From the IMG/VR virus record IMGVR_UViG_3300032291_001597, positions 1 to 64,000 of that record: 64,000 bases of DNA; one strand, written 5' to 3'. The position numbers were made by a program, and so were the translations under genes. Under the pieces are notes generated by a model that did no database searches, was not told where the DNA came from, and saw nothing but the letters and a program-made list of their open reading frames with translations. Positions 1 to 64,000 of the stretch are shown one piece after another; position 1 is the first letter of the stretch, and each line of letters starts with the position of its first letter. The stretch comes from a virus.

Positions 1-70
1 AGATGTATGAGGTCGCCGACCCATATGGATATTACGGAAAAGACGAAGAAAAGAAAGGTAGTGAGTAAGC

Positions 71-844
71 ATGTCAGATGTACAGCGTTCACTAACTCTT
101 ATGGTCTATGGCGAGTCAAAGGTCGGTAAGTCGACTTTTGCTGTCACGGCACCATACCCTCGCCTAATGCTAGACGTTGAGGGTGGACACCGATTCCTCC
201 CAATCAACGTAAAGTATTGGGACCCTATGCGCGAGGAGCCACCAGTGGCTGACGGCACTTGGGACACTGTAGTTGTACAGGTTCGTGACTACGATGTAGT
301 CCTAAAAGCGTTCCAGTGGTTACAGTCAGGTAAGCACCAGTTCAAGTCACTAATCATCGACTCAATCTCTGAGTTGCAGGTTAAGTGTATGGACAACATT
401 GCTGGTACCGAACAGATGAAGATGCAACAGTGGGGCGAACTACTTCGCCACATGGGTGCTCTACTTCGTGACCTTCGTGACCTAACAATGCACCCAACTC
501 AGCCTCTCGAGGCTGTAGTGCTTACTGCTATGGCTAAGCGTGGTCAAGACAACCGTATGCACCCTTATCTACAGGGTCAGTTGGCTGTTCAGGCACCATA
601 CTTCTACGATGTTCTTGGATACATCTCTATGGAGACTATTCCAAACCCAGACCCTACCCAGTTGCCTTACAAGGCTCGTCGTATGTACGTAGAACGCACT
701 GACGAGATTGAGGCTGGAGAGCGCGTTCAGGGTCGACTCGGTTCAATTGTTGAACAGCAGGACCTAGGAGTCGAGCGTATGCTCGATATGATTTTTGGTC
801 AGAAAACTGATTCAAAGAAAAAGTCGTCCACGGCAACCGCCTAG
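71..844 (+). CDS. AAA_24-family P-loop ATPase (Sak4-like ssDNA-annealing/recombination protein)
   Basis: Walker A YGESKVGKST, LDVEGG, Walker B IIDSISE; followed by a DUF669-type SSB gene, the usual Sak4 context. Confidence 0.8.
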   Translation: MSDVQRSLTLMVYGESKVGKSTFAVTAPYPRLMLDVEGGHRFLPINVKYWDPMREEPPVADGTWDTVVVQVRDYDVVLKAFQWLQSGKHQFKSLIIDSISELQVKCMDNIAGTEQMKMQQWGELLRHMGALLRDLRDLTMHPTQPLEAVVLTAMAKRGQDNRMHPYLQGQLAVQAPYFYDVLGYISMETIPNPDPTQLPYKARRMYVERTDEIEAGERVQGRLGSIVEQQDLGVERMLDMIFGQKTDSKKKSSTATA

Positions 845-879
845 ACGATTCGTTAACGAATAGATAAGGAACGAAACAG

Positions 880-1404
880 ATGAGTTCACTCAACTGGGGC
901 GATTTGGTAAAGGACGCTGGCGAATCTGCTAGCGGAAGTTACGAGCCGTTGCCCGACGGCGACTACGACCTCAAGGTACTTGAGGCATCTTCTAGCGTGA
1001 CTGCTACTGGTAAAACCATGTTCAAGGTTAAGGCTGAAGTACAGGGAGGCGCTTACAGCAAGCGTCTCGTCTGGGATAACCTAGTTATCTCACCAGAGAA
1101 CAAGAACGCACTGGGCATCTTCTTTGCGAAGATGGCAGCACTTGGTGTTCCTCGTGACTTCTTCTCTAACAACAACCCGACTAATGCTCAGATTGAGGCC
1201 GCCATTAGTGGTAAGTTGTTCCGCGCTAACATTGGTTCTCGCGTGTGGCAGGGTGACCGTCGCAACGAAATCAAGAAGTATTACGTAGGTGCTCCTGCTA
1301 CTGCTCAAGCGCCTGCGTCTGCTCCAGCAGTTGCTTCTGCTCCACCTGCTCCACCTGCTCCACCAGCACCACCTGTGGCAGCACCAGCAGACGCGCCTTT
1401 CTAA
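880..1404 (+). CDS. DUF669-family ssDNA-binding-like protein
   Basis: YEPLPDGDYDLKV N-terminus, RLVWDNL, Pro/Ala linker and C-terminal DAPF tip typical of SSBs; SD AAGGAA. Confidence 0.75.
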   Translation: MSSLNWGDLVKDAGESASGSYEPLPDGDYDLKVLEASSSVTATGKTMFKVKAEVQGGAYSKRLVWDNLVISPENKNALGIFFAKMAALGVPRDFFSNNNPTNAQIEAAISGKLFRANIGSRVWQGDRRNEIKKYYVGAPATAQAPASAPAVASAPPAPPAPPAPPVAAPADAPF

Positions 1405-1423
1405 ACTTAGAAAGACAAAATCA

Positions 1424-1467
1424 CGGAGGGACATCGCCTATTTATTTAGGCGGTGTCCCCCGCTTTT
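1424..1467 (+). terminator. Intrinsic terminator
   Basis: Stem GGGACATCGCCTA/TAGGCGGTGTCCC (1428-1459) followed by CTTTT, just after the SSB-like gene. Confidence 0.65.
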
Positions 1468-1478
1468 AGCGAGAGAAT

Positions 1479-2486
1479 ATGTCAAAAATTTTTATTACTG
1501 GGATGTCAGCCCAACACGCGTCCCCAAATGCAAATACAAAAAATCTTAGTTTCGCGGGAGTAATAAATGCCGTATTGGAATCAACTGGTAGACACGAAAT
1601 AACTTGGGCTAGCCCCAGTATTTATATGACCAAGGATTCGCTAGAAAAGTATGACTTAGTTCTAGTGGGAGTTTCACCAGTTACTAGCATTGGAGCAAAT
1701 AGAGTTTATGGTGCTCTAAACGTAATTAGTGAAATGTGGGGAAGCGATAAACTCAAACTTTTCACAGACAGTCCAAACAAGTCACAAATAGAGGTGTCTC
1801 TTAGGGCAACTGTAAACAACTCGGAAACCATCACCAAGCCGTTTTTTGCTTCTAGAAAAGAATACTCAAACTTACTTTCAGACAATGAATTATTGAATCG
1901 AGTAATGCGTGGCGCTGAATTGCTTTTTACCGAGGACTGGCCTGTAACTATCGTGGCATCATTACCTTGGAACAAGGCTGAAGAATTAAAACTTTCAAAA
2001 AATGCTAAGCCAAACCTAAATCTAGTGAATCTAGATTCTCACCTAATTTTGGGTGACCCCGTGGAGTATCAAAGGGCTGATAAATGGTCGGTCGATTCTC
2101 CTACGTCTAAGTGGGCTAAATCTATACTTGCTAGCGTATCTCTACCTAGTTCTCCTATGAAGTGGAATAAAGGCTGGGACGACGAGCAAGTGTTTCTACA
2201 AATAGGCAGGTCAATAGGTGCGCTAATCAGCCCAGAACAAAAAGACGGCACTTGGTGGTCTTACAGGTACATACAGGCACTTAACTCAAATACCCCTGTG
2301 GTGACCGAATGGAAAGAGAGCCAGAGTATTGGACTAGAATGGGCTATGCTGGCATCGTCCATAGATAGCCTACCTCAGGAGAGTAGAAATCTCTTGGCTA
2401 CGGCGCAAAGGGACATTTACTTATCTTCAATTAAAGACAAAAAAGAATCACTTAAAAATTTAGAGAATATTTTAGGAGTTAAATAA
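1479..2486 (+). CDS. Putative GT-B-fold glycosyltransferase-like protein
   Basis: Rossmann-like MSKIFITG start, YDLVLVG strand, C-terminal YRYIQALNSNTPVVTEW resembling the GT-B R-x-x-E/Q-A-L-x-x-x-x-P-V-V motif. Confidence 0.4.
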   Translation: MSKIFITGMSAQHASPNANTKNLSFAGVINAVLESTGRHEITWASPSIYMTKDSLEKYDLVLVGVSPVTSIGANRVYGALNVISEMWGSDKLKLFTDSPNKSQIEVSLRATVNNSETITKPFFASRKEYSNLLSDNELLNRVMRGAELLFTEDWPVTIVASLPWNKAEELKLSKNAKPNLNLVNLDSHLILGDPVEYQRADKWSVDSPTSKWAKSILASVSLPSSPMKWNKGWDDEQVFLQIGRSIGALISPEQKDGTWWSYRYIQALNSNTPVVTEWKESQSIGLEWAMLASSIDSLPQESRNLLATAQRDIYLSSIKDKKESLKNLENILGVK

Positions 2487-2911
2487 TGGCAAAAGTAAAT
2501 TACAAATGGGTAAAAGAGCAGTTTGCTAAAACTGGAGTATCTCTAGAAGTAGGCACGTCTGTTCTAGAACTACTTAAATTGTGGGAGACCGTATCTCCTA
2601 AGAACATAGAAGATTCTAAAAAAGTCTTAGATATTTTCTCAAAACTATCTTTAGGTCACGCTCTTGTCAGTGAACCCGTAGGCCCCGAGATTTGGGAAGA
2701 TGCCAGACCCGGCTTTATCAAAGTTGCCGATATTGTGAGAGTAAAGCACGATGCTTTTGACGGCGACATCGGTAGCCTCCATAACGGTAGAGTTGGTAAG
2801 ATTGTGGCAATCCGCTCTGGAGACGTTATTATTAACTCTATAGACGACGTTAGTCCTGAAATTAAGGGGGCGCACTACTCCCCAAACAAACTAGAGAAAA
2901 GAGTTCGCTAG
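2486..2911 (+). CDS. Hypothetical phage protein (possible C-terminal SH3/KOW-like barrel)
   Basis: Coupled ORF (TAATG); IKVADIVRVK...GRVGKIVAI pattern. Confidence 0.55.
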   Translation: MAKVNYKWVKEQFAKTGVSLEVGTSVLELLKLWETVSPKNIEDSKKVLDIFSKLSLGHALVSEPVGPEIWEDARPGFIKVADIVRVKHDAFDGDIGSLHNGRVGKIVAIRSGDVIINSIDDVSPEIKGAHYSPNKLEKRVR

Positions 2912-3129
2912 TGAGAACCAGAATGACTTTTATAGTAAGTGGTACTACCCACAGCAATATTGTAAGACTGGCTACTCAGGTGGTGGCGGACTACTTACAG
3001 TGTTCGGTGGCGGATGTAGAGAAGTTAGCAGACATCGAGATAGAGGTTGAGCAGAAGGCTCCTGTAGGCTCTATACCTGATGGATACTTAGAGGATTACT
3101 CTGGAAAAGTATTTGCAAAAATCAAATAA
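2911..3129 (+). CDS. Hypothetical protein
   Basis: Coupled ORF (TAGTG), 72 aa. Confidence 0.55.
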   Translation: MRTRMTFIVSGTTHSNIVRLATQVVADYLQCSVADVEKLADIEIEVEQKAPVGSIPDGYLEDYSGKVFAKIK

Positions 3130-3164
3130 TTACGCTACTATAGACACAAAGACAAAGGACAAAC

Positions 3165-3662
3165 ATGCAAACTTTCATTACAAGTAAGTATTCTTCTGAA
3201 ATCGCTCAGAACTTAGACAATAAGCGCTTACACAAGCAGGCTTTAGAGGCTTGGCAAATTCTTATGGTCTTGTGTGAATTGGACCCTCAGGGCAATGAGC
3301 GCAAGCCTAAAGGTTGGGTGAACCACCCTGCCGTCAAGATGTGGCGCGGTCACGAGTACTACCTTTACTACTACGCCTGCCAAATGGTAGACGAGTGGGA
3401 AAATCGAGGCTACAAAAGCACCCTCAAAAGCAAACTATGGAACACTCTAATCGCTGCCGACCGAAAGGGTGTTGTCAATATCGGTGAAGGTATCAACGAA
3501 CCTGCTTGGTGGCTGAACGATGAAACTATAAAAAAGGTCATATCTACCCACAGGCGTGCCTTACTTGTAAAAGATTATGAGTGGTATCACAGATTTGGGT
3601 GGGAAGAAGATACCGAATTTTATCCAGAGAGTTACGAATATTTCTGGCCTTTAGCCTCCTAA
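3165..3662 (+). CDS. Pyrimidine-dimer DNA glycosylase/endonuclease V-like (MSMEG_6728 family)
   Basis: MQTF...LDNKRLHKQALEAWQIL and GWVNHPAVKMWRGHE signatures; SD AAGGA. Confidence 0.85.
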   Translation: MQTFITSKYSSEIAQNLDNKRLHKQALEAWQILMVLCELDPQGNERKPKGWVNHPAVKMWRGHEYYLYYYACQMVDEWENRGYKSTLKSKLWNTLIAADRKGVVNIGEGINEPAWWLNDETIKKVISTHRRALLVKDYEWYHRFGWEEDTEFYPESYEYFWPLAS

Positions 3663-3730
3663 ACTGTTTCGGCGTGTCGTAAGGCACTATTTTTCTTTAT
3701 AGTAATGTATAATCTTATTGAGGTTATACA

Positions 3731-4078
3731 ATGAAAGATTCTAGAATCGGCGAACTCCTTTGGAGTGAGTGGACTGGCAACGGGTATTCTCCCGAAGACT
3801 CCCAGTCCAGTTTTTCATTTTTTACCGAAGGACATATAGACATATCCAACGAAATTGTAAGACGTGCGCTCGCATCGGCAATACAAAGAGACGGCTCGGT
3901 TGACTCACTGTCCCAAGCCTTCAAATTATTAGAGCCTTGCGAACCTGTTTTTACTTACGCTGGATTCATTGAAGGTGACACTGAATATACCGCCTGTGAT
4001 GAAAATGGAATGACATCTCACGAAGACATAGTGGATGAAATAATTCCAATCACGGTGGTAAATATTAATGTTGTTTGA
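3731..4078 (+). CDS. Hypothetical acidic protein
   Basis: ORF with TATAAT and GAGG upstream. Confidence 0.55.
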   Translation: MKDSRIGELLWSEWTGNGYSPEDSQSSFSFFTEGHIDISNEIVRRALASAIQRDGSVDSLSQAFKLLEPCEPVFTYAGFIEGDTEYTACDENGMTSHEDIVDEIIPITVVNINVV

Positions 4079-4547
4079 ACCAGACGAAGAGGCTCAGCGT
4101 TGGCAAGACAAAGCCTTATGCGCTAAAAAAGAAAACAAAAGAATGATTGACTGGTTCTTTTCTGACGATACAGAAGAAAAGTACGCAGCCAAGAATCTTT
4201 GCTTTGCTTGTCCAGTCAGAAAAGATTGCGTGAAATACGCCCTCGAAACTAAGAAAATTTGGGGAGTGTGGGGAGGTAAGGATGAAAACGAACTTCGCAG
4301 GACCCTATCAGTGGATGCCAATGGGGACGAGTATCGCAGAAACAGATATCCTCAGTGTCCATACTGCTCTGCTAGAACTAACAAACTAAAAACTTACATT
4401 GTGGACCTACCTGGCGGTGGACGCTGGACCACGGCGCGAATGGTGGAGTGTAACGACTGCGGTTTTGCTTGGAGAAGTAGAACCAGTGCTAATGCGGTAA
4501 ATGCGTATCACTCGCAAAAAACCGATAAGAAGCCTAAGAAATCTTAG
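4068..4547 (+). CDS. whiB: WhiB-family Fe-S transcription factor with C-terminal zinc ribbon
   Basis: WQDKALC...AKNLCFACPVRKDC...GVWGG core plus CPYC...CNDC extension. Confidence 0.85.
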   Translation: MLFEPDEEAQRWQDKALCAKKENKRMIDWFFSDDTEEKYAAKNLCFACPVRKDCVKYALETKKIWGVWGGKDENELRRTLSVDANGDEYRRNRYPQCPYCSARTNKLKTYIVDLPGGGRWTTARMVECNDCGFAWRSRTSANAVNAYHSQKTDKKPKKS

Positions 4548-5590
4548 TTAGGTTTGTAGAACTCCATATTTTTTGCCAAACGTTCGTTTTTTGGGTCTAA
4601 CTCAAGAGCAGTGGCTCCATATTTATAGGCGCTATCTTTGTCTCCTAAGTTGTATGAAGCAATAGCGGCAAGGTCATACGGAAGTGCGCCCCAAGCAAAT
4701 TCTTCACACAGATAGTCAAGTGGCTTTTCTTTAGCAAGCAAAGATATTTTTGCCCAGTCCAAGCATTCTTCCCAGTTTTGTTGTTCATAGTAATACTGAG
4801 ATAGTTCTACGGCGGACTCACGCCTATTAGGTGCTTCTAGGTTTGCTTTTACTAGCCAATGCTCGGCTGAGTCTGGATTGCACTTAGCGAGATACCTGCA
4901 AGACGCGGCACGCTCTGGACCCCACTTAGAGTTTGGGTTCTCCAAGTGCTTGATAAACATATTGGTGGCTTTGTCATACATTTTGTTGAAGTAATACTCG
5001 CGGGCTAAGTAATACTGATTACGGTCATTCGTTGGGTCTTCTAAGACAGCCAGTTCTAGCAAGGGAAAGTATTGACCACGGCTTTTTGTGTCGTCTGGAT
5101 GGTGGTGAATCTCTAGTCCAATCCACTCTTGTATTTCTTGGATTCGGTCAGCAGTAATTACTTCGTGGACTGGGTGCTTCCATCTATATCCGTGACGTCT
5201 GTGGATTTTATCTCCACCGTATTGGAGCCCTGGCGAGCCATCTTCTTGCCAAGACCAAGTGTATTGATATCTAGGTCTAGTGGTTTCTGACTTTATTTTC
5301 TCAATTTCTTTACGCCATCCTTCAACAAGGACTTCATCCATGTCCAAGGCAATACAAATATCAATATCGTCAGGAAGAAGAGCAAGGCTAACATTCCTAG
5401 CGTCATCGAAACGCCAAGGACTAATACTAGCCACAGCAACCTCAACGCCTGCGCTCCTCGCCACTTCCACAGTCTTATCTGTAGAACCAGTGTCCAATAT
5501 AAATCTATAATCTGCTTCTTCACAAGACTTAGCCCACCTTTCGACAAATTGCTCTTCGTTTTTAGCAATTGTGTAAACCGCTACTTTCAC
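4544..5590 (-). CDS. GT2 glycosyltransferase with C-terminal TPR repeats
   Basis: IAKNEE, LDTGSTD, FDDARN, LDMDE (DxD), PVHE; TPR-like helices. Confidence 0.85.
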   Translation of the reverse strand: MKVAVYTIAKNEEQFVERWAKSCEEADYRFILDTGSTDKTVEVARSAGVEVAVASISPWRFDDARNVSLALLPDDIDICIALDMDEVLVEGWRKEIEKIKSETTRPRYQYTWSWQEDGSPGLQYGGDKIHRRHGYRWKHPVHEVITADRIQEIQEWIGLEIHHHPDDTKSRGQYFPLLELAVLEDPTNDRNQYYLAREYYFNKMYDKATNMFIKHLENPNSKWGPERAASCRYLAKCNPDSAEHWLVKANLEAPNRRESAVELSQYYYEQQNWEECLDWAKISLLAKEKPLDYLCEEFAWGALPYDLAAIASYNLGDKDSAYKYGATALELDPKNERLAKNMEFYKPN

Positions 5591-6015
5591 TTCTGATTGC
5601 TCTCCAAAATACGTCTACGTAGTTCGGTGCTACTGACTCCGTCGGTGTATGGCAAGTAGACCAGAGCGATGTCTCTCTCATTCAACCACTCTTGAGTAAA
5701 ACTCATTTGTGAGTGGTAGTCCTTAGTAGCCCAGTCCGAACCAACAACAATAAAATCTGGCTTTACTAGTTCGATTGCGGGCTTGGAGTCAGCGCCTCCA
5801 AAGTTTGGGATTACCTCGTCAACCCACTTACAGTTCAGTAGAACTTCTCTGCGTTCTTCATAAGACATAATCAAAGTCTTACCTTTGTATTGCTTAGAGA
5901 AGTCATTTAGGTTTAGGGCAACGGTCACGGAGCCGAGACGCGACGCTCTTTCCAATAATCTGTAGTGACCGTGATGCGGCAAATCAAATGAACCGCCCGT
6001 GTAAACTCTAGGCAT
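5587..6015 (-). CDS. Cytidylyltransferase (TagD/RfaE-like)
   Basis: GSFDLPHHGH (HxGH), VVGSDW, YLPYTDGVSST. Confidence 0.85.
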   Translation of the reverse strand: MPRVYTGGSFDLPHHGHYRLLERASRLGSVTVALNLNDFSKQYKGKTLIMSYEERREVLLNCKWVDEVIPNFGGADSKPAIELVKPDFIVVGSDWATKDYHSQMSFTQEWLNERDIALVYLPYTDGVSSTELRRRILESNQK

Positions 6016-6826
6016 TTTTTACCGCCTCGTAATTTGTGTACATAATTTCTCTAGATAAAGTAACCGAACCTGAGTTTCTAACTTTTTCTAGAATTTTATC
6101 AATTATATGTTTTATTCTTTCAGGTCTAATCATTAGGACTTCCATAGCAAATTTGTTGAAAGCGTTGAGCGTTGCGTAAAACTCTTCTAGTCCTTGTTGT
6201 TGAGAATAAGACTGAGTCGGAGGGTGATACATAGTTACGGAACTATCTCTATAAATAATTTTATTCAAGAATATGGCTAGGGCGCAGTAGGCAATGTCTA
6301 ATCCCCACCCAGAGCGCATCTTTGTGAAGTCTATTTCCCCTGTCTCTATTGTCCAGTCTTGAAACATAGAAATGTAGCCAGCCATATCTCTAGACATCGC
6401 CACATAAATCCCGTTGGTGTTGGTAGACAAATACATTTCTGGGTATTTGATTGATTTACTTATTGTAGAAGGTTCTCCGACAAACACGTCGTTGGTGCAG
6501 TCTGGAGCGAGAAGGACTAAGTCCCTATTATCTTCAAATAGTTTTTCTATACGACGAGTGTATTTAGAGTAACTGTCATACTTCATATCTCCAGCATTAA
6601 AGATAAATATGTCGTGCTCTGTAGACAAGAAGTCTTTTATAGCATTAAAAAAATGTCCGTAGTATCTGACGTCTTCGGCTGTGTTCCAGTGTGATGTTTG
6701 ATTTTCTAATTTTGAGACGTTGTAAAACTTATGAGGAACATCTGCTTCCACTAACTGCCTACTTATGTCTAGGCAATTGTCTATGGCTTCGTCCCAAGCA
6801 ACGATATAAGTTTTACTGCTAGTCAA
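6008..6826 (-). CDS. Putative GT-A glycosyltransferase-like protein
   Basis: IFIFNAGD, GWGLD and MYH motifs; lies inside the GT/cytidylyltransferase operon. Confidence 0.45.
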   Translation of the reverse strand: MTSSKTYIVAWDEAIDNCLDISRQLVEADVPHKFYNVSKLENQTSHWNTAEDVRYYGHFFNAIKDFLSTEHDIFIFNAGDMKYDSYSKYTRRIEKLFEDNRDLVLLAPDCTNDVFVGEPSTISKSIKYPEMYLSTNTNGIYVAMSRDMAGYISMFQDWTIETGEIDFTKMRSGWGLDIAYCALAIFLNKIIYRDSSVTMYHPPTQSYSQQQGLEEFYATLNAFNKFAMEVLMIRPERIKHIIDKILEKVRNSGSVTLSREIMYTNYEAVKNA

Positions 6827-8023
6827 TTACTTTACCGACAATACGCTTATGTGTTCTCTAGGCTCAAAGTCTCCACCCATAACCATCGTAAGTAGCCCTG
6901 GTTTCGATTGAACACCAGCGCGGTCGCGGAACCAATCTGAGCCGGGGTCGGTGGTTGGACACTGAAGCCATAAGCGGTGACCGATATCGGCACATTTATA
7001 GTTGTGAAAGTGTCCTGACACCCAGACGTCGCAGTTTCCCAATGCGGTCTGCCCAGCAGCCTGACCCGATAAATATTTATTTACGTCTCTACCTGCTTGA
7101 TGACCGTGGAATAGGCCCAACATTGTTCCACCCACATCCACGGCTAAAGTTTGGTGCCCAGAGGCTGGATAGCGGAACTCGATGTGTGACAGTGCTTGGT
7201 TTTCCGCACACGCATCCTGAACGGCAGATGCAATTTCCACATTCCATCCATCGGCAGGGTCTGCCGCTACCTGACGAGTAACTTCGTCGTGGTTTCCATT
7301 GACCACTGGGACAATCATGCGCTCTGCGAGAGGAGCGAGGGCTTTAATCTGTGCCATCAACAAACGACGCGCGACGCGAACCTGCTCGGTAAGTCCTAGG
7401 TCAGATGATGCTACTCCTTGTAGTCTTCCGCCTTGGCTGACGTTACCTTCAACGTGGTCGCCAGGTAGACCTAAAACTATTCCTCCAAGATTTAGACCCA
7501 TACGCCTGAGACCTTTGAACCGCTCTACAGATGCTTCGGTCAGGTAGAGCAAGCGTTCGATAGATTGCTCTGTTCCGCCTGAAGCAGCCTTTTTACCAAT
7601 CTGTTGGTCGCTTGGAAAAACTGAAAAATATCCGTTGCCAGTAGATTGCTTGATTCCACGGTCTGGACGCCACTTTTTAATTTCATCAATTAGTTGTTCC
7701 GCGTCTAGTTGGTCCTCGGCAGTTGCACCAAGTGGTATTAGATTTACTCGCATCGACTCGAGCCATTCGCCATTGTAAGTTTGCCACCTAGAACGACGTA
7801 AGGATGTAACTGACCAAGAATTGGGGTCCAATCCAAACTCTTCTAAGACTTCTTTGGCGTCTGGTAATTGCCCCGCTGGTCTTGGAGTAGATACAACAAA
7901 ACCGCCCCTAGTCTCATCTACGTCTAGACGCGGTCGCCATTCTTCTGGAGTATTTAGTGCTTTGATGTCTGAGCCACTTTTGCCTGGCTCACTAAATTCT
8001 TTGAGTTTGTCCGAGATGCCCAT
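6827..8023 (-). CDS. Metallophosphoesterase/nuclease (Mre11/SbcD-like)
   Basis: SDQQIG, GDHVEG, GNHD, HGH and GHFH calcineurin-like motifs. Confidence 0.8.
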   Translation of the reverse strand: MGISDKLKEFSEPGKSGSDIKALNTPEEWRPRLDVDETRGGFVVSTPRPAGQLPDAKEVLEEFGLDPNSWSVTSLRRSRWQTYNGEWLESMRVNLIPLGATAEDQLDAEQLIDEIKKWRPDRGIKQSTGNGYFSVFPSDQQIGKKAASGGTEQSIERLLYLTEASVERFKGLRRMGLNLGGIVLGLPGDHVEGNVSQGGRLQGVASSDLGLTEQVRVARRLLMAQIKALAPLAERMIVPVVNGNHDEVTRQVAADPADGWNVEIASAVQDACAENQALSHIEFRYPASGHQTLAVDVGGTMLGLFHGHQAGRDVNKYLSGQAAGQTALGNCDVWVSGHFHNYKCADIGHRLWLQCPTTDPGSDWFRDRAGVQSKPGLLTMVMGGDFEPREHISVLSVK

Positions 8024-8026
8024 TAT

Positions 8027-8296
8027 TTACTTACCTATTCTGGTAGCCATATAGCAACCGCAGTCGTGATTTCTGTGTCTATCTACGGTGCTCAGTCCTA
8101 GTTCAAAACCCTCGGATAGTAAAATCTTGTGAATTTGAACGTTCGAAAGTCCGCCTGAAGAGTGCGGTGGCTTATCAAACGCTTGTATCAAAGAGTCTCT
8201 ATCTTCTTCAGATAAGTCCAAAAGAAGTAGCCCGATTTTGCATCGCTTAGCAATAATCTTGGTTGATTCTGCTTTTATCTGGTCTGACAACGACAC
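8027..8296 (-). CDS. Hypothetical protein (possible HTH/metal-binding)
   Basis: CKIG...HRNHDCGC; directly upstream of the phosphoesterase. Confidence 0.55.
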   Translation of the reverse strand: MSLSDQIKAESTKIIAKRCKIGLLLLDLSEEDRDSLIQAFDKPPHSSGGLSNVQIHKILLSEGFELGLSTVDRHRNHDCGCYMATRIGK

Positions 8297-8362
8297 GATA
8301 GGTCTCTCTTTCGTATGTCGATTACGTCTTTATGATACTTCATAGCGGCTTATAAAAGACCA

Positions 8363-8695
8363 CTAACTCACCTTTTTTACACGAGGTTTTTTTATTGTAG
8401 AAACTGGTGTTTGATTTGATGCTAATAGCAAATTTTCTATTAGTTCAAGTTTTGCGGTGCTACTAATAGCGTGAGCCTCGATGCTGTTGACTCTATCTGC
8501 CAACGACGAGCCACCGTTTTCCCAGAGTTGGTGCTCGACACGGTCTAAGCGTTCTGAAAGAGTGCGACCGTTTCTGTCCACTCCGATTGAGTCGCCAATT
8601 TTTCTAGCCAGTTTATAGATAGCCATGAGTGAGCCAATAATTACGCCCGTTGCAGTAATCAGGGCGGCTATTGTAAAAATGAGTTCGTTAGCCAT
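8363..8695 (-). CDS. Membrane protein with N-terminal TM helix and coiled coil
   Basis: Hydrophobic aa 5-28, then LSERLDRVEHQLWENGGSSLADRV as in actinophage lysis-associated membrane proteins. Confidence 0.6.
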   Translation of the reverse strand: MANELIFTIAALITATGVIIGSLMAIYKLARKIGDSIGVDRNGRTLSERLDRVEHQLWENGGSSLADRVNSIEAHAISSTAKLELIENLLLASNQTPVSTIKKPRVKKVS

Positions 8696-8886
8696 GAGTT
8701 AGAATAGTAATCCAATAAATTTAGCCTAGTTGCTCTTATTATTGTATCCTATAATTGCTCACATCGATTTGAGCAAACACAGCCCCTAAAGTTGCTACAT
8801 TTGTCGTCTTGGGTGTTATTATGGGTGAACGATTGAAAGGCAATTATGGAACGACACTTATGCGCGGAGAGGGTTTAGCGACACAT

Positions 8887-11511
8887 ATGGACTCTCCACA
8901 CCAACAAAAACTTAAAAAAGCATCCGCGTGGTACGCCCAAAAAGGCTGGAAAATACTTCCTTGCTATGGCATTAATGACTCTGGACGTTGTACCTGTAAT
9001 GGTCAGCACAGCGAGCCTAAAGACGTAGGTAAGCACCCCACTATTGGAGATTGGAACGTTCGCGCTACTGACGACGAACTAGTGGTCCACAACTGGTGGC
9101 AAAACTCTCCTGCCAATAACATCGGCGTTGTTTGTCAAAAAACTGGTTTTGTAGTTATCGATATTGACCCTCGTTCTGGAGGTATCGATTCTTGGGATAA
9201 ATTTTTAGAACTTCTTGAGCACGACTTGCCAGATACTGTCGAGGCATACACTGGCGTATATAGCCACAAGGGTAAGCAGGTAAGAGGTAGACACATATTT
9301 TTTAAGTGCTCTCCTGATGAAAAACTTTTAGGTAACTTGAAGGCCGCTGGGTTGTCTGGTATTGACATCAAGCACAACGGATACGTGATGCTTGCTCCCT
9401 CTCGTCACGGCTCTGGTGTCGACTATGAGTGGGCGGACGGTAAGGCTCCTTGGCAGATTGAAATGGCAGACGCCCCAGACAACCTACTAAACGTGTTGCG
9501 TAAGTCTGGGCGTAGGTCTTCCACTTCTTTGGGAGAAGGCGACTGGGGCTGGCTCGGTGACTTAGACTTCAAAGGTGACCGCGTAGACATCGCAAAGATG
9601 CTTGAAGAGGGTATCGATGAAGGCTCTCGCGCTATTGATATCTATAAGTTGGCTTGCGCTATCTCAAACAAGTTTGGTGTAGATACTCCAGAAAAGCGTC
9701 TAATGATTGAAACCATGATGATGCGTTTTAACTTTGAAAAAGTTCGTCCACCGATGGACCTTGAAGGTCCCAACTCGCTACTTATGCACACTCGTCGTGC
9801 GATGGATTTTGTTGCTGAAAATCCTGTGACTGAACTTATTTATCCTGGGCTACAAGAGTGGTCGGAAAGAAATAGAGCACAAGCCCAAGCCAGTGTTCAA
9901 AGAACTGACACCAGACCAAGAACATCTGACCCAGATGACGTGGAAGAGTCTGACTCTTCTTACTTGCCTGGAACTCTCGGTGGAGAAATGACCGAGGCTG
10001 CTCGTAGTGGTATGTCCATCTCAGAGGCTTTCAGTTCTGGAAATGTTGATGTTCCTAAGGACCCAGATGCTTTGACCGAAGCAGAGGGTGGAACTCCGGG
10101 CAAGCGTTCGCTATCTGATACTGGTAACGGCAGACGTCTTGTAGACACATTTGGTTCGTCTATTCGCTACACGCCTGGAATTGGTTGGTTTATTTGGGAC
10201 GGTCAGTATTGGCGTCCAGATGCTGAAGATTTAGGTATGCAAGAACTATGTAAAAAACTTGCTCCGATTATTGCTACTGAAGTTGTCCACTATGACGACC
10301 CAGATAAGCAAACTGAAGTTGTGAAGTGGTCTAGTCAGGCTAAATCAAACTCACGTCTAAAGTCTGCTATTGAGAGCGCCAACTCTGACGAACGTGTTGT
10401 TACGTCAGTAGAGCGCTGGGACGGTGACGAATACTTGCTGGGTGTGTCGAACGGTGTTGTTGACCTAAGGACTGGAGAACTACTAAAGGGACGCCCAGAC
10501 CTATTCATTACTAAGCGTGCTCCAGTTGGCTATACCCAAGGAATGAGAAATATCCGTTGGGAGCAGTTTGTGGATTACGCAACTGGTGGAGATAAAGAAC
10601 TTCAGGATTGGCTCCAGCGTGCTGCTGGATACACTCTTACTGGTCTAAATACCCAAGACGTTATGTTCTTGGTTTATGGTCCACCGGGTTCTGGTAAGAA
10701 CACATTTGTCGAGGCAATCGTCAAGGCTCTTGGGACTGCTCAGTATGCTTGGCCTTTGGACTCTAACATTCTTGCTGATGCTAACGGACAGTCTTCTTCC
10801 ACTGACCTATACCACTGGGCTGAGTTGCGTGGTCGTCGTATGGTTTGGGTTGACGAGTTGCCTGAGTCTGAGCGTCTAAAAGAGAACGCAGTGAAGAAGT
10901 TGACAGGTTCATCTGAAATTTCTGCTCGTTCTCCTGGTGAGAAGCCTTTTACATTCAAGGCTATGGCTAAGTTGTGGGTCACTACAAACCACCGACCTAT
11001 GATTACTGACGATGCTATGTGGCGTCGACTACGCCCAATTCCTTGGAGCAACGTGCCTGAGTCGCCAGACCCTGACCTAAAGGCATACTTGTTTGACCCA
11101 GAGGGCGCTCTGCCTGCTATTTTGTCTTGGGCAGTTGAAGGTGCCATCAAGTATCTTGGCTCTAGTGCTCGCGACCCGTTGGGTTGGTGTACTGCCGTGT
11201 CAGAAGCGTCTGACATTTACCGCAAGAACGAAGACCGCATTGGTATGTTCCTAAACGAAGAATCTAGAGAGAGCGAAGGCGCTCTTCTAAGAGTCAGGGA
11301 ACTGTATCAGATTTACCGCGCTTGGTCTGAAGACCGAGGTGAAAAGCCTATGACTCAGATTGCTTTCCAGCGCAAGTTGTCTGACCGAGGTATGGAGATA
11401 ATTGGGCAGGGAACGAACGCTGAAATTAAGGGCCGTATGCTGGTACCTAGGGCAGTTCCTCAGAGTTCTGATGTAAATTGGTCGCTTGTCACTCGCTTTA
11501 GTTCACTATAA
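8887..11511 (+). CDS. Bifunctional primase-polymerase fused to D5-like SF3 helicase
   Basis: Prim-pol KHP, NIG, VIDIDP, GRHIFF, GYVMLAPSRH; D5_N DTGNGRRL; Walker A GPPGSGKNT, WVDE, TTNHRP. Start uncertain (ORF open from 8809); 8887 chosen for the GGAGAGGG SD. Confidence 0.9.
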   Translation: MDSPHQQKLKKASAWYAQKGWKILPCYGINDSGRCTCNGQHSEPKDVGKHPTIGDWNVRATDDELVVHNWWQNSPANNIGVVCQKTGFVVIDIDPRSGGIDSWDKFLELLEHDLPDTVEAYTGVYSHKGKQVRGRHIFFKCSPDEKLLGNLKAAGLSGIDIKHNGYVMLAPSRHGSGVDYEWADGKAPWQIEMADAPDNLLNVLRKSGRRSSTSLGEGDWGWLGDLDFKGDRVDIAKMLEEGIDEGSRAIDIYKLACAISNKFGVDTPEKRLMIETMMMRFNFEKVRPPMDLEGPNSLLMHTRRAMDFVAENPVTELIYPGLQEWSERNRAQAQASVQRTDTRPRTSDPDDVEESDSSYLPGTLGGEMTEAARSGMSISEAFSSGNVDVPKDPDALTEAEGGTPGKRSLSDTGNGRRLVDTFGSSIRYTPGIGWFIWDGQYWRPDAEDLGMQELCKKLAPIIATEVVHYDDPDKQTEVVKWSSQAKSNSRLKSAIESANSDERVVTSVERWDGDEYLLGVSNGVVDLRTGELLKGRPDLFITKRAPVGYTQGMRNIRWEQFVDYATGGDKELQDWLQRAAGYTLTGLNTQDVMFLVYGPPGSGKNTFVEAIVKALGTAQYAWPLDSNILADANGQSSSTDLYHWAELRGRRMVWVDELPESERLKENAVKKLTGSSEISARSPGEKPFTFKAMAKLWVTTNHRPMITDDAMWRRLRPIPWSNVPESPDPDLKAYLFDPEGALPAILSWAVEGAIKYLGSSARDPLGWCTAVSEASDIYRKNEDRIGMFLNEESRESEGALLRVRELYQIYRAWSEDRGEKPMTQIAFQRKLSDRGMEIIGQGTNAEIKGRMLVPRAVPQSSDVNWSLVTRFSSL

Positions 11512-11530
11512 ATAGTGATAGATTAAAAGT

Positions 11531-11603
11531 GTGTTGCGGGAGAGCATCACATTATGGGGAGGGCTAAGTATTAGTTCATGGTTCTTAGTCCTCTCCTACA
11601 TAA
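11531..11603 (+). promoter_or_regulatory. Structured 5' leader: GGGAGA-loop hairpin plus long stem
   Basis: GTGTTGC-GGGAGA-GCATCAC, then GGGAGGGCTAAG/CTTAGTCCTCTC stem whose G.U pairs favour + strand folding. Confidence 0.4.
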
Positions 11604-11621
11604 AAAGAAAGAAGACATCTC

Positions 11622-12434
11622 GTGAAGATTTTTATTGCTACCCCTATGTATGGTGGAAACTGCAAGGGTATTTACACCGAAAGCCTAATCAACCTGATTG
11701 TTGCATTAGCAAATAAGGGGCACCAAACCGTTTACTCTAAGGTCTATAATGAAAGCCTTATAACTAGAGCACGCAATGCCTTGTCTTATGAGTTTGAAAA
11801 GACCGACTGTGACGCTCTTCTATTTATCGACGCTGACCACTGGTTCGATGCGGACCACGTTGTAAAAATGATTGAGTCTGGCGTAGACCTTATTGGTGCT
11901 ATCTATCCGATGAAAAACATCAACTGGGATATGGTGCGTAATGCTGCGCTGAAAGGTAAAGAAGACCTAAGTCTTTATAGCGGATTCTTTTCTGCTAACT
12001 TGCCTAAGGGACAAGTGACCATCCAACTTGACCAACCGCTAGAGGTTGTGAACGTTGCTACTGGAATGATGTTTATTCGTCGTAACGTGTTCGAGGCTAT
12101 GAAGCCACACTGCAAGACTTATGCCCACCACGGTAGCACTGGAGCAATTGATTTTAGCCAGCAAGTTACTGAATACTTTGCTACTGAAGTGGATGAAAGC
12201 GGTATTCTTCTTTCTGAAGATTACTATTTCTGCCGTAAATGGCAAGACTTAGGCAACAAGGTTTACGCAGCGCCTTGGGTAAACATTACTCACGCTGGAG
12301 ACTACAACTTCCCAGGTAACTTTGCTCAGACTGTTATTCTGCGCTCTCAGTTGGAGGCTTCTCCTGCTCCGCTAGAGCAAGTTGGTGTAGATTCCGAACC
12401 GTCGTCGGATACCACTGACGACCGTTCTGAGTAG
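11622..12434 (+). CDS. GT-A glycosyltransferase-like protein
   Basis: IATPMYGG, ESLITRARN, FIDAD (DxD), ATGMMFIRR, SEDYYFC, HAG. Confidence 0.75.
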   Translation: MKIFIATPMYGGNCKGIYTESLINLIVALANKGHQTVYSKVYNESLITRARNALSYEFEKTDCDALLFIDADHWFDADHVVKMIESGVDLIGAIYPMKNINWDMVRNAALKGKEDLSLYSGFFSANLPKGQVTIQLDQPLEVVNVATGMMFIRRNVFEAMKPHCKTYAHHGSTGAIDFSQQVTEYFATEVDESGILLSEDYYFCRKWQDLGNKVYAAPWVNITHAGDYNFPGNFAQTVILRSQLEASPAPLEQVGVDSEPSSDTTDDRSE

Positions 12435-13026
12435 GTTCCCCGCTCTTGTTTAGGGAATCAGCGATAGCCTGATAGGTCTTTCCTGAATCCCTAAGTGAAA
12501 TAATAAAGTCCTTCAATTCTTGAGGGGCTTTATTTTTTGGACCCATATCTACGCCCCAAACAATCCCGCGGTCGCGTCGGTCTTTGTGGACTTCCTTCTG
12601 GCGCGAAGCAATGATGCCACGCTCCATCTCCGCGAGCGCGGACATGATAGTAACCACGAATCGACCTTGATAAGTGGCGGTGTCTAGATTTAGGTCAAGC
12701 ATAATTAGACGCCAGCCGTTAGTATTTGCTCTATCTATGATGCTCAAAAAGTCCTTTGTAGAGCGTGCTAGGCGGTCTATGCGGGTCACAAAAAGAGCCT
12801 TGACTTCTCCGCTATCTAGTCTCTTTAGGGCTTCTGTGAGCGCAGGACGCCCCGAAATGGACTTACCTGAGCGACCCTCTTCCCTAACAAGTTCGATGCT
12901 GGTATATCCAGCCAACTCAGCGGCGTGCTGTAGTTGACGTTCTTGAACGTCTAGAGAAACGCCATCGTTTACTTGGAGTTGCGTGGACACGCGTGCGTAT
13001 AATAAAGCAATGCCTAGGTCTTCCAT
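12334..13026 (-). CDS. Serine recombinase (resolvase/invertase type) with C-terminal DNA-binding segment
   Basis: YARVST catalytic Ser, SGK-x3-GRP, DRLARS, ALAEMER; YQAIADSLN...W. Confidence 0.9.
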   Translation of the reverse strand: MEDLGIALLYARVSTQLQVNDGVSLDVQERQLQHAAELAGYTSIELVREEGRSGKSISGRPALTEALKRLDSGEVKALFVTRIDRLARSTKDFLSIIDRANTNGWRLIMLDLNLDTATYQGRFVVTIMSALAEMERGIIASRQKEVHKDRRDRGIVWGVDMGPKNKAPQELKDFIISLRDSGKTYQAIADSLNKSGEPTQNGRQWYPTTVRNLHQLALAEQEKPPTESAE

Positions 13027-14108
13027 TAGGCTCCAATGTATTCGTGAGAATAACTCCAGCGGTTCGGGTCAATGGACCATCTGGACTTTCCATCTAAGTT
13101 TAGCCCATCGGTTCTACGCATATGATTTTTGGAAGTCGGCTTCCAGAGAGGCGACTGGTCTCTGTATCCGCCTAAGCGTGGGTGGCTAGTCTTTGAGTAA
13201 TAACGTTTGCCGTTATTAATGTAATGTTGGGCAATCAATTCCGAAAGTTTTGGTCCCAGCCCGAATCCTTGATAGTCGGGGTGAATTACCAATCGGTGCT
13301 CTCGGTATGCTTCTTTCACTGTTCCAGAAGGATAAGCAATCGAAGCAACAAAACCTACTACTTCTCCATTCCAGAGTGCCAAGTAGCAGTGTGCCGATTT
13401 GTTGAGCGATTCGGAGAGATAGTGGTGCGAAGCGAAGTGGCTCCAAATTTGGTTTGAGCAAGGATGGACTTCAAGTACCATCTCTGGTCGATGAAGGTAC
13501 CTTCCCGAAGCCCACTCGCCTCTGTCGGTATCAATAATCCAATCTGGCTCCAAGTATTCAAGAATGTCTCGGTGGCAAGTCGCCAAAACTATACCTTCTA
13601 TTTCATTCTTTCTGACGTATCTAGCCATTGCGGTGGAAGCAGCCTTAGCGACGTTGCGGTCAATAACGGATGTGAATTCATCGATGCGGGCGCAGTTGTA
13701 TAGGGAGCGTGCTAGGTCTGCTCGAAACTGCTGTCCGTTTGATAAAACGTCATAAGGTTTTACCCATTCTGGGACCGACATCAAGCCAGCGGCAGACAGT
13801 TTTTCATTAGCATCAATTGGACCGTCAAAATGAGATGCGATTGACATTCCAAAGGTCCACTCTGGCTTCGGGGTTATTTCACCATCAAACTGAGCAAGCA
13901 GTTTAGATTTACCAGTGCCAGAAGCGCCAACAATTACGCCAATACCCCAAGAATCTGGCAGGTCTTCTGGCAGTAAATACGGGTAAAACTCCTCGGTCCC
14001 GTCTGAGTTGTAGTCAAAAGGCTTGATTAGTTCAGATGTGATTTCGTCCATGACCACCTTAGATGTGAGCGGGGTGGTGGAGCGTTTTAGTTTCTTCCAT
14101 TCCGTCAT
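13026..14108 (-). CDS. ABC-type ATPase fused to a GNAT acetyltransferase
   Basis: GASGTGKS, LSNGQQFR signature, IDEFTS, ATCH; C-terminal HHYL, RLVIHPDYQGFGLG acetyl-CoA motif. Confidence 0.8.
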   Translation of the reverse strand: MTEWKKLKRSTTPLTSKVVMDEITSELIKPFDYNSDGTEEFYPYLLPEDLPDSWGIGVIVGASGTGKSKLLAQFDGEITPKPEWTFGMSIASHFDGPIDANEKLSAAGLMSVPEWVKPYDVLSNGQQFRADLARSLYNCARIDEFTSVIDRNVAKAASTAMARYVRKNEIEGIVLATCHRDILEYLEPDWIIDTDRGEWASGRYLHRPEMVLEVHPCSNQIWSHFASHHYLSESLNKSAHCYLALWNGEVVGFVASIAYPSGTVKEAYREHRLVIHPDYQGFGLGPKLSELIAQHYINNGKRYYSKTSHPRLGGYRDQSPLWKPTSKNHMRRTDGLNLDGKSRWSIDPNRWSYSHEYIGA

Positions 14109-14169
14109 ATAAATAGCCTAGCATTCGGCGTGGGATAATTGTTTTAGATTACCCAGCGTTTAGGGAGAT

Positions 14170-14361
14170 ATGGCTAAAAGTGATGGAAACTCAAACCAGT
14201 GTGCGGTCTGTAAAGAAAGATTTGTGGTTAACTCTTTAGCCAGGTGTTGTGAAATGAAACACGATGGCGTGGTATTTGTTAGGCGAGAATCTCAGATGCC
14301 AAGAAAGCCTGCTCTTACGGTATTAGACGGAGAAAAAGAAAACGGCTCGGAGGCCGCTTAG
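14170..14361 (+). CDS. Small C2-CH metal-binding protein
   Basis: CAVC...CCEMKH; SD AGGGAG. Confidence 0.55.
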   Translation: MAKSDGNSNQCAVCKERFVVNSLARCCEMKHDGVVFVRRESQMPRKPALTVLDGEKENGSEAA

Positions 14362-14573
14362 TTTTTATCTAATTTGTTCCAAATTCTTTCGTGCCAGTAG
14401 TAGACAACTAGTTTTACTATAATTTCTACGCTAACTATCTGAGCCGCGGTTTCAAATTTTCCTGTAAACAAAAGGGCAATAAAAAAAGTATTTATGCTTT
14501 GCCAGAGTCGATATGTGAAAGCCTTGACAACAGAGCGGGTGTTGGAGTTTCGGTCTTTAAGTTTTTCTAACAA
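14358..14573 (-). CDS. DUF2061-family membrane protein
   Basis: RSVVKAFTYR...YYWHERIW. Confidence 0.75.
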   Translation of the reverse strand: MLEKLKDRNSNTRSVVKAFTYRLWQSINTFFIALLFTGKFETAAQIVSVEIIVKLVVYYWHERIWNKLDKN

Positions 14574-15332
14574 TTAGATTCCCAGTGCCTTGCGTTTTTG
14601 AGTAGCGGAAATTTGTTGTAGTTCTGGGCTTAGTTCTACTTTTTCAATCTTGTAGCCAACATCTCTACCATAAATAATGTTTGTAATGTTGGGCAGTCTT
14701 AGGACTAGAGTCCCCACTCGTTCCTTGCTATTCTCACGTATATATCCGACAACTTCTTCGTAAGTGAGCGGGTCTTTTTCCGAAGTTCCGTGGGTATCGC
14801 GGATTCCAACCAATACTTGAGCAGTTCTTTTATGCGCTTCATCTTTTAGTGCCTCGTGTCCCTCGTGCCAAGGTTGGTACCTACCAAGCATTAGAGTAGT
14901 GGGCTTTTTCCAATCAAGCAGTTGTGCCACGCTCATAACCACTGATACGGAAGACTCTAGTGGTATTCCTTCTACAATACGAGCATCTACTTCCTCTGGG
15001 TCTTCCCAGATTGAATTAGTGTCTTCGAATCTACTCTGCTGAATTCGGTCTACCCAAATCGATACGTCCGCGGTTCCAAATGCTTCTCTAGTCTGAGAAG
15101 TGGGGTTTACAAAATCCACAATTACAGTCTGTCCTTGACTAGATAAAAGTCTCGCTATCGCTCCTAGGCGGCGAGCATTTTCTATTCTGTCTTCTATGGA
15201 GAATCCTAAATCGGAGTTTAGTTCTGCTCTAACCTCGTCGGCGTTGAGGTGTATCGCTGGGGTTCTCTCTAATAGTGCTTTGGCTAAAGTAGTTTTTCCG
15301 CTACCAGGCAATCCAAAAATCAAAATAATCAT
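14574..15332 (-). CDS. cysC: Adenylyl-sulfate (APS) kinase fused to an HxGH nucleotidyltransferase domain
   Basis: GLPGSGKTT, NADEVR, DLGFSIEDRIENARR; C-terminal GRYQPWHEGH...YGRDVGY...ISAT. Start placed at ATG 15332 (ORF open from 15365). Confidence 0.8.
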   Translation of the reverse strand: MIILIFGLPGSGKTTLAKALLERTPAIHLNADEVRAELNSDLGFSIEDRIENARRLGAIARLLSSQGQTVIVDFVNPTSQTREAFGTADVSIWVDRIQQSRFEDTNSIWEDPEEVDARIVEGIPLESSVSVVMSVAQLLDWKKPTTLMLGRYQPWHEGHEALKDEAHKRTAQVLVGIRDTHGTSEKDPLTYEEVVGYIRENSKERVGTLVLRLPNITNIIYGRDVGYKIEKVELSPELQQISATQKRKALGI

Positions 15333-15334
15333 TA

Positions 15335-15931
15335 CTAAATTATATCTTTCCAGAAGGCTGGGCACATGTATTTGTTGCCAGAAATGATTTCTCTAGATTC
15401 GTGATAGAACGGTGCGACTGATGGGAAAATTACTATGCTCCCAGCCTCTGGTTTTATGGTCACACCTTGCTCTTTGAAGTGCAGTTCACCGCCCTCGTAT
15501 TCATCGTTCAAGTAAAGAACCGCCGACATAATTGGCTTAACTTTTGGGTTAGTTCCATAGTCGTCGACGTGTGGTCCCATTCCAGCGCCTTTTATATATT
15601 TAGAGATACTTAGCGGACTAGGCTTGGCAATGCTTAGATTATTTTTTCTGGCGTAATCGTTACCTACAAAAAGTAGTGACGTATAAAAAATGTCGTAAAT
15701 AAGTTTGGCGTCTACAGTAGAAAACTCATACATCTCTGGTTTACTACTAATCTTCGAGCCAAACTGAAAGTCTTTATCGTCCGAAGCAGTCCAAGGCTCC
15801 CATTGGGTAAGCACGTTTCCATCACCTAAAGTTGGCTGAATTTCTTCCAGTAGGTCTACTAATTCTTTACAGTTTGCTACTACATTCTTATAGTAAAAAA
15901 TCTTGTCTGCAAATATTTCTAAATTAGTCAT
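15335..15931 (-). CDS. 2OG-Fe(II) oxygenase (prolyl-4-hydroxylase-like)
   Basis: HVD, YLNDEYEGGEL, HES, KY. Confidence 0.85.
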   Translation of the reverse strand: MTNLEIFADKIFYYKNVVANCKELVDLLEEIQPTLGDGNVLTQWEPWTASDDKDFQFGSKISSKPEMYEFSTVDAKLIYDIFYTSLLFVGNDYARKNNLSIAKPSPLSISKYIKGAGMGPHVDDYGTNPKVKPIMSAVLYLNDEYEGGELHFKEQGVTIKPEAGSIVIFPSVAPFYHESREIISGNKYMCPAFWKDII

Positions 15932-15938
15932 TTACGCC

Positions 15939-17381
15939 TTAGAAATTAGTCTTACTGTATACGTAATAGTCGAACTCAAAGTAATTCCTTAGTAGTTCTA
16001 ACTGCTCTTCGGTCAAAGAATCGTAAAGGTTCTTAGAGTATTTGTTAGTGAAAACTTCTCTAGGGTTTTCTTTTAGGCTCTCAAAGTAGCGATTTTCGTT
16101 GTCTATACCAACTAAATCCAACTGTTTGCTGTCGCTACCCAAATAGTTGTGTAATTCTCTTCTAAGAATGTGGAACTTTTCTTTTGAGAACTCCTCTAAT
16201 TTTATTACTTTATTAAATTTAGAAAGTTGCTCGTCAATTTCTTCTTTTGATTTATAGTACTCTTCGTCAGAGTCTACAAACTTATTTATGTTATCGAAGC
16301 CGTCTTCGAACAGACTTATGGTCATAAATTTGCCAAAGTTCTTGCGAGACATAAAATAGTCCCACATTTTGTCAAACGTCAATAAGGACATATCAATATT
16401 GTCTTCTGAATTAAGTAGACCAGTCGAAGTCAGACAAACTCCGTGACAGTACTGACTTACTGCGCGGGCTATCGGGTCCCTAAGTGTAGTAAATACATAA
16501 GTATTTTTTGTGATTCTTTCGGAACTAAATCCAAAATGTTCTACTTTATTAGGAATCTTTTTGTAGCCAACCATGTAACTTTCTACTATATGGTCGGAAT
16601 GGGTGAGTCTTTGAATAAGTTCTCTGCCGCCAGTTTTTTGGATGTGGAGAAAGTAAATTCTTTTATTGCCAGAGGTGGAATCTTCGATTGACAATCTTCT
16701 CTGCTCTTCTATCAGAGATGAGCGTTCTTTTCTTAACTCTCTTTGTTGTTTTTCCTCTGCCTGCTCTTGTCTTACTTTCTTGATTTCCTCTTCCCACTCC
16801 GCTTTTCTTTCTTCTGAATACTCTGCGTCTGCGTAGTCCCAAAATGACACCATTGTATATCTAGTGCCTTCAGTGATGTGGGTTACTCCATGGATGTTTT
16901 CGTGTCCGCCTGGAAAAGTAATAAACATTCCTGCTTCTGGCTTGATAGTTATCTCGTGGTGCGGGAAGTATAGTTCTCCACCTTCGTAATTATCATTCAA
17001 ATAAAGAATTCCTACGTACTTATTTATCTCAAAAGCGTTTGGATTTCCATCAAAGTCTGAGTTATCAGAGTGCGGATTAGCGAAAGCGCCTACTTCCCAT
17101 TTTTGAGCGTGAGAAGTATTTGGTCTAACTGCTCTACCGTGAGACTCTGCCACCGCCGATTGGTATTTATCTCTTAGCGTTCCGAAATAGTCTGCTTCTA
17201 GGCCGTAGTTTGTAGCAGAGTTGTCACTACCCGGAATTCCCATTCCGTAAGACTCGAAGAACGCAACGTCATTCCAAAGATGTCCCATTGACTCAAAGTA
17301 GTCAATTATTTTTTGTAGGTCGCCTTGAGGCACAAAATTTTTGTAGCCGATGATGTCGTGTTTGTATACTACGGTTTCCAT
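15939..17381 (-). CDS. 2OG-Fe(II) oxygenase fused to a sulfotransferase (family 2-like)
   Basis: N-terminal HSD, YLNDNYEGGEL, HGV, RYT; charged linker; C-terminal YFLHIQKTGG (5'-PAPS loop), LRDPIARAVSQY (3'-PAPS), DYYVY. Confidence 0.85.
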   Translation of the reverse strand: METVVYKHDIIGYKNFVPQGDLQKIIDYFESMGHLWNDVAFFESYGMGIPGSDNSATNYGLEADYFGTLRDKYQSAVAESHGRAVRPNTSHAQKWEVGAFANPHSDNSDFDGNPNAFEINKYVGILYLNDNYEGGELYFPHHEITIKPEAGMFITFPGGHENIHGVTHITEGTRYTMVSFWDYADAEYSEERKAEWEEEIKKVRQEQAEEKQQRELRKERSSLIEEQRRLSIEDSTSGNKRIYFLHIQKTGGRELIQRLTHSDHIVESYMVGYKKIPNKVEHFGFSSERITKNTYVFTTLRDPIARAVSQYCHGVCLTSTGLLNSEDNIDMSLLTFDKMWDYFMSRKNFGKFMTISLFEDGFDNINKFVDSDEEYYKSKEEIDEQLSKFNKVIKLEEFSKEKFHILRRELHNYLGSDSKQLDLVGIDNENRYFESLKENPREVFTNKYSKNLYDSLTEEQLELLRNYFEFDYYVYSKTNF

Positions 17382-18049
17382 TATTCTCCAGTGTGCTTAG
17401 TAATGTTCCAGAAAAACGGGCAGGTATATCTGATGCCAGACTCTATTTTTGTTACTCCGTGAACGTAATTCATATCGCCTGGAAAAAAGTATGCGGCTCG
17501 TGGCTTGGGCTTGATAGTTATGCCTTGTAGCGGAAAGTAAAGTTCACCGCCGACATAGTCATCGTTGATGTAAAAAAGACTGGCTAAATCATAATAAGGA
17601 AAGTCGTTAGGTTTGCCTCTATGCTCGCCTTCGTGTAGTTCTTTATCTGCGTGCGGGTGTTGGTATTGACCTGGCAACCATCTAACCATCGCTGGGCTAG
17701 TTGGATTTGCCTCTACCTTAAAGAAGTCTTGGATTATTGGTCTTAATCTGTTTACTAAGTTTTGAATAATCACTGGAATTTCTGGGTTTGCTTCTTCTAG
17801 GGTTCTACCAGTTGCTACCCTGTCTTTCCAATACTCTGACTCATAGATAACTACACCTTCATCGTTGTAGTGGGTCTCCGTAACATCCCAGTGGGTGTTA
17901 GTTCTAATGAAACTATCTAAAACTTGATGCTCTTCTTCAGTCATAAAGTTTTCCAACTCTACGATGTTGTCTTTAGAGTCACCAAAAAACCCAGACGGAG
18001 TAATAGAGATTGGCTTTTCTGGTTCGTAGTTTCTTGTGTTGTTATCCAT
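17381..18049 (-). CDS. 2OG-Fe(II) oxygenase (prolyl-4-hydroxylase-like)
   Basis: HAD, YINDDYVGGEL, HGV, RYT. Confidence 0.85.
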   Translation of the reverse strand: MDNNTRNYEPEKPISITPSGFFGDSKDNIVELENFMTEEEHQVLDSFIRTNTHWDVTETHYNDEGVVIYESEYWKDRVATGRTLEEANPEIPVIIQNLVNRLRPIIQDFFKVEANPTSPAMVRWLPGQYQHPHADKELHEGEHRGKPNDFPYYDLASLFYINDDYVGGELYFPLQGITIKPKPRAAYFFPGDMNYVHGVTKIESGIRYTCPFFWNITKHTGE

Positions 18050-18777
18050 TATTTGTAGGTCCTTCTTTCCCAGACTTCTCTCTGATAAACGCCACCATCA
18101 GGGACTCTATATTTTTTAGCATTTTCCATATTTTTGTCATACAATTTTTCTGGTGGTTCAATTATAACTGTTGATTCCCAGTTCTCTCTTTTGAACGGAA
18201 TTAGTTGAGCGTATGGGGTTCCAGCAGGAATCACCCCAGTAAAACCTTTTACTAGAAAGAATGGCATAGTGCCGGGCAGGTTTACCTTGTCGTTGTCGAT
18301 GATTCCATTAGTAGTTATGAAAGGTAATTCATATCTGTTTAGGGGAGTGGTGTATAAAACGCTATACCCTTCTGGGACTTCTACAGCCCAGTCTGCCCAC
18401 CAAGCAAAATGCTGTTCGTAGAAACCTTCTGGGTGTGTGAACTGTGGGAGTGGCTCTCTGTAGGTACAAAAGTCCTGATAATAAGGATTATCAATCTTCA
18501 CATCGATTCGACCTTGCTCGTTGATAAAAAACTCTACGTCGCAGGGGGTCTTATACACATATCCAGAACCCATTACGTCGTAGATAGCGGGGCAAGCCTT
18601 CCAAGTTGGAATTTTGCCGTTATCAGGACCTATGGCATATTCACCATTATGTGGATTTTTGTAGTGCCTATCAGCATTGATGTACCAATCGGGGATGGTC
18701 TTTATGATTGGCTCTGGCTTGGAGATACTGATTTGAGTCAACCAAGGTCTGTTAGATACAAATTTAATTTCTGGCAT
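18049..18777 (-). CDS. DUF6065-like beta-rich protein
   Basis: WKACP, GYVYKTPCD, PEGYSVLYTTP, GIIDND, IPAGTPYAQLIPFKRE. Confidence 0.55.
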   Translation of the reverse strand: MPEIKFVSNRPWLTQISISKPEPIIKTIPDWYINADRHYKNPHNGEYAIGPDNGKIPTWKACPAIYDVMGSGYVYKTPCDVEFFINEQGRIDVKIDNPYYQDFCTYREPLPQFTHPEGFYEQHFAWWADWAVEVPEGYSVLYTTPLNRYELPFITTNGIIDNDKVNLPGTMPFFLVKGFTGVIPAGTPYAQLIPFKRENWESTVIIEPPEKLYDKNMENAKKYRVPDGGVYQREVWERRTYK

Positions 18778-19480
18778 TTTTTGTCTTGTCTGTTGTGATT
18801 AGGCTGATGTTTCTTACTTCGTGACGACCCATTGAGTCGCCATTCTCATTTACAGCGTTTTTGTAAAAATTTGACCAGTCGCCATTTAGGTTGTGCTGGT
18901 GGACCGCCATTCCGTAAGAAGCCATCCTCTGCCAGTCTGCTTCTTCAAAGTTAGCATCCTCCACTAGAACTTCATAAGTTTGCAAATTTGCCAAGGAAAT
19001 AGGCAAAACAGATGCGACCGGGGTTCCCGCTGGGATTGTAATTTCTACGTTTGGTTTAGTTATTCTCCAAGCAACTGGCAGGGCACTGTCTAAAAATGAA
19101 GTGCTGATTAGGGTAGTAAAGCAATATGTACCATCAATAAATTGATTAGGAACAGGCATCACCAAAGTAGTTACATCTTCGTCAGTCTCGAAATGTAAAT
19201 TAGTGTTAAAACTGATAGTCGCATTTCCTCTATTAGTAGAGCAATACTGTTCACCAGCAATTATTTTCACGTGCTGATTGGTTGTATCAGAAATGCCGTC
19301 CCAGATAAAAACAATATCTTCAGGGAAAGAAATGCCCCACCCCATCCTGTTGGTTAGAGTAAGTGGGAAGCAGTGATAAGAGTGTCTACCAGCAGTCTCC
19401 TCCATCCAATCCCTAGCGACTGGTAACTGCTTAATCTCAGCGGTCGAAGAGGTGGATTTTTTGACTCTTATTGTCGGCAC
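18764..19480 (-). CDS. DUF6065-family protein
   Basis: RDWM...YHCFPLTLTNRMGW, PVPN, IPAGTPVASVLP. Confidence 0.65.
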   Translation of the reverse strand: MPTIRVKKSTSSTAEIKQLPVARDWMEETAGRHSYHCFPLTLTNRMGWGISFPEDIVFIWDGISDTTNQHVKIIAGEQYCSTNRGNATISFNTNLHFETDEDVTTLVMPVPNQFIDGTYCFTTLISTSFLDSALPVAWRITKPNVEITIPAGTPVASVLPISLANLQTYEVLVEDANFEEADWQRMASYGMAVHQHNLNGDWSNFYKNAVNENGDSMGRHEVRNISLITTDKTKNARN

Positions 19481-20250
19481 TAACTTCCTGTCTCTTGAGA
19501 GAACTCTGCACTCTTGTGGAACTTGTCCGAGAAGTCGGTCATAGTCACGATTGAATACTTAGTTCCTTCAGTTACGGGCATAGCCTGATGCGGATACATA
19601 AAGTTAGATGGGAAGATATAGAGGTCTCCTGCCCTCGGCTTTACCTTTAGGTTTAGAAGCCTAAAGAATAGTTCTCCGCCCTCATAATCATCGTTTGGAT
19701 AGGCAACCATGGAAACGACGCAGTTGTATGAGTAGCCGTGGTCGTGGTGCTCCATAAAGTGCTGGTTCTTCTCATACTTGATGAAGTTCATTGCTTCCCA
19801 ATAGCGAAGTTCACCGATGTTGTGGCGCTTTGCGTAGTCCTTAAGAGCATTGATTTGTCGGTCATAAACGTCTTGCCACAGTTGCTGTAGTTTTAGCGAA
19901 TCTTCGGACTTTACATGGGCAATGCTGTCCTTTGTAAACTTAAAGTCATAACAGTCTCGATACTCGGGCATCTTAGTCATGTATCCGACCATTGCTTCTT
20001 GGTAAGCAAATTCGCTATCTGGATTTAAGATAACTTCTTCAAGGCGCTGAATGATTTTCATGTCAGTCGGCAGGGCGTCTCTATAGACGTAGAGTCCAAA
20101 TCCGAGTTCTTCTACTGAAGACCAAGTCTGCTCTTTGACCGTGTAGTATTCCTGAATTCTACGACTAATCTCTTGTATTTCTGAGTTGTCCATTTTTCCT
20201 CCATCTGAGTGTAAAAAGATATTATCACGGATGAAGAAAAAATACATCAA
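19480..20250 (-). CDS. 2OG-Fe(II) oxygenase (prolyl-4-hydroxylase-like)
   Basis: HHD, YPNDDYEGGEL, FPSNFMYPH, KYSIV; true start probably the downstream MDNSE. Confidence 0.85.
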   Translation of the reverse strand: MMYFFFIRDNIFLHSDGGKMDNSEIQEISRRIQEYYTVKEQTWSSVEELGFGLYVYRDALPTDMKIIQRLEEVILNPDSEFAYQEAMVGYMTKMPEYRDCYDFKFTKDSIAHVKSEDSLKLQQLWQDVYDRQINALKDYAKRHNIGELRYWEAMNFIKYEKNQHFMEHHDHGYSYNCVVSMVAYPNDDYEGGELFFRLLNLKVKPRAGDLYIFPSNFMYPHQAMPVTEGTKYSIVTMTDFSDKFHKSAEFSQETGS

Positions 20251-20253
20251 CTC

Positions 20254-21000
20254 TTAGTACATAGGTACTAGACCGAATCTAGGCGGGAAAAAAGGTGGGA
20301 AGAATGGCGGAGCAAAATAAGGTGGGAAGAATGGTGGAGCAAAATAAGGTGGGAAGAATGGTGGGAAAAACGGCGGGAAGAATGGTGGGAAGAATGGGGC
20401 CAAGGTGTCAATCGAGTTTGAGTAGGCAGAGACTGTCGAGTTTCCGTTAGCGTTGGCTGCTATTACGCGATAAGCATTTGTAGAGTTTCCAGTGCCTTCT
20501 TGGGCTACGGTTACCGACGTGGATACCGTGTTACCACTCTTGCCATCATCGCACTGCCAGTAGTAAATGCTAATAGTCTTACCACCAGTTGCTGGGGCAG
20601 ACCAGTTGACTACGTCTTGGTCGGCAACGGTGGATGATGCGGTTGGAGCATTGGGGGTTGCTGGAACGCTAGTGACTGTTACAGAGGAAGAAGGGGAAGA
20701 AGGAGCGGAGTTTCCGCTAGCGTTTCCAGCAATTACCGTAAAGGTATAGGCAGTGTTTGAAGTAAGACCGCCAATTGTAATTGGAGAAGATGCTCCGTTT
20801 ACGGTTATGCTATCTGGATTGGAAGTTACATAATAAATAGTCGCTGCTGGTGAGCCACCGGGCAGTGAAAAAGAAACAGTTGCCGCAGCGTTACCAAACG
20901 CCCTGCCAGTACCAACGTCAGTGGCAGAAACGCTAGTTGGCACTGATGGCTGTAAGAAGTCGTTTTGTTGCTGTGACTTTCTTCCTGCTCTTTTCGACAT
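20254..21000 (-). CDS. Two-FN3-domain protein with C-terminal (PPFF/PPYFA)n repeat
   Basis: GLTSNTAYTFTVIAGNASG and YRVIAANANG FN3 motifs; tail APFFPPFFPPFFPPFFPPYFAPPFFPPYFAPPFFPPFFPPRF; SD GGGAGAG. Confidence 0.8.
   Translation of the reverse strand: MSKRAGRKSQQQNDFLQPSVPTSVSATDVGTGRAFGNAAATVSFSLPGGSPAATIYYVTSNPDSITVNGASSPITIGGLTSNTAYTFTVIAGNASGNSAPSSPSSSVTVTSVPATPNAPTASSTVADQDVVNWSAPATGGKTISIYYWQCDDGKSGNTVSTSVTVAQEGTGNSTNAYRVIAANANGNSTVSAYSNSIDTLAPFFPPFFPPFFPPFFPPYFAPPFFPPYFAPPFFPPFFPPRFGLVPMY
20281..20402 (-). repeat. Coding repeat for the PPFF tail
   Basis: Degenerate 12/15-nt units such as GGTGGGAAGAAT on the + strand. Confidence 0.85.
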
Positions 21001-21015
21001 TTAATCTCTCCCGTA

Positions 21016-25946
<4,931 letters not shown>

Positions 25947-25947
<1 letters not shown>

Positions 25948-26312
25948 TATCTAGTAACCTCCGCACGGACCACAAAGTTTCCGTATAAAAGACGAGTGAC
26001 TGTTCCACTTACTGGGGCAATTATTTCTAGGTCATAGACATATTTGTCTGCTACGACGTTAGCCATATCTGATGCCGATACTGTCAGTTCAAATATGCCG
26101 TTCGCTCCATCTACTGAAATTCTATTATTTTCAGTAGTCAAAACTAGGACGGTGGTATTTGAGGCTGCTGTGTCACGGACATGCATACGAGCGGTATATC
26201 CAGTCGTATTGATTGCAGTTCGAGCCGAATCCTTCCAAGTCACGGTCTGCGACAAAGTAGCGCCTTGGTCGGCGATAACGTTGTATAGTCCTGCTGGGGA
26301 GTAACGGCTCAA
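25947..26312 (-). CDS. Virion structural protein (BppU-N-like adaptor upstream of the fibre)
   Basis: [37 protein letters not shown]. Confidence 0.7.
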
Positions 26313-26459
26313 TTTTGCTCTTTCGAAAGAGGATGTAGTCCCTATTATTTTACAATAAACGCCACTAAGTGTGTTTAGAAAAGGGCGGAACTCAACTCAG
26401 CGGGGCGGCTAAAATTGAGCGTCTTGACAGTCTAAAAGCCAGTCTTTGGCTTTTCTCTA

Positions 26460-26663
26460 TTATCGGATTAGTAATCTTTCCGACTCATCAAGAACTTGCA
26501 GTGCCAACGGTGAAAGGGATTCACTGTTGTGCTTCCAGTGGTGTAGACAGAAAAACAGTTCTCCTGACTCTAGTTGGACATAGACGTACGCTTGCGCTTG
26601 GCAAGCATCGCAGCGGTCCGAAGTATTTATTAAATAGTCTTCAACTTGAGTTTCTGGCTCCAC
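26460..26663 (-). CDS. Small actinobacterial-type Cys/His protein
   Basis: DRCDACQAQAYV...LFFCLHH, a pattern common in Actinomycetota. Confidence 0.65.
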   Translation of the reverse strand: MEPETQVEDYLINTSDRCDACQAQAYVYVQLESGELFFCLHHWKHNSESLSPLALQVLDESERLLIR

Positions 26664-27632
26664 AGTTATGATTATAAGATGCTTAATTACCCCTTATTTT
26701 CCTCTTTTGGAGGTTCTGTCAAAAAAGTCAGGCGTTTGATAGACCCTGAGGTGAAGACTTGGTCAGCAACCAACCCGTCTATTGCTTACTCTGATGGGGG
26801 CGGTCTGGTTATGGCAATTAGGTCAAGTAACTATGTGGTAAACCCTGAAACAGGTGAATACAGCGTCACTACTGGTAATAAAATACAAAATAAAGTATAT
26901 TTTTGCGAATTAAATTTTGATTTAGAGATTGAGAATTTAAGGGAAATAAAGTTTGACTCGATACCGCTTGCAGATGAGGACTTGAAAGTGGTCAGAGGCG
27001 CTGAGGACGCAAAACTTTTTTGGCGAAACGGTGCTTGGCATTTCACTGCCGTTATGAAAGAGCCTTACGGAATACCTATTCCAAGACTGGCGAAATTTAT
27101 TATAAAAAATGATGTTGCTCACTTTTTAGACTTAAACGGATTTGTCAACGAAGACAATAAAAAAGCAGAAAAAAATTGGATGACCCCTTATGAAGAAAAC
27201 CCAAACTTTGATTACGTATACGGACCTAATCAAATTGTGAAAGACAGAGAACTAATAACTATCAGAGACCTAAATGATGAAATAAAAAATTTTAGAGGAG
27301 GCTCTAACCTGTGGGACCTAGGGGATTCTACATATTTGGCAATAGGACACAAAACTTATATAAAAAAGATTGAATATTTTTGTTCCAGAAGATTCGGGGT
27401 GGTGGGGGCAGAACTAAGAAACTACGAACATAGGTTTGCTCGATACGACTACTACGGAAAACTTATCCAACTATCCAAGCCTTTTCAGTTTATAAGTGGT
27501 GGAATCGAATTTGCTGCTGGGCTTGTTGTCTTAGATAATCAAGTGGTGGTATCGTTTGGTAAAAATGATGCGGCTTCTTATCTAGCCAGCATTAATTTGG
27601 ACAAAGTGATGGAAATGTTGAGAGACGTATGA
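26646..27632 (+). CDS. Five-bladed beta-propeller glycoside hydrolase/phosphorylase-like protein
   Basis: NPSI, GAEDAKLF, EKNW, RGGS, IEFAAGL, SFGKND; true start probably ATG 26679. Confidence 0.65.
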   Translation: MSFWLHSYDYKMLNYPLFSSFGGSVKKVRRLIDPEVKTWSATNPSIAYSDGGGLVMAIRSSNYVVNPETGEYSVTTGNKIQNKVYFCELNFDLEIENLREIKFDSIPLADEDLKVVRGAEDAKLFWRNGAWHFTAVMKEPYGIPIPRLAKFIIKNDVAHFLDLNGFVNEDNKKAEKNWMTPYEENPNFDYVYGPNQIVKDRELITIRDLNDEIKNFRGGSNLWDLGDSTYLAIGHKTYIKKIEYFCSRRFGVVGAELRNYEHRFARYDYYGKLIQLSKPFQFISGGIEFAAGLVVLDNQVVVSFGKNDAASYLASINLDKVMEMLRDV

Positions 27633-27856
27633 GTACAGAACTATTAGAAGCACCAGCAACTAAATCTACTGATAACGAAGAGAATCACTTTGCTCACTAT
27701 GCGGAGGCTGCTAAAGTCACCGAGTCTTACGTTATGGGAAATCCTATAGAGGCTTTATGTGGCAAGATTTTTGTGCCTCATAGGGACCCGAAAAAATATC
27801 CCGTTTGCCCTGAATGTCGTGAAATTATGGATGCCCTGTTTTTATCGGGCGAATAA
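27629..27856 (+). CDS. DUF3039-family protein
   Basis: HFAHYA, ALCGKIFVP.RDPKKYPVCPEC. Confidence 0.8.
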   Translation: MSTELLEAPATKSTDNEENHFAHYAEAAKVTESYVMGNPIEALCGKIFVPHRDPKKYPVCPECREIMDALFLSGE

Positions 27857-27860
27857 TTTT

Positions 27861-27955
27861 TGCTATACTTATTCAACATCCAATACCAGATAGCCCGCTT
27901 TTCGGGCGCTTTAGTGCCCCCAAATTTGGTCGCTATTTGGTTTGGATTTTTATTT
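27861..27955 (+). promoter_or_regulatory. nrdIEF promoter and structured leader
   Basis: Extended -10 TGCTATACT (27861-27869); 16-bp stem 27878-27894/27932-27947 followed by a T-rich tract. Confidence 0.5.
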
Positions 27956-27981
27956 ATTTACGGTCAATTTGGGAGTCGTCA

Positions 27982-28371
27982 GTGGAGATAGTTTATTTCT
28001 CTAACCACTCTGGCAATACTAAAAAATTTGTCGAAAAATTAACTGACGCGCCGATTCGCATCCCTATCAAATGGGAGGAGTCCGAGCCTCTGATTGTTAA
28101 TAAACCTTATGTTTTGTTTGTCCCTACTTATGGTGGAGGCAATGATTCACACGTTGTGCCAAAGCAAGTTGTTAAATTTCTAAACATCTTGGATAATAGG
28201 CAGAACATAAAAGCAGTAGTCGGTATGGGAAACACCAATTTTGGTGAGCACTATTGCCGAGGAGCAGAAGTTGTTGCTCAAAAAACAGGTGTGCCAGTGA
28301 TATACAAAGTTGAAATTACTGGAACTTTAGACGACGTTATGGAAGTAAATAAAAGAATGGAGTTGCTGTGA
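27982..28371 (+). CDS. nrdI: Class Ib RNR flavodoxin NrdI
   Basis: [24 protein letters not shown]; GTG start after SD GGGAG. Confidence 0.92.
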
Positions 28372-30482
28372 CAGATTACAGTTACCACGAACTAAACGCG
28401 ATGCTCAACCTTTACGATGATGAAGGCAAGATTCAATTTGGTAAGGACAAAGAGGCAGCACGCGCTTACTTCCTAGACCACGTAAACCAGAACACCGTCT
28501 TCTTCCACTCGATTGAGGAAAAACTCCACTACTTAGTTGAGAACGAGTACTACGAGAAGGAAGTTCTAGACCAGTATGACCCTGAGTTCGTAAAAGAAGC
28601 CTTCAAGCACGCCTACGCTTACAAGTTCCGCTTTGATGCTTTCCTAGGTGCCTACAAGTTTTACACCTCTTACGCCCTAAAGACTTTTGATGGCTCGCGT
28701 TACTTAGAGCGCTTTGAAGACCGAATCGTAATGAACTCCCTAACCTTGGCTGCTGGAGACAAGAAGCAAGTTCTTGCGCTAATTGACGAAATTATTACTG
28801 GACGTTTTCAGCCTGCTACTCCAACTTTCTTAAACGCTGGTAAGAAGCAGCGCGGCGAGTTCGTCTCCTGCTTCCTACTTCGCATCGAAGACAACATGGA
28901 GTCGATTGCTCGTGCAGTCAACTCTGCTCTACAACTTTCAAAGCGTGGTGGCGGAGTGGCATTGAGCCTAAGCAACTTGCGCGAGCACGGAGCACCAATT
29001 AAGAAAATTGAGGGTCAGTCATCTGGTGTAATTCCTGTAATGAAAATGCTAGAAGATGCTTTCTCATACGCCAACCAGTTGGGTGCCCGTCAGGGTGCAG
29101 GAGCGGTCTACCTAAACGCCCACCACCCAGACATCTTGAAGTTCTTGGACACCAAGCGTGAGAACGCTGACGAGAAGATTCGTATCAAGACTCTTTCCAT
29201 CGGTGTGGTTATTCCAGACATCACTGTCGAATTGGCTAAAACGAACGAAGATATGTACCTCTTCTCTCCTTATGACGTAGAGCGTGTATATGGCGTTCCG
29301 TTCGGCGACATCTCGGTTACTGATAAGTATCAAGAAATGGTAGATGACCCTCGTATCAAGAAGAGCAAGATTAAGGCTCGTGTTTTGTTTGAGCGTATTG
29401 CGGAACTTCAGTTTGAGTCTGGCTACCCATACATCATGTATGAGGACACCGTGAACAAGGCAAACCCTGTCGAGGGTCGTATCAATATGTCAAACCTCTG
29501 CTCTGAAATTCTTCAGGTCAACACTCCAACCACCTATAACAACGACCTGTCTTACAAGGAAATTGGTAATGACATCTCTTGTAACTTGGGTTCGATGAAC
29601 ATCGCTAAGGTGATGGACGGTGGAGACATTCTAAAAACTGTTGAAACCTCTATTCGTGCCCTGACTTCAGTTTCAGACCTGAGTTACATTGACTCAGTTA
29701 TGTCTATTGCCGAAGGAAACAAGCGTTCCCGCGCTATTGGACTAGGTCAAATGAACCTCCACGGATACTTTGGTCGTGAAAAAATTCACTATGGCTCGGA
29801 AGAGGCGTTGGACTTTACCAACATCTACTTCTACACCGTGCTGTTCCACGCTGTAAAAGCATCAAACAAGTTGGCGATTGAGCGAGACTCTAAGTTCCAC
29901 AACTTTGAAAACTCGAAGTATGCCAGCGGCGAGTTCTTCACTAAGTACATTGAGAACGAGTGGAAGCCTAAGACCAAGCGTGTAGAAAAGTTGTTTGCTG
30001 ACGCTGGAATCGAAATCCCTAACCAAGAGGACTGGAAAAAGTTGGCTACCAAAGTTGCCAAGCACGGCATCTACAACCAGAACCTTCAGGCTGTGCCACC
30101 GACTGGTTCGATTTCTTACATCAATAACTCGACCTCTAGCATCCACCCGATTGCTTCTCAGATTGAGATTCGCAAGGAAGGTAAGTTGGGTCGCGTCTAC
30201 TACCCAGCGCCTTATCTGACCAACGACAACCGAGAATATTTCAAAGATGCTTATGAAATTGGTCCAGAAGCAATTATCGACACTTACGCTGAGGCAACCC
30301 AGCACGTTGACCAAGGTCTATCGCTAACCCTCTTCTTCAAGGACACCGCAACCACTCGCGATGTCAACCGTGCACAGATTTACGCATGGAAAAAGGGCAT
30401 CAAGACCATTTACTACATTCGCATTCGCCAGATGGCTCTCGACGGCACTGACGTCGAAGGCTGTGTCTCCTGCATGCTCTAA
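28368..30482 (+). CDS. nrdE: Class Ib ribonucleotide reductase alpha subunit
   Basis: [39 protein letters not shown]-terminal CVSCML. Confidence 0.97.
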
Positions 30483-31456
<974 letters not shown>

Positions 31457-31457
<1 letters not shown>

Positions 31458-31642
31458 TGCCTACTTACGATTATGTTTGCGACAAGAATAAAGAACACAA
31501 ATACACCGAGGTAAGAAGTATCCACGCGGACCAACAGCAGACAACTTGCGCTGCTAATGGTTGCGATGGTAAACTCAATCAAATAGTTTCGGCTCCACCA
31601 ATTATCTTCAAAGGTAGCGGGTTTAGTTCGAACCGTGGATAA
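31457..31642 (+). CDS. FmdB-family zinc-ribbon protein
   Basis: MPTYDYVC...C...C...IIFKGSGF. Confidence 0.8.
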
Positions 31643-31658
31643 CTGGAAAGAGTAAAAC

Positions 31659-31970
31659 TTGTCTCTAGGCGTTTTTCTGTCCGACGAAGAAATAGAAAAA
31701 TTTAGCAAGTATGGTCCGCCAATGTGCGCTGAAACTGACCCAGAGGCTTTCTTCCCTCAAGAAAACTACGACTCTCGTGGAAATTTGATAAGTTCTTCTT
31801 ATTATGACGAATCTGGCGCAAAAGCGCTTTGTAATGCTTGTCCTTACAAAATAGAGTGCTTGGCATTGGCTATCAAGTTACAGGCAGAAGGTATTTGGGG
31901 CGGGACAAATGCCAATGAACGCAACCTGCTAGTGAAACGAATGAAGCGTGCTGGTAAACTTCTAAAATAG
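31659..31970 (+). CDS. whiB: WhiB-family transcription factor
   Basis: CAETDPEAFFP...AKALCNACP...C...GIWGG. Confidence 0.88.
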   Translation: MSLGVFLSDEEIEKFSKYGPPMCAETDPEAFFPQENYDSRGNLISSSYYDESGAKALCNACPYKIECLALAIKLQAEGIWGGTNANERNLLVKRMKRAGKLLK

Positions 31971-32047
31971 GCAATCCATAAAAGAGGTAAAATAGATGTA
32001 ATGCCCTTGGGAGAGAGGCTTTAATAACTCACTCTTAGGGAGAAAAC

Positions 32048-32308
32048 ATGGAAATCGTAAAAACAATCTTCAAGCGTACGATTGCGCTTGTAATCCTCAA
32101 GGTCAGCGCGGTTCTTGCTGCTGGTAGTCTCGGTGGCGTAGAACTTTGGCAGTCAGCCCTTATCGCCGCTTTTGTCGGTGTCATGGAAGTTGCTGAATCT
32201 CTAGCCCGTGCCTATGTTGTAGACGGAAACCTGAGCGAAGACGAAATCAACGTTGCGTTCGCATCGTCTGCTGAGGCTGAAGTTGCTAAGAACAAGGGAA
32301 CTCGCTAG
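32048..32308 (+). CDS. Small two-TM membrane protein (holin-like)
   Basis: Two hydrophobic segments; GGTAAAAT promoter near 31986; SD AGGGAG. Confidence 0.6.
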   Translation: MEIVKTIFKRTIALVILKVSAVLAAGSLGGVELWQSALIAAFVGVMEVAESLARAYVVDGNLSEDEINVAFASSAEAEVAKNKGTR

Positions 32309-32317
32309 TCATTAAAT

Positions 32318-32348
32318 AAGAAACCCCCTCTTTCGAGGGGGTTTTCTT
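32318..32348. terminator. Bidirectional intrinsic terminator
   Basis: AAACCCCCTC-TTTC-GAGGGGGTTT between convergent genes. Confidence 0.85.
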
Positions 32349-32355
32349 GTTTAAC

Positions 32356-32814
32356 CTACTTCTTGAGTTTGGTTCTAGCAACTCCATAGTAAAGGGGGTT
32401 AGAAGAACTTAGCCCCAAGCCTTTGGCAATCTTGGTTAGCGAGATTCCGTTGTCCTCGTACTCGTGGCGAAGTGCTTCGTGATACTCCTCCACGCTCTTG
32501 TCCTTGGCAATCTTGATGCGCTCTATTGCTTCCGCTAGTTGCTCTGGAGTTGCCTTGCTACGAATCCTCTTGGTTGCTGGAGCAATGCCTACAGTGGTGA
32601 CGCGTCTGCGTACACCAGCGTATGTGACTCCTACAGCGTTAGAGATGGCGATAAGACTTCCACCCTTTGAGTAATACTCAACTAGTAGGCGAGTGTATTC
32701 ACGGCTAGCGTCGTGCTGAGGCGATTTGGTGTTGCGTGAGCCGTAAGCCTTGCGAGCCAATGGCAATAGTTCCTTTAGGAGTGGAGCGTAGTGCTCTACT
32801 AATTGTTCTGACAT
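32356..32814 (-). CDS. Tandem-HTH DNA-binding protein
   Basis: Two HTH-like repeats: SLIAISNAVGVTYAGVRRR and SLTKIAKGLGLSSSNPLY. Confidence 0.65.
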   Translation of the reverse strand: MSEQLVEHYAPLLKELLPLARKAYGSRNTKSPQHDASREYTRLLVEYYSKGGSLIAISNAVGVTYAGVRRRVTTVGIAPATKRIRSKATPEQLAEAIERIKIAKDKSVEEYHEALRHEYEDNGISLTKIAKGLGLSSSNPLYYGVARTKLKK

Positions 32815-32930
32815 TATGTCCTTTCAAGTCATTTGTCTTTAGGTCGAAACCTTTATACCTGATTATAGACAGAACGTTTATAAAATCGCAAATTAATTGC
32901 GTCCGCTGTCAGAGAACTAGTGACTGGCTT

Positions 32931-33533
32931 TTAGTTAGGGTACTTGCTTTTATCTGAGTGAGTAAACATTGTAAGCGCGTATCTTTCACCTGAAATTACT
33001 TCTTTGACCCCGTGCTGGTATTCCTCGCTACCTGGGTGAATCACAATGCTGTGCTTCTTAGGCTTCATAGATAGGGCTTTTTGAGGATAGTAAATCTCCC
33101 CTCCCGTATAGTCGTCATTCAAATAAATAACGAAGCCGTGAAGGATGTCACTATTTCCTTCGTGTGGACCTCTGTCACTATGCACTGGCATTGAGTCTCC
33201 AGATTTGAATCTATTTATACAGTTAATGTAGGAGTAAGAAACCTGCCCCTTTAGTTCGGGGTATGTCTTTTCGTATAATAGTCTGGCTTTTATTTCTATC
33301 TCTCTTAGAACGTTTCGGTCTAAATCTGGCATTTCTGTTACAAAAAGGCTTTTGCCTTCCCAAAAATTAGAGTGGTCGTCTTTTTCTTTTGGCACTTGTC
33401 CGTCGGTCCACTTGGCTCTAGCCTGAAACTCGGCGGTGGAGATTAGGTAGTCAGCCTGCTCTTCTGTGATGAAATCTTCTTCTATAAGAATTTTGGTGTT
33501 TCCGTAAAAATAAGCCATAGCAAATTTTACCAT
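32931..33533 (-). CDS. 2OG-Fe(II) oxygenase
   Basis: HSD, YLNDDYTGGEI, HGV, RY. Confidence 0.85.
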   Translation of the reverse strand: MVKFAMAYFYGNTKILIEEDFITEEQADYLISTAEFQARAKWTDGQVPKEKDDHSNFWEGKSLFVTEMPDLDRNVLREIEIKARLLYEKTYPELKGQVSYSYINCINRFKSGDSMPVHSDRGPHEGNSDILHGFVIYLNDDYTGGEIYYPQKALSMKPKKHSIVIHPGSEEYQHGVKEVISGERYALTMFTHSDKSKYPN

Positions 33534-33573
33534 TTTGTCTGGAAACTGAATTTGTTTGTGTTATAGTTTCTTC

Positions 33574-33759
33574 CAACAGGTTGTCGACGGAGAACCTGGA
33601 GTATGGCTGAATAATCCTCAAAGTCAAATGGGGAGGATAAGGCAACGTCTGACCTTAGCGGGTCGCCTTAGCGGGCAAAGGGCGGGTGTGCTCAAAAGCG
33701 GTACTGATGAACCGTATTGACTAGGCACTGGTGGTAAAAGGCAATCCACCTACTCACCA
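33574..33759 (+). ncRNA. Structured pseudoknotted ncRNA with tRNA-like ends (manA-motif-like)
   Basis: Extended -10 TGTTATAGT; stems CAGGTT/AACCTG, ATCCTC/GAGGAT, AAGGC/GCCTT, GCGGT/ACCGT, GGTGG/CCACC, GAGTA/TACTC; pseudoknot AGTCAA (33622-27)/TTGACT (33717-22); ends in ACCA. The family resemblance is from memory only. Confidence 0.6.
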
Positions 33760-33790
33760 CCACTCCTCTCATTAATGGGGAGTGGTACCC

Positions 33791-33861
33791 GCGTGTGTAG
33801 TTCAATGGCAGAACTCCAGTTTTCCAAACTGGTAGCGCAGGTTCGATTCCTGCTACACGCT
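33791..33861 (+). tRNA. tRNA-Gly(TCC)
   Basis: Acceptor GCGTGTG/TACACGC, D arm GTTC/GAAC, anticodon arm CCAGT-TTTCCAA-ACTGG, T loop TTCGATT; CCA not encoded. Confidence 0.93.
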
Positions 33862-33901
33862 CAAGTAAGGCATTGACAAAATGTCAGTGGTGTAGTGTAT
33901 A

Positions 33902-34255
33902 GTGGGGATTATGGGAAGAAAAAAGAAAGCAACAGAACCAGTGGTGGCTAGACCAAATGCTAACTGGGAGTACATTACCGAGATGCAAATCAATGGTCGA
34001 AATGTGACTAAGGGGACCGAACTCAAAATCTCTGGCGAGCGCGGTCGCTTTGTGTTTGTCAATTACACAAAGACTGACAATGGCAAAGAGTGGCTCACGG
34101 TTTGGGGTGGACCTAAGGGTATGGAGTCTATGCGTAGTTTCTATCTAGACAAAGTCAAGACAGTCCATTCTAAGAACAAGACTGACGCCAACTTGGTCAA
34201 GGCTCTCAAAGAGCGCAAGAAGGCTGAGAAACAAGCCAATCAAGACGAGCAGTAG
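33902..34255 (+). CDS. Hypothetical basic protein (SH3-like beta fold possible)
   Basis: ORF downstream of the TTGACA promoter at 33873; start may be ATG 33911. Confidence 0.6.
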   Translation: MGIMGRKKKATEPVVARPNANWEYITEMQINGRNVTKGTELKISGERGRFVFVNYTKTDNGKEWLTVWGGPKGMESMRSFYLDKVKTVHSKNKTDANLVKALKERKKAEKQANQDEQ

Positions 34256-34390
34256 ATTCCTTTTTATAAACTTAGGTTTAGGTTTATAAGAGAAGTTCTG
34301 TCCAAAAGTGATACATTATTATACAACTTTGGTTCTGTAGCACGTTTCTGCTAGTGGTAGACTTGATAAAAATAACTAGGAGATGACTCG

Positions 34391-34633
34391 GTGGAAACTA
34401 TTGTTTACCACATTGGACCAGCGTGCGTTCAGTGCAACCAAACCAAGAAAATGATGACCAAACTCGACATTGACTTCAGAGAAGTCGACTTGCGAGAAGA
34501 GCCTGAACTGACTGAGAAGTTCAAGGCAGAAGGTCTTATGAGCGCTCCTATAGTAACTAGCGCCATCGGCACTTGGTCAGGATTCCGACTAGACCTAATT
34601 CAAGACTTGGCTGAGGCTAAGCCCAAGGGTTAG
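34391..34633 (+). CDS. nrdH: NrdH glutaredoxin-like redoxin
   Basis: CVQC active site, SAPIV, WSGFRLD; SD AGGAG. Confidence 0.9.
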   Translation: METIVYHIGPACVQCNQTKKMMTKLDIDFREVDLREEPELTEKFKAEGLMSAPIVTSAIGTWSGFRLDLIQDLAEAKPKG

Positions 34634-35144
34634 ACTTATTTAGGTGGGTAGGCTCTGGAAACGGAGTCATTGACGTAAGTGGGAATCTCCAACCTCCGAT
34701 GTAGGCGTCCTCGTATTCTGACTTCCCAATCACATCGTCTGCCATAACCCAGCCATAAATCTCCACCTCGGAGAAGAAATCCTCGTCTGGGACATAACAG
34801 CCCACGACTGCCTTACCAGCGTCCTTTTTCCAGATGGGAACTTCTCCACGGGTGCGAACGGTGCGAACCTCCATGTTGCCACCGACGTCAGGAAGGTGCT
34901 TTCTGTATCGGTGCAGGTAGTTGGAGTAGACGGGGTAATTAAGGGAGGTGTTTGTCGCTTTGGCGACAGCCATCTCTGCAATGATGGTTCTAGTGTTTGA
35001 GATTAGGTCGTGCTGTAAAGAGCCGTTCTTCTTGCCTTCGGCATAGTTGGGGCGGTCTTCGCTACCAAACTTCTCTAGCCAAAGTTCAGTCGCCATGTTA
35101 GCGCAACGGCGGATTTCATCTTTTGTCATTTGAACTATAAACAT
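34617..35144 (-). CDS. Hypothetical phage protein (possible PD-(D/E)xK-like fold)
   Basis: AEMAVAK...PDVG..MEVR...VEIYGW pattern. Confidence 0.55.
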   Translation of the reverse strand: MFIVQMTKDEIRRCANMATELWLEKFGSEDRPNYAEGKKNGSLQHDLISNTRTIIAEMAVAKATNTSLNYPVYSNYLHRYRKHLPDVGGNMEVRTVRTRGEVPIWKKDAGKAVVGCYVPDEDFFSEVEIYGWVMADDVIGKSEYEDAYIGGWRFPLTSMTPFPEPTHLNKSNPWA

Positions 35145-35188
35145 AGAGCCATCTTACAACGTCGACGTCCAGAAGGTAAGATAAGTGT

Positions 35189-35749
35189 ATGTCGCAGAAA
35201 GAACACGAGCCATTCAACTTTAAAAAGTCTGGCTTTTTTGAGGTAGATGGTATAAAAGAACTGGTGGGTAAGTTCAAAGACGAATGGCTAATCGATACTT
35301 CGCGTCAAGAAACTTATGCTGTTCATCAAGACACCGAGTCCTACTTTCTCTATCAGACTGACCTTACTTGGGAGTCTGGTGAGCCTTTTATAGTAACTAA
35401 ACACGACATTGACCCTGAGTTAGAAGACTTGGTAGAGCCGATAATTAGTGAATTAGAGGGACTCCACGACGGTCAGCGCGGGAATGTGTTACTTATCAAG
35501 TTGAAGGCTGGGCGTTCTATAGCCAGCCACCGAGATGGCGGTGAGTATTTAGACTCGGCTAGAAGACATCACATAGCAATTATTACTTCTGACGAGACCA
35601 AGTTTGGTGTGGGCGACGAAGAAATCTCTATGACCGAAGGCGTCTGCTGGGAGATAAACAACTCTCGCGTCCACTATGTAATAAACGATTCTGACACTGA
35701 CAGAGTTCACCTACTTGTGGACATAATGCCAAATTCAAAAACAAAATAG
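35189..35749 (+). CDS. Aspartyl/asparaginyl beta-hydroxylase-like 2OG-Fe(II) oxygenase
   Basis: IASHRD, RHHIAI, WEINNSRVHYVIN, RVHLLVD. Confidence 0.8.
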   Translation: MSQKEHEPFNFKKSGFFEVDGIKELVGKFKDEWLIDTSRQETYAVHQDTESYFLYQTDLTWESGEPFIVTKHDIDPELEDLVEPIISELEGLHDGQRGNVLLIKLKAGRSIASHRDGGEYLDSARRHHIAIITSDETKFGVGDEEISMTEGVCWEINNSRVHYVINDSDTDRVHLLVDIMPNSKTK

Positions 35750-35773
35750 TCGACGTCCATAAGAAAGGAAGAA

Positions 35774-35974
35774 ATGACTGGAAACAAACTAGCAATCTAC
35801 AAAAGCCTAAGTTGGCACGTAGTTCACATCTTTATGTTGACAGTGACCGTTTTTCTGTTTACTGGTAGGCTAGACATTGTGGCTGGAATCGTATCTGTCC
35901 ACGTAATCTCTGAGACGGTGATTTACTACCTACACGAACGGGTTTGGCAAAAGACAAATCGAAAGAAGGACTAA
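35774..35974 (+). CDS. DUF2061-family membrane protein
   Basis: KSLSWH...YYLHERVW; SD AAAGGA. Confidence 0.75.
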   Translation: MTGNKLAIYKSLSWHVVHIFMLTVTVFLFTGRLDIVAGIVSVHVISETVIYYLHERVWQKTNRKKD

Positions 35975-35977
35975 GAG

Positions 35978-36151
35978 TTGATAAAAGTTAGCGGGAAAGA
36001 ACTTTTAGTAATTTCAGCAATCGTAGTCTCAATGCTTGGCTCTTTGGCTTATGGGTTCTTTGCCTTAGGCGTAGGCAAGATGCCTGATAACTGTTGGGAC
36101 AAATACTCCACAGAGCAGGAAGCAATTATCAACTGTGAGGGTGAGCAGTAG
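35978..36151 (+). CDS. Small membrane protein, 57 aa (not in ORF track)
   Basis: TTG start after AAGGA; TM segment, then CWDKYSTEQEAIINCE. Confidence 0.55.
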   Translation: MIKVSGKELLVISAIVVSMLGSLAYGFFALGVGKMPDNCWDKYSTEQEAIINCEGEQ

Positions 36152-36258
36152 TGGCTAAAAGAATTGGTTACCCCTGTCGTAAACATCGCATAAGATTTCG
36201 CGGAAGTTATTGCCCTAAATGCTACAAAGAAAGAAGAGACCTAGAAAGGTCCCGCTAG
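36151..36258 (+). CDS. Small zinc-finger-like protein, 35 aa (not in ORF track)
   Basis: Coupled TAGTG start; CRKH...CPKC. Confidence 0.5.
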   Translation: MAKRIGYPCRKHRIRFRGSYCPKCYKERRDLERSR

Positions 36259-36280
36259 TTTTAATATCAATTCGTGAAGG

Positions 36281-36928
36281 ATGAAAGTAAAAATGAGTGA
36301 GTATCCAAAAATCATAAGCAACTTCATTTCTGATGAAGAGATAGCAAGAATAGAGTCTTTCTTGGACTCTCTGGCTAAACCTGCTCCTCATATGGATAGC
36401 CTGAGGGTTTGCTTGGGCTACCAGAACTCAAAGATTGCTTCAAAGATTGGGTATGAGCATCCTGTCTTGAATGGTTATCAGTCTGGCGAACATTCTGAAA
36501 CTGTCAAAGACATTGGAGACGTTCTTCTTAGAACTAAGTCAGTATTAGAAGAAGAGTTCGGTCAAGAGATGGATACCGTGAATTTTCTTTACCAGCAACT
36601 GCTGGAGGGTGGATTCAACCAACTTCACTCCGATAGCACCAAACTTGATGGCACCCCGCTTAGCGATGATGGAACTCCAGAAGAGACTGAGTGGTCCGCT
36701 TTACTATACCTAACCTCTGGTGGTGGCGAAGACTTTGAAGGTGGAGAACTGATTTTCCCTAAGCAAGGACTTACCTACGTTCCAGTCAAAGGTGACTTAG
36801 TGTTTTTTATTGGAGACGTTCACCACCCGCACAGGGTTGCCAAAGTCACTAGCGGAGTTAGAAGCACTCTTGTTTCTTTCTTTGCTAGAAAAGGAAACAT
36901 CTCTGAAGTAATCGCATTTCACGATTAG
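36281..36928 (+). CDS. 2OG-Fe(II) oxygenase
   Basis: HSD, DFEGGEL, HRVAKVTSGVR. Confidence 0.85.
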   Translation: MKVKMSEYPKIISNFISDEEIARIESFLDSLAKPAPHMDSLRVCLGYQNSKIASKIGYEHPVLNGYQSGEHSETVKDIGDVLLRTKSVLEEEFGQEMDTVNFLYQQLLEGGFNQLHSDSTKLDGTPLSDDGTPEETEWSALLYLTSGGGEDFEGGELIFPKQGLTYVPVKGDLVFFIGDVHHPHRVAKVTSGVRSTLVSFFARKGNISEVIAFHD

Positions 36929-36933
36929 TAAAA

Positions 36934-37006
36934 CCCCGCGTAACTCAGTGGATAGAGTGAGACCCTTCTAATGTCTAAGTCGCAAGTTCGATTCTTGCCG
37001 CGGGGA
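36934..37006 (+). tRNA. tRNA-Arg(TCT)
   Basis: Acceptor CCCCGCG/CGCGGGG, D arm ACTC/GAGT, loop CTTCTAA, T arm GCAAG-TTCGATT-CTTGC; C31.U39 mismatch; no CCA. Confidence 0.9.
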
Positions 37007-37021
37007 CTATAGAATAAAGCA

Positions 37022-38320
37022 ATGAGCAAATACATGAAGACGGAGCAGGCGGTTGTGTATCACGGCAACTGTCTAGATGAACTAAAAAACATCCCCGACA
37101 ATTACGTAGATGCCATCGTCACCGACCCTCCTTATGGTCTTGGTGACTCCGACCCTGCCTACATCCTTGACGCTTTGAAGATGTGGATGGATGGTGACCG
37201 CTCGCACATTCCTGCTGGTAAGGGCTTTATGGGAAAGCAGTGGGACGCTTTCGTTCCACCGCCTGCTGTATGGGACGAGTGCTTTAGAGTGCTAAAGCCG
37301 GGTGGATACATTCTAGTTTTTGCGGGAACTCGAACCGTGGACCTTATGGGTCTTTCAGTTCGTATGGCTGGGTTTGAGATTCGTGACTCGCTTACTTGGA
37401 TTTATTCGCAAGGCTTTCCTAAATCGCTCGACGTCCAGAAGGCAATAGAAAAGATAGACGCGTCTGAAGCCAGCAATTGGGCTGGTTGGGGCACTGCTCT
37501 AAAGCCAGCATCTGAGCCAATTGTCATGGCGCGAAAGCCTCTAAGCGAAAAAACCGTAGCAAAGAACGTGTTGGAGTGGGGTACTGGTGGAATCAACATC
37601 GACGGTATTCGCATCGGTGTAGCAGAAGGCGATGAGCCAGTCGCTGGACATCGCACCGCGACATTCGGCACGCAAGAGACTTTCTCTGGCGGAGACGGCT
37701 CTGGAGATTGGGCTTGGTCAGGTAAAGGTCGCTTTCCATCAAACGTAATGTTTAGCCACGACGAAGAGTGTGTTCAAGTAGGAGTTGCTCAAGACTCTTA
37801 CGTAATAAACAGAACTGAAGAGTGGACGGGCTTTGGGCAGAAAGAGCGCCCAGACTACGAAAGCGAATCGCAAACTGTCGACGTCCCTATTTATGAGTGT
37901 GTAGAAGGATGCCCCGTAAAAGAACTTGGAGACGTTAGTCGCTTTTTCTATGTTGCCAAGGCAAACAAGAAAGACCGCAACGAAGGTCTAGATGGGTTTG
38001 CTGAAAAGGGTAAAGTCTTCAACGGAAAGTCTGGGGCAAGTGCTGGCAATGCGCCGGGTTCGGTGGAAGACAAGTTCACTACGGCTCCGCAAAAGAACTT
38101 CCACCCGACCGTGAAGCCGACGTCCCTAATGAGACAATTAGTAAAGATGGTCGCACCTGAAGGGGCGATTGTTCTAGACCCGTTTGCTGGGTCTGGCTCT
38201 ACTGGCAAGGCCACGATTCTTGAGGGTCGCAGATTCATTGGAATTGAGATGACAGACGAGTATCTGCCAATCATTCAAGGTAGACTCGAACACGCAATCA
38301 GAGAAAGAAAAGAAAAATGA
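37022..38320 (+). CDS. Beta-class N6-adenine/N4-cytosine DNA methyltransferase
   Basis: TDPPY catalytic motif precedes HPTVKP and LDPFAGSGST SAM-binding motif. Confidence 0.92.
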   Translation: MSKYMKTEQAVVYHGNCLDELKNIPDNYVDAIVTDPPYGLGDSDPAYILDALKMWMDGDRSHIPAGKGFMGKQWDAFVPPPAVWDECFRVLKPGGYILVFAGTRTVDLMGLSVRMAGFEIRDSLTWIYSQGFPKSLDVQKAIEKIDASEASNWAGWGTALKPASEPIVMARKPLSEKTVAKNVLEWGTGGINIDGIRIGVAEGDEPVAGHRTATFGTQETFSGGDGSGDWAWSGKGRFPSNVMFSHDEECVQVGVAQDSYVINRTEEWTGFGQKERPDYESESQTVDVPIYECVEGCPVKELGDVSRFFYVAKANKKDRNEGLDGFAEKGKVFNGKSGASAGNAPGSVEDKFTTAPQKNFHPTVKPTSLMRQLVKMVAPEGAIVLDPFAGSGSTGKATILEGRRFIGIEMTDEYLPIIQGRLEHAIRERKEK

Positions 38321-38766
38321 TGATAGTTAGTTACTACGCTGACGACCAAAATCGTATGCCAGCCTATGGCACTAGTGAATCTGCTGGCGCAGACGTAAAG
38401 GCTTCAGAGAGCGTGATGATTCGAGCAGGCGAACGTAAGTTAGTAAAGACTGGTCTGAAACTAGTTATGCCAAAAGGTGTGGTTGGGCTAATTCATCCTC
38501 GCTCTGGACTAGCACTGAGAAACGGAATCACCGTGCTAAACGCGCCTGGAACTATCGACTCGGATTATCGCGGAGAAATTGGCGTAATTCTTTACAACTC
38601 TTCTACAGAAGATTATGTAGTTGAGCAGGGGGACCGCATCGCGCAAATTGTTTTCCAAAGATACATCGGCGTTCAATTCGAATACGGTGGCGTCGACATC
38701 CCTATGGAAGACGAAACCGAACGAGGCGAAGGTGGATTTGGGTCAACTGGAGTTGGTGAAGAGTAG
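38317..38766 (+). CDS. dut: Trimeric dUTPase
   Basis: AGAD, PRSGLA, GTIDSDYRGEI, RIAQ, RGEGGFGSTG. Confidence 0.95.
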   Translation: MMIVSYYADDQNRMPAYGTSESAGADVKASESVMIRAGERKLVKTGLKLVMPKGVVGLIHPRSGLALRNGITVLNAPGTIDSDYRGEIGVILYNSSTEDYVVEQGDRIAQIVFQRYIGVQFEYGGVDIPMEDETERGEGGFGSTGVGEE

Positions 38767-39083
38767 TGATTCCAGATATTGACTTTACTTTGCGTGACGC
38801 AAAAATTGAGGCCGTTGCTTTTGATGAGCGCGATGAAGTGGTTGTAGACAAAATTGGTAAAGCAGTTCGGCAGGCGGTGAAAGCCAGAGAAGATGTACAG
38901 AACGCTTTGGCTGAAGCAATTGATAGTTCGTCGACGTTCGGTTATGAATTAGGTGTAATAGACGAGCGCCACAGAATACTGGACCTTATGCGACCAGCGC
39001 TTTGTGATGAAGAAAACTGCGAAAAAGAAGTTTGTAAGCAATACTTGTCCGTATACAGAAAGGTAGAAAGTGGCAAAGAGTAA
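38766..39083 (+). CDS. Hypothetical protein
   Basis: Coupled ORF in operon. Confidence 0.55.
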   Translation: MIPDIDFTLRDAKIEAVAFDERDEVVVDKIGKAVRQAVKAREDVQNALAEAIDSSSTFGYELGVIDERHRILDLMRPALCDEENCEKEVCKQYLSVYRKVESGKE

Positions 39084-39201
39084 AGGTGGAGGCGCTCCGC
39101 AGAAGAAGACAGGCGACAACTCGGACCGTAAGAACGGTAAAGCGAGCAAGAAGCGCCCTAAGATTTTCGACGCAATCAAGCGTCGCCTTGTATCTAAGTA
39201 G
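39070..39201 (+). CDS. Small very basic protein, 43 aa (not in ORF track)
   Basis: GTG start after AAGG; MAKSKGGGAPQKK...KRRLVSK. Confidence 0.5.
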   Translation: MAKSKGGGAPQKKTGDNSDRKNGKASKKRPKIFDAIKRRLVSK

Positions 39202-39207
39202 TCTCAA

Positions 39208-39465
39208 TTGAGTGAGATAGTCGACGACCCTAACCCTGAAATCAAAGATGCTACGCATCGAATGTCTGTAGACATAGATGAAGCCACGAAACTGATAGTA
39301 AAACTATTCATTCAAGAAGGCATCATTCAAGAACGAGAACGTATCGCAACTTGGATAAAGGCGCACAGGACCGAAGTAACTAACGGAGTATTCAGAGACC
39401 ACTTCAATTCCGAGTATCTACTAAACAATGTAATTCCTTTACCTGAGGTGGAGAGCGAAGACTAA
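39208..39465 (+). CDS. Hypothetical protein
   Basis: ORF in operon; GIIQERERI motif common in phage proteins. Confidence 0.55.
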   Translation: MSEIVDDPNPEIKDATHRMSVDIDEATKLIVKLFIQEGIIQERERIATWIKAHRTEVTNGVFRDHFNSEYLLNNVIPLPEVESED

Positions 39466-39914
39466 TGGGAGATTTTGTAAGTGACAACAGAAAACTATTT
39501 CACTTAGAGATAATCGACACCGACGGCGACCGCTTCGTCGAATGGGAATGGGCAAACTCTAAAGAAGAAATCTTAGGGCGTGACGAAATGGGATATGACA
39601 TTGCTCACATTGAAGTAAGAATCGCTACTGACGATGAATTGGACGCTTGGCTAGAAGGACATAGCGAGGCGATGATGGTCAGTATGGCTGAAGAAAGATT
39701 GGCTAATTGGAACGGTGTCGCCTACAAGGTCGAGTCATTTGTACCAATGGTCACTAAAGAAGTCTTTACTTGTGGCGTCTGCGAGAAGTCATTAGAAATA
39801 GAAACTAAGGCTGCTACCCTCGGCAACTTCTATCTAAGCGTTAGAACTCCAAAAGACAATCAAGCAAACAAAACCATTCTTTGGCACGTTTGTATTGACT
39901 GCTCTATCGAATAG
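39465..39914 (+). CDS. Hypothetical protein with C-terminal zinc finger
   Basis: CGVC...CIDC. Confidence 0.6.
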   Translation: MGDFVSDNRKLFHLEIIDTDGDRFVEWEWANSKEEILGRDEMGYDIAHIEVRIATDDELDAWLEGHSEAMMVSMAEERLANWNGVAYKVESFVPMVTKEVFTCGVCEKSLEIETKAATLGNFYLSVRTPKDNQANKTILWHVCIDCSIE

Positions 39915-39922
39915 GAAAACAA

Positions 39923-40816
39923 TTGAAGATTTACATCGCTGGACCAATGACTGGCTACGACCAGTGGAACTTTCCTGCTTTCTTTAAGTTAGAAGAGTCG
40001 TTACTTAAACTTGGCTATCGAGTCGTTAATCCAGCGCACAATGACGGACCAACTTTAGAGTTAGCACTAGAGTCCGCGGGTGAGCCAGAGAGACCAAACA
40101 ATAGTTGGAACTGGTATATGAAACGCGACTTGCCACACTTACTTGAGTGTGATGCTATTTGTGTTCTACCTAACTGGCAAAAATCAAAGGGCGCTTCTCT
40201 GGAGGTCCAAGTTGCCACCGCGATTGGTGTTCCAGTTTATGTATTAGAAAATGACAAACTAGTTCCTCGCGTCAGAGCGTTAGGCATAAGCGGGTGGGCT
40301 AGGTCTGGCAAAGATTCGGTTGCCGAATACTTGATAGAGAATAACGGCTATGGAAAAGCATCTTTTGCCCAAGCCATAAAAGATGCTCTAATTATTCTGA
40401 ACCCTGTAATCGACGTACACGAAACCCGCGTTGCGCTAAGTTCGTCCCTTGGGCACCTCGACTGGGATTACCTAAAAAGCGCCAGCACCGAAATTCGACC
40501 CCTACTACAACGATTCGGAACCGAGGTTGGAAGGGAGATGTTCGGGGACGACTTCTGGGTTGACTATGCAATAAAACACGTTCCAGACGGTTCTAAAGTC
40601 GTTTTCTCCGACGTCCGATACCCGAACGAGGCTGATGCGATTAGGAAACTAGGCGGTCAAATCTGGCGTGTAGAGCGGGAGGGATACGGACCAGCCAATG
40701 ACCACGCATCTGAGCACGCCTTGAACGGATACAACTTTGACCAGAGAATCTATAATGATAAAGACCTAGAAAGTCTCTGGGACAAAGTTGGAGTGCTCTG
40801 CCGTGAACTGCCCTAA
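39923..40816 (+). CDS. DUF4406 (nucleoside deoxyribosyltransferase-like) domain fused to a deoxynucleoside-monophosphate kinase
   Basis: KIYIAGPMTG...NP...CDAI.VLPNWQKSKGASLE; then GWARSGKD, FAQAIK, RPLLQRFGTE, SDVRYPNE, HASE. Confidence 0.85.
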   Translation: MKIYIAGPMTGYDQWNFPAFFKLEESLLKLGYRVVNPAHNDGPTLELALESAGEPERPNNSWNWYMKRDLPHLLECDAICVLPNWQKSKGASLEVQVATAIGVPVYVLENDKLVPRVRALGISGWARSGKDSVAEYLIENNGYGKASFAQAIKDALIILNPVIDVHETRVALSSSLGHLDWDYLKSASTEIRPLLQRFGTEVGREMFGDDFWVDYAIKHVPDGSKVVFSDVRYPNEADAIRKLGGQIWRVEREGYGPANDHASEHALNGYNFDQRIYNDKDLESLWDKVGVLCRELP

Positions 40817-41153
40817 AAGTGTGAAAATTGGCACCCACGTCTTTGACATAGTTGAAAGACTAAAAGAAGAAGACGGGATGCTAAATGATTCCACTTTGGG
40901 CTACACCCTTGAAGCAAAAACTCTTATAGTAATCGACAAAGGATTGTCGGACAGTAAAAAGCGCCAGACGTTACTTCACGAAATTATGCACGCTTGCGTT
41001 TATGTATTTGATACCAGCGTCAAGCCTAAGAAGACCGACGAGTTCGACATTTGGGAACATTATTTCATTGGGATTTGGGAAGAGCCACTACTAATGGTGA
41101 TGCAAGATAATCCAAAATTAATAGAATTTTTATTGGCAAAAACTTCAAAATAG
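40803..41153 (+). CDS. HExxH zinc-metallopeptidase-like protein
   Basis: QTLLHEIMHA; start GTG 40803 or TTG 40788. Confidence 0.7.
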   Translation: MNCPKSVKIGTHVFDIVERLKEEDGMLNDSTLGYTLEAKTLIVIDKGLSDSKKRQTLLHEIMHACVYVFDTSVKPKKTDEFDIWEHYFIGIWEEPLLMVMQDNPKLIEFLLAKTSK

Positions 41154-41275
41154 TTTGCAATTTTTATCAATCGTGATAATCTAGACAAGCAGTCAAAGGT
41201 CTCTCGAGTTGCCTGAGATTGTGTTTGTGTTGTTGTACATAGTTATTCATCTCCTTTCAATCAATTGGGTAACGG

Positions 41276-41308
41276 AAAAGCCTCCACGAAAGTGGGGGCT
41301 TTTCTTTT
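41276..41308 (+). terminator. Intrinsic terminator
   Basis: AAAAGCCTCCAC-GAAA-GTGGGGGCTTTT then CTTTT; the U.G pair favours the + strand. Confidence 0.85.
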
Positions 41309-41340
41309 ATCGGTTTCTGGAGATAATTTATAATAGACGT

Positions 41341-41559
41341 ATGGGTGACGCTTTCGATTCTCAAGACATCAATATGGGCTTGCTAGGCAAGCACGTCACT
41401 TTACATTCCCCGTATTTTCCATCAAGTCAGCCACGCGTTGAGGGTGAAGTTACTTATATCGAGCAGGCTAAAGTTCCAGTCAAGATTGTTGTTAGACAAG
41501 ACAACGACAGAATGATTATGGTGAACGTGGCTCAGTATCGAGTGAAAGAAATCGATTAG
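41341..41559 (+). CDS. Hypothetical protein
   Basis: ATG 10 nt after a TATAAT; the longer 41209 ORF would cross the terminator. Confidence 0.5.
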   Translation: MGDAFDSQDINMGLLGKHVTLHSPYFPSSQPRVEGEVTYIEQAKVPVKIVVRQDNDRMIMVNVAQYRVKEID

Positions 41560-42842
41560 ACGATTGGTCCGCCAGCAGCCCAAGCATTACAAGTTCTTGA
41601 GGCAGCGCACTTGAAGTCAAGGGCCTCACAAAAGCCCAACTCTGCTTGGTCAATAGCATCCCAAGCGTTCTTCTCGCCCGAGGCTCCCTGCTCGATTCCC
41701 TTAGAGATGCAGTCGAGCATTTCTGGAGTGCGAACAAAGAACACGCAGTTTCCGCAGATGCTCTTGCTTGCCTCGACTGGAGTGGTGTCCCAGCGGTCAG
41801 CCTTCTCTTGCCAAAACTCTGTGTTTGGTTCGTCTGGGTTTAGTGGCCCGTAACCAACATTGTCGATAGCGTTCTGTCTGTTCTCGATATTGAGAACGAT
41901 GTCCTGAGTTGCTGGTGGACAAGAGTTGTCATCCAAAGCAAAAACCATCGACGCCAGTAAGGGAGACATAGTAGATGCCTCTGAGTGTCTTGGGTGCATC
42001 TTAGGTAGCAAGTCATTGTCCTGAACGTACTTAGAGTTGTTAGGTTTGCCTGAGCGAACCAACTTTAGGAAAGCGTTGACTCGAGCCATTGCCCACGAGT
42101 TACGGTTCTGGTCTGGACGGTGAGAAGTTGAGAACGCGCCTGCGCCGCGACGGTAGACAGCCTTGAGTTTTGCTAGAGTGACCTTGCGACCATTCTTTGC
42201 TTTCTCGTTGTGTTCGGCAACTTTCTTCTCTAGAGACTTAGTGATGGCTGCGGTAAAAGTTACACCCTTGCCATCCGAAGCAGAGCCTTTTTTGTTCTTA
42301 TCTGAGCCTTTGATTTGGTCTTTCTTAGGTGCTGGCTTAGAGCCAGCGGTGGCAGTTACAGACGCTTCGTTATCTGGTACGCAGTTGGGGACCATCTTTC
42401 CATCTTTCTTTTTCATACCAACTTGCTTGTAGCCATCCCAGCAGGGACCCTTGTTAGAAAACTCCATGTCTTCAGGATTAATTGCTATTGGCTTAGGCAT
42501 AAGTGGGTCTTGCTTTGAGTCAACGGTTACTAGAATTTTGTGCTCTCCAGCGCTTTTTCCTTCTGGCGACTTGCTTGGGTCAACAGCCCCTTCTGGTAGA
42601 ACTGCAAAACGGCAATAGCCGTCTGGGTGAACAGCATAAGCAATAATCGCGCACTCTTGACCTCCGCGGTATAGGACACAGTTGCCACACTTGACGCCCA
42701 TCTCGGCGTAGGGGTTATCTTCTGGTTCGTGATAGTCAGCCCAGATGCCTGTCTGGTCTTCGTTAAACTTGCCGTACTTGTCGGCAATAGTAATTAGCGC
42801 TTCGGCTAATTCTTTTTCTTCAGGAACCAGATTGTCAGCCAT
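41556..42842 (-). CDS. Mosaic multi-domain protein (Cys-rich mini-domains plus DUF5824-like domain)
   Basis: CGNC...C...DGYC; PCWDGYKQVGMK...VPNCVP; LKAVYRRGAGAFSTSHRP...WAMARVNAF; CPPATQD...YGPLNP...CGNC...C...FKCAASRTC. Confidence 0.6.
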   Translation of the reverse strand: MADNLVPEEKELAEALITIADKYGKFNEDQTGIWADYHEPEDNPYAEMGVKCGNCVLYRGGQECAIIAYAVHPDGYCRFAVLPEGAVDPSKSPEGKSAGEHKILVTVDSKQDPLMPKPIAINPEDMEFSNKGPCWDGYKQVGMKKKDGKMVPNCVPDNEASVTATAGSKPAPKKDQIKGSDKNKKGSASDGKGVTFTAAITKSLEKKVAEHNEKAKNGRKVTLAKLKAVYRRGAGAFSTSHRPDQNRNSWAMARVNAFLKLVRSGKPNNSKYVQDNDLLPKMHPRHSEASTMSPLLASMVFALDDNSCPPATQDIVLNIENRQNAIDNVGYGPLNPDEPNTEFWQEKADRWDTTPVEASKSICGNCVFFVRTPEMLDCISKGIEQGASGEKNAWDAIDQAELGFCEALDFKCAASRTCNAWAAGGPIV

Positions 42843-43717
42843 TATTTAATCTTGCTCCAAGTAAGTGGACCAACAATGCCATCGTCTAGGGTGATGTCAG
42901 CGTGCTTCTTTTGGAGACCGATAACGGCAACGTGAAGTGCTTGGTCAAAAACGCCAGTAACTTCTAGACCGAGAGCCTTCTGAAGATAGGCAACAGTCGC
43001 GCCCTTAGAACCCTTCTTGAGTTCACCCTTCAATGCTGGCTTAGTTGCTGGAACCGCTACTGCTGGCTTTGCTGGGACAGGAGGAGTGGCAGGTGTTGCG
43101 TGTTGCGCTACAGGCTCCACCTTAGCCTGAGCCTTGCTCGCTTCGTACTTAGCCTGAACCTTGTTAGCAAACTCTTCAGTGTGCTCTGGCTCATCGTTAG
43201 TTGGAGCATCTTCTGGAGTTGGCTTTGGTGCCAACGCTAGTTCTGCTTCTTGAGCAATCAAAGCCTTGAAGAACTTGACTGCGTTTACGAAGCCCTTGCC
43301 ATCTGGTGTCCATCCGTGAGTCTTACCAGCCCACATCTCCCAGTGGAGGTGAACGCCAGTGGACATACCAGTGGTGCCCATAATGCCTAGAACAGTTCCA
43401 GCCTCAATCTTCTGACCTGGCTTTACCTTAGTAGAGTCGTCCTTTAGGTGAGCATAAAGAGTGGTGTAGAACTTGCCGTTGATTTTGTGCTGGACGATAA
43501 CGTAGTTACCAAAACCAGCGGGGGACTTTTGTGCCTTTAGAACCTTGCCAGCATAAGGTGCCTCAATATAAAACGGACCCTTGCCAAGACCGATAATGTC
43601 AGCACCATTGTGATGCTTCTTTTCCTTCTTGACTGGGTGCATACGCCAACCCATTTCGCTGGTAATCTTCCAGTCTTTGCCTAGTCTCCCATCAAGTGGG
43701 TATTGTGCCTTTGCCAT
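42842..43717 (-). CDS. Endolysin: M23 peptidase plus peptidoglycan-binding domain
   Basis: HNGAD (HxxxD), YAH, TGMSTGVHLHWE; C-terminal LKKGSKG..VAYLQ...DGIVGPLTW. Confidence 0.9.
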   Translation of the reverse strand: MAKAQYPLDGRLGKDWKITSEMGWRMHPVKKEKKHHNGADIIGLGKGPFYIEAPYAGKVLKAQKSPAGFGNYVIVQHKINGKFYTTLYAHLKDDSTKVKPGQKIEAGTVLGIMGTTGMSTGVHLHWEMWAGKTHGWTPDGKGFVNAVKFFKALIAQEAELALAPKPTPEDAPTNDEPEHTEEFANKVQAKYEASKAQAKVEPVAQHATPATPPVPAKPAVAVPATKPALKGELKKGSKGATVAYLQKALGLEVTGVFDQALHVAVIGLQKKHADITLDDGIVGPLTWSKIK

Positions 43718-43784
43718 GATTAATCCTTAGTTTTTGTTTACTATAAGTTTATGACAGATACAATTCGCTGATTCTAGAAGAAAC

Positions 43785-44057
43785 TTAAATTTGCGCGTCT
43801 TTCTTTGGCTTCTTTACTGTAGCCTTGCGTTCCTTCTTAGTTCCGTCATAAACGAGACCGTCTCCATCGCCGTCCTTAGGACTTTCCTTAGGCTCGGCTG
43901 GGTTTCTTAGCGGATAGGTCGCCACCCACACTGCTAGGGTTCCGATGATGCAATAACCCACGATGGTCTTTGCTGACCCTTCGAGAACTACCCACGCCAC
44001 GAACATACCTAGCAAAGTCCATACTTGACCGATTAGGTCACTCAGGATTTTCTTCAT
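43785..44057 (-). CDS. Holin-like membrane protein
   Basis: Two TM helices, basic tail, DGDGDG motif; directly upstream of the endolysin. Confidence 0.6.
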   Translation of the reverse strand: MKKILSDLIGQVWTLLGMFVAWVVLEGSAKTIVGYCIIGTLAVWVATYPLRNPAEPKESPKDGDGDGLVYDGTKKERKATVKKPKKDAQI

Positions 44058-44074
44058 TAGTTTTCTTCCTTTTC

Positions 44075-46576
<2,502 letters not shown>

Positions 46577-46623
46577 GAGACATCCTTTAAATAGTGGACT
46601 GTCTCTCCCCCTATAATTTTACC
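46577..46623 (-). promoter_or_regulatory. GGTAAAAT promoter and RBS-sequestering leader hairpin
   Basis: -10 TAAAAT (46621-46616); leader GGGGGA-GAGACA(G)UCC-loop-GGAUGUCUC-GUG pairs over the SD. Confidence 0.55.
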
Positions 46624-46634
46624 TTATTTTGGGG

Positions 46635-46871
46635 TCAACTATCTTCTGGCGCTGGCTTTAGGTTTTCGTGCCAAACCATTCCCCTGACTGCGTTCATCAA
46701 CTCGAATGAGACGCTTGTGAGGTCTTCTGTGGCTAGTAGCAGGTCTGCTTGACGCTCGGGGTTGAATGGGTCTAATAGGCTCTGTTGGACTTCCTCAAGA
46801 ACGTGAGCGCATAGTTTTATCTTGCGAATGTTGTCACTAACTTGCTGGTCATAGTCATCTAAAAAAGCCAT
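46635..46871 (-). CDS. Hypothetical protein
   Basis: ATG 7 nt after a TATAAT (probably leaderless). Confidence 0.55.
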   Translation of the reverse strand: MAFLDDYDQQVSDNIRKIKLCAHVLEEVQQSLLDPFNPERQADLLLATEDLTSVSFELMNAVRGMVWHENLKPAPEDS

Positions 46872-47062
46872 GGAATTATTATAAGTGGTTCGGTTCTGGT
46901 TGTATTTTAATGTATCACTTTTTCTGCGACGGTGTTCTTTTGTGGGAGGCGGAGGATTAAAAATGGTCGACGTCGTTATGAAATAAAGGAAGTGTTGGGA
47001 AATGTCAGGAAATCGGGAAAAAGGATACTGAAGGAAAAAGTGAAAAATAATTGATAAAAGTG

Positions 47063-47198
47063 GATAGTATCTCGGAAGGGTGAAAACTGAGATACTATCG
47101 AAAAATAGTAAAAGATAATTATTGTTTTGCGATAGTATCTACAACCTAATACAACCTAAAAATCCAATCAATCGAAGTTCTATTACGCGCATGCGCGT
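47063..47198. repeat. Inverted and direct repeats in an AT-rich divergent intergenic region
   Basis: GATAGTATCT three times (47063, inverted at 47090-47099, 47131); ACAACCTAA twice; 14-bp palindrome ACGCGCATGCGCGT at 47185-47198. Confidence 0.7.
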
Positions 47199-47293
47199 GC
47201 GTGTATAGGTGGCAGAAAACACGGTTGAATGGATAAATAGGTTTATTACTTGATTGGGTCGTAATGGATTGTATTTGGGTGTAGGATTTAGTT

Positions 47294-47755
47294 ATGACTA
47301 ATCCATTCGAATTTTTGGACATTGACGAGAACGAAGCCAAAGAAACTCTGTCCGAAATCAATCGAGTAGGTAATCGAGATAAACGCATTTGTATCTGCGG
47401 ACACTCAATCAATTACCACTCATTTATTTCGACAAGAGGACATCACACTTGTAACGCACAGAAAAATGCTTGTAAGTGTCGAAACCCTAGACCAGTTCTA
47501 GAAACCACTAACGCACGAGTATTCAATCGAAAGACACAAGGCGCTGCTGGACTTCACGCATTGACGCAAGGAATTGCTGGTGCGATGGAAGTTGGGGCAA
47601 CAATAGAGTGGCTCATTGAAATGAAATGCGACAAGTGTGACACTGTTGGACCAGTAGTTCCAGTTCCAGTAACACAACAAGGAGTGATTAGCAGTAGCGG
47701 TCACACTGGCTTTGACAAAATGCTATGTAGAGGATGTCGCACAAATGGACAGTAA
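47294..47755 (+). CDS. Cys-rich multi-zinc-finger protein
   Basis: CICGH...H...C...CKC and CDKC...CRGC. Confidence 0.65.
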   Translation: MTNPFEFLDIDENEAKETLSEINRVGNRDKRICICGHSINYHSFISTRGHHTCNAQKNACKCRNPRPVLETTNARVFNRKTQGAAGLHALTQGIAGAMEVGATIEWLIEMKCDKCDTVGPVVPVPVTQQGVISSSGHTGFDKMLCRGCRTNGQ

Positions 47756-48413
47756 TGCTAAACCGCACTACAACGTAGTGATTGCTACACCGGGCAGACA
47801 GTTTCACGCTGACTATGTGATGTCGCTATTGGAAACAACTAAGTGGCTGAATGAGAATGGGTTGACTTACACGATGCTCAACACCTATTCGTCTTTTGTT
47901 CCAAGTGCCAGAGAAATGACAGCAACTGGAACCTACGTCCACAACTGGGAGACCAAAGAAGTTGGGAGTGGCAAATTCACCTACGACAAAATCTTCTGGA
48001 TTGATTCAGATATCTCTTGGACTAACGAAGACTTTCGAAGAATCTACGAAAGTGAATTAGATGTTGTCAGCGGACTCTACCAAACGGATGTCTACGGAAC
48101 GGTTGCTTGTAACTATCCAGACAACGAAGGCAGACCTACCAAAGTCAACAAGGTTGAGTTCCTATTGTTCGATGAGCCTGTCGAAGTAGGTGGAGTAGGT
48201 TTCGGATTCGTCGCGATGAAGCAGGGCGTCTTCGAGAGTATCCCAAGACCTTGGTTTGGTATCAAGAAAATCAAATGGCCTGAACACGACTTTTTGACTA
48301 ATGTTGGAGAAGACTATTCGTGGTGCTACAACGCGACTGGCGCAGGGTACAAAATTTGGATTGACCCATTGGTCAAAGTAAATCACCACAAGGAGACTGT
48401 CTATGTCGTTTAG
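47745..48413 (+). CDS. GT-A glycosyltransferase-like protein (paralogue of 11622)
   Basis: IATPG, FWIDSD, GFGFVAMK, GEDYSWC, VNHHK; start placed at ATG 47745. Confidence 0.75.
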   Translation: MDSNAKPHYNVVIATPGRQFHADYVMSLLETTKWLNENGLTYTMLNTYSSFVPSAREMTATGTYVHNWETKEVGSGKFTYDKIFWIDSDISWTNEDFRRIYESELDVVSGLYQTDVYGTVACNYPDNEGRPTKVNKVEFLLFDEPVEVGGVGFGFVAMKQGVFESIPRPWFGIKKIKWPEHDFLTNVGEDYSWCYNATGAGYKIWIDPLVKVNHHKETVYVV

Positions 48414-48702
48414 TGACAACATCAAAGTAATGACCATAAACTACGCCAGCATCAAAGACTGCGATATCTTGTCGTTCGACGAAATCCCAGAAGAGCAAAC
48501 CAAAATTCTTAGAGAACGTCCAGAGAGCGAAGAAGCGTTCCTTGAGAGATTCCAGAAGATTATCCAACTGGCACTAATCGACCCTGCTCGTTGGAGCGAG
48601 TTTGAAGAATTATCTATGGATGAGTTCTTTACGTTCTTTTGGAAATGGGTCCAAGCCAGTAGTATAATAGACGAAGAAGACGTAGAGCACGGAACGATTT
48701 AG
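48403..48702 (+). CDS. Hypothetical acidic protein
   Basis: Strong SD AAGGAG. Confidence 0.6.
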   Translation: MSFSDNIKVMTINYASIKDCDILSFDEIPEEQTKILRERPESEEAFLERFQKIIQLALIDPARWSEFEELSMDEFFTFFWKWVQASSIIDEEDVEHGTI

Positions 48703-48935
48703 TGGCAAACATCTGCGGATGGTGTATGACTGGGTATCACGACACGTGTAAGCCCAAGATTGTTTTCTACGACAAAGTTTGGTATTGTAACTGTGTCCAA
48801 TGTAAAGACAAGCAAACTGAAGGAGTGACGAATGAGGAACCTGTTTCGCAAACTGTTCTACCCGAACCGACCGCTGACACATCAGCACGGTCCGAGGCAC
48901 CTACTACTAAAAAAGTAAAAAGAAAACTGAAATGA
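48702..48935 (+). CDS. Small Cys-rich protein
   Basis: CGWC...H..C...CNCVQC. Confidence 0.55.
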   Translation: MANICGWCMTGYHDTCKPKIVFYDKVWYCNCVQCKDKQTEGVTNEEPVSQTVLPEPTADTSARSEAPTTKKVKRKLK

Positions 48936-49558
48936 TTGACTACACCATAAAGCAGGTGTCTTCCAAAGAATCAAACCAGATGGTCGTGGACAACCACTAC
49001 CTTCATCGCAAGGCATCGAATATGTATGCCTATGGTTTGTTCGATGGCGAAGAAATGATTGGCTGTGTGATTTACGGGAAACCAGCATCACCCAGTTTGT
49101 GTGTGGGAGTTTGTGGTCCAGAGGAATCTAGTCAAGTGCTAGAACTAACCAGACTCTGGATTGCTGACAAAACTCCAAAGAACACAGAGTCATACCTGAT
49201 TGGTCGTAGCCTAAGGATGTTGCCAAAAGACAGAGACATCATCGTGTCCTATGCCGAAATCGGAGCAGGTCACGTTGGTACTGTCTACCAAGCAACCAAC
49301 TGGATTTACACAGGAATGTCCGACCGCCACGTTGAGTGGAGATTGGATGGAGAATCCAGCACACACTCTCGCCACATCTTTGACGAGCACGGCGGAGTAA
49401 ACGGAGCAAAGGCTTTCTTTGGCGACAGACTCGAAAGAGCAGAACGTCCACGAAAGCATCGATACGTTTTCTTCAACACTTCATCAAAGAGAAGGAAACG
49501 AGAACTTCTAGACAAACTAAGATATAAAATCCAACCCTATCCAAAGAAGGAAACCTAA
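48932..49558 (+). CDS. Mom-like GNAT DNA adenine-modification protein
   Basis: HYLHR, YGLF, LELTRLW, NTESYLI, VSYA, HVGTVYQATNWIYTG, KHRYVFF. Confidence 0.85.
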   Translation: MIDYTIKQVSSKESNQMVVDNHYLHRKASNMYAYGLFDGEEMIGCVIYGKPASPSLCVGVCGPEESSQVLELTRLWIADKTPKNTESYLIGRSLRMLPKDRDIIVSYAEIGAGHVGTVYQATNWIYTGMSDRHVEWRLDGESSTHSRHIFDEHGGVNGAKAFFGDRLERAERPRKHRYVFFNTSSKRRKRELLDKLRYKIQPYPKKET

Positions 49559-49966
49559 ATGAAGAAATGGTTCGAAGAGTTCCTAAACAAAATTAGACCA
49601 GCCAAGACAACCAAGGCTGAAACAATCACCCTTATTGAAACCGTAAACAACATCGCCAGAGACAACACAGGCAGATGGGTTTCGGACGATTTGGGAAAGC
49701 CAGTCCTAAAGACTGACGACCCAGCACGAATCGCAAAGTTCACTAAGCGCCAAGAAGATTACTACTTGTCGGTCGCCAAGAAAGTATCCTGCTGCGGCGG
49801 TGGCGCTTCAGGTTGCCAGTGCTCCCTGAAGCCGACGGACAACAAAAAGGTTGAAGAAGTAAAAGCCGAAGCCAAGCGTCAGCAAGAAAAGTATGGAACT
49901 CAAAAGCCAGTTGCTAAGAAAAAGCCAACTGGTGGAGGCACCAAAAAAGAACAAGCAACAGAGTAA
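49559..49966 (+). CDS. Hypothetical basic protein
   Basis: SD AAGGA; ARDNTGRW and CCGGG..CQC motifs. Confidence 0.55.
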   Translation: MKKWFEEFLNKIRPAKTTKAETITLIETVNNIARDNTGRWVSDDLGKPVLKTDDPARIAKFTKRQEDYYLSVAKKVSCCGGGASGCQCSLKPTDNKKVEEVKAEAKRQQEKYGTQKPVAKKKPTGGGTKKEQATE

Positions 49967-49989
49967 TTTCAAAACAGTTTCAAACTAAG

Positions 49990-50029
49990 CCCCGAAAAAA
50001 TCACTAACCCTGATTTTTCGGGGTTTTTT
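49990..50029 (+). terminator. Intrinsic terminator
   Basis: CCCCGAAAAAATCA/TGATTTTTCGGGG followed by TTTTTT. Confidence 0.75.
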
Positions 50030-50180
50030 CTGCCTTTCTAAATGAAAAAGGTAGCGGTCAGGCTCACCTCATCAAAAATTTCGTCCAAATCAAAAATAAA
50101 GATTGACTTTATAGTGATAACTGTCAGGTTGTATAAACCTGTGGGATGAGACACCCTTAGGTTGCCCAAAGCACACGAAT

Positions 50181-50225
50181 GGGTCGGGCGGGAAGCAGTC
50201 TCTCCCCCGACTTCCCGTCCGACTC
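50181..50225 (+). ncRNA. 15-bp hairpin with C-rich loop (candidate sRNA or leader element)
   Basis: GGGTCGGGCGGGAAG/CTTCCCGTCCGACTC with two G.U pairs; loop CAGTCTCTCCCCCGA. Confidence 0.5.
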
Positions 50226-50252
50226 TTATGAAATAGCAAGGACGTAATTTCA

Positions 50253-51182
50253 ATGTCAGACCCTCGTGCTATAGATTCGGCGGACCCTTTCTCTACTCCT
50301 ATCGCAGAGAAGCCAGACGTTCAGGTCGACACTCCAACTAACCTCCGCCCCGACCTTTCTCAATATGGAATCGAAGAAGTAGACAAGGGCATCTGCGAAG
50401 ACACGTATGAGAACCGCGCTGCCTTACGTCGAGCAAAGATGAACTGGATTCCTGTTTACGCAGTGAACGGCGTTCCTACTGGAACCATCCAAGCCATCTC
50501 TCCTGAGATGCAAACTCAGCAAAGAATGTTGAGCCTCGATGAGAAGGTCGCAATTCTTTCAGACCCTAAAAATAAAAACTCGGATTACTTGACGGGCTTC
50601 GACCTTCTTGCTGAATCCGAGGGCGACTTGATTGCGCCACCTTGGGTTCTCGGCGCGACGCGCGTTTGGGCAAAACTCTATAATGAAGCGAACGGCGATT
50701 TCGAATCGCTTGGAAAAAAGGTACCCCCTTTACCATCACGTTGTAAGGCCATCAAGGACGACGGCATCCGCTGTCAGTTATGGACTGGAGGACGTCCACA
50801 GGATGACGGCTTCTGTCGCGTTCACCTTGGCGCGTTACGCAATAAACCGACGGACTCAGTTGAACGCGCTCGCGCACGTCTGACTCAGGTTGCCCCTGTT
50901 GCTGTCGACACCCTTGAGCAGTTGATGGAGTCAGCCGAGTCTGAGCCAGTGAAACTAAAAGCAGCCACAGAAATTTTGGACCGCGCGGGTGTCAGAGCAG
51001 GCTTTGATATAAATACTGATGTTACTCTAGACGTCAGGCCCGCTGCTTCTATAATCGCCGAACGTCTACAACGGTTAGCCCAAAACACGCTCGATGCTCA
51101 AAGACGTATCGACGAAGCACAGCCACCGACCATTGAAGTAGAAGTAGAAGAAGCAGAGGTAGTTCCAGATGACGCTAAGTGA
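50253..51182 (+). CDS. Terminase-small-subunit-like protein with a C-x-C-x-C-x-H finger
   Basis: RCKA...RC...FCRVH finger; AVDTLEQLM...VKLKAATEILDRAG helical motif typical of TerS-like proteins. Confidence 0.55.
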   Translation: MSDPRAIDSADPFSTPIAEKPDVQVDTPTNLRPDLSQYGIEEVDKGICEDTYENRAALRRAKMNWIPVYAVNGVPTGTIQAISPEMQTQQRMLSLDEKVAILSDPKNKNSDYLTGFDLLAESEGDLIAPPWVLGATRVWAKLYNEANGDFESLGKKVPPLPSRCKAIKDDGIRCQLWTGGRPQDDGFCRVHLGALRNKPTDSVERARARLTQVAPVAVDTLEQLMESAESEPVKLKAATEILDRAGVRAGFDINTDVTLDVRPAASIIAERLQRLAQNTLDAQRRIDEAQPPTIEVEVEEAEVVPDDAK

Positions 51183-51378
51183 ACTAATTGAGTTAGCGAC
51201 GGAGCACACCTTACGGCTCGCGGAAGACGTCAAACTTGCGTCGACTAGAATGGAACACGTGCGGGTTACGGCTCGCGCTAATGAAGCATCGAACTTACTC
51301 CACGCCCTAATGCACTACACACCCGACGGATTGCCAGCAAACAATGTCTCTATTTCAGAAGCCGAACCCGACGAGTAA
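51169..51378 (+). CDS. Hypothetical protein
   Basis: SD GAGGT; overlaps both neighbours. Confidence 0.5.
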   Translation: MTLSELIELATEHTLRLAEDVKLASTRMEHVRVTARANEASNLLHALMHYTPDGLPANNVSISEAEPDE

Positions 51379-52120
51379 CGTCGAGCGTTTTATTGCACAA
51401 GCCCTAAGTTATAACGGATACACCGCGAGCGCGGGCCGTATCAATATCTTCGGCGAGCGCCTTGGTATGAACGGCTTGCCTTGGGACGGTATCTTTATTG
51501 ACGTCGTCGCCCGCGAAGTCGGCGTGCCCCTACCTTCCCACATTTATCCACCCGTCGCGCTCGCGGAATACATGGGGTCGGGACTTTTCCGTGCGAAGCC
51601 TCGACGGGGAGACATTGTGTTCTTTGCGACGTCTGAGGTAATGGACTTCGGCTCGCCTCACGTTGGTATAGTAACGGATGCCTCACGGCACGCGATAGAC
51701 GGAACCTTCACAACGGTGGAGGGTATGGTCGGAAACGGCAAGCCTAAGAGTCCCCAAAATGGAGACGGAGTGCATGTGCGTGTCCGTCACCAAACGGAGG
51801 TCATCGGATATGCCCGTCCACGTTTTATTTCTTTAGCAGAACGGATGACCAAAGCGGGAGATGTTCCGACGGTTGTTCCTGCCCAGTTGCGTAACGGCTT
51901 GCGTCATAAGAACGTCGAGGTGGTTCAACTCGCGCTCGCTGGATTGTTCACGGACGTTCGCGGTTTGCCACGGGGACACTTCGATACACGGACTCGACTT
52001 GCTTACGCCAGATTCCAACGGAGCATCGGATATCCGCCTTCGCGTGCAACGGGTGAGGTTGACCTCGCTTCCCTGCAACGGCTTGCCGAGATGACGGGTT
52101 TGTTCACCGCGAGCGCGTAG
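51344..52120 (+). CDS. CHAP-like domain plus peptidoglycan-binding domain (catalytic Cys apparently replaced by Asp)
   Basis: GLPWDGIFI (cf. PWCxxF), PRRGDIVFF, HVGIV, TVEG, IGYARP; C-terminal VEVVQLAL...FQR...TGEVD. Confidence 0.7.
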   Translation: MSLFQKPNPTSNVERFIAQALSYNGYTASAGRINIFGERLGMNGLPWDGIFIDVVAREVGVPLPSHIYPPVALAEYMGSGLFRAKPRRGDIVFFATSEVMDFGSPHVGIVTDASRHAIDGTFTTVEGMVGNGKPKSPQNGDGVHVRVRHQTEVIGYARPRFISLAERMTKAGDVPTVVPAQLRNGLRHKNVEVVQLALAGLFTDVRGLPRGHFDTRTRLAYARFQRSIGYPPSRATGEVDLASLQRLAEMTGLFTASA

Positions 52121-52471
52121 GTAACGAAATGATAACGGCTTATGATTTAATCTTGACAAACCGAGAAAAGTCACTTTAAAATGTCTCCGACATTTTAAAG
52201 CAAATTTCGATACACTTCCCTCTACAGGCCAGTGTTTAGGCGGGGGTCGATTTTCCCCCTTTTATTTCATACGGTAAGCAATGATGAGGCCCGCCTCTCG
52301 AAAAGGGGTCCCCATTTTTCCAAGCGGCGAGCCAGGTTTTGCCAGGCGCTTCAGCACGGTTATTTCATAACGGCCTGCCTTAGCGCGAAGCGGGGAACGT
52401 TGACGGCGAGCGTTTACACGCGCTATGTTTGTTTACACAACGGCAAGCCAATAACGGAAAGTAGGAGACGG

Positions 52472-52699
52472 ATGGACTTTGACGCGTGGTTGAAGATGGG
52501 TTACGAGAACGGGTGGGTAGGACCCGACGTGTGCTTTACGCACGACGGCGTGCCAATGACGGCAAGCGAAGAAGCGGAGTTCGAGACGGGGGACCCTTGC
52601 GTACACATAGTGCGCCTGTACGAGTCAACGGATGCGAAACGTGACGTCGAGGAGAACCACTCACCGAGTTTATGGAGAGCCACTAACAAGGGGTGGTAG
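52472..52699 (+). CDS. Hypothetical protein
   Basis: ATG after SD AGGAG; VCFTHDG...DPCVHIVRL. Confidence 0.65.
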   Translation: MDFDAWLKMGYENGWVGPDVCFTHDGVPMTASEEAEFETGDPCVHIVRLYESTDAKRDVEENHSPSLWRATNKGW

Positions 52700-52752
52700 T
52701 TTTTCCAAGCGGGGGTTGACGGACTCTCGAATCAAGCCTCCGGGTTTGTTTT

Positions 52753-52977
52753 ATGATAAAAGCCATGAGACACATCGAGGTACATTTAGTCGAGAGTAAT
52801 GACGACAGAGAGTCGCTGAACATTGCTGGCTTTGAGTTGTTTGAGGTTGAAACCTGCGAACAATGCTTTGAGGAAGTTGGTTTAGTTGAAGACGCTGAGT
52901 TCGTCGCGTTTGTCGCGTGTCTCGACGAAGATGACGAGTGGATTGTCTGCGCTGAGTGCGCTGAGCCAATTCTTTAA
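52753..52977 (+). CDS. Small acidic zinc-finger protein
   Basis: CEQC...CAEC. Confidence 0.55.
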   Translation: MIKAMRHIEVHLVESNDDRESLNIAGFELFEVETCEQCFEEVGLVEDAEFVAFVACLDEDDEWIVCAECAEPIL

Positions 52978-52994
52978 GGGGTAGGGGTTTTTCC

Positions 52995-53534
52995 GTGCTA
53001 AAGCCGAAAATCGCTGTTTATTTAAATTTAGAAATTGAACTTTCAGAAGTTCTAAAACTCGCTGAAGACACAGAGTGGGTAGAAGCCACACTTGGTGGCA
53101 GATTTGTTGGGGTGGACGAGACTCTCATCAAATTAGAACCCAGCATTAGAGACGCTTCGCTAAAGAAATTAAAAGTTTTACAGGAAGCGATATTTCCTGA
53201 ACTAAAAAATTATGTCGAAGATTTTACGCACGACAGCGTAGTGATGGATACCTTTGCTTTGGTCAAATACACAGAGGGTCAGTTTTTTTCCGAGCACTCT
53301 GATGGGGTAGAGAATTTTGGTCGCGCCCTCTCAATTGTTATTTATTTGAATGACGACTACGAAGGCGGGGAGTTGTATTTTCGTAATCAAAACCTGACCC
53401 TGAAGCCAGTAGCCAAATCAATGGTTATGTTCCCTTCGACTGAAGAATTTCTCCACGAGGCTAAGCCAGTGATTTCTGGAACTAAATACGCAATCGTCAG
53501 TTTCTGGCATCAGCAACCTAGCGTGGAAAACTAG
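52995..53534 (+). CDS. 2OG-Fe(II) oxygenase
   Basis: HSD, YLNDDYEGGEL, HEAKPVISGTKY. Confidence 0.85.
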   Translation: MLKPKIAVYLNLEIELSEVLKLAEDTEWVEATLGGRFVGVDETLIKLEPSIRDASLKKLKVLQEAIFPELKNYVEDFTHDSVVMDTFALVKYTEGQFFSEHSDGVENFGRALSIVIYLNDDYEGGELYFRNQNLTLKPVAKSMVMFPSTEEFLHEAKPVISGTKYAIVSFWHQQPSVEN

Positions 53535-53596
53535 CGACCCCTTTTTCTTTGCCAACCCACTTTCAAAATGTCAGTGGCTGCTCATACACTCTGAGT

Positions 53597-53923
53597 ATGG
53601 ATGAATTTACAAATTACACAGAAGACGACTGGATGAGTTGGTGGACAGAGGTTTTCTATGGCATCGAGAACGATGACATACTTCACATCTGCGACCCACA
53701 CGAAACCAAGCAGTGCGTCGATTGCGCGAAGGTCGACAATTGCTGGAACGAGAATGGTCTCTACATTCTCTGTACAGATTGCCTCGCAGTCGAGAGCACG
53801 TTGGAGATGAACCAAGTTCCCGAACTCGACGAGGACAGCCCCTACGCGCACCTGAGCGAAGAAGAGAAAAAAGAAAAGTTCTTGGAGATGTATCGCGAGA
53901 ATCCAGATATGTTCGACTTCTAA
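53597..53923 (+). CDS. Acidic Cys-containing hypothetical protein
   Basis: CVDC...CTDC; start placed at ATG 53597. Confidence 0.55.
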   Translation: MDEFTNYTEDDWMSWWTEVFYGIENDDILHICDPHETKQCVDCAKVDNCWNENGLYILCTDCLAVESTLEMNQVPELDEDSPYAHLSEEEKKEKFLEMYRENPDMFDF

Positions 53924-53997
53924 AAGTTTTTATAAATAAACTTGACAAAAAGATTTTTATCACTCATACTGTTACCAACAACTCTTGAAGGAGAGAA

Positions 53998-54297
53998 ATG
54001 ACAACCAAGATGAAAGACATCACCATCACCACAGCCACGATTGACTTTGGCGATTGGAACCTAACTGCCACTGGTCAACTAGGTGAGTTCTGGGACTGGC
54101 GCATTGAGCAGACCACTCCAGCGATTCACTACACGAACGACTGGAAGACTCGCGAATACTTCAGCGACCAAGAAGAACTTGAAGAGTGGATGTGGGCTGA
54201 GGTTCAGCGAATCAACCAAAAGTATTCAGTCTGCGTGTTCGAGGAAACTATCGAGCAGGTCGAAGACGAGGACTACTTCGAGGAAGAGGACAACTAA
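53998..54297 (+). CDS. Hypothetical acidic protein
   Basis: Own promoter; SD GAAGGAG. Confidence 0.65.
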   Translation: MTTKMKDITITTATIDFGDWNLTATGQLGEFWDWRIEQTTPAIHYTNDWKTREYFSDQEELEEWMWAEVQRINQKYSVCVFEETIEQVEDEDYFEEEDN

Positions 54298-54449
54298 TGT
54301 CAGAGCGCGAGTGTTCAGAACTACTCTGCGAGCGCCTAGCAGATGTCTACGCAGGTGGACCATATGCTAACGACTGGGCAGACTACTATTGCCACGACCA
54401 CATCCCAGCAGGTTTTCGGGTCTGGGATAGACTTGACAAACAGAAATAA
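54297..54449 (+). CDS. Small Cys/His protein, 50 aa (not in ORF track)
   Basis: Coupled TAATG; CSELLC...YCHDH. Confidence 0.5.
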   Translation: MSERECSELLCERLADVYAGGPYANDWADYYCHDHIPAGFRVWDRLDKQK

Positions 54450-54493
54450 ATCTGCTTTACTAGCAGAGTCATAAAAAACAAGAAGGAGACAAA

Positions 54494-54886
54494 ATGACAG
54501 AACGAGTAACTTGGGTGGACTACCAGTGGAAAGACGAAGCAATGTCTGGAGACAAGATGGCAATGGTGGTAATTCTCAACGACAAAGACCTTTACGAGAA
54601 GTTGTCTACAGACGACGAGTTCGACCAGCGTGTCTGGTTTTACTTTCAAGACGAGGCAGAGTTCAAGCGTGCGTTCAATAAGGACAACGACGAACACGAG
54701 TTCTACTTGGTCGCACAGTATGACGAAGAGGACAACCCAATCTGTCCATCGTGCGATGGATTCATCCCAAGCAACGAGAACCCAGGCGCATACCCAGGGG
54801 CTATCTCTCGCAAGGACAACAGCACAGAGATTTGCTCTGCCTGTGGGATGGCTGAGGCGCTCGCGGACTTTTATTCAAACACGTAA
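54494..54886 (+). CDS. Hypothetical protein with C-terminal zinc finger
   Basis: SD AAGGAG; CPSC...YPGAISR.DN.TEICSACG. Confidence 0.7.
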   Translation: MTERVTWVDYQWKDEAMSGDKMAMVVILNDKDLYEKLSTDDEFDQRVWFYFQDEAEFKRAFNKDNDEHEFYLVAQYDEEDNPICPSCDGFIPSNENPGAYPGAISRKDNSTEICSACGMAEALADFYSNT

Positions 54887-54974
54887 AAAAAGTTTCGCGA
54901 CACGCTTGACAAATAAAAATAAATCTGTTTTACTATTCAAGTAAACAAAACCACTCGTTAGGAAGGAAAAACAA

Positions 54975-55469
54975 ATGAGTGTAAAAAACAAAAAGGACAG
55001 CGCAGGTAAGGCGCTGTATGTGGAGTTCCGCAAGGCAGGCTACACATATCAGTTCATCCTCACCCCTGAGGCTATCTTCAATGGTCAGTTCTATCCTGTC
55101 CACTTTATGCGTAGAAATATGAACGCTTTCCAGTCTCGCAAGAACTGGGCTATCGATGCGACTCGTCACCTCCCAAGCCCACCTCTCGACGAGGCAGGGG
55201 GCTTTGCTCAGGCATCAGATGTCGAGGCAAAGCAAATGGCAGAACTCAAGTTACAGTTTGTGAAAAGCACGCTGAGCGACTTGTTCTACAAAGAGTGGGT
55301 CGTCTTCAAAAACCCAATCGCTGTCGAAGTCACTTACGAGGACCTAGACCTGATTGCTCAGAAGAAAACCCCTCAAGCGCTGATTCGCCGAATCCAGCGT
55401 TCACGAATCGAGTTCGGTTTTGGAGAAGACCTAGTGCCTTCCACTGAGCCAGCGATTCCAGTAGCGTAA
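54975..55469 (+). CDS. Hypothetical protein
   Basis: Own promoter; SD GGAAGGA. Confidence 0.65.
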   Translation: MSVKNKKDSAGKALYVEFRKAGYTYQFILTPEAIFNGQFYPVHFMRRNMNAFQSRKNWAIDATRHLPSPPLDEAGGFAQASDVEAKQMAELKLQFVKSTLSDLFYKEWVVFKNPIAVEVTYEDLDLIAQKKTPQALIRRIQRSRIEFGFGEDLVPSTEPAIPVA

Positions 55470-55494
55470 TTCTCAGATAGGAAGGAAATACAAA

Positions 55495-56499
55495 ATGACT
55501 GAGACTACAACAACCTTTATCGAGAAGGCAGAACGCCTTCACGCAGATTTGCCAGCAGTTCTTTATGGACTTGCTGGACAAGCGATAAACTCAGAGTTGG
55601 GAAAAACTCTCGACTCTTACTACGACGACAAAGTAGGTCGCGCTGTTATTCGCAATCGTGGATTAGTGAAAGGCAAAATCATTAGCGCAGATGCTCTTGT
55701 AGGAGAAGACTCTTACGCAAGACCTAATGGCGACAAATACTTTGCTCGCAACTGGGGTTCTAGCGCACACAAGGATGTCGAAGTTCTTCGCAAGAGTCGC
55801 GATGTCAATCAGTTCGTGTTGCTTTATGGCGCACCTGGTTGTGGAAAAACCGCGCTCGCGGAAGCCGCGTTTGGTTCAGACCTTTACACAGTTCTAGGTT
55901 CTGGCGACACAGAAGTTTCTGACTTGGTAGGTGGCTATGTCCAAACTCCAAGTGGTTCGTTCGAGTGGATTGATGGTCCTCTCCTTCGCGCAGCAGAAGA
56001 AGGCAAAGTTCTTCTGATTGACGAAGTGGGTCTTATCGACTCGAAGGTCCTGACTGTTGTCTATGGACTTATGGATGGTCGTCGCGAGTACACAGTTACT
56101 GCTAACCCAGAGCGTGGCACAGTCAAGGCGCAAGAAGGATTCTTCGTAATCGCCGCGACTAACCCAAACGCACCGGGCGTAGTTCTGTCAGAGGCTTTGC
56201 TATCGCGATTCACAGTTCAGGCAGAAATGACTACTGACTGGTCGCTCGCGAAGAAGTTGGGCGTTCCAATGCAAATGGTTACTGCGGCGCAGAACCTTGC
56301 TAAGAAGTTCACCAGCGACGAAGTTTCGTGGGTCCCTCAGATGCGCGAGTTGCTCGCGTTCCGAGACCTGTCGAAAGTGTTTGGCACCTCGTGGGCTATC
56401 GAGAATCTGATAGCCGCCTGCCCTGAGTTAGACAGACCAACTGTGGTCGATGTGCTGACTCGTGTGTATGGCGAAGAGTGCCGCTCAGCCAGAATCTAG
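55495..56499 (+). CDS. MoxR/CbbQ/CobS-like AAA+ ATPase
   Basis: GAPGCGKT, WIDGPL, LLIDE, AATNP, EALLSRF, MRELL. Confidence 0.9.
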   Translation: MTETTTTFIEKAERLHADLPAVLYGLAGQAINSELGKTLDSYYDDKVGRAVIRNRGLVKGKIISADALVGEDSYARPNGDKYFARNWGSSAHKDVEVLRKSRDVNQFVLLYGAPGCGKTALAEAAFGSDLYTVLGSGDTEVSDLVGGYVQTPSGSFEWIDGPLLRAAEEGKVLLIDEVGLIDSKVLTVVYGLMDGRREYTVTANPERGTVKAQEGFFVIAATNPNAPGVVLSEALLSRFTVQAEMTTDWSLAKKLGVPMQMVTAAQNLAKKFTSDEVSWVPQMRELLAFRDLSKVFGTSWAIENLIAACPELDRPTVVDVLTRVYGEECRSARI

Positions 56500-56561
56500 G
56501 CTCCTTCCCCTAGATTCTCCAGCGAGGGGGTGGGTTAGTTCCCCCACTAACTCACCCTCTC
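56491..56561 (+). ncRNA. Tandem hairpins with pyrimidine/C-rich loops at the 3' end of the AAA+ gene
   Basis: AGAATCTAGG-CTCCTTCC-CCTAGATTCT and 16-bp stem 56524-56539/56546-56561 with loop TCCCCC. Confidence 0.55.
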
Positions 56562-56633
56562 TTCAACTTGACAATCAATAAAAAAACCTTTACCATTACA
56601 GAGTAGCAATTAGATGAAAGGACACAAAGACTA

Positions 56634-58496
56634 ATGGCTCATTACTCACCTAGTATCGAAACTAGAAAATCCACTCCAACTGAGTGGCTACGAATTGGCG
56701 CACAGATTGGTCAAATCGTAAACAACTGGTCTTACAGAGACGACCTCGTGGTCTATCTAGGAGAAGAGATGTCTGCGCCTTACGCAGCGCTCTTCAATCC
56801 TGCGAGCGCCGAGGTCGAGGTCAACGTGGTTCGAGCATTTGGCTCGTTCGCAAATCCTGCTTTGATTGGCGACCTCACCAAGCGCAAGAACCAACTCGAG
56901 CACGCATCAGGTTGTGGCTCTGTCTATCACGAGGCTTGCCACGCGCGATTCACTCGTTGGTCTCTCGCAGACGCTGCTCGTGTTTTGACTAAGCGCGAGC
57001 ACGATGCTCTGATGCTTTTGGAAGAAGGTCGCATCGAATCTTTTGGAGTCGCCTCAATCCCGGGCAACAAAATTCTTCTTCGCTCTTCTGGTATGGAAAT
57101 CGCGATTGGCGACTTCGACAAAGTTAAGGAGAACCTCACCAGCATCGATAGCGTCGTTCAGTTGTGTGGGCTAATGCTTGCTCGCGTTGATGCTGGCGTT
57201 TTCACAGAAGAAGATGTCGAGCCTTTGGCAGAAGTCGTTGACTTAGCGATTGGCGCAGACAACGTTGCCAAGTTGCGTTCTATCTGGATTGCGTTCCAAG
57301 CGCACGACCAGCACACCAACGCTCTGCCTCTTTACGACCTTGCTCGCGAGTGGGTCAAGATTGTAGACGAGATTAAATCAGAGAAGGGCGAAGAGTCTAA
57401 CGATGGTGGATGCTCTTACCCCGGAGCATCAGGTGAGCCGGGCGCATCAGGTGAGCCGGGCGAGCCAAGCGAATCAGGTGAGCCAAGCGAGAACCCAATT
57501 TGGAAAGCAGTCAACAAGGCTCTTGAAGATGCTATCGAAGAAATAAAAGACAACATCCAGATTGACAACCAAACTATTATTGATAACGCAATCGAAGACG
57601 AAGAGATGCGCGAAGAAGTTCAGGCTCGCAACTCTGAGGCAGAACGTCGTCAAGAAGAGAAGAAGGTTTCTGATGAAGTCTTTGGTCGTGGCACTGGTCC
57701 TAGCGCAGACACTAAGACTCGCTCGAGACTAATCGAGAGTCGCAAGCCAACTAGTTCAGAGCGAGCCTCTGCTGTTCGAGTTGCTCGACTACTCGACAAA
57801 GCGAAATACCGCGAGCGCGAGCAAACTCGTATCAAGAGCGTAGTTCCACCGGGTCGCCTTCGCACGCGAGCAATCGTTCAGGGTCAGGCTCTCAAGTCGA
57901 AGGGTATCAACCAAGAGACAGAGGCGTGGCGTAGAACCCAGCGCAAGCACACAGAAGACCCAACTCTTCACGTGGGCGTGCTGGTAGACATCTCAGGCTC
58001 GATGCGTAGCGCGATGAACCCAATGGCGACAACTGCTTGGGTTCTGTCAGAGGCTGGTCGTAGGATTCAGGCTCAGACTTCGATGGTCTACTTCGGCAAT
58101 GGCGTGTTCCCGACTCTCAAGCCGGGACAGCACCTAGACGAAGTGAAGGTCTACTCGGCTACTGACAACACCGAGCGATTCGAGAAGGCGTTCAAGGCGT
58201 TGAACGGTCAGATGAATCTGACTCGCAGTTCGGGCGCTCGTCTGCTCGTGATTGTGTCTGACGGATACTACGACTACGACCAGCGCGAGGCTGCTAGCAA
58301 AGCGGTAGCGGAGTGCGACAAGGCAGGCGTGGCAGTTATCTGGCTCACCTACGACGAAGGCTCGACGGCTAAGGCGATTCTCCAAAACACCAAGAACGCC
58401 CGACTGATTCTCGCGAACGGCAAGACATCGGAAGAGGTCGCCCAACTAATCGGTAGCGAGTCTGCCGATGCGCTGACCAAGGTCGGCAGGAGATAA
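56634..58496 (+). CDS. CobT-like/vWA protein with N-terminal HExxH domain
   Basis: YHEACHARFT, LLEEGRIE, acidic GEP linker, MIDAS DISGS, IVSDG. Confidence 0.85.
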   Translation: MAHYSPSIETRKSTPTEWLRIGAQIGQIVNNWSYRDDLVVYLGEEMSAPYAALFNPASAEVEVNVVRAFGSFANPALIGDLTKRKNQLEHASGCGSVYHEACHARFTRWSLADAARVLTKREHDALMLLEEGRIESFGVASIPGNKILLRSSGMEIAIGDFDKVKENLTSIDSVVQLCGLMLARVDAGVFTEEDVEPLAEVVDLAIGADNVAKLRSIWIAFQAHDQHTNALPLYDLAREWVKIVDEIKSEKGEESNDGGCSYPGASGEPGASGEPGEPSESGEPSENPIWKAVNKALEDAIEEIKDNIQIDNQTIIDNAIEDEEMREEVQARNSEAERRQEEKKVSDEVFGRGTGPSADTKTRSRLIESRKPTSSERASAVRVARLLDKAKYREREQTRIKSVVPPGRLRTRAIVQGQALKSKGINQETEAWRRTQRKHTEDPTLHVGVLVDISGSMRSAMNPMATTAWVLSEAGRRIQAQTSMVYFGNGVFPTLKPGQHLDEVKVYSATDNTERFEKAFKALNGQMNLTRSSGARLLVIVSDGYYDYDQREAASKAVAECDKAGVAVIWLTYDEGSTAKAILQNTKNARLILANGKTSEEVAQLIGSESADALTKVGRR

Positions 58497-58500
58497 CGGC

Positions 58501-58533
58501 TTGGGGGTAGGGATTGTGTCCCCCTACCCCCGA
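58501..58533 (+). terminator. 3' hairpin (terminator- or stability-type)
   Basis: TTGGGGGTAGGG-ATTGTGTCC-CCCTACCCCCGA; no U tract. Confidence 0.5.
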
Positions 58534-58622
58534 CACGCCGATACAATAAAACTTGACACGGCAAGCGAATAGCGCAATAATTAGATACACGAGCCAACGG
58601 CTCGCCTAACGGAAGGACAGAA

Positions 58623-59048
58623 ATGGGACAGTATCATCGGCTCGTCAATCTAGACAAGCAGGAGTGGGTAGACCCACACGGCTTGGGATTGGGTAGCAAA
58701 CAATTAGAGCACACGGGTGCGTTCAACGGGTCGCTCTCTGACGCAATGTATTTACTCGTAATGAGTAGCCCGAGACGCGGTGGCGGAGACTGGGCAGAGA
58801 CCGAGGTCTCTGGGCGCTGGGTTGGAGATAGGGTCGTTCTACTGGGCGACTACACAGAAGACGCAGACATTCCCGGTATCGAGAACGCAGGGAAACTCTA
58901 CGCTCAGGTCGAGCAAGAGTTTCTGGACATCACGCCTCAGGTGCGAGACGCTTTCAAACTCGTGTTCAAATTGGACTACGAGATGAAGGTCAGCGATTGG
59001 GACTCTGAGTATTCGTATTGGATAGTCAAGGACCCTGAGCGAGTCTAA
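58623..59048 (+). CDS. Conserved-type hypothetical phage protein
   Basis: MGQYH.LVNLDK.E...GRWVGDRVVLLGDY pattern; own promoter and SD. Confidence 0.7.
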   Translation: MGQYHRLVNLDKQEWVDPHGLGLGSKQLEHTGAFNGSLSDAMYLLVMSSPRRGGGDWAETEVSGRWVGDRVVLLGDYTEDADIPGIENAGKLYAQVEQEFLDITPQVRDAFKLVFKLDYEMKVSDWDSEYSYWIVKDPERV

Positions 59049-59057
59049 AAACTGACG

Positions 59058-59093
59058 AAAGCCACGAGCCTCGAAAGGGGTTCGTGGTTTTTT
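59058..59093 (+). terminator. Intrinsic terminator
   Basis: GCCACGAGCCTC-GAAA-GGGGTTCGTGGT followed by TTTTT. Confidence 0.85.
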
Positions 59094-59291
59094 CGTATCT
59101 TGAAAAAGGGGTAGCCCTTTTTCCAAGCGAGGTTTTGACTCGCTCGCTCACTCGCTGTGAAATAAAAATCTGAGTCGTGCTTCTCCTGAACGACACGCCA
59201 AAAAAAAGTTCTATAAATAACTTGACTTAATGTCAGGGCTATGTTTTACTATACCTACATCAAAGTTCTTTGGAAGGAGAACAAACAAAAA

Positions 59292-59696
59292 ATGGCAAAT
59301 TACTACGAGTCAGCAAGAAGCAATTATTTCTTTGTCAAGGACATTGAAGCGTTCGAGGAAGAACTAAATGGTTCTGGTCTCGAAATCAGCACCAAGAAGA
59401 TTGACGACCTAACTCAGGTGTGTCTTCTCGCAAGCGAGGAAAATGGTTTCCCCTTCGAGAAATACGACCTAGACACTTTCGACTCAGAAGAGTTGGATTG
59501 GTCAGACATCTTCAAGCGACACCTAGTTGATAACCAAGTGGCAATCATTATGGGGTCTGGTGCTGAGAAACTCCGCTACATCACAGGCTGGGCTATGGCG
59601 TTCAACAACAAGGGCGAGAGCAAGTCAATCAACCTCGACGCAATCTACGACCTAGCCAAAGAACTTGGCTCAGAAATCACCACAGCAACATACTAA
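59292..59696 (+). CDS. Hypothetical protein
   Basis: MANYYESARSNYF...GAEKLRY; ATG after SD GGAAGGAG. Confidence 0.7.
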   Translation: MANYYESARSNYFFVKDIEAFEEELNGSGLEISTKKIDDLTQVCLLASEENGFPFEKYDLDTFDSEELDWSDIFKRHLVDNQVAIIMGSGAEKLRYITGWAMAFNNKGESKSINLDAIYDLAKELGSEITTATY

Positions 59697-59774
59697 AAAT
59701 AGTTGGGCGTGGTGCTTGACAAATGTCAGGCACTACGCTTATACTGAAAACATAAGTTCTTGGAAGGAGAACAA

Positions 59775-59894
59775 ATGGACATCACAACCCAAGTCTGTAT
59801 TTGCGACATCTGCGAATCACCAGACAAGCACAACATCTACGCAGAAGGTTTCTGCCAAGAGTGCTACGAAGAGTGTCGAGAGGAAAACAACTAA
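59775..59894 (+). CDS. Small zinc-finger protein, 39 aa (not in ORF track)
   Basis: Own promoter; SD GGAAGGAG; CDIC...CQEC. Confidence 0.6.
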   Translation: MDITTQVCICDICESPDKHNIYAEGFCQECYEECREENN

Positions 59895-60040
59895 TGACAG
59901 AAATCAACAAGTGCGACTTGTGCCTAGAGGTCTCAACTGAGGCTCTAGTCAAGTTCGTGAAATTAGACATCTGCGCTGAGTGCGCCGAGAAAATTGACGA
60001 ACAGCACGAGCGTCTTATGCGCTATCTAGACCAACTCTAA
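59894..60040 (+). CDS. Small zinc-finger protein, 48 aa
   Basis: Coupled TAATG; CDLC...CAEC. Confidence 0.6.
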   Translation: MTEINKCDLCLEVSTEALVKFVKLDICAECAEKIDEQHERLMRYLDQL

Positions 60041-60057
60041 AAAAGGAAAATAAGCAA

Positions 60058-60327
60058 ATGGAAAAAATCACAGTAAATCTAAAAAGCGAGGCGTTCGCCT
60101 CAATAGACCAACTCATTTCGACTTGGGACAACACCTTCTTGTATCGCCTAACTTGGACAGACAATGTGGCAAACACTTGGGAAGAGTATTACCCAACTTT
60201 GCCAATCGCTCTCGTTCGACTTTCGGCGCTCGCAGAGTGCGTGGATTTCCCAGACAAGTCGTTCAGGGCAGAGCCAGCGAAGTTCATTACTTCTGCTCAG
60301 GAGTTCCTAGACGAGCAGGTGGCATAA
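60058..60327 (+). CDS. Hypothetical protein
   Basis: SD AAGGA. Confidence 0.6.
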   Translation: MEKITVNLKSEAFASIDQLISTWDNTFLYRLTWTDNVANTWEEYYPTLPIALVRLSALAECVDFPDKSFRAEPAKFITSAQEFLDEQVA

Positions 60328-60386
60328 AGAACGCTACCTAGGCGTTGATGTAAAATGAAAACATACAAAAGAAAGTTGAGGCTCTT

Positions 60387-60605
60387 ATGACTCAGTATCA
60401 GGTAGTAGTGCCTGTCTCGTTTATGCTCGAAGCAAATAGCGAGGCAGAGGCAAAGCGAATTGCCACAGGGCTAATTCACGAACACATTAATGGAAACAAG
60501 TTAGAGGCAGAGTTTATTGAGGAAACTTTTGGCAAGCAAGAAAAGCCAAACTTCTCTGTTCAAGACTTGGAAGCCATTGAGTGTTCCGCACTTGACAACG
60601 AATAA
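60387..60605 (+). CDS. Hypothetical protein
   Basis: SD GAGG; EANSEAEA motif. Confidence 0.55.
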   Translation: MTQYQVVVPVSFMLEANSEAEAKRIATGLIHEHINGNKLEAEFIEETFGKQEKPNFSVQDLEAIECSALDNE

Positions 60606-60652
60606 ATAAATCATTACCATTGAGGTAATGTCAAAAAACAAAAAAGGACAAA

Positions 60653-61042
60653 ATGACAACTATGACAAAGGTTCTACAAGACTCAGCGTTCTACACGAAC
60701 GAAGCAGGCACAGAGGTTGTATGGGACAACGACCCTAACAAGCGCTTCTATGTCGTGCGTAATGGCGAAATGCGTATCCACGCAACCAAAGATGGAGAAC
60801 ACATTGAGGTTATTCGCTACACAGACCAACTCCGAGACTTTGGCATTACAGATGATTCCGCGCTCGCGGTCTGGTCTGCTAAAGATGAAGAAGTATTTTC
60901 TTGGGTAAACAACTCTTGGTTTGAGGTCTATGACACAAACGACAGCGAGTGGTATTCAGACCCAATCCACGCTTTCGACGAGGCAGTAGAGTTCGCTCTA
61001 GCCATCTCAGATAAGTTCGGCAAGGACAAGGTGGTGAAGTAA
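60653..61042 (+). CDS. Hypothetical protein
   Basis: Own promoter; SD AAGGA; NNSWFEVY. Confidence 0.65.
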   Translation: MTTMTKVLQDSAFYTNEAGTEVVWDNDPNKRFYVVRNGEMRIHATKDGEHIEVIRYTDQLRDFGITDDSALAVWSAKDEEVFSWVNNSWFEVYDTNDSEWYSDPIHAFDEAVEFALAISDKFGKDKVVK

Positions 61043-61317
61043 TGAAGGTGCGTCAAGCAGTTGGCGAGGTAATCCGTGAGGCACGCCTCGAACGCAAGAT
61101 GACTCTTCGAGACCTGTCTTCAGTTTCTAGCGTCGCCCTCGGATACCTGAGCGAACTAGAGCGTGGACAGAAAGAGGCTTCATCAGAAATCCTCGACAGC
61201 GTGGCACTCGGCTTGGGTATTTCACTTTCCGAATTGGTGGTTCAGACGGGTTATAGAATAATGTTGAACGAACCCGTCAACGAGCCTGAGAGACTCTTAG
61301 AGTTCGCACGGGTCTAA
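61042..61317 (+). CDS. XRE-family HTH regulator, ClgR-like
   Basis: GEVIREAR...TLRDLS...VALGYLSELERGQKEASSEIL, matching the actinobacterial ClgR signature. Confidence 0.8.
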   Translation: MKVRQAVGEVIREARLERKMTLRDLSSVSSVALGYLSELERGQKEASSEILDSVALGLGISLSELVVQTGYRIMLNEPVNEPERLLEFARV

Positions 61318-61332
61318 ATAGTTAGGAACACA

Positions 61333-61512
61333 ATGGGTGCTTTAGAGACGCTCTGGAAACTTGCTGACGATTTTGAAATCAAACCCGAACGGCTCGCCGA
61401 GAGTGCGGAACTGTCCGCTCTGATTTCGAAGAACACCGCCTACGCCGAGTTATCGGCTTGGGTAAAGAAGAACCTTGGTGGTTTCAAGACCGCCAAGAAA
61501 TCTTCTAAATAA
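61333..61512 (+). CDS. Hypothetical protein, 59 aa (not in ORF track)
   Basis: ATG after SD AGGA; open to TAA 61510-61512. Confidence 0.55.
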   Translation: MGALETLWKLADDFEIKPERLAESAELSALISKNTAYAELSAWVKKNLGGFKTAKKSSK

Positions 61513-61549
61513 ACTTGACACGGCTAGGCTTATCGGCTAGCCTTGAAGA

Positions 61550-61668
61550 ACAACGGGCGTAGGTTCACCCCCCCTCGAACCTACGGCTCGTGCGTGATGA
61601 GTTTTATTGCTTTCTCATCACGGCTCGCCCCCTAACTGCTTCCCCCAGCGGTTAGGGGGTTTTCTTTT
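61550..61668 (+). ncRNA. Stand-alone three-hairpin sRNA with C-rich loops (6C-like)
   Basis: Promoter TTGACA-17-TAGCCT; CGTAGGTTC-ACCCCCCCTC-GAACCTACG; CGTGATGAG/CTCATCACG; CCCCCTAACTGCT-TCCCCC-AGCGGTTAGGGGG followed by TTTTCTTTT. Confidence 0.65.
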
Positions 61669-61776
61669 GACGGCTCGCCCTTACACGCTATGCGTGTCGC
61701 CCGTAGCCCTTGACGGATAGCCCTGAGCGTGTATAATGGTAGGACAGCCAACGGAGACGCAACGGAAGGAGTTGTA

Positions 61777-62004
61777 ATGGCAAGGAAGAAGAAGCCAGCA
61801 CTCGACCAAGCGAACGAAGCAAGACGCAAGGCTGAGGCGAAAGCCTTGGCAGAGATACTGCGAGAGCGAGCGAGGTCGAACGCAAGTGGCGTTCACGAGG
61901 ACAAGCGAACAAAGCGTTTGCGAACTCGTGAGGCGAAGACGAGGGAAGCCCTGAGAGATTTTGACTCAGGGCTTTTTTCGTATCGAGCGAAGCGAGGGGT
62001 CTAG
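61777..62004 (+). CDS. Small very basic protein whose ORF runs through an intrinsic terminator
   Basis: SD GAAGGAG; RSNASGVHEDKRTKRLRTR; hairpin 61946-61974 plus T-run lies upstream of the stop. Confidence 0.6.
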   Translation: MARKKKPALDQANEARRKAEAKALAEILRERARSNASGVHEDKRTKRLRTREAKTREALRDFDSGLFSYRAKRGV

Positions 62005-62222
62005 GTTTTCGCTTGGAAAAAGAGAGACCCCTTTACGCTTGACCGGGCTTCGAGTCTCGCCGCTGAGATTTTTATTTCGTAATCTCAAATCCTTTGACTC
62101 ATCAACTCAGCGACACGCCAAAAAACTTTTTTGAAAATGTGCTTGACAAATGTCGCAGGTGTCCCCTATCCTGACAGAGTGAAGTTAGATTGGCTTCACG
62201 AAAAAAGCAAAAGGAGTTTCAA

Positions 62223-62669
62223 ATGACCAACCCAGCAAGCGAGCGACAGGTCGCATACATCAACACGCTAATCGCAGAGCGTGGCTACCCAGAGCCTATT
62301 GACCTAAAAACCTTGACATCAAGAACTGCCAGCGAACTCATCTCCAAGTTGATGGCTATGCCAAAACTTGGGCGTGGGATTGACAAGGCTTTGTCTCAGG
62401 GTATGTATCACCTAGCAGGCGACATCTATCGCTTGAAGGAGAGTCGTGAGACAGGTCGTCTTTACGCCAAGCGTCTCACCATTGACCACAAGTTCGAGTA
62501 TGCTCCGGGGATTGCCTATCGCCTAACCAGCGAGAACAAAATGACCTTAGAGCAGGCAAAGGCTTATGGGGTCGAGACAGGGTTCTGCTGTGTCTGTGGG
62601 GCGTTCCTAACTGACGAGCGTTCTGTTCGTGATGGCATTGGCCCGGTCTGCGCCAAAAAGTATTTTTAG
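62223..62669 (+). CDS. DUF6011-like zinc-finger protein
   Basis: PASERQ..YI N-terminus; CCVCG..LTD..S...GIGPVC; SD AAGGAG. Confidence 0.75.
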   Translation: MTNPASERQVAYINTLIAERGYPEPIDLKTLTSRTASELISKLMAMPKLGRGIDKALSQGMYHLAGDIYRLKESRETGRLYAKRLTIDHKFEYAPGIAYRLTSENKMTLEQAKAYGVETGFCCVCGAFLTDERSVRDGIGPVCAKKYF

Positions 62670-62801
62670 GCGTTATAAATCTGTTATAAAAAAGTTTATA
62701 AATGAACTTGACAAGACAGACAATAGCGACAATACTTAGACCATAACTGAATAACAACTGAATACAAAAAACTCAATCATCAAAAATCCAAGAAGGACAT
62801 A

Positions 62802-63101
62802 ATGAAAGAAATCAAGAAAGTTGAACTCGGTTTCAACGCAGACGCACGACAGGCACTCGCAGAGTTGCTTGAAGCCAAGGCAGTTATCGCTCAGGCTACC
62901 GCCAAGAAGGAAGCCGCCCAGAAGGTTCTGTTTGACCTAATCGGCGACAACAACCAAGCAACCTTCGGTGGCGTTCTATCGTTCAAGGTAATTGACGGCA
63001 AGAACCGCCACGCTGACCTGACAATTCTCGAAGAGAAGTATCCCGAGATTTTCGCCGAAGTAATCCGCACAACTGAATACAAGCAAATCCGAACCGCCTA
63101 A
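62802..63101 (+). CDS. Hypothetical phage protein (coiled coil plus D..L.E.YPEIF motif)
   Basis: Own promoter; SD AAGGA. Confidence 0.65.
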   Translation: MKEIKKVELGFNADARQALAELLEAKAVIAQATAKKEAAQKVLFDLIGDNNQATFGGVLSFKVIDGKNRHADLTILEEKYPEIFAEVIRTTEYKQIRTA

Positions 63102-63124
63102 TCCCCCAACGGCGTTCGGTCGGC

Positions 63125-63157
63125 AAGCCCCCAGAGCAATCTGGGGGTTTTGTCTTT
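63125..63157 (+). terminator. Intrinsic terminator
   Basis: GCCCCCAGA-GCAA-TCTGGGGGT followed by TTTGTCTTT. Confidence 0.8.
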
Positions 63158-63455
63158 AACGGCTTGCCCTTGACGGCTCGCCCCTATGACCGCCAACGGA
63201 TAAGACCAACGGCTCGCCCTTGACGGCTCGCCTGATACGGATTGACGGCTCGCCCTATGCCAACGGCTAGCCCTTGACGGATAGCACGCCAGCGGGTCGC
63301 TGACGGCTCGCCCTTGACGGCTCGCCCTTGACGGACAGACGGACACAGACGGCTCGCCCTATGACCGCTGACGGCTTGCCCGTAGGAAGTCCAACGGCTT
63401 GCCCTAAGAGACCCTGACGGGTCGCTAACGGCTTGCCTATGACGGCTTGCCCTAA
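63157..63455 (+). repeat. Array of about 13 ACGGCT(C/T)GCCCT direct repeats
   Basis: Same-strand copies with irregular short gaps; extra dispersed copies near 58597, 61620 and 61670. Confidence 0.85.
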
Positions 63456-63811
63456 ACGCCCAACGGGTGAGCGTGTAGAGCCTGACGGGTCGTGTTTTGA
63501 CGGGTGGGTAGTGGGAGTCGGGAGAGCCTGACGGATAGGTAAAAGGGGGGTGAAGCGATTGACGGGTGGGAAGGGGAAGTCGCCGGGGATTGACGGGTGG
63601 GTAAAGGGGTAGTGGATTTTCCAGACTAGACGCAGAGGCTGAGTCATGTGAAGGCACTCGAAGAAGGGGGTCGAAGGTGGGGGGACTCATGAAGGGGGGT
63701 TGGGAGTCATGGGGGGGAAGTGGGAAGAAGGGGGGAAGTTCAGGGGGGAAGGGGAAGCCGGGGGAGTTTTGGAAAAGGGGTAAGGGATTTTCCAAGCGAG
63801 TTTTTAGGTCT

Positions 63812-63880
63812 AAAAAACACAAGATACACAAAAAGTCAAGTTGAGTCGAAAAAACATAAGATACACAAAAAGTCAAGTTG
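63812..63880 (+). repeat. Two-copy 32-bp direct repeat (37-bp period)
   Basis: AAAAAACAYAAGATACACAAAAAGTCAAGTTG at 63812 and 63849. Confidence 0.85.
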
Positions 63881-64000
63881 TGGTGAGTCGAAGTTCAGCA
63901 AGAAGCACGCAAGATGAGCAAGATAAGCAATAAAACAGGAGAAGTTCGAGAAAGTTGGGTCGAGAACAGCCTGGAGAAAAAGGGGTATAGGTTTTTCCAA

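Follow-up and report, generated by a model that had tools for sequence, protein, structure and literature searches.

Does the non-coding stretch that follows an HTH operon in the early region of a phage genome give rise to a regulatory RNA, or does it only finish the transcript of the genes in front of it? The element that raises this question lies at positions 61515–61668 (+ strand) of the window, by which we mean the whole stretch of DNA analysed: the first 64 kb (64,000 nt) of a 132,624-bp (132.6-kb) virus record, the ends of which overlap by 120 nt. Direct reading of the sequence reveals a promoter-like site, three hairpins and a U tract (Table 1). A first-pass annotation, made from the letters alone, had described the element as a stand-alone, 6C-like small RNA of the early region.

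The genome encodes two WhiB-type proteins (4101–4301 and 31722–31928), a Prim-Pol/D5-type primase-helicase (8809–11511), and a class Ib NrdE (28368–30482) that is ~80% identical to freshwater Microbacteriaceae, Aquiluna and Nanopelagicus MAG contigs. Because of the two WhiB genes, and because NrdE is closest to freshwater actinobacterial MAGs, the phage is probably an actinophage and its host a freshwater actinobacterium; comparison with actinobacterial sRNAs is therefore reasonable. No close cultured phage was found (protein matches are <60% identical), and a blastn search of positions 61300–62250 against 50,697 phage records returned no match. Across 14 studies, DNA of the locus turned up in metagenome runs from lakes and fresh water; one of these studies may itself be the source of the record. 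Positions 60600–62700 were also sought in RNA runs and yielded none; all matches were metagenomic DNA contigs from lakes and fresh water.

Architecture and genomic context of the element

The minimum free energy of the 124-nt stretch 61545–61668 is −61 kcal/mol, while shuffled sequences give −33.95 kcal/mol (sd 3.73; z −7.25), and 0 of 200 shuffles were as stable. Directly 3' of the hairpin 3 stem lies the U tract TTTCTTTT, the arrangement by which intrinsic (Rho-independent) terminators are recognized, and no terminator-like site in a consensus scan of positions 59000–64000 ranks above hairpin 3. Hairpin 3 and its U tract thus look like an intrinsic terminator. The sole ORF inside the element is a 30-aa TTG frame (61543–61635). 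It has no Shine-Dalgarno sequence, and its frame is broken by a 1-nt difference in C-run length in close relatives (locus L002 and contigs of metagenome runs X3 and X12); it was rejected as a gene. The hairpins, loops and U tract of the first-pass annotation, and its statement that they enclose no credible ORF, are thus borne out. Judged from its sequence, the element is conserved, structured and non-coding, is ~120 nt long, and carries C-rich apical loops.

Table 1. Coordinates of the element, its neighbours and a second RNA motif (window positions)
Feature	Position	Strand	Description
HTH_3 gene	61042–61317	+	~200 nt upstream of the element; same unit as the 59-aa ORF
Upstream 59-aa ORF	61333–61512	+	Last gene of the unit with the HTH_3 gene; the element is the unit's 3' untranslated end
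Promoter-like site	61515–61543	+	TTGACA 61515–61520, 17-nt spacer, TAGCCT 61538–61543
Hairpin 1	61553–61591	+	Arms 61553–61566 / 61577–61591; 14 pairs, one bulge
Hairpin 1 apical loop	61567–61576	+	ACCCCCCCUC, C-rich, includes C7
Hairpin 2	61593–61622	+	Arms 61593–61601 / 61614–61622; 9 pairs
Hairpin 2 loop	61602–61613	+	UUUUAUUGCUUU, U-rich
Hairpin 3	61627–61660	+	Arms 61627–61640 / 61647–61660; 14 pairs (8 G-C)
Hairpin 3 loop	61641–61646	+	UCCCCC
U tract after hairpin 3	ending 61668	+	UUUCUUUU
Downstream flank	61668–61737	+	Repeat copies TGACGGCTCGCCC (61668) and TGACGGATAGCCC (61711)
manA motif / tRNA gene region	33579–33760, 33791–33861		Second tRNA gene 36934–37006

The TTGACA-17-TAGCCT site is present as first described, and begins 3 nt past the TAA stop codon of the 59-aa ORF. 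A consensus promoter scan of positions 59000–64000 omitted it because TAGCCT agrees with TATAAT at only three of six positions. Its upstream context (TCTAAATAAACTTGACA) agrees with that of other early promoter-like sites of the phage: (T)ATAAATAAACTTGACA is common to the 61513 site and the sites at 53940, 59220 and 62706, and AAACTTGACACGGC is common to the sites at 61513 and 58551. Between ~54 and 70 kb the + strand carries a family of such sigma-70-like sites, which have (T)ATAAATAAACTTGACA in common and whose −10 boxes follow the pattern TAnnnT (examples in the family are TACCAT, found twice, AATACT and CATACT). The element sits among these early-type sites, and the placement in the early region holds. 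Members of the family lie at 53940, 54431, 56566, 58551, 59220, 60590 and 62706, and on to 70198 (all +).

Both hexamers of the site are identical in contigs of four lake-metagenome runs; the spacer varies. Two more distant relatives have a comparable site where their homologue of the upstream gene ends, directly past its stop codon: L131 reads TTGACG-17-TAGTCT, the spacer being unrelated, and L125 reads TTGACT-17-TATACT. A promoter-like site is hence found in three of five lineages (the window with L002, L131, and L125), and a dedicated promoter in the window lineage is plausible, with a predicted transcription start near 61550. By contrast, in four of nine homologues (L133, L128, L236 and L237) the sequence reads TAG-ACTTAGCACGG and hairpin 1 begins ~10 nt past the stop, with no −35 or −10 box; L134 falls clearly into neither group. 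The element is therefore a 3' UTR in these four, and being an independent gene is not one of its conserved properties. "Stand-alone" can be kept for the window lineage, where the element has a plausible early-type promoter of its own, a feature that recurs in two others; it does not extend to the four homologues without a promoter.

A small gene homologous to the 59-aa ORF precedes the element in L002, L131, L133, L128, L236, L237 and L125. On the downstream side of the window copy, the repeat at 61711 overlaps the −35 box of a promoter (TTGACG-16-TATAAT, 61710–61737) that serves the gene of a 75-aa basic protein (61777–62004). This protein belongs to no Pfam or PHROG family, and its Atlas neighbours are without names.

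Retention of hairpins and loops among related phages

A covariance model, R1, was built from the window and L002, which is 95–98% identical to the window. R1 finds eight homologues besides the window, with scores of 49–149 bits and belonging to ~5 lineages (L131 scores 107 bits; L133, L128, L237, L236 and L134 score 52–57; L125 scores 49). L135 (34.6 bits) and the other weak matches among 26 metagenome loci look like generic terminators without C-rich loops, and were left out before homologues were counted. The resulting set of nine consists of the window, L002, L131, L133, L128, L236, L237, L134 and L125.

When folded singly, all nine sequences make hairpins at matching places. Firstly, each has a hairpin with a C5–C7 loop at the hairpin 1 position (examples of the loop are GUUCCCCCCCUUAACG, UUUCCCCCAACG and CAAACCCCCCCUUUUC), on stems that are unrelated between lineages. 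Secondly, hairpin 2 has a U-rich loop in eight of the nine, again on stems that differ between lineages; in the ninth, L134, additional C-loop hairpins replace it, and the C-rich loops total four. Thirdly, the stem of hairpin 3 is near-invariant in all nine, and its loop is UCCCCC or CCCCCC throughout; the exchanges in this hairpin are one C-G to U-A (two sequences versus seven) and one G-U to G-C. At least two hairpins carry C5–C7 apical loops in every sequence, and the number of hairpins ranges from three to five. Since hairpins 1 and 2 have dissimilar stems from lineage to lineage, the loops are what is retained—the first-pass annotation had looked to relatives for conserved loops, and these are found in nine of nine sequences for both hairpin 1 and hairpin 3.

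That annotation had also looked to related phages for covariation, and here the outcome depends on the alignment. In an alignment fitted to the model (A5), 97.4% of cells pair. Shuffles give 86.4%, with none of 500 as high, and sliding the partners gives 30–47%. Both-sided changes are seen in 15 of 37 pairs of this alignment, which was itself fitted to the structure, while a sequence-only MAFFT alignment of eight of the nine homologues (L134 omitted) shows them in 2 of 24 predicted pairs. RNAalifold, run on the same MAFFT alignment of eight, recovers hairpin 3 and part of hairpin 1. The true degree of covariation lies between the two counts; the hairpins themselves are retained. Hairpins 1 and 2 may represent replacements rather than homologues that covary base by base.

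Differences between close relatives leave the pairing intact. In hairpin 2, an A-to-G change at 61600 is linked with a T-to-C change at 61615, turning an A-U pair into G-C (L002, L131 and the X3/X12 contigs). Within the window population, (i) an A-to-G change at 61647 turns a U-A pair of hairpin 3 into U-G, with the pair kept, (ii) the hairpin 1 loop varies from C7 to C6, and (iii) a G-to-C change at 61594 moves the foot of the hairpin 2 stem to a new register. In run X3 the element shows nine differences in 123 nt, compared with two in 183 nt upstream and none in 132 nt downstream, which counts against strong sequence constraint on the element.

In nine of nine sequences the fold of the + strand is more stable than that of the − strand, by 1 to 8 kcal/mol, and contains 2–4 G-U pairs, which together point to a + strand RNA. 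The U tract is broken by a C in L131, L133 and L125 (UUUCCCCUUU, CUCCCCCUUU).

A different non-coding element with C-rich loops lies past a VWA-like gene in three loci whose HTH protein is ~50% identical (L118 at ~1240–1360, L119 at ~1160–1280 and L120 at 1182–1289). A long stem encloses UUUCCCCCUUUCC in these more distant phages, and the terminator behind it has a CCCCC loop. Being a different element at another place (R1 E 0.0009–0.005), it was not counted as a homologue.

Possible roles: a trans-acting RNA, a transcript end or a binding platform

The explanation that we favour, tentatively, is that the element encodes a phage small regulatory RNA of ~120 nt that acts in trans, pairing through its C-rich loops. 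Such an RNA would be transcribed in the window phage from its own early-type promoter, starting near 61550, and would probably also be produced as the 3' end of the HTH operon, whose transcript would begin at the promoter-like site at 60590; both transcripts would end at hairpin 3 and its U tract (61668). The unpaired C runs of loops 1 and 3 would then pair with G-rich single-stranded stretches of mRNAs, in ribosome-binding regions or leaders. The targets could be host or phage mRNAs, and pairing would proceed without a chaperone, as for 6C and other C-rich-loop sRNAs. Host takeover or the timing of phage genes, proposed in the first-pass annotation, is a putative role. The discrete transcript, its pairing with targets, and who those targets are make up the part of this account that we infer; the structure, its conservation, the C-rich loops and the promoter- and terminator-like signals are observed, as is the actinophage context.

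Phage sRNAs and C-rich-loop sRNAs are each already known. Actinobacterial sRNAs often work via C-rich loops and, to our knowledge, Actinobacteria are without Hfq and ProQ. In the open-access papers and preprints searched, no description of a phage-encoded C-rich-loop sRNA was found. Phage-encoded sRNAs with a described function come from enterobacterial phages in the available parts of the open-access literature searched; for actinophages, the available part of one study reports non-coding RNAs detected by RNA-seq, with a mechanism that is not known (PMC5712189). If the reading is correct, a phage RNA that borrows the targeting design of its host's phylum would offer a concrete handle for study. 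Its C runs are 5–7 nt long and hence simple to mutate, and loop mutants could shed light on the reprogramming of translation by actinophages, or on the timing of their early genes. The question is of relevance to freshwater actinobacteria, which are abundant and uncultured, and to their phages.

The strongest rival places the function in cis, at the 3' end of the operon. Here, the element would end and stabilise the HTH-operon transcript and shield it from the strong promoter at 61710, a role that we regard as unlikely but deserving of close attention; its C-rich loops would serve termination or 3' protection (for example, Rho loading or the alternative-terminator role formerly suggested for C-rich stem-loops) with no target pairing, which we hold to be doubtful to the same degree. 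Position argues for such a role. The element lies directly past the operon's last ORF in all eight sequences in which the upstream gene is visible, its third hairpin is terminator-like, and in the four of nine homologues without a promoter a 3' UTR is the only possibility.

The genome-wide distribution of C-loop hairpins is also consistent with a role at transcript ends. Strong hairpins (at least nine pairs) with loops of at least five C occur at 56524–56562, at 61568 and at 61642. The first of these has 16 pairs and the same UCCCCC loop as hairpin 3, has no U tract, and is flanked by an AAA_5 ATPase gene on one side and on the other by the promoter-like site at 56566. A bulged C-loop hairpin lies at 63083–63113 (loop UAAUCCCCCAA) and opens what amounts to a smaller copy of the module (63083–63156): the UAAUCCCCCAA-loop hairpin, a terminator (CCCCCAGAGCAATCTGGGGG+TTTTGTCTTT), and then a repeat. 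This copy follows the stop codon of a 99-aa gene (62802–63101) and is invariant in L002 and L003. The hairpins with loops of at least five C are all at the 3' ends of + strand early units.

Three points stand against a purely cis-acting transcript end. Firstly, one hairpin suffices for termination, yet three to five are retained. Secondly, the C runs of the loops are kept while the stems are replaced, and this in a genome that avoids C runs: the + strand has 34 runs of at least five C where shuffles predict 55.6 (G runs of at least five are depleted too, with 40 observed and 88.4 expected). Three C runs of at least five nonetheless fall within 80 nt in the element, and the C7 of hairpin 1 is the only + strand C run in the genome longer than five. 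Thirdly, a promoter directly in front, as found in three of five lineages, would be pointless for a mere terminator. The C-rich loops are clearly selected, yet they are a general 3'-end feature in this phage.

Another explanation starts from the short repeats that are interleaved with the element. With up to one mismatch tolerated, the window has 24 copies of the 10-mer ACGGCTCGCC (2.5 expected), 22 of them on the + strand; the fuller form of the repeat is (TG)ACGGCTCGCC(C), of 10–13 nt. Copies in and around the element lie at 61582, 61620, 61670 and 61713, the −35 boxes of three promoter-like sites (58551, 61513 and 61710) are overlapped by the repeat, and ~20 copies form a same-strand array at 63157–63452. 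In the whole genome the core motif is limited to 61.6–63.6 kb, save for four strays. A scan of viral contigs with a single 14-nt motif gave >112 stretches, mostly single chance matches; several copies were found only in L040 and L047. The phage genome to which L047 belongs (G001) has a similar array, followed by AT-rich DNA.

The hairpins and the ACGGCTCGCC repeats could thus form, together with the 63157–63452 array, one regulatory system that serves as a platform for protein binding, an arrangement we consider improbable. In it, a phage protein (such as the HTH_3 protein encoded upstream) or a host factor would bind DNA or RNA, with the repeats as an operator or decoy cluster like that of L5-type Pleft; this, too, strikes us as improbable. 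The available sections of PMC5712189 offer a precedent in L5 Pleft, where the transcribed non-coding region contains repressor-binding stoperators. Relatives also carry a variant, ACGGCACGCC, around their hairpins. However, the motif leaves unexplained both the conserved C-rich loops and the + strand-specific G-U pairs. Moreover, in G001 the variant that flanks the hairpins is ACGGCACGCC while the array holds mostly ACGGCTCGCC, and the hairpin and array motifs therefore do not clearly covary.

Candidate targets and known RNAs of similar design

A non-coding region of ~1.2 kb runs from 63105 to ~64300–64400 in the genome (L123). In it (TTG)ACGGCT(C/T)GCC(C) is repeated ~20 times on the same strand, TTGACGGGTGGG three times and AAAAACAyAAGATACACAAAAAGTCAAGTTG two or three times; further, G-rich repeats have the form GA(C/G)TCATG(A)AGGGGGG, and the region includes an A-rich tract. 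An ATG ORF at 63914 is disrupted by a 20-nt insertion in L002 and L003. On its sequence, the region is a candidate replication origin or regulatory hub. An imperfect palindrome, TTGGAAAA(G)GGGTAnnGGnTTTTCCAAGCGA, which looks like an operator, occurs at 59100, 62009 (inverted), 63600, 63771 and 63976, and thereby occupies several early intergenic regions.

In the window lineage, each of the three loops has a perfect same-strand complement within 63105–64400: 10 nt at 63545 for hairpin 1, 12 nt at 63925 for hairpin 2, and 8 nt at 63713, 63731 and 63744 for hairpin 3. The sequence GGGGGAAG is found at three places only on the + strand of the genome, all within 63713–63751, and six of the eight G runs of at least six fall within 63545–63750. 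The summed loop match to 63545–63936, a region chosen post hoc, falls within the best 0.5% when set against 12,932 control windows. Complementarities of 9 nt are ubiquitous in the phage, chance matches of 12–13 nt also occur at 45673 and 100562, and G001 has an AT-rich stretch in place of the window's G-rich region. Taken together, the post hoc choice, the chance 12–13-mers and the missing G-rich region in G001 make the complementarity to 63545–63936 weak.

RNA I of ColE1 is a known RNA of comparable build: it is ~110 nt long, has three stem-loops, works via loop contacts, and is a perfect antisense of its target. The element resembles it in size, in number of stem-loops and in its putative action by loop contact, but has only 8–12-nt loop complementarities, to a region 2 kb away, that are statistically weak. 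On a reading of this kind the RNA, encoded in trans and resembling RNA I, would regulate a transcript crossing the replication or regulatory hub, which we think highly improbable. Each loop would contact its own site in the 1.2-kb repeat-rich, origin-like region: GGGGGGTGAA at 63545 for hairpin 1, the three GGGGGAAG copies at 63713–63751 for hairpin 3, and AAGCAATAAAAC at 63925 for hairpin 2.

A related reading arises from L236 and G001, in which the hairpin 2 loop GUUUGGUUUC complements GAAACCAAAC(A) in 5–8 early leaders. This sequence sits just 5' of the Shine-Dalgarno sequence (L236, 1182–9098; L127 of G001, oriented, 5030–6204), and the match between the hairpin 2 loop and early leaders lies in the top 1.4% (L236) and 3.5% (G001) of random windows, a modest statistical backing. 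Global switch-off of early-gene translation by the RNA via GAAACCAAAC is a remote possibility. In the window lineage, the hairpin 2 loop shows no enrichment of matches in early leaders (rank 15–23%). On the host side, GAGGGGGG occurs one to four times per candidate host genome, not above the reversed control. Four of these sites adjoin a start codon and one opens a long ORF (257 aa); they gave no lead and were set aside as targets.

Bacterial 3'-UTR-derived sRNAs offer another parallel. These arise from their own promoter or are released by processing, are known mainly from enterobacteria, and are Hfq-dependent. The element shares with them its place directly past the last ORF, its use of the operon terminator, and, in some lineages, a putative internal promoter. 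It differs from this mainly enterobacterial, Hfq-dependent class in that both the promoter start and any processing are putative here.

Early non-coding RNAs of actinophages are a further point of comparison. According to the available sections of PMC5712189, host-toxic non-coding RNAs are produced early and in abundance by Cluster A mycobacteriophages, and the Pleft RNAs of L5, D29 and StarStuff resemble the element in having an early promoter, putative in the element's case, and a region with short asymmetric repeats, which in Pleft are protein-binding sites. As described there, however, Pleft RNAs come from ~500 bp at the genome end and have no evident stem-loop terminator; those sections do not mention C-rich loops. 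Their sequences also differ, with no similarity to positions 61300–62250 in the blastn search of 50,697 phage records. Non-coding RNAs of the Pleft type are also mentioned for phage WC1 in the available part of PMC10986025.

The first-pass comparison was with 6C (B11; RF01066). As set out in the available sections of PMC6486639, 6C of M. tuberculosis comprises 93 nt followed by poly-U and has three loops, two of them C-rich (L2 and L3); L3 carries seven contiguous C, and the criterion for the family is worded as 'six conserved cytosines'. The same sections state that L2 and L3 pair with G-rich ribosome-binding sites with no chaperone needed, and that overexpression halts growth. More generally, mycobacterial genomes are described there as depleted in G runs, actinobacterial sRNAs as commonly having unpaired C-rich stretches, and C-rich stem-loops as having formerly been suggested as alternative terminators (PMC6486639).

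The element is like 6C, so far as those sections describe it, in having three hairpins, two C-rich apical loops (one with C7) and a U tail, and in the probable phylum of its host. The two stem-loops with C-rich loops by which 6C is recognized are thus present (ACCCCCCCUC and UCCCCC), as a resemblance of design only. The differences are equally plain. In the element it is hairpins 1 and 3 that carry the C-rich loops, separated by a U-rich hairpin, while those of 6C, in the sections available, are L2 and L3; furthermore, the element is phage-borne, lies at an operon 3' end, has three to five hairpins, and shows no detectable homology to 6C in sequence or structure.

Covariance-model searches, to which the first-pass annotation had deferred the question of 6C membership, did not bear it out. 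No match to RF01066 (gathering score 47 bits) was obtained at E<=10 in the 951-nt region 61300–62250, nor in the whole 132.6-kb genome, where four candidates were scored and none reached that threshold. The best Rfam matches in 61300–62250 are sar and rdlD, at 15–17 bits, and reflect terminator shape alone. RF01066 also found nothing in five candidate host-like actinobacterial genomes; it stayed below the cut-off in the Corynebacterium glutamicum control as well, and the sensitivity of this search is therefore limited. Mimicry of a host gene, which the first-pass annotation had proposed, likewise found no counterpart, R1 giving no match at E<=0.1 in the five genomes (best E 0.245), although 6C is a chromosomal gene conserved across Actinobacteria and a host copy should align with one captured by a phage. 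"6C-like" thus stands for the design (three hairpins, two C-rich loops, U tail) and falls for RF01066 membership; on its sequence, the element is 6C-type in design at best and outside the 6C family. That it is a captured true homologue of host 6C RNA is extremely unlikely, as the two share the design alone (~120 nt, three hairpins, two C-rich loops, C7, U tail), whereas the placement of the C-rich loops, the RF01066 searches (with their weak control) and the R1 search of candidate hosts all speak against it.

Elsewhere in the genome, a manA RNA motif (66 bits, above the gathering score) adjoins a tRNA gene, and a second tRNA gene follows 3 kb on (Table 1).
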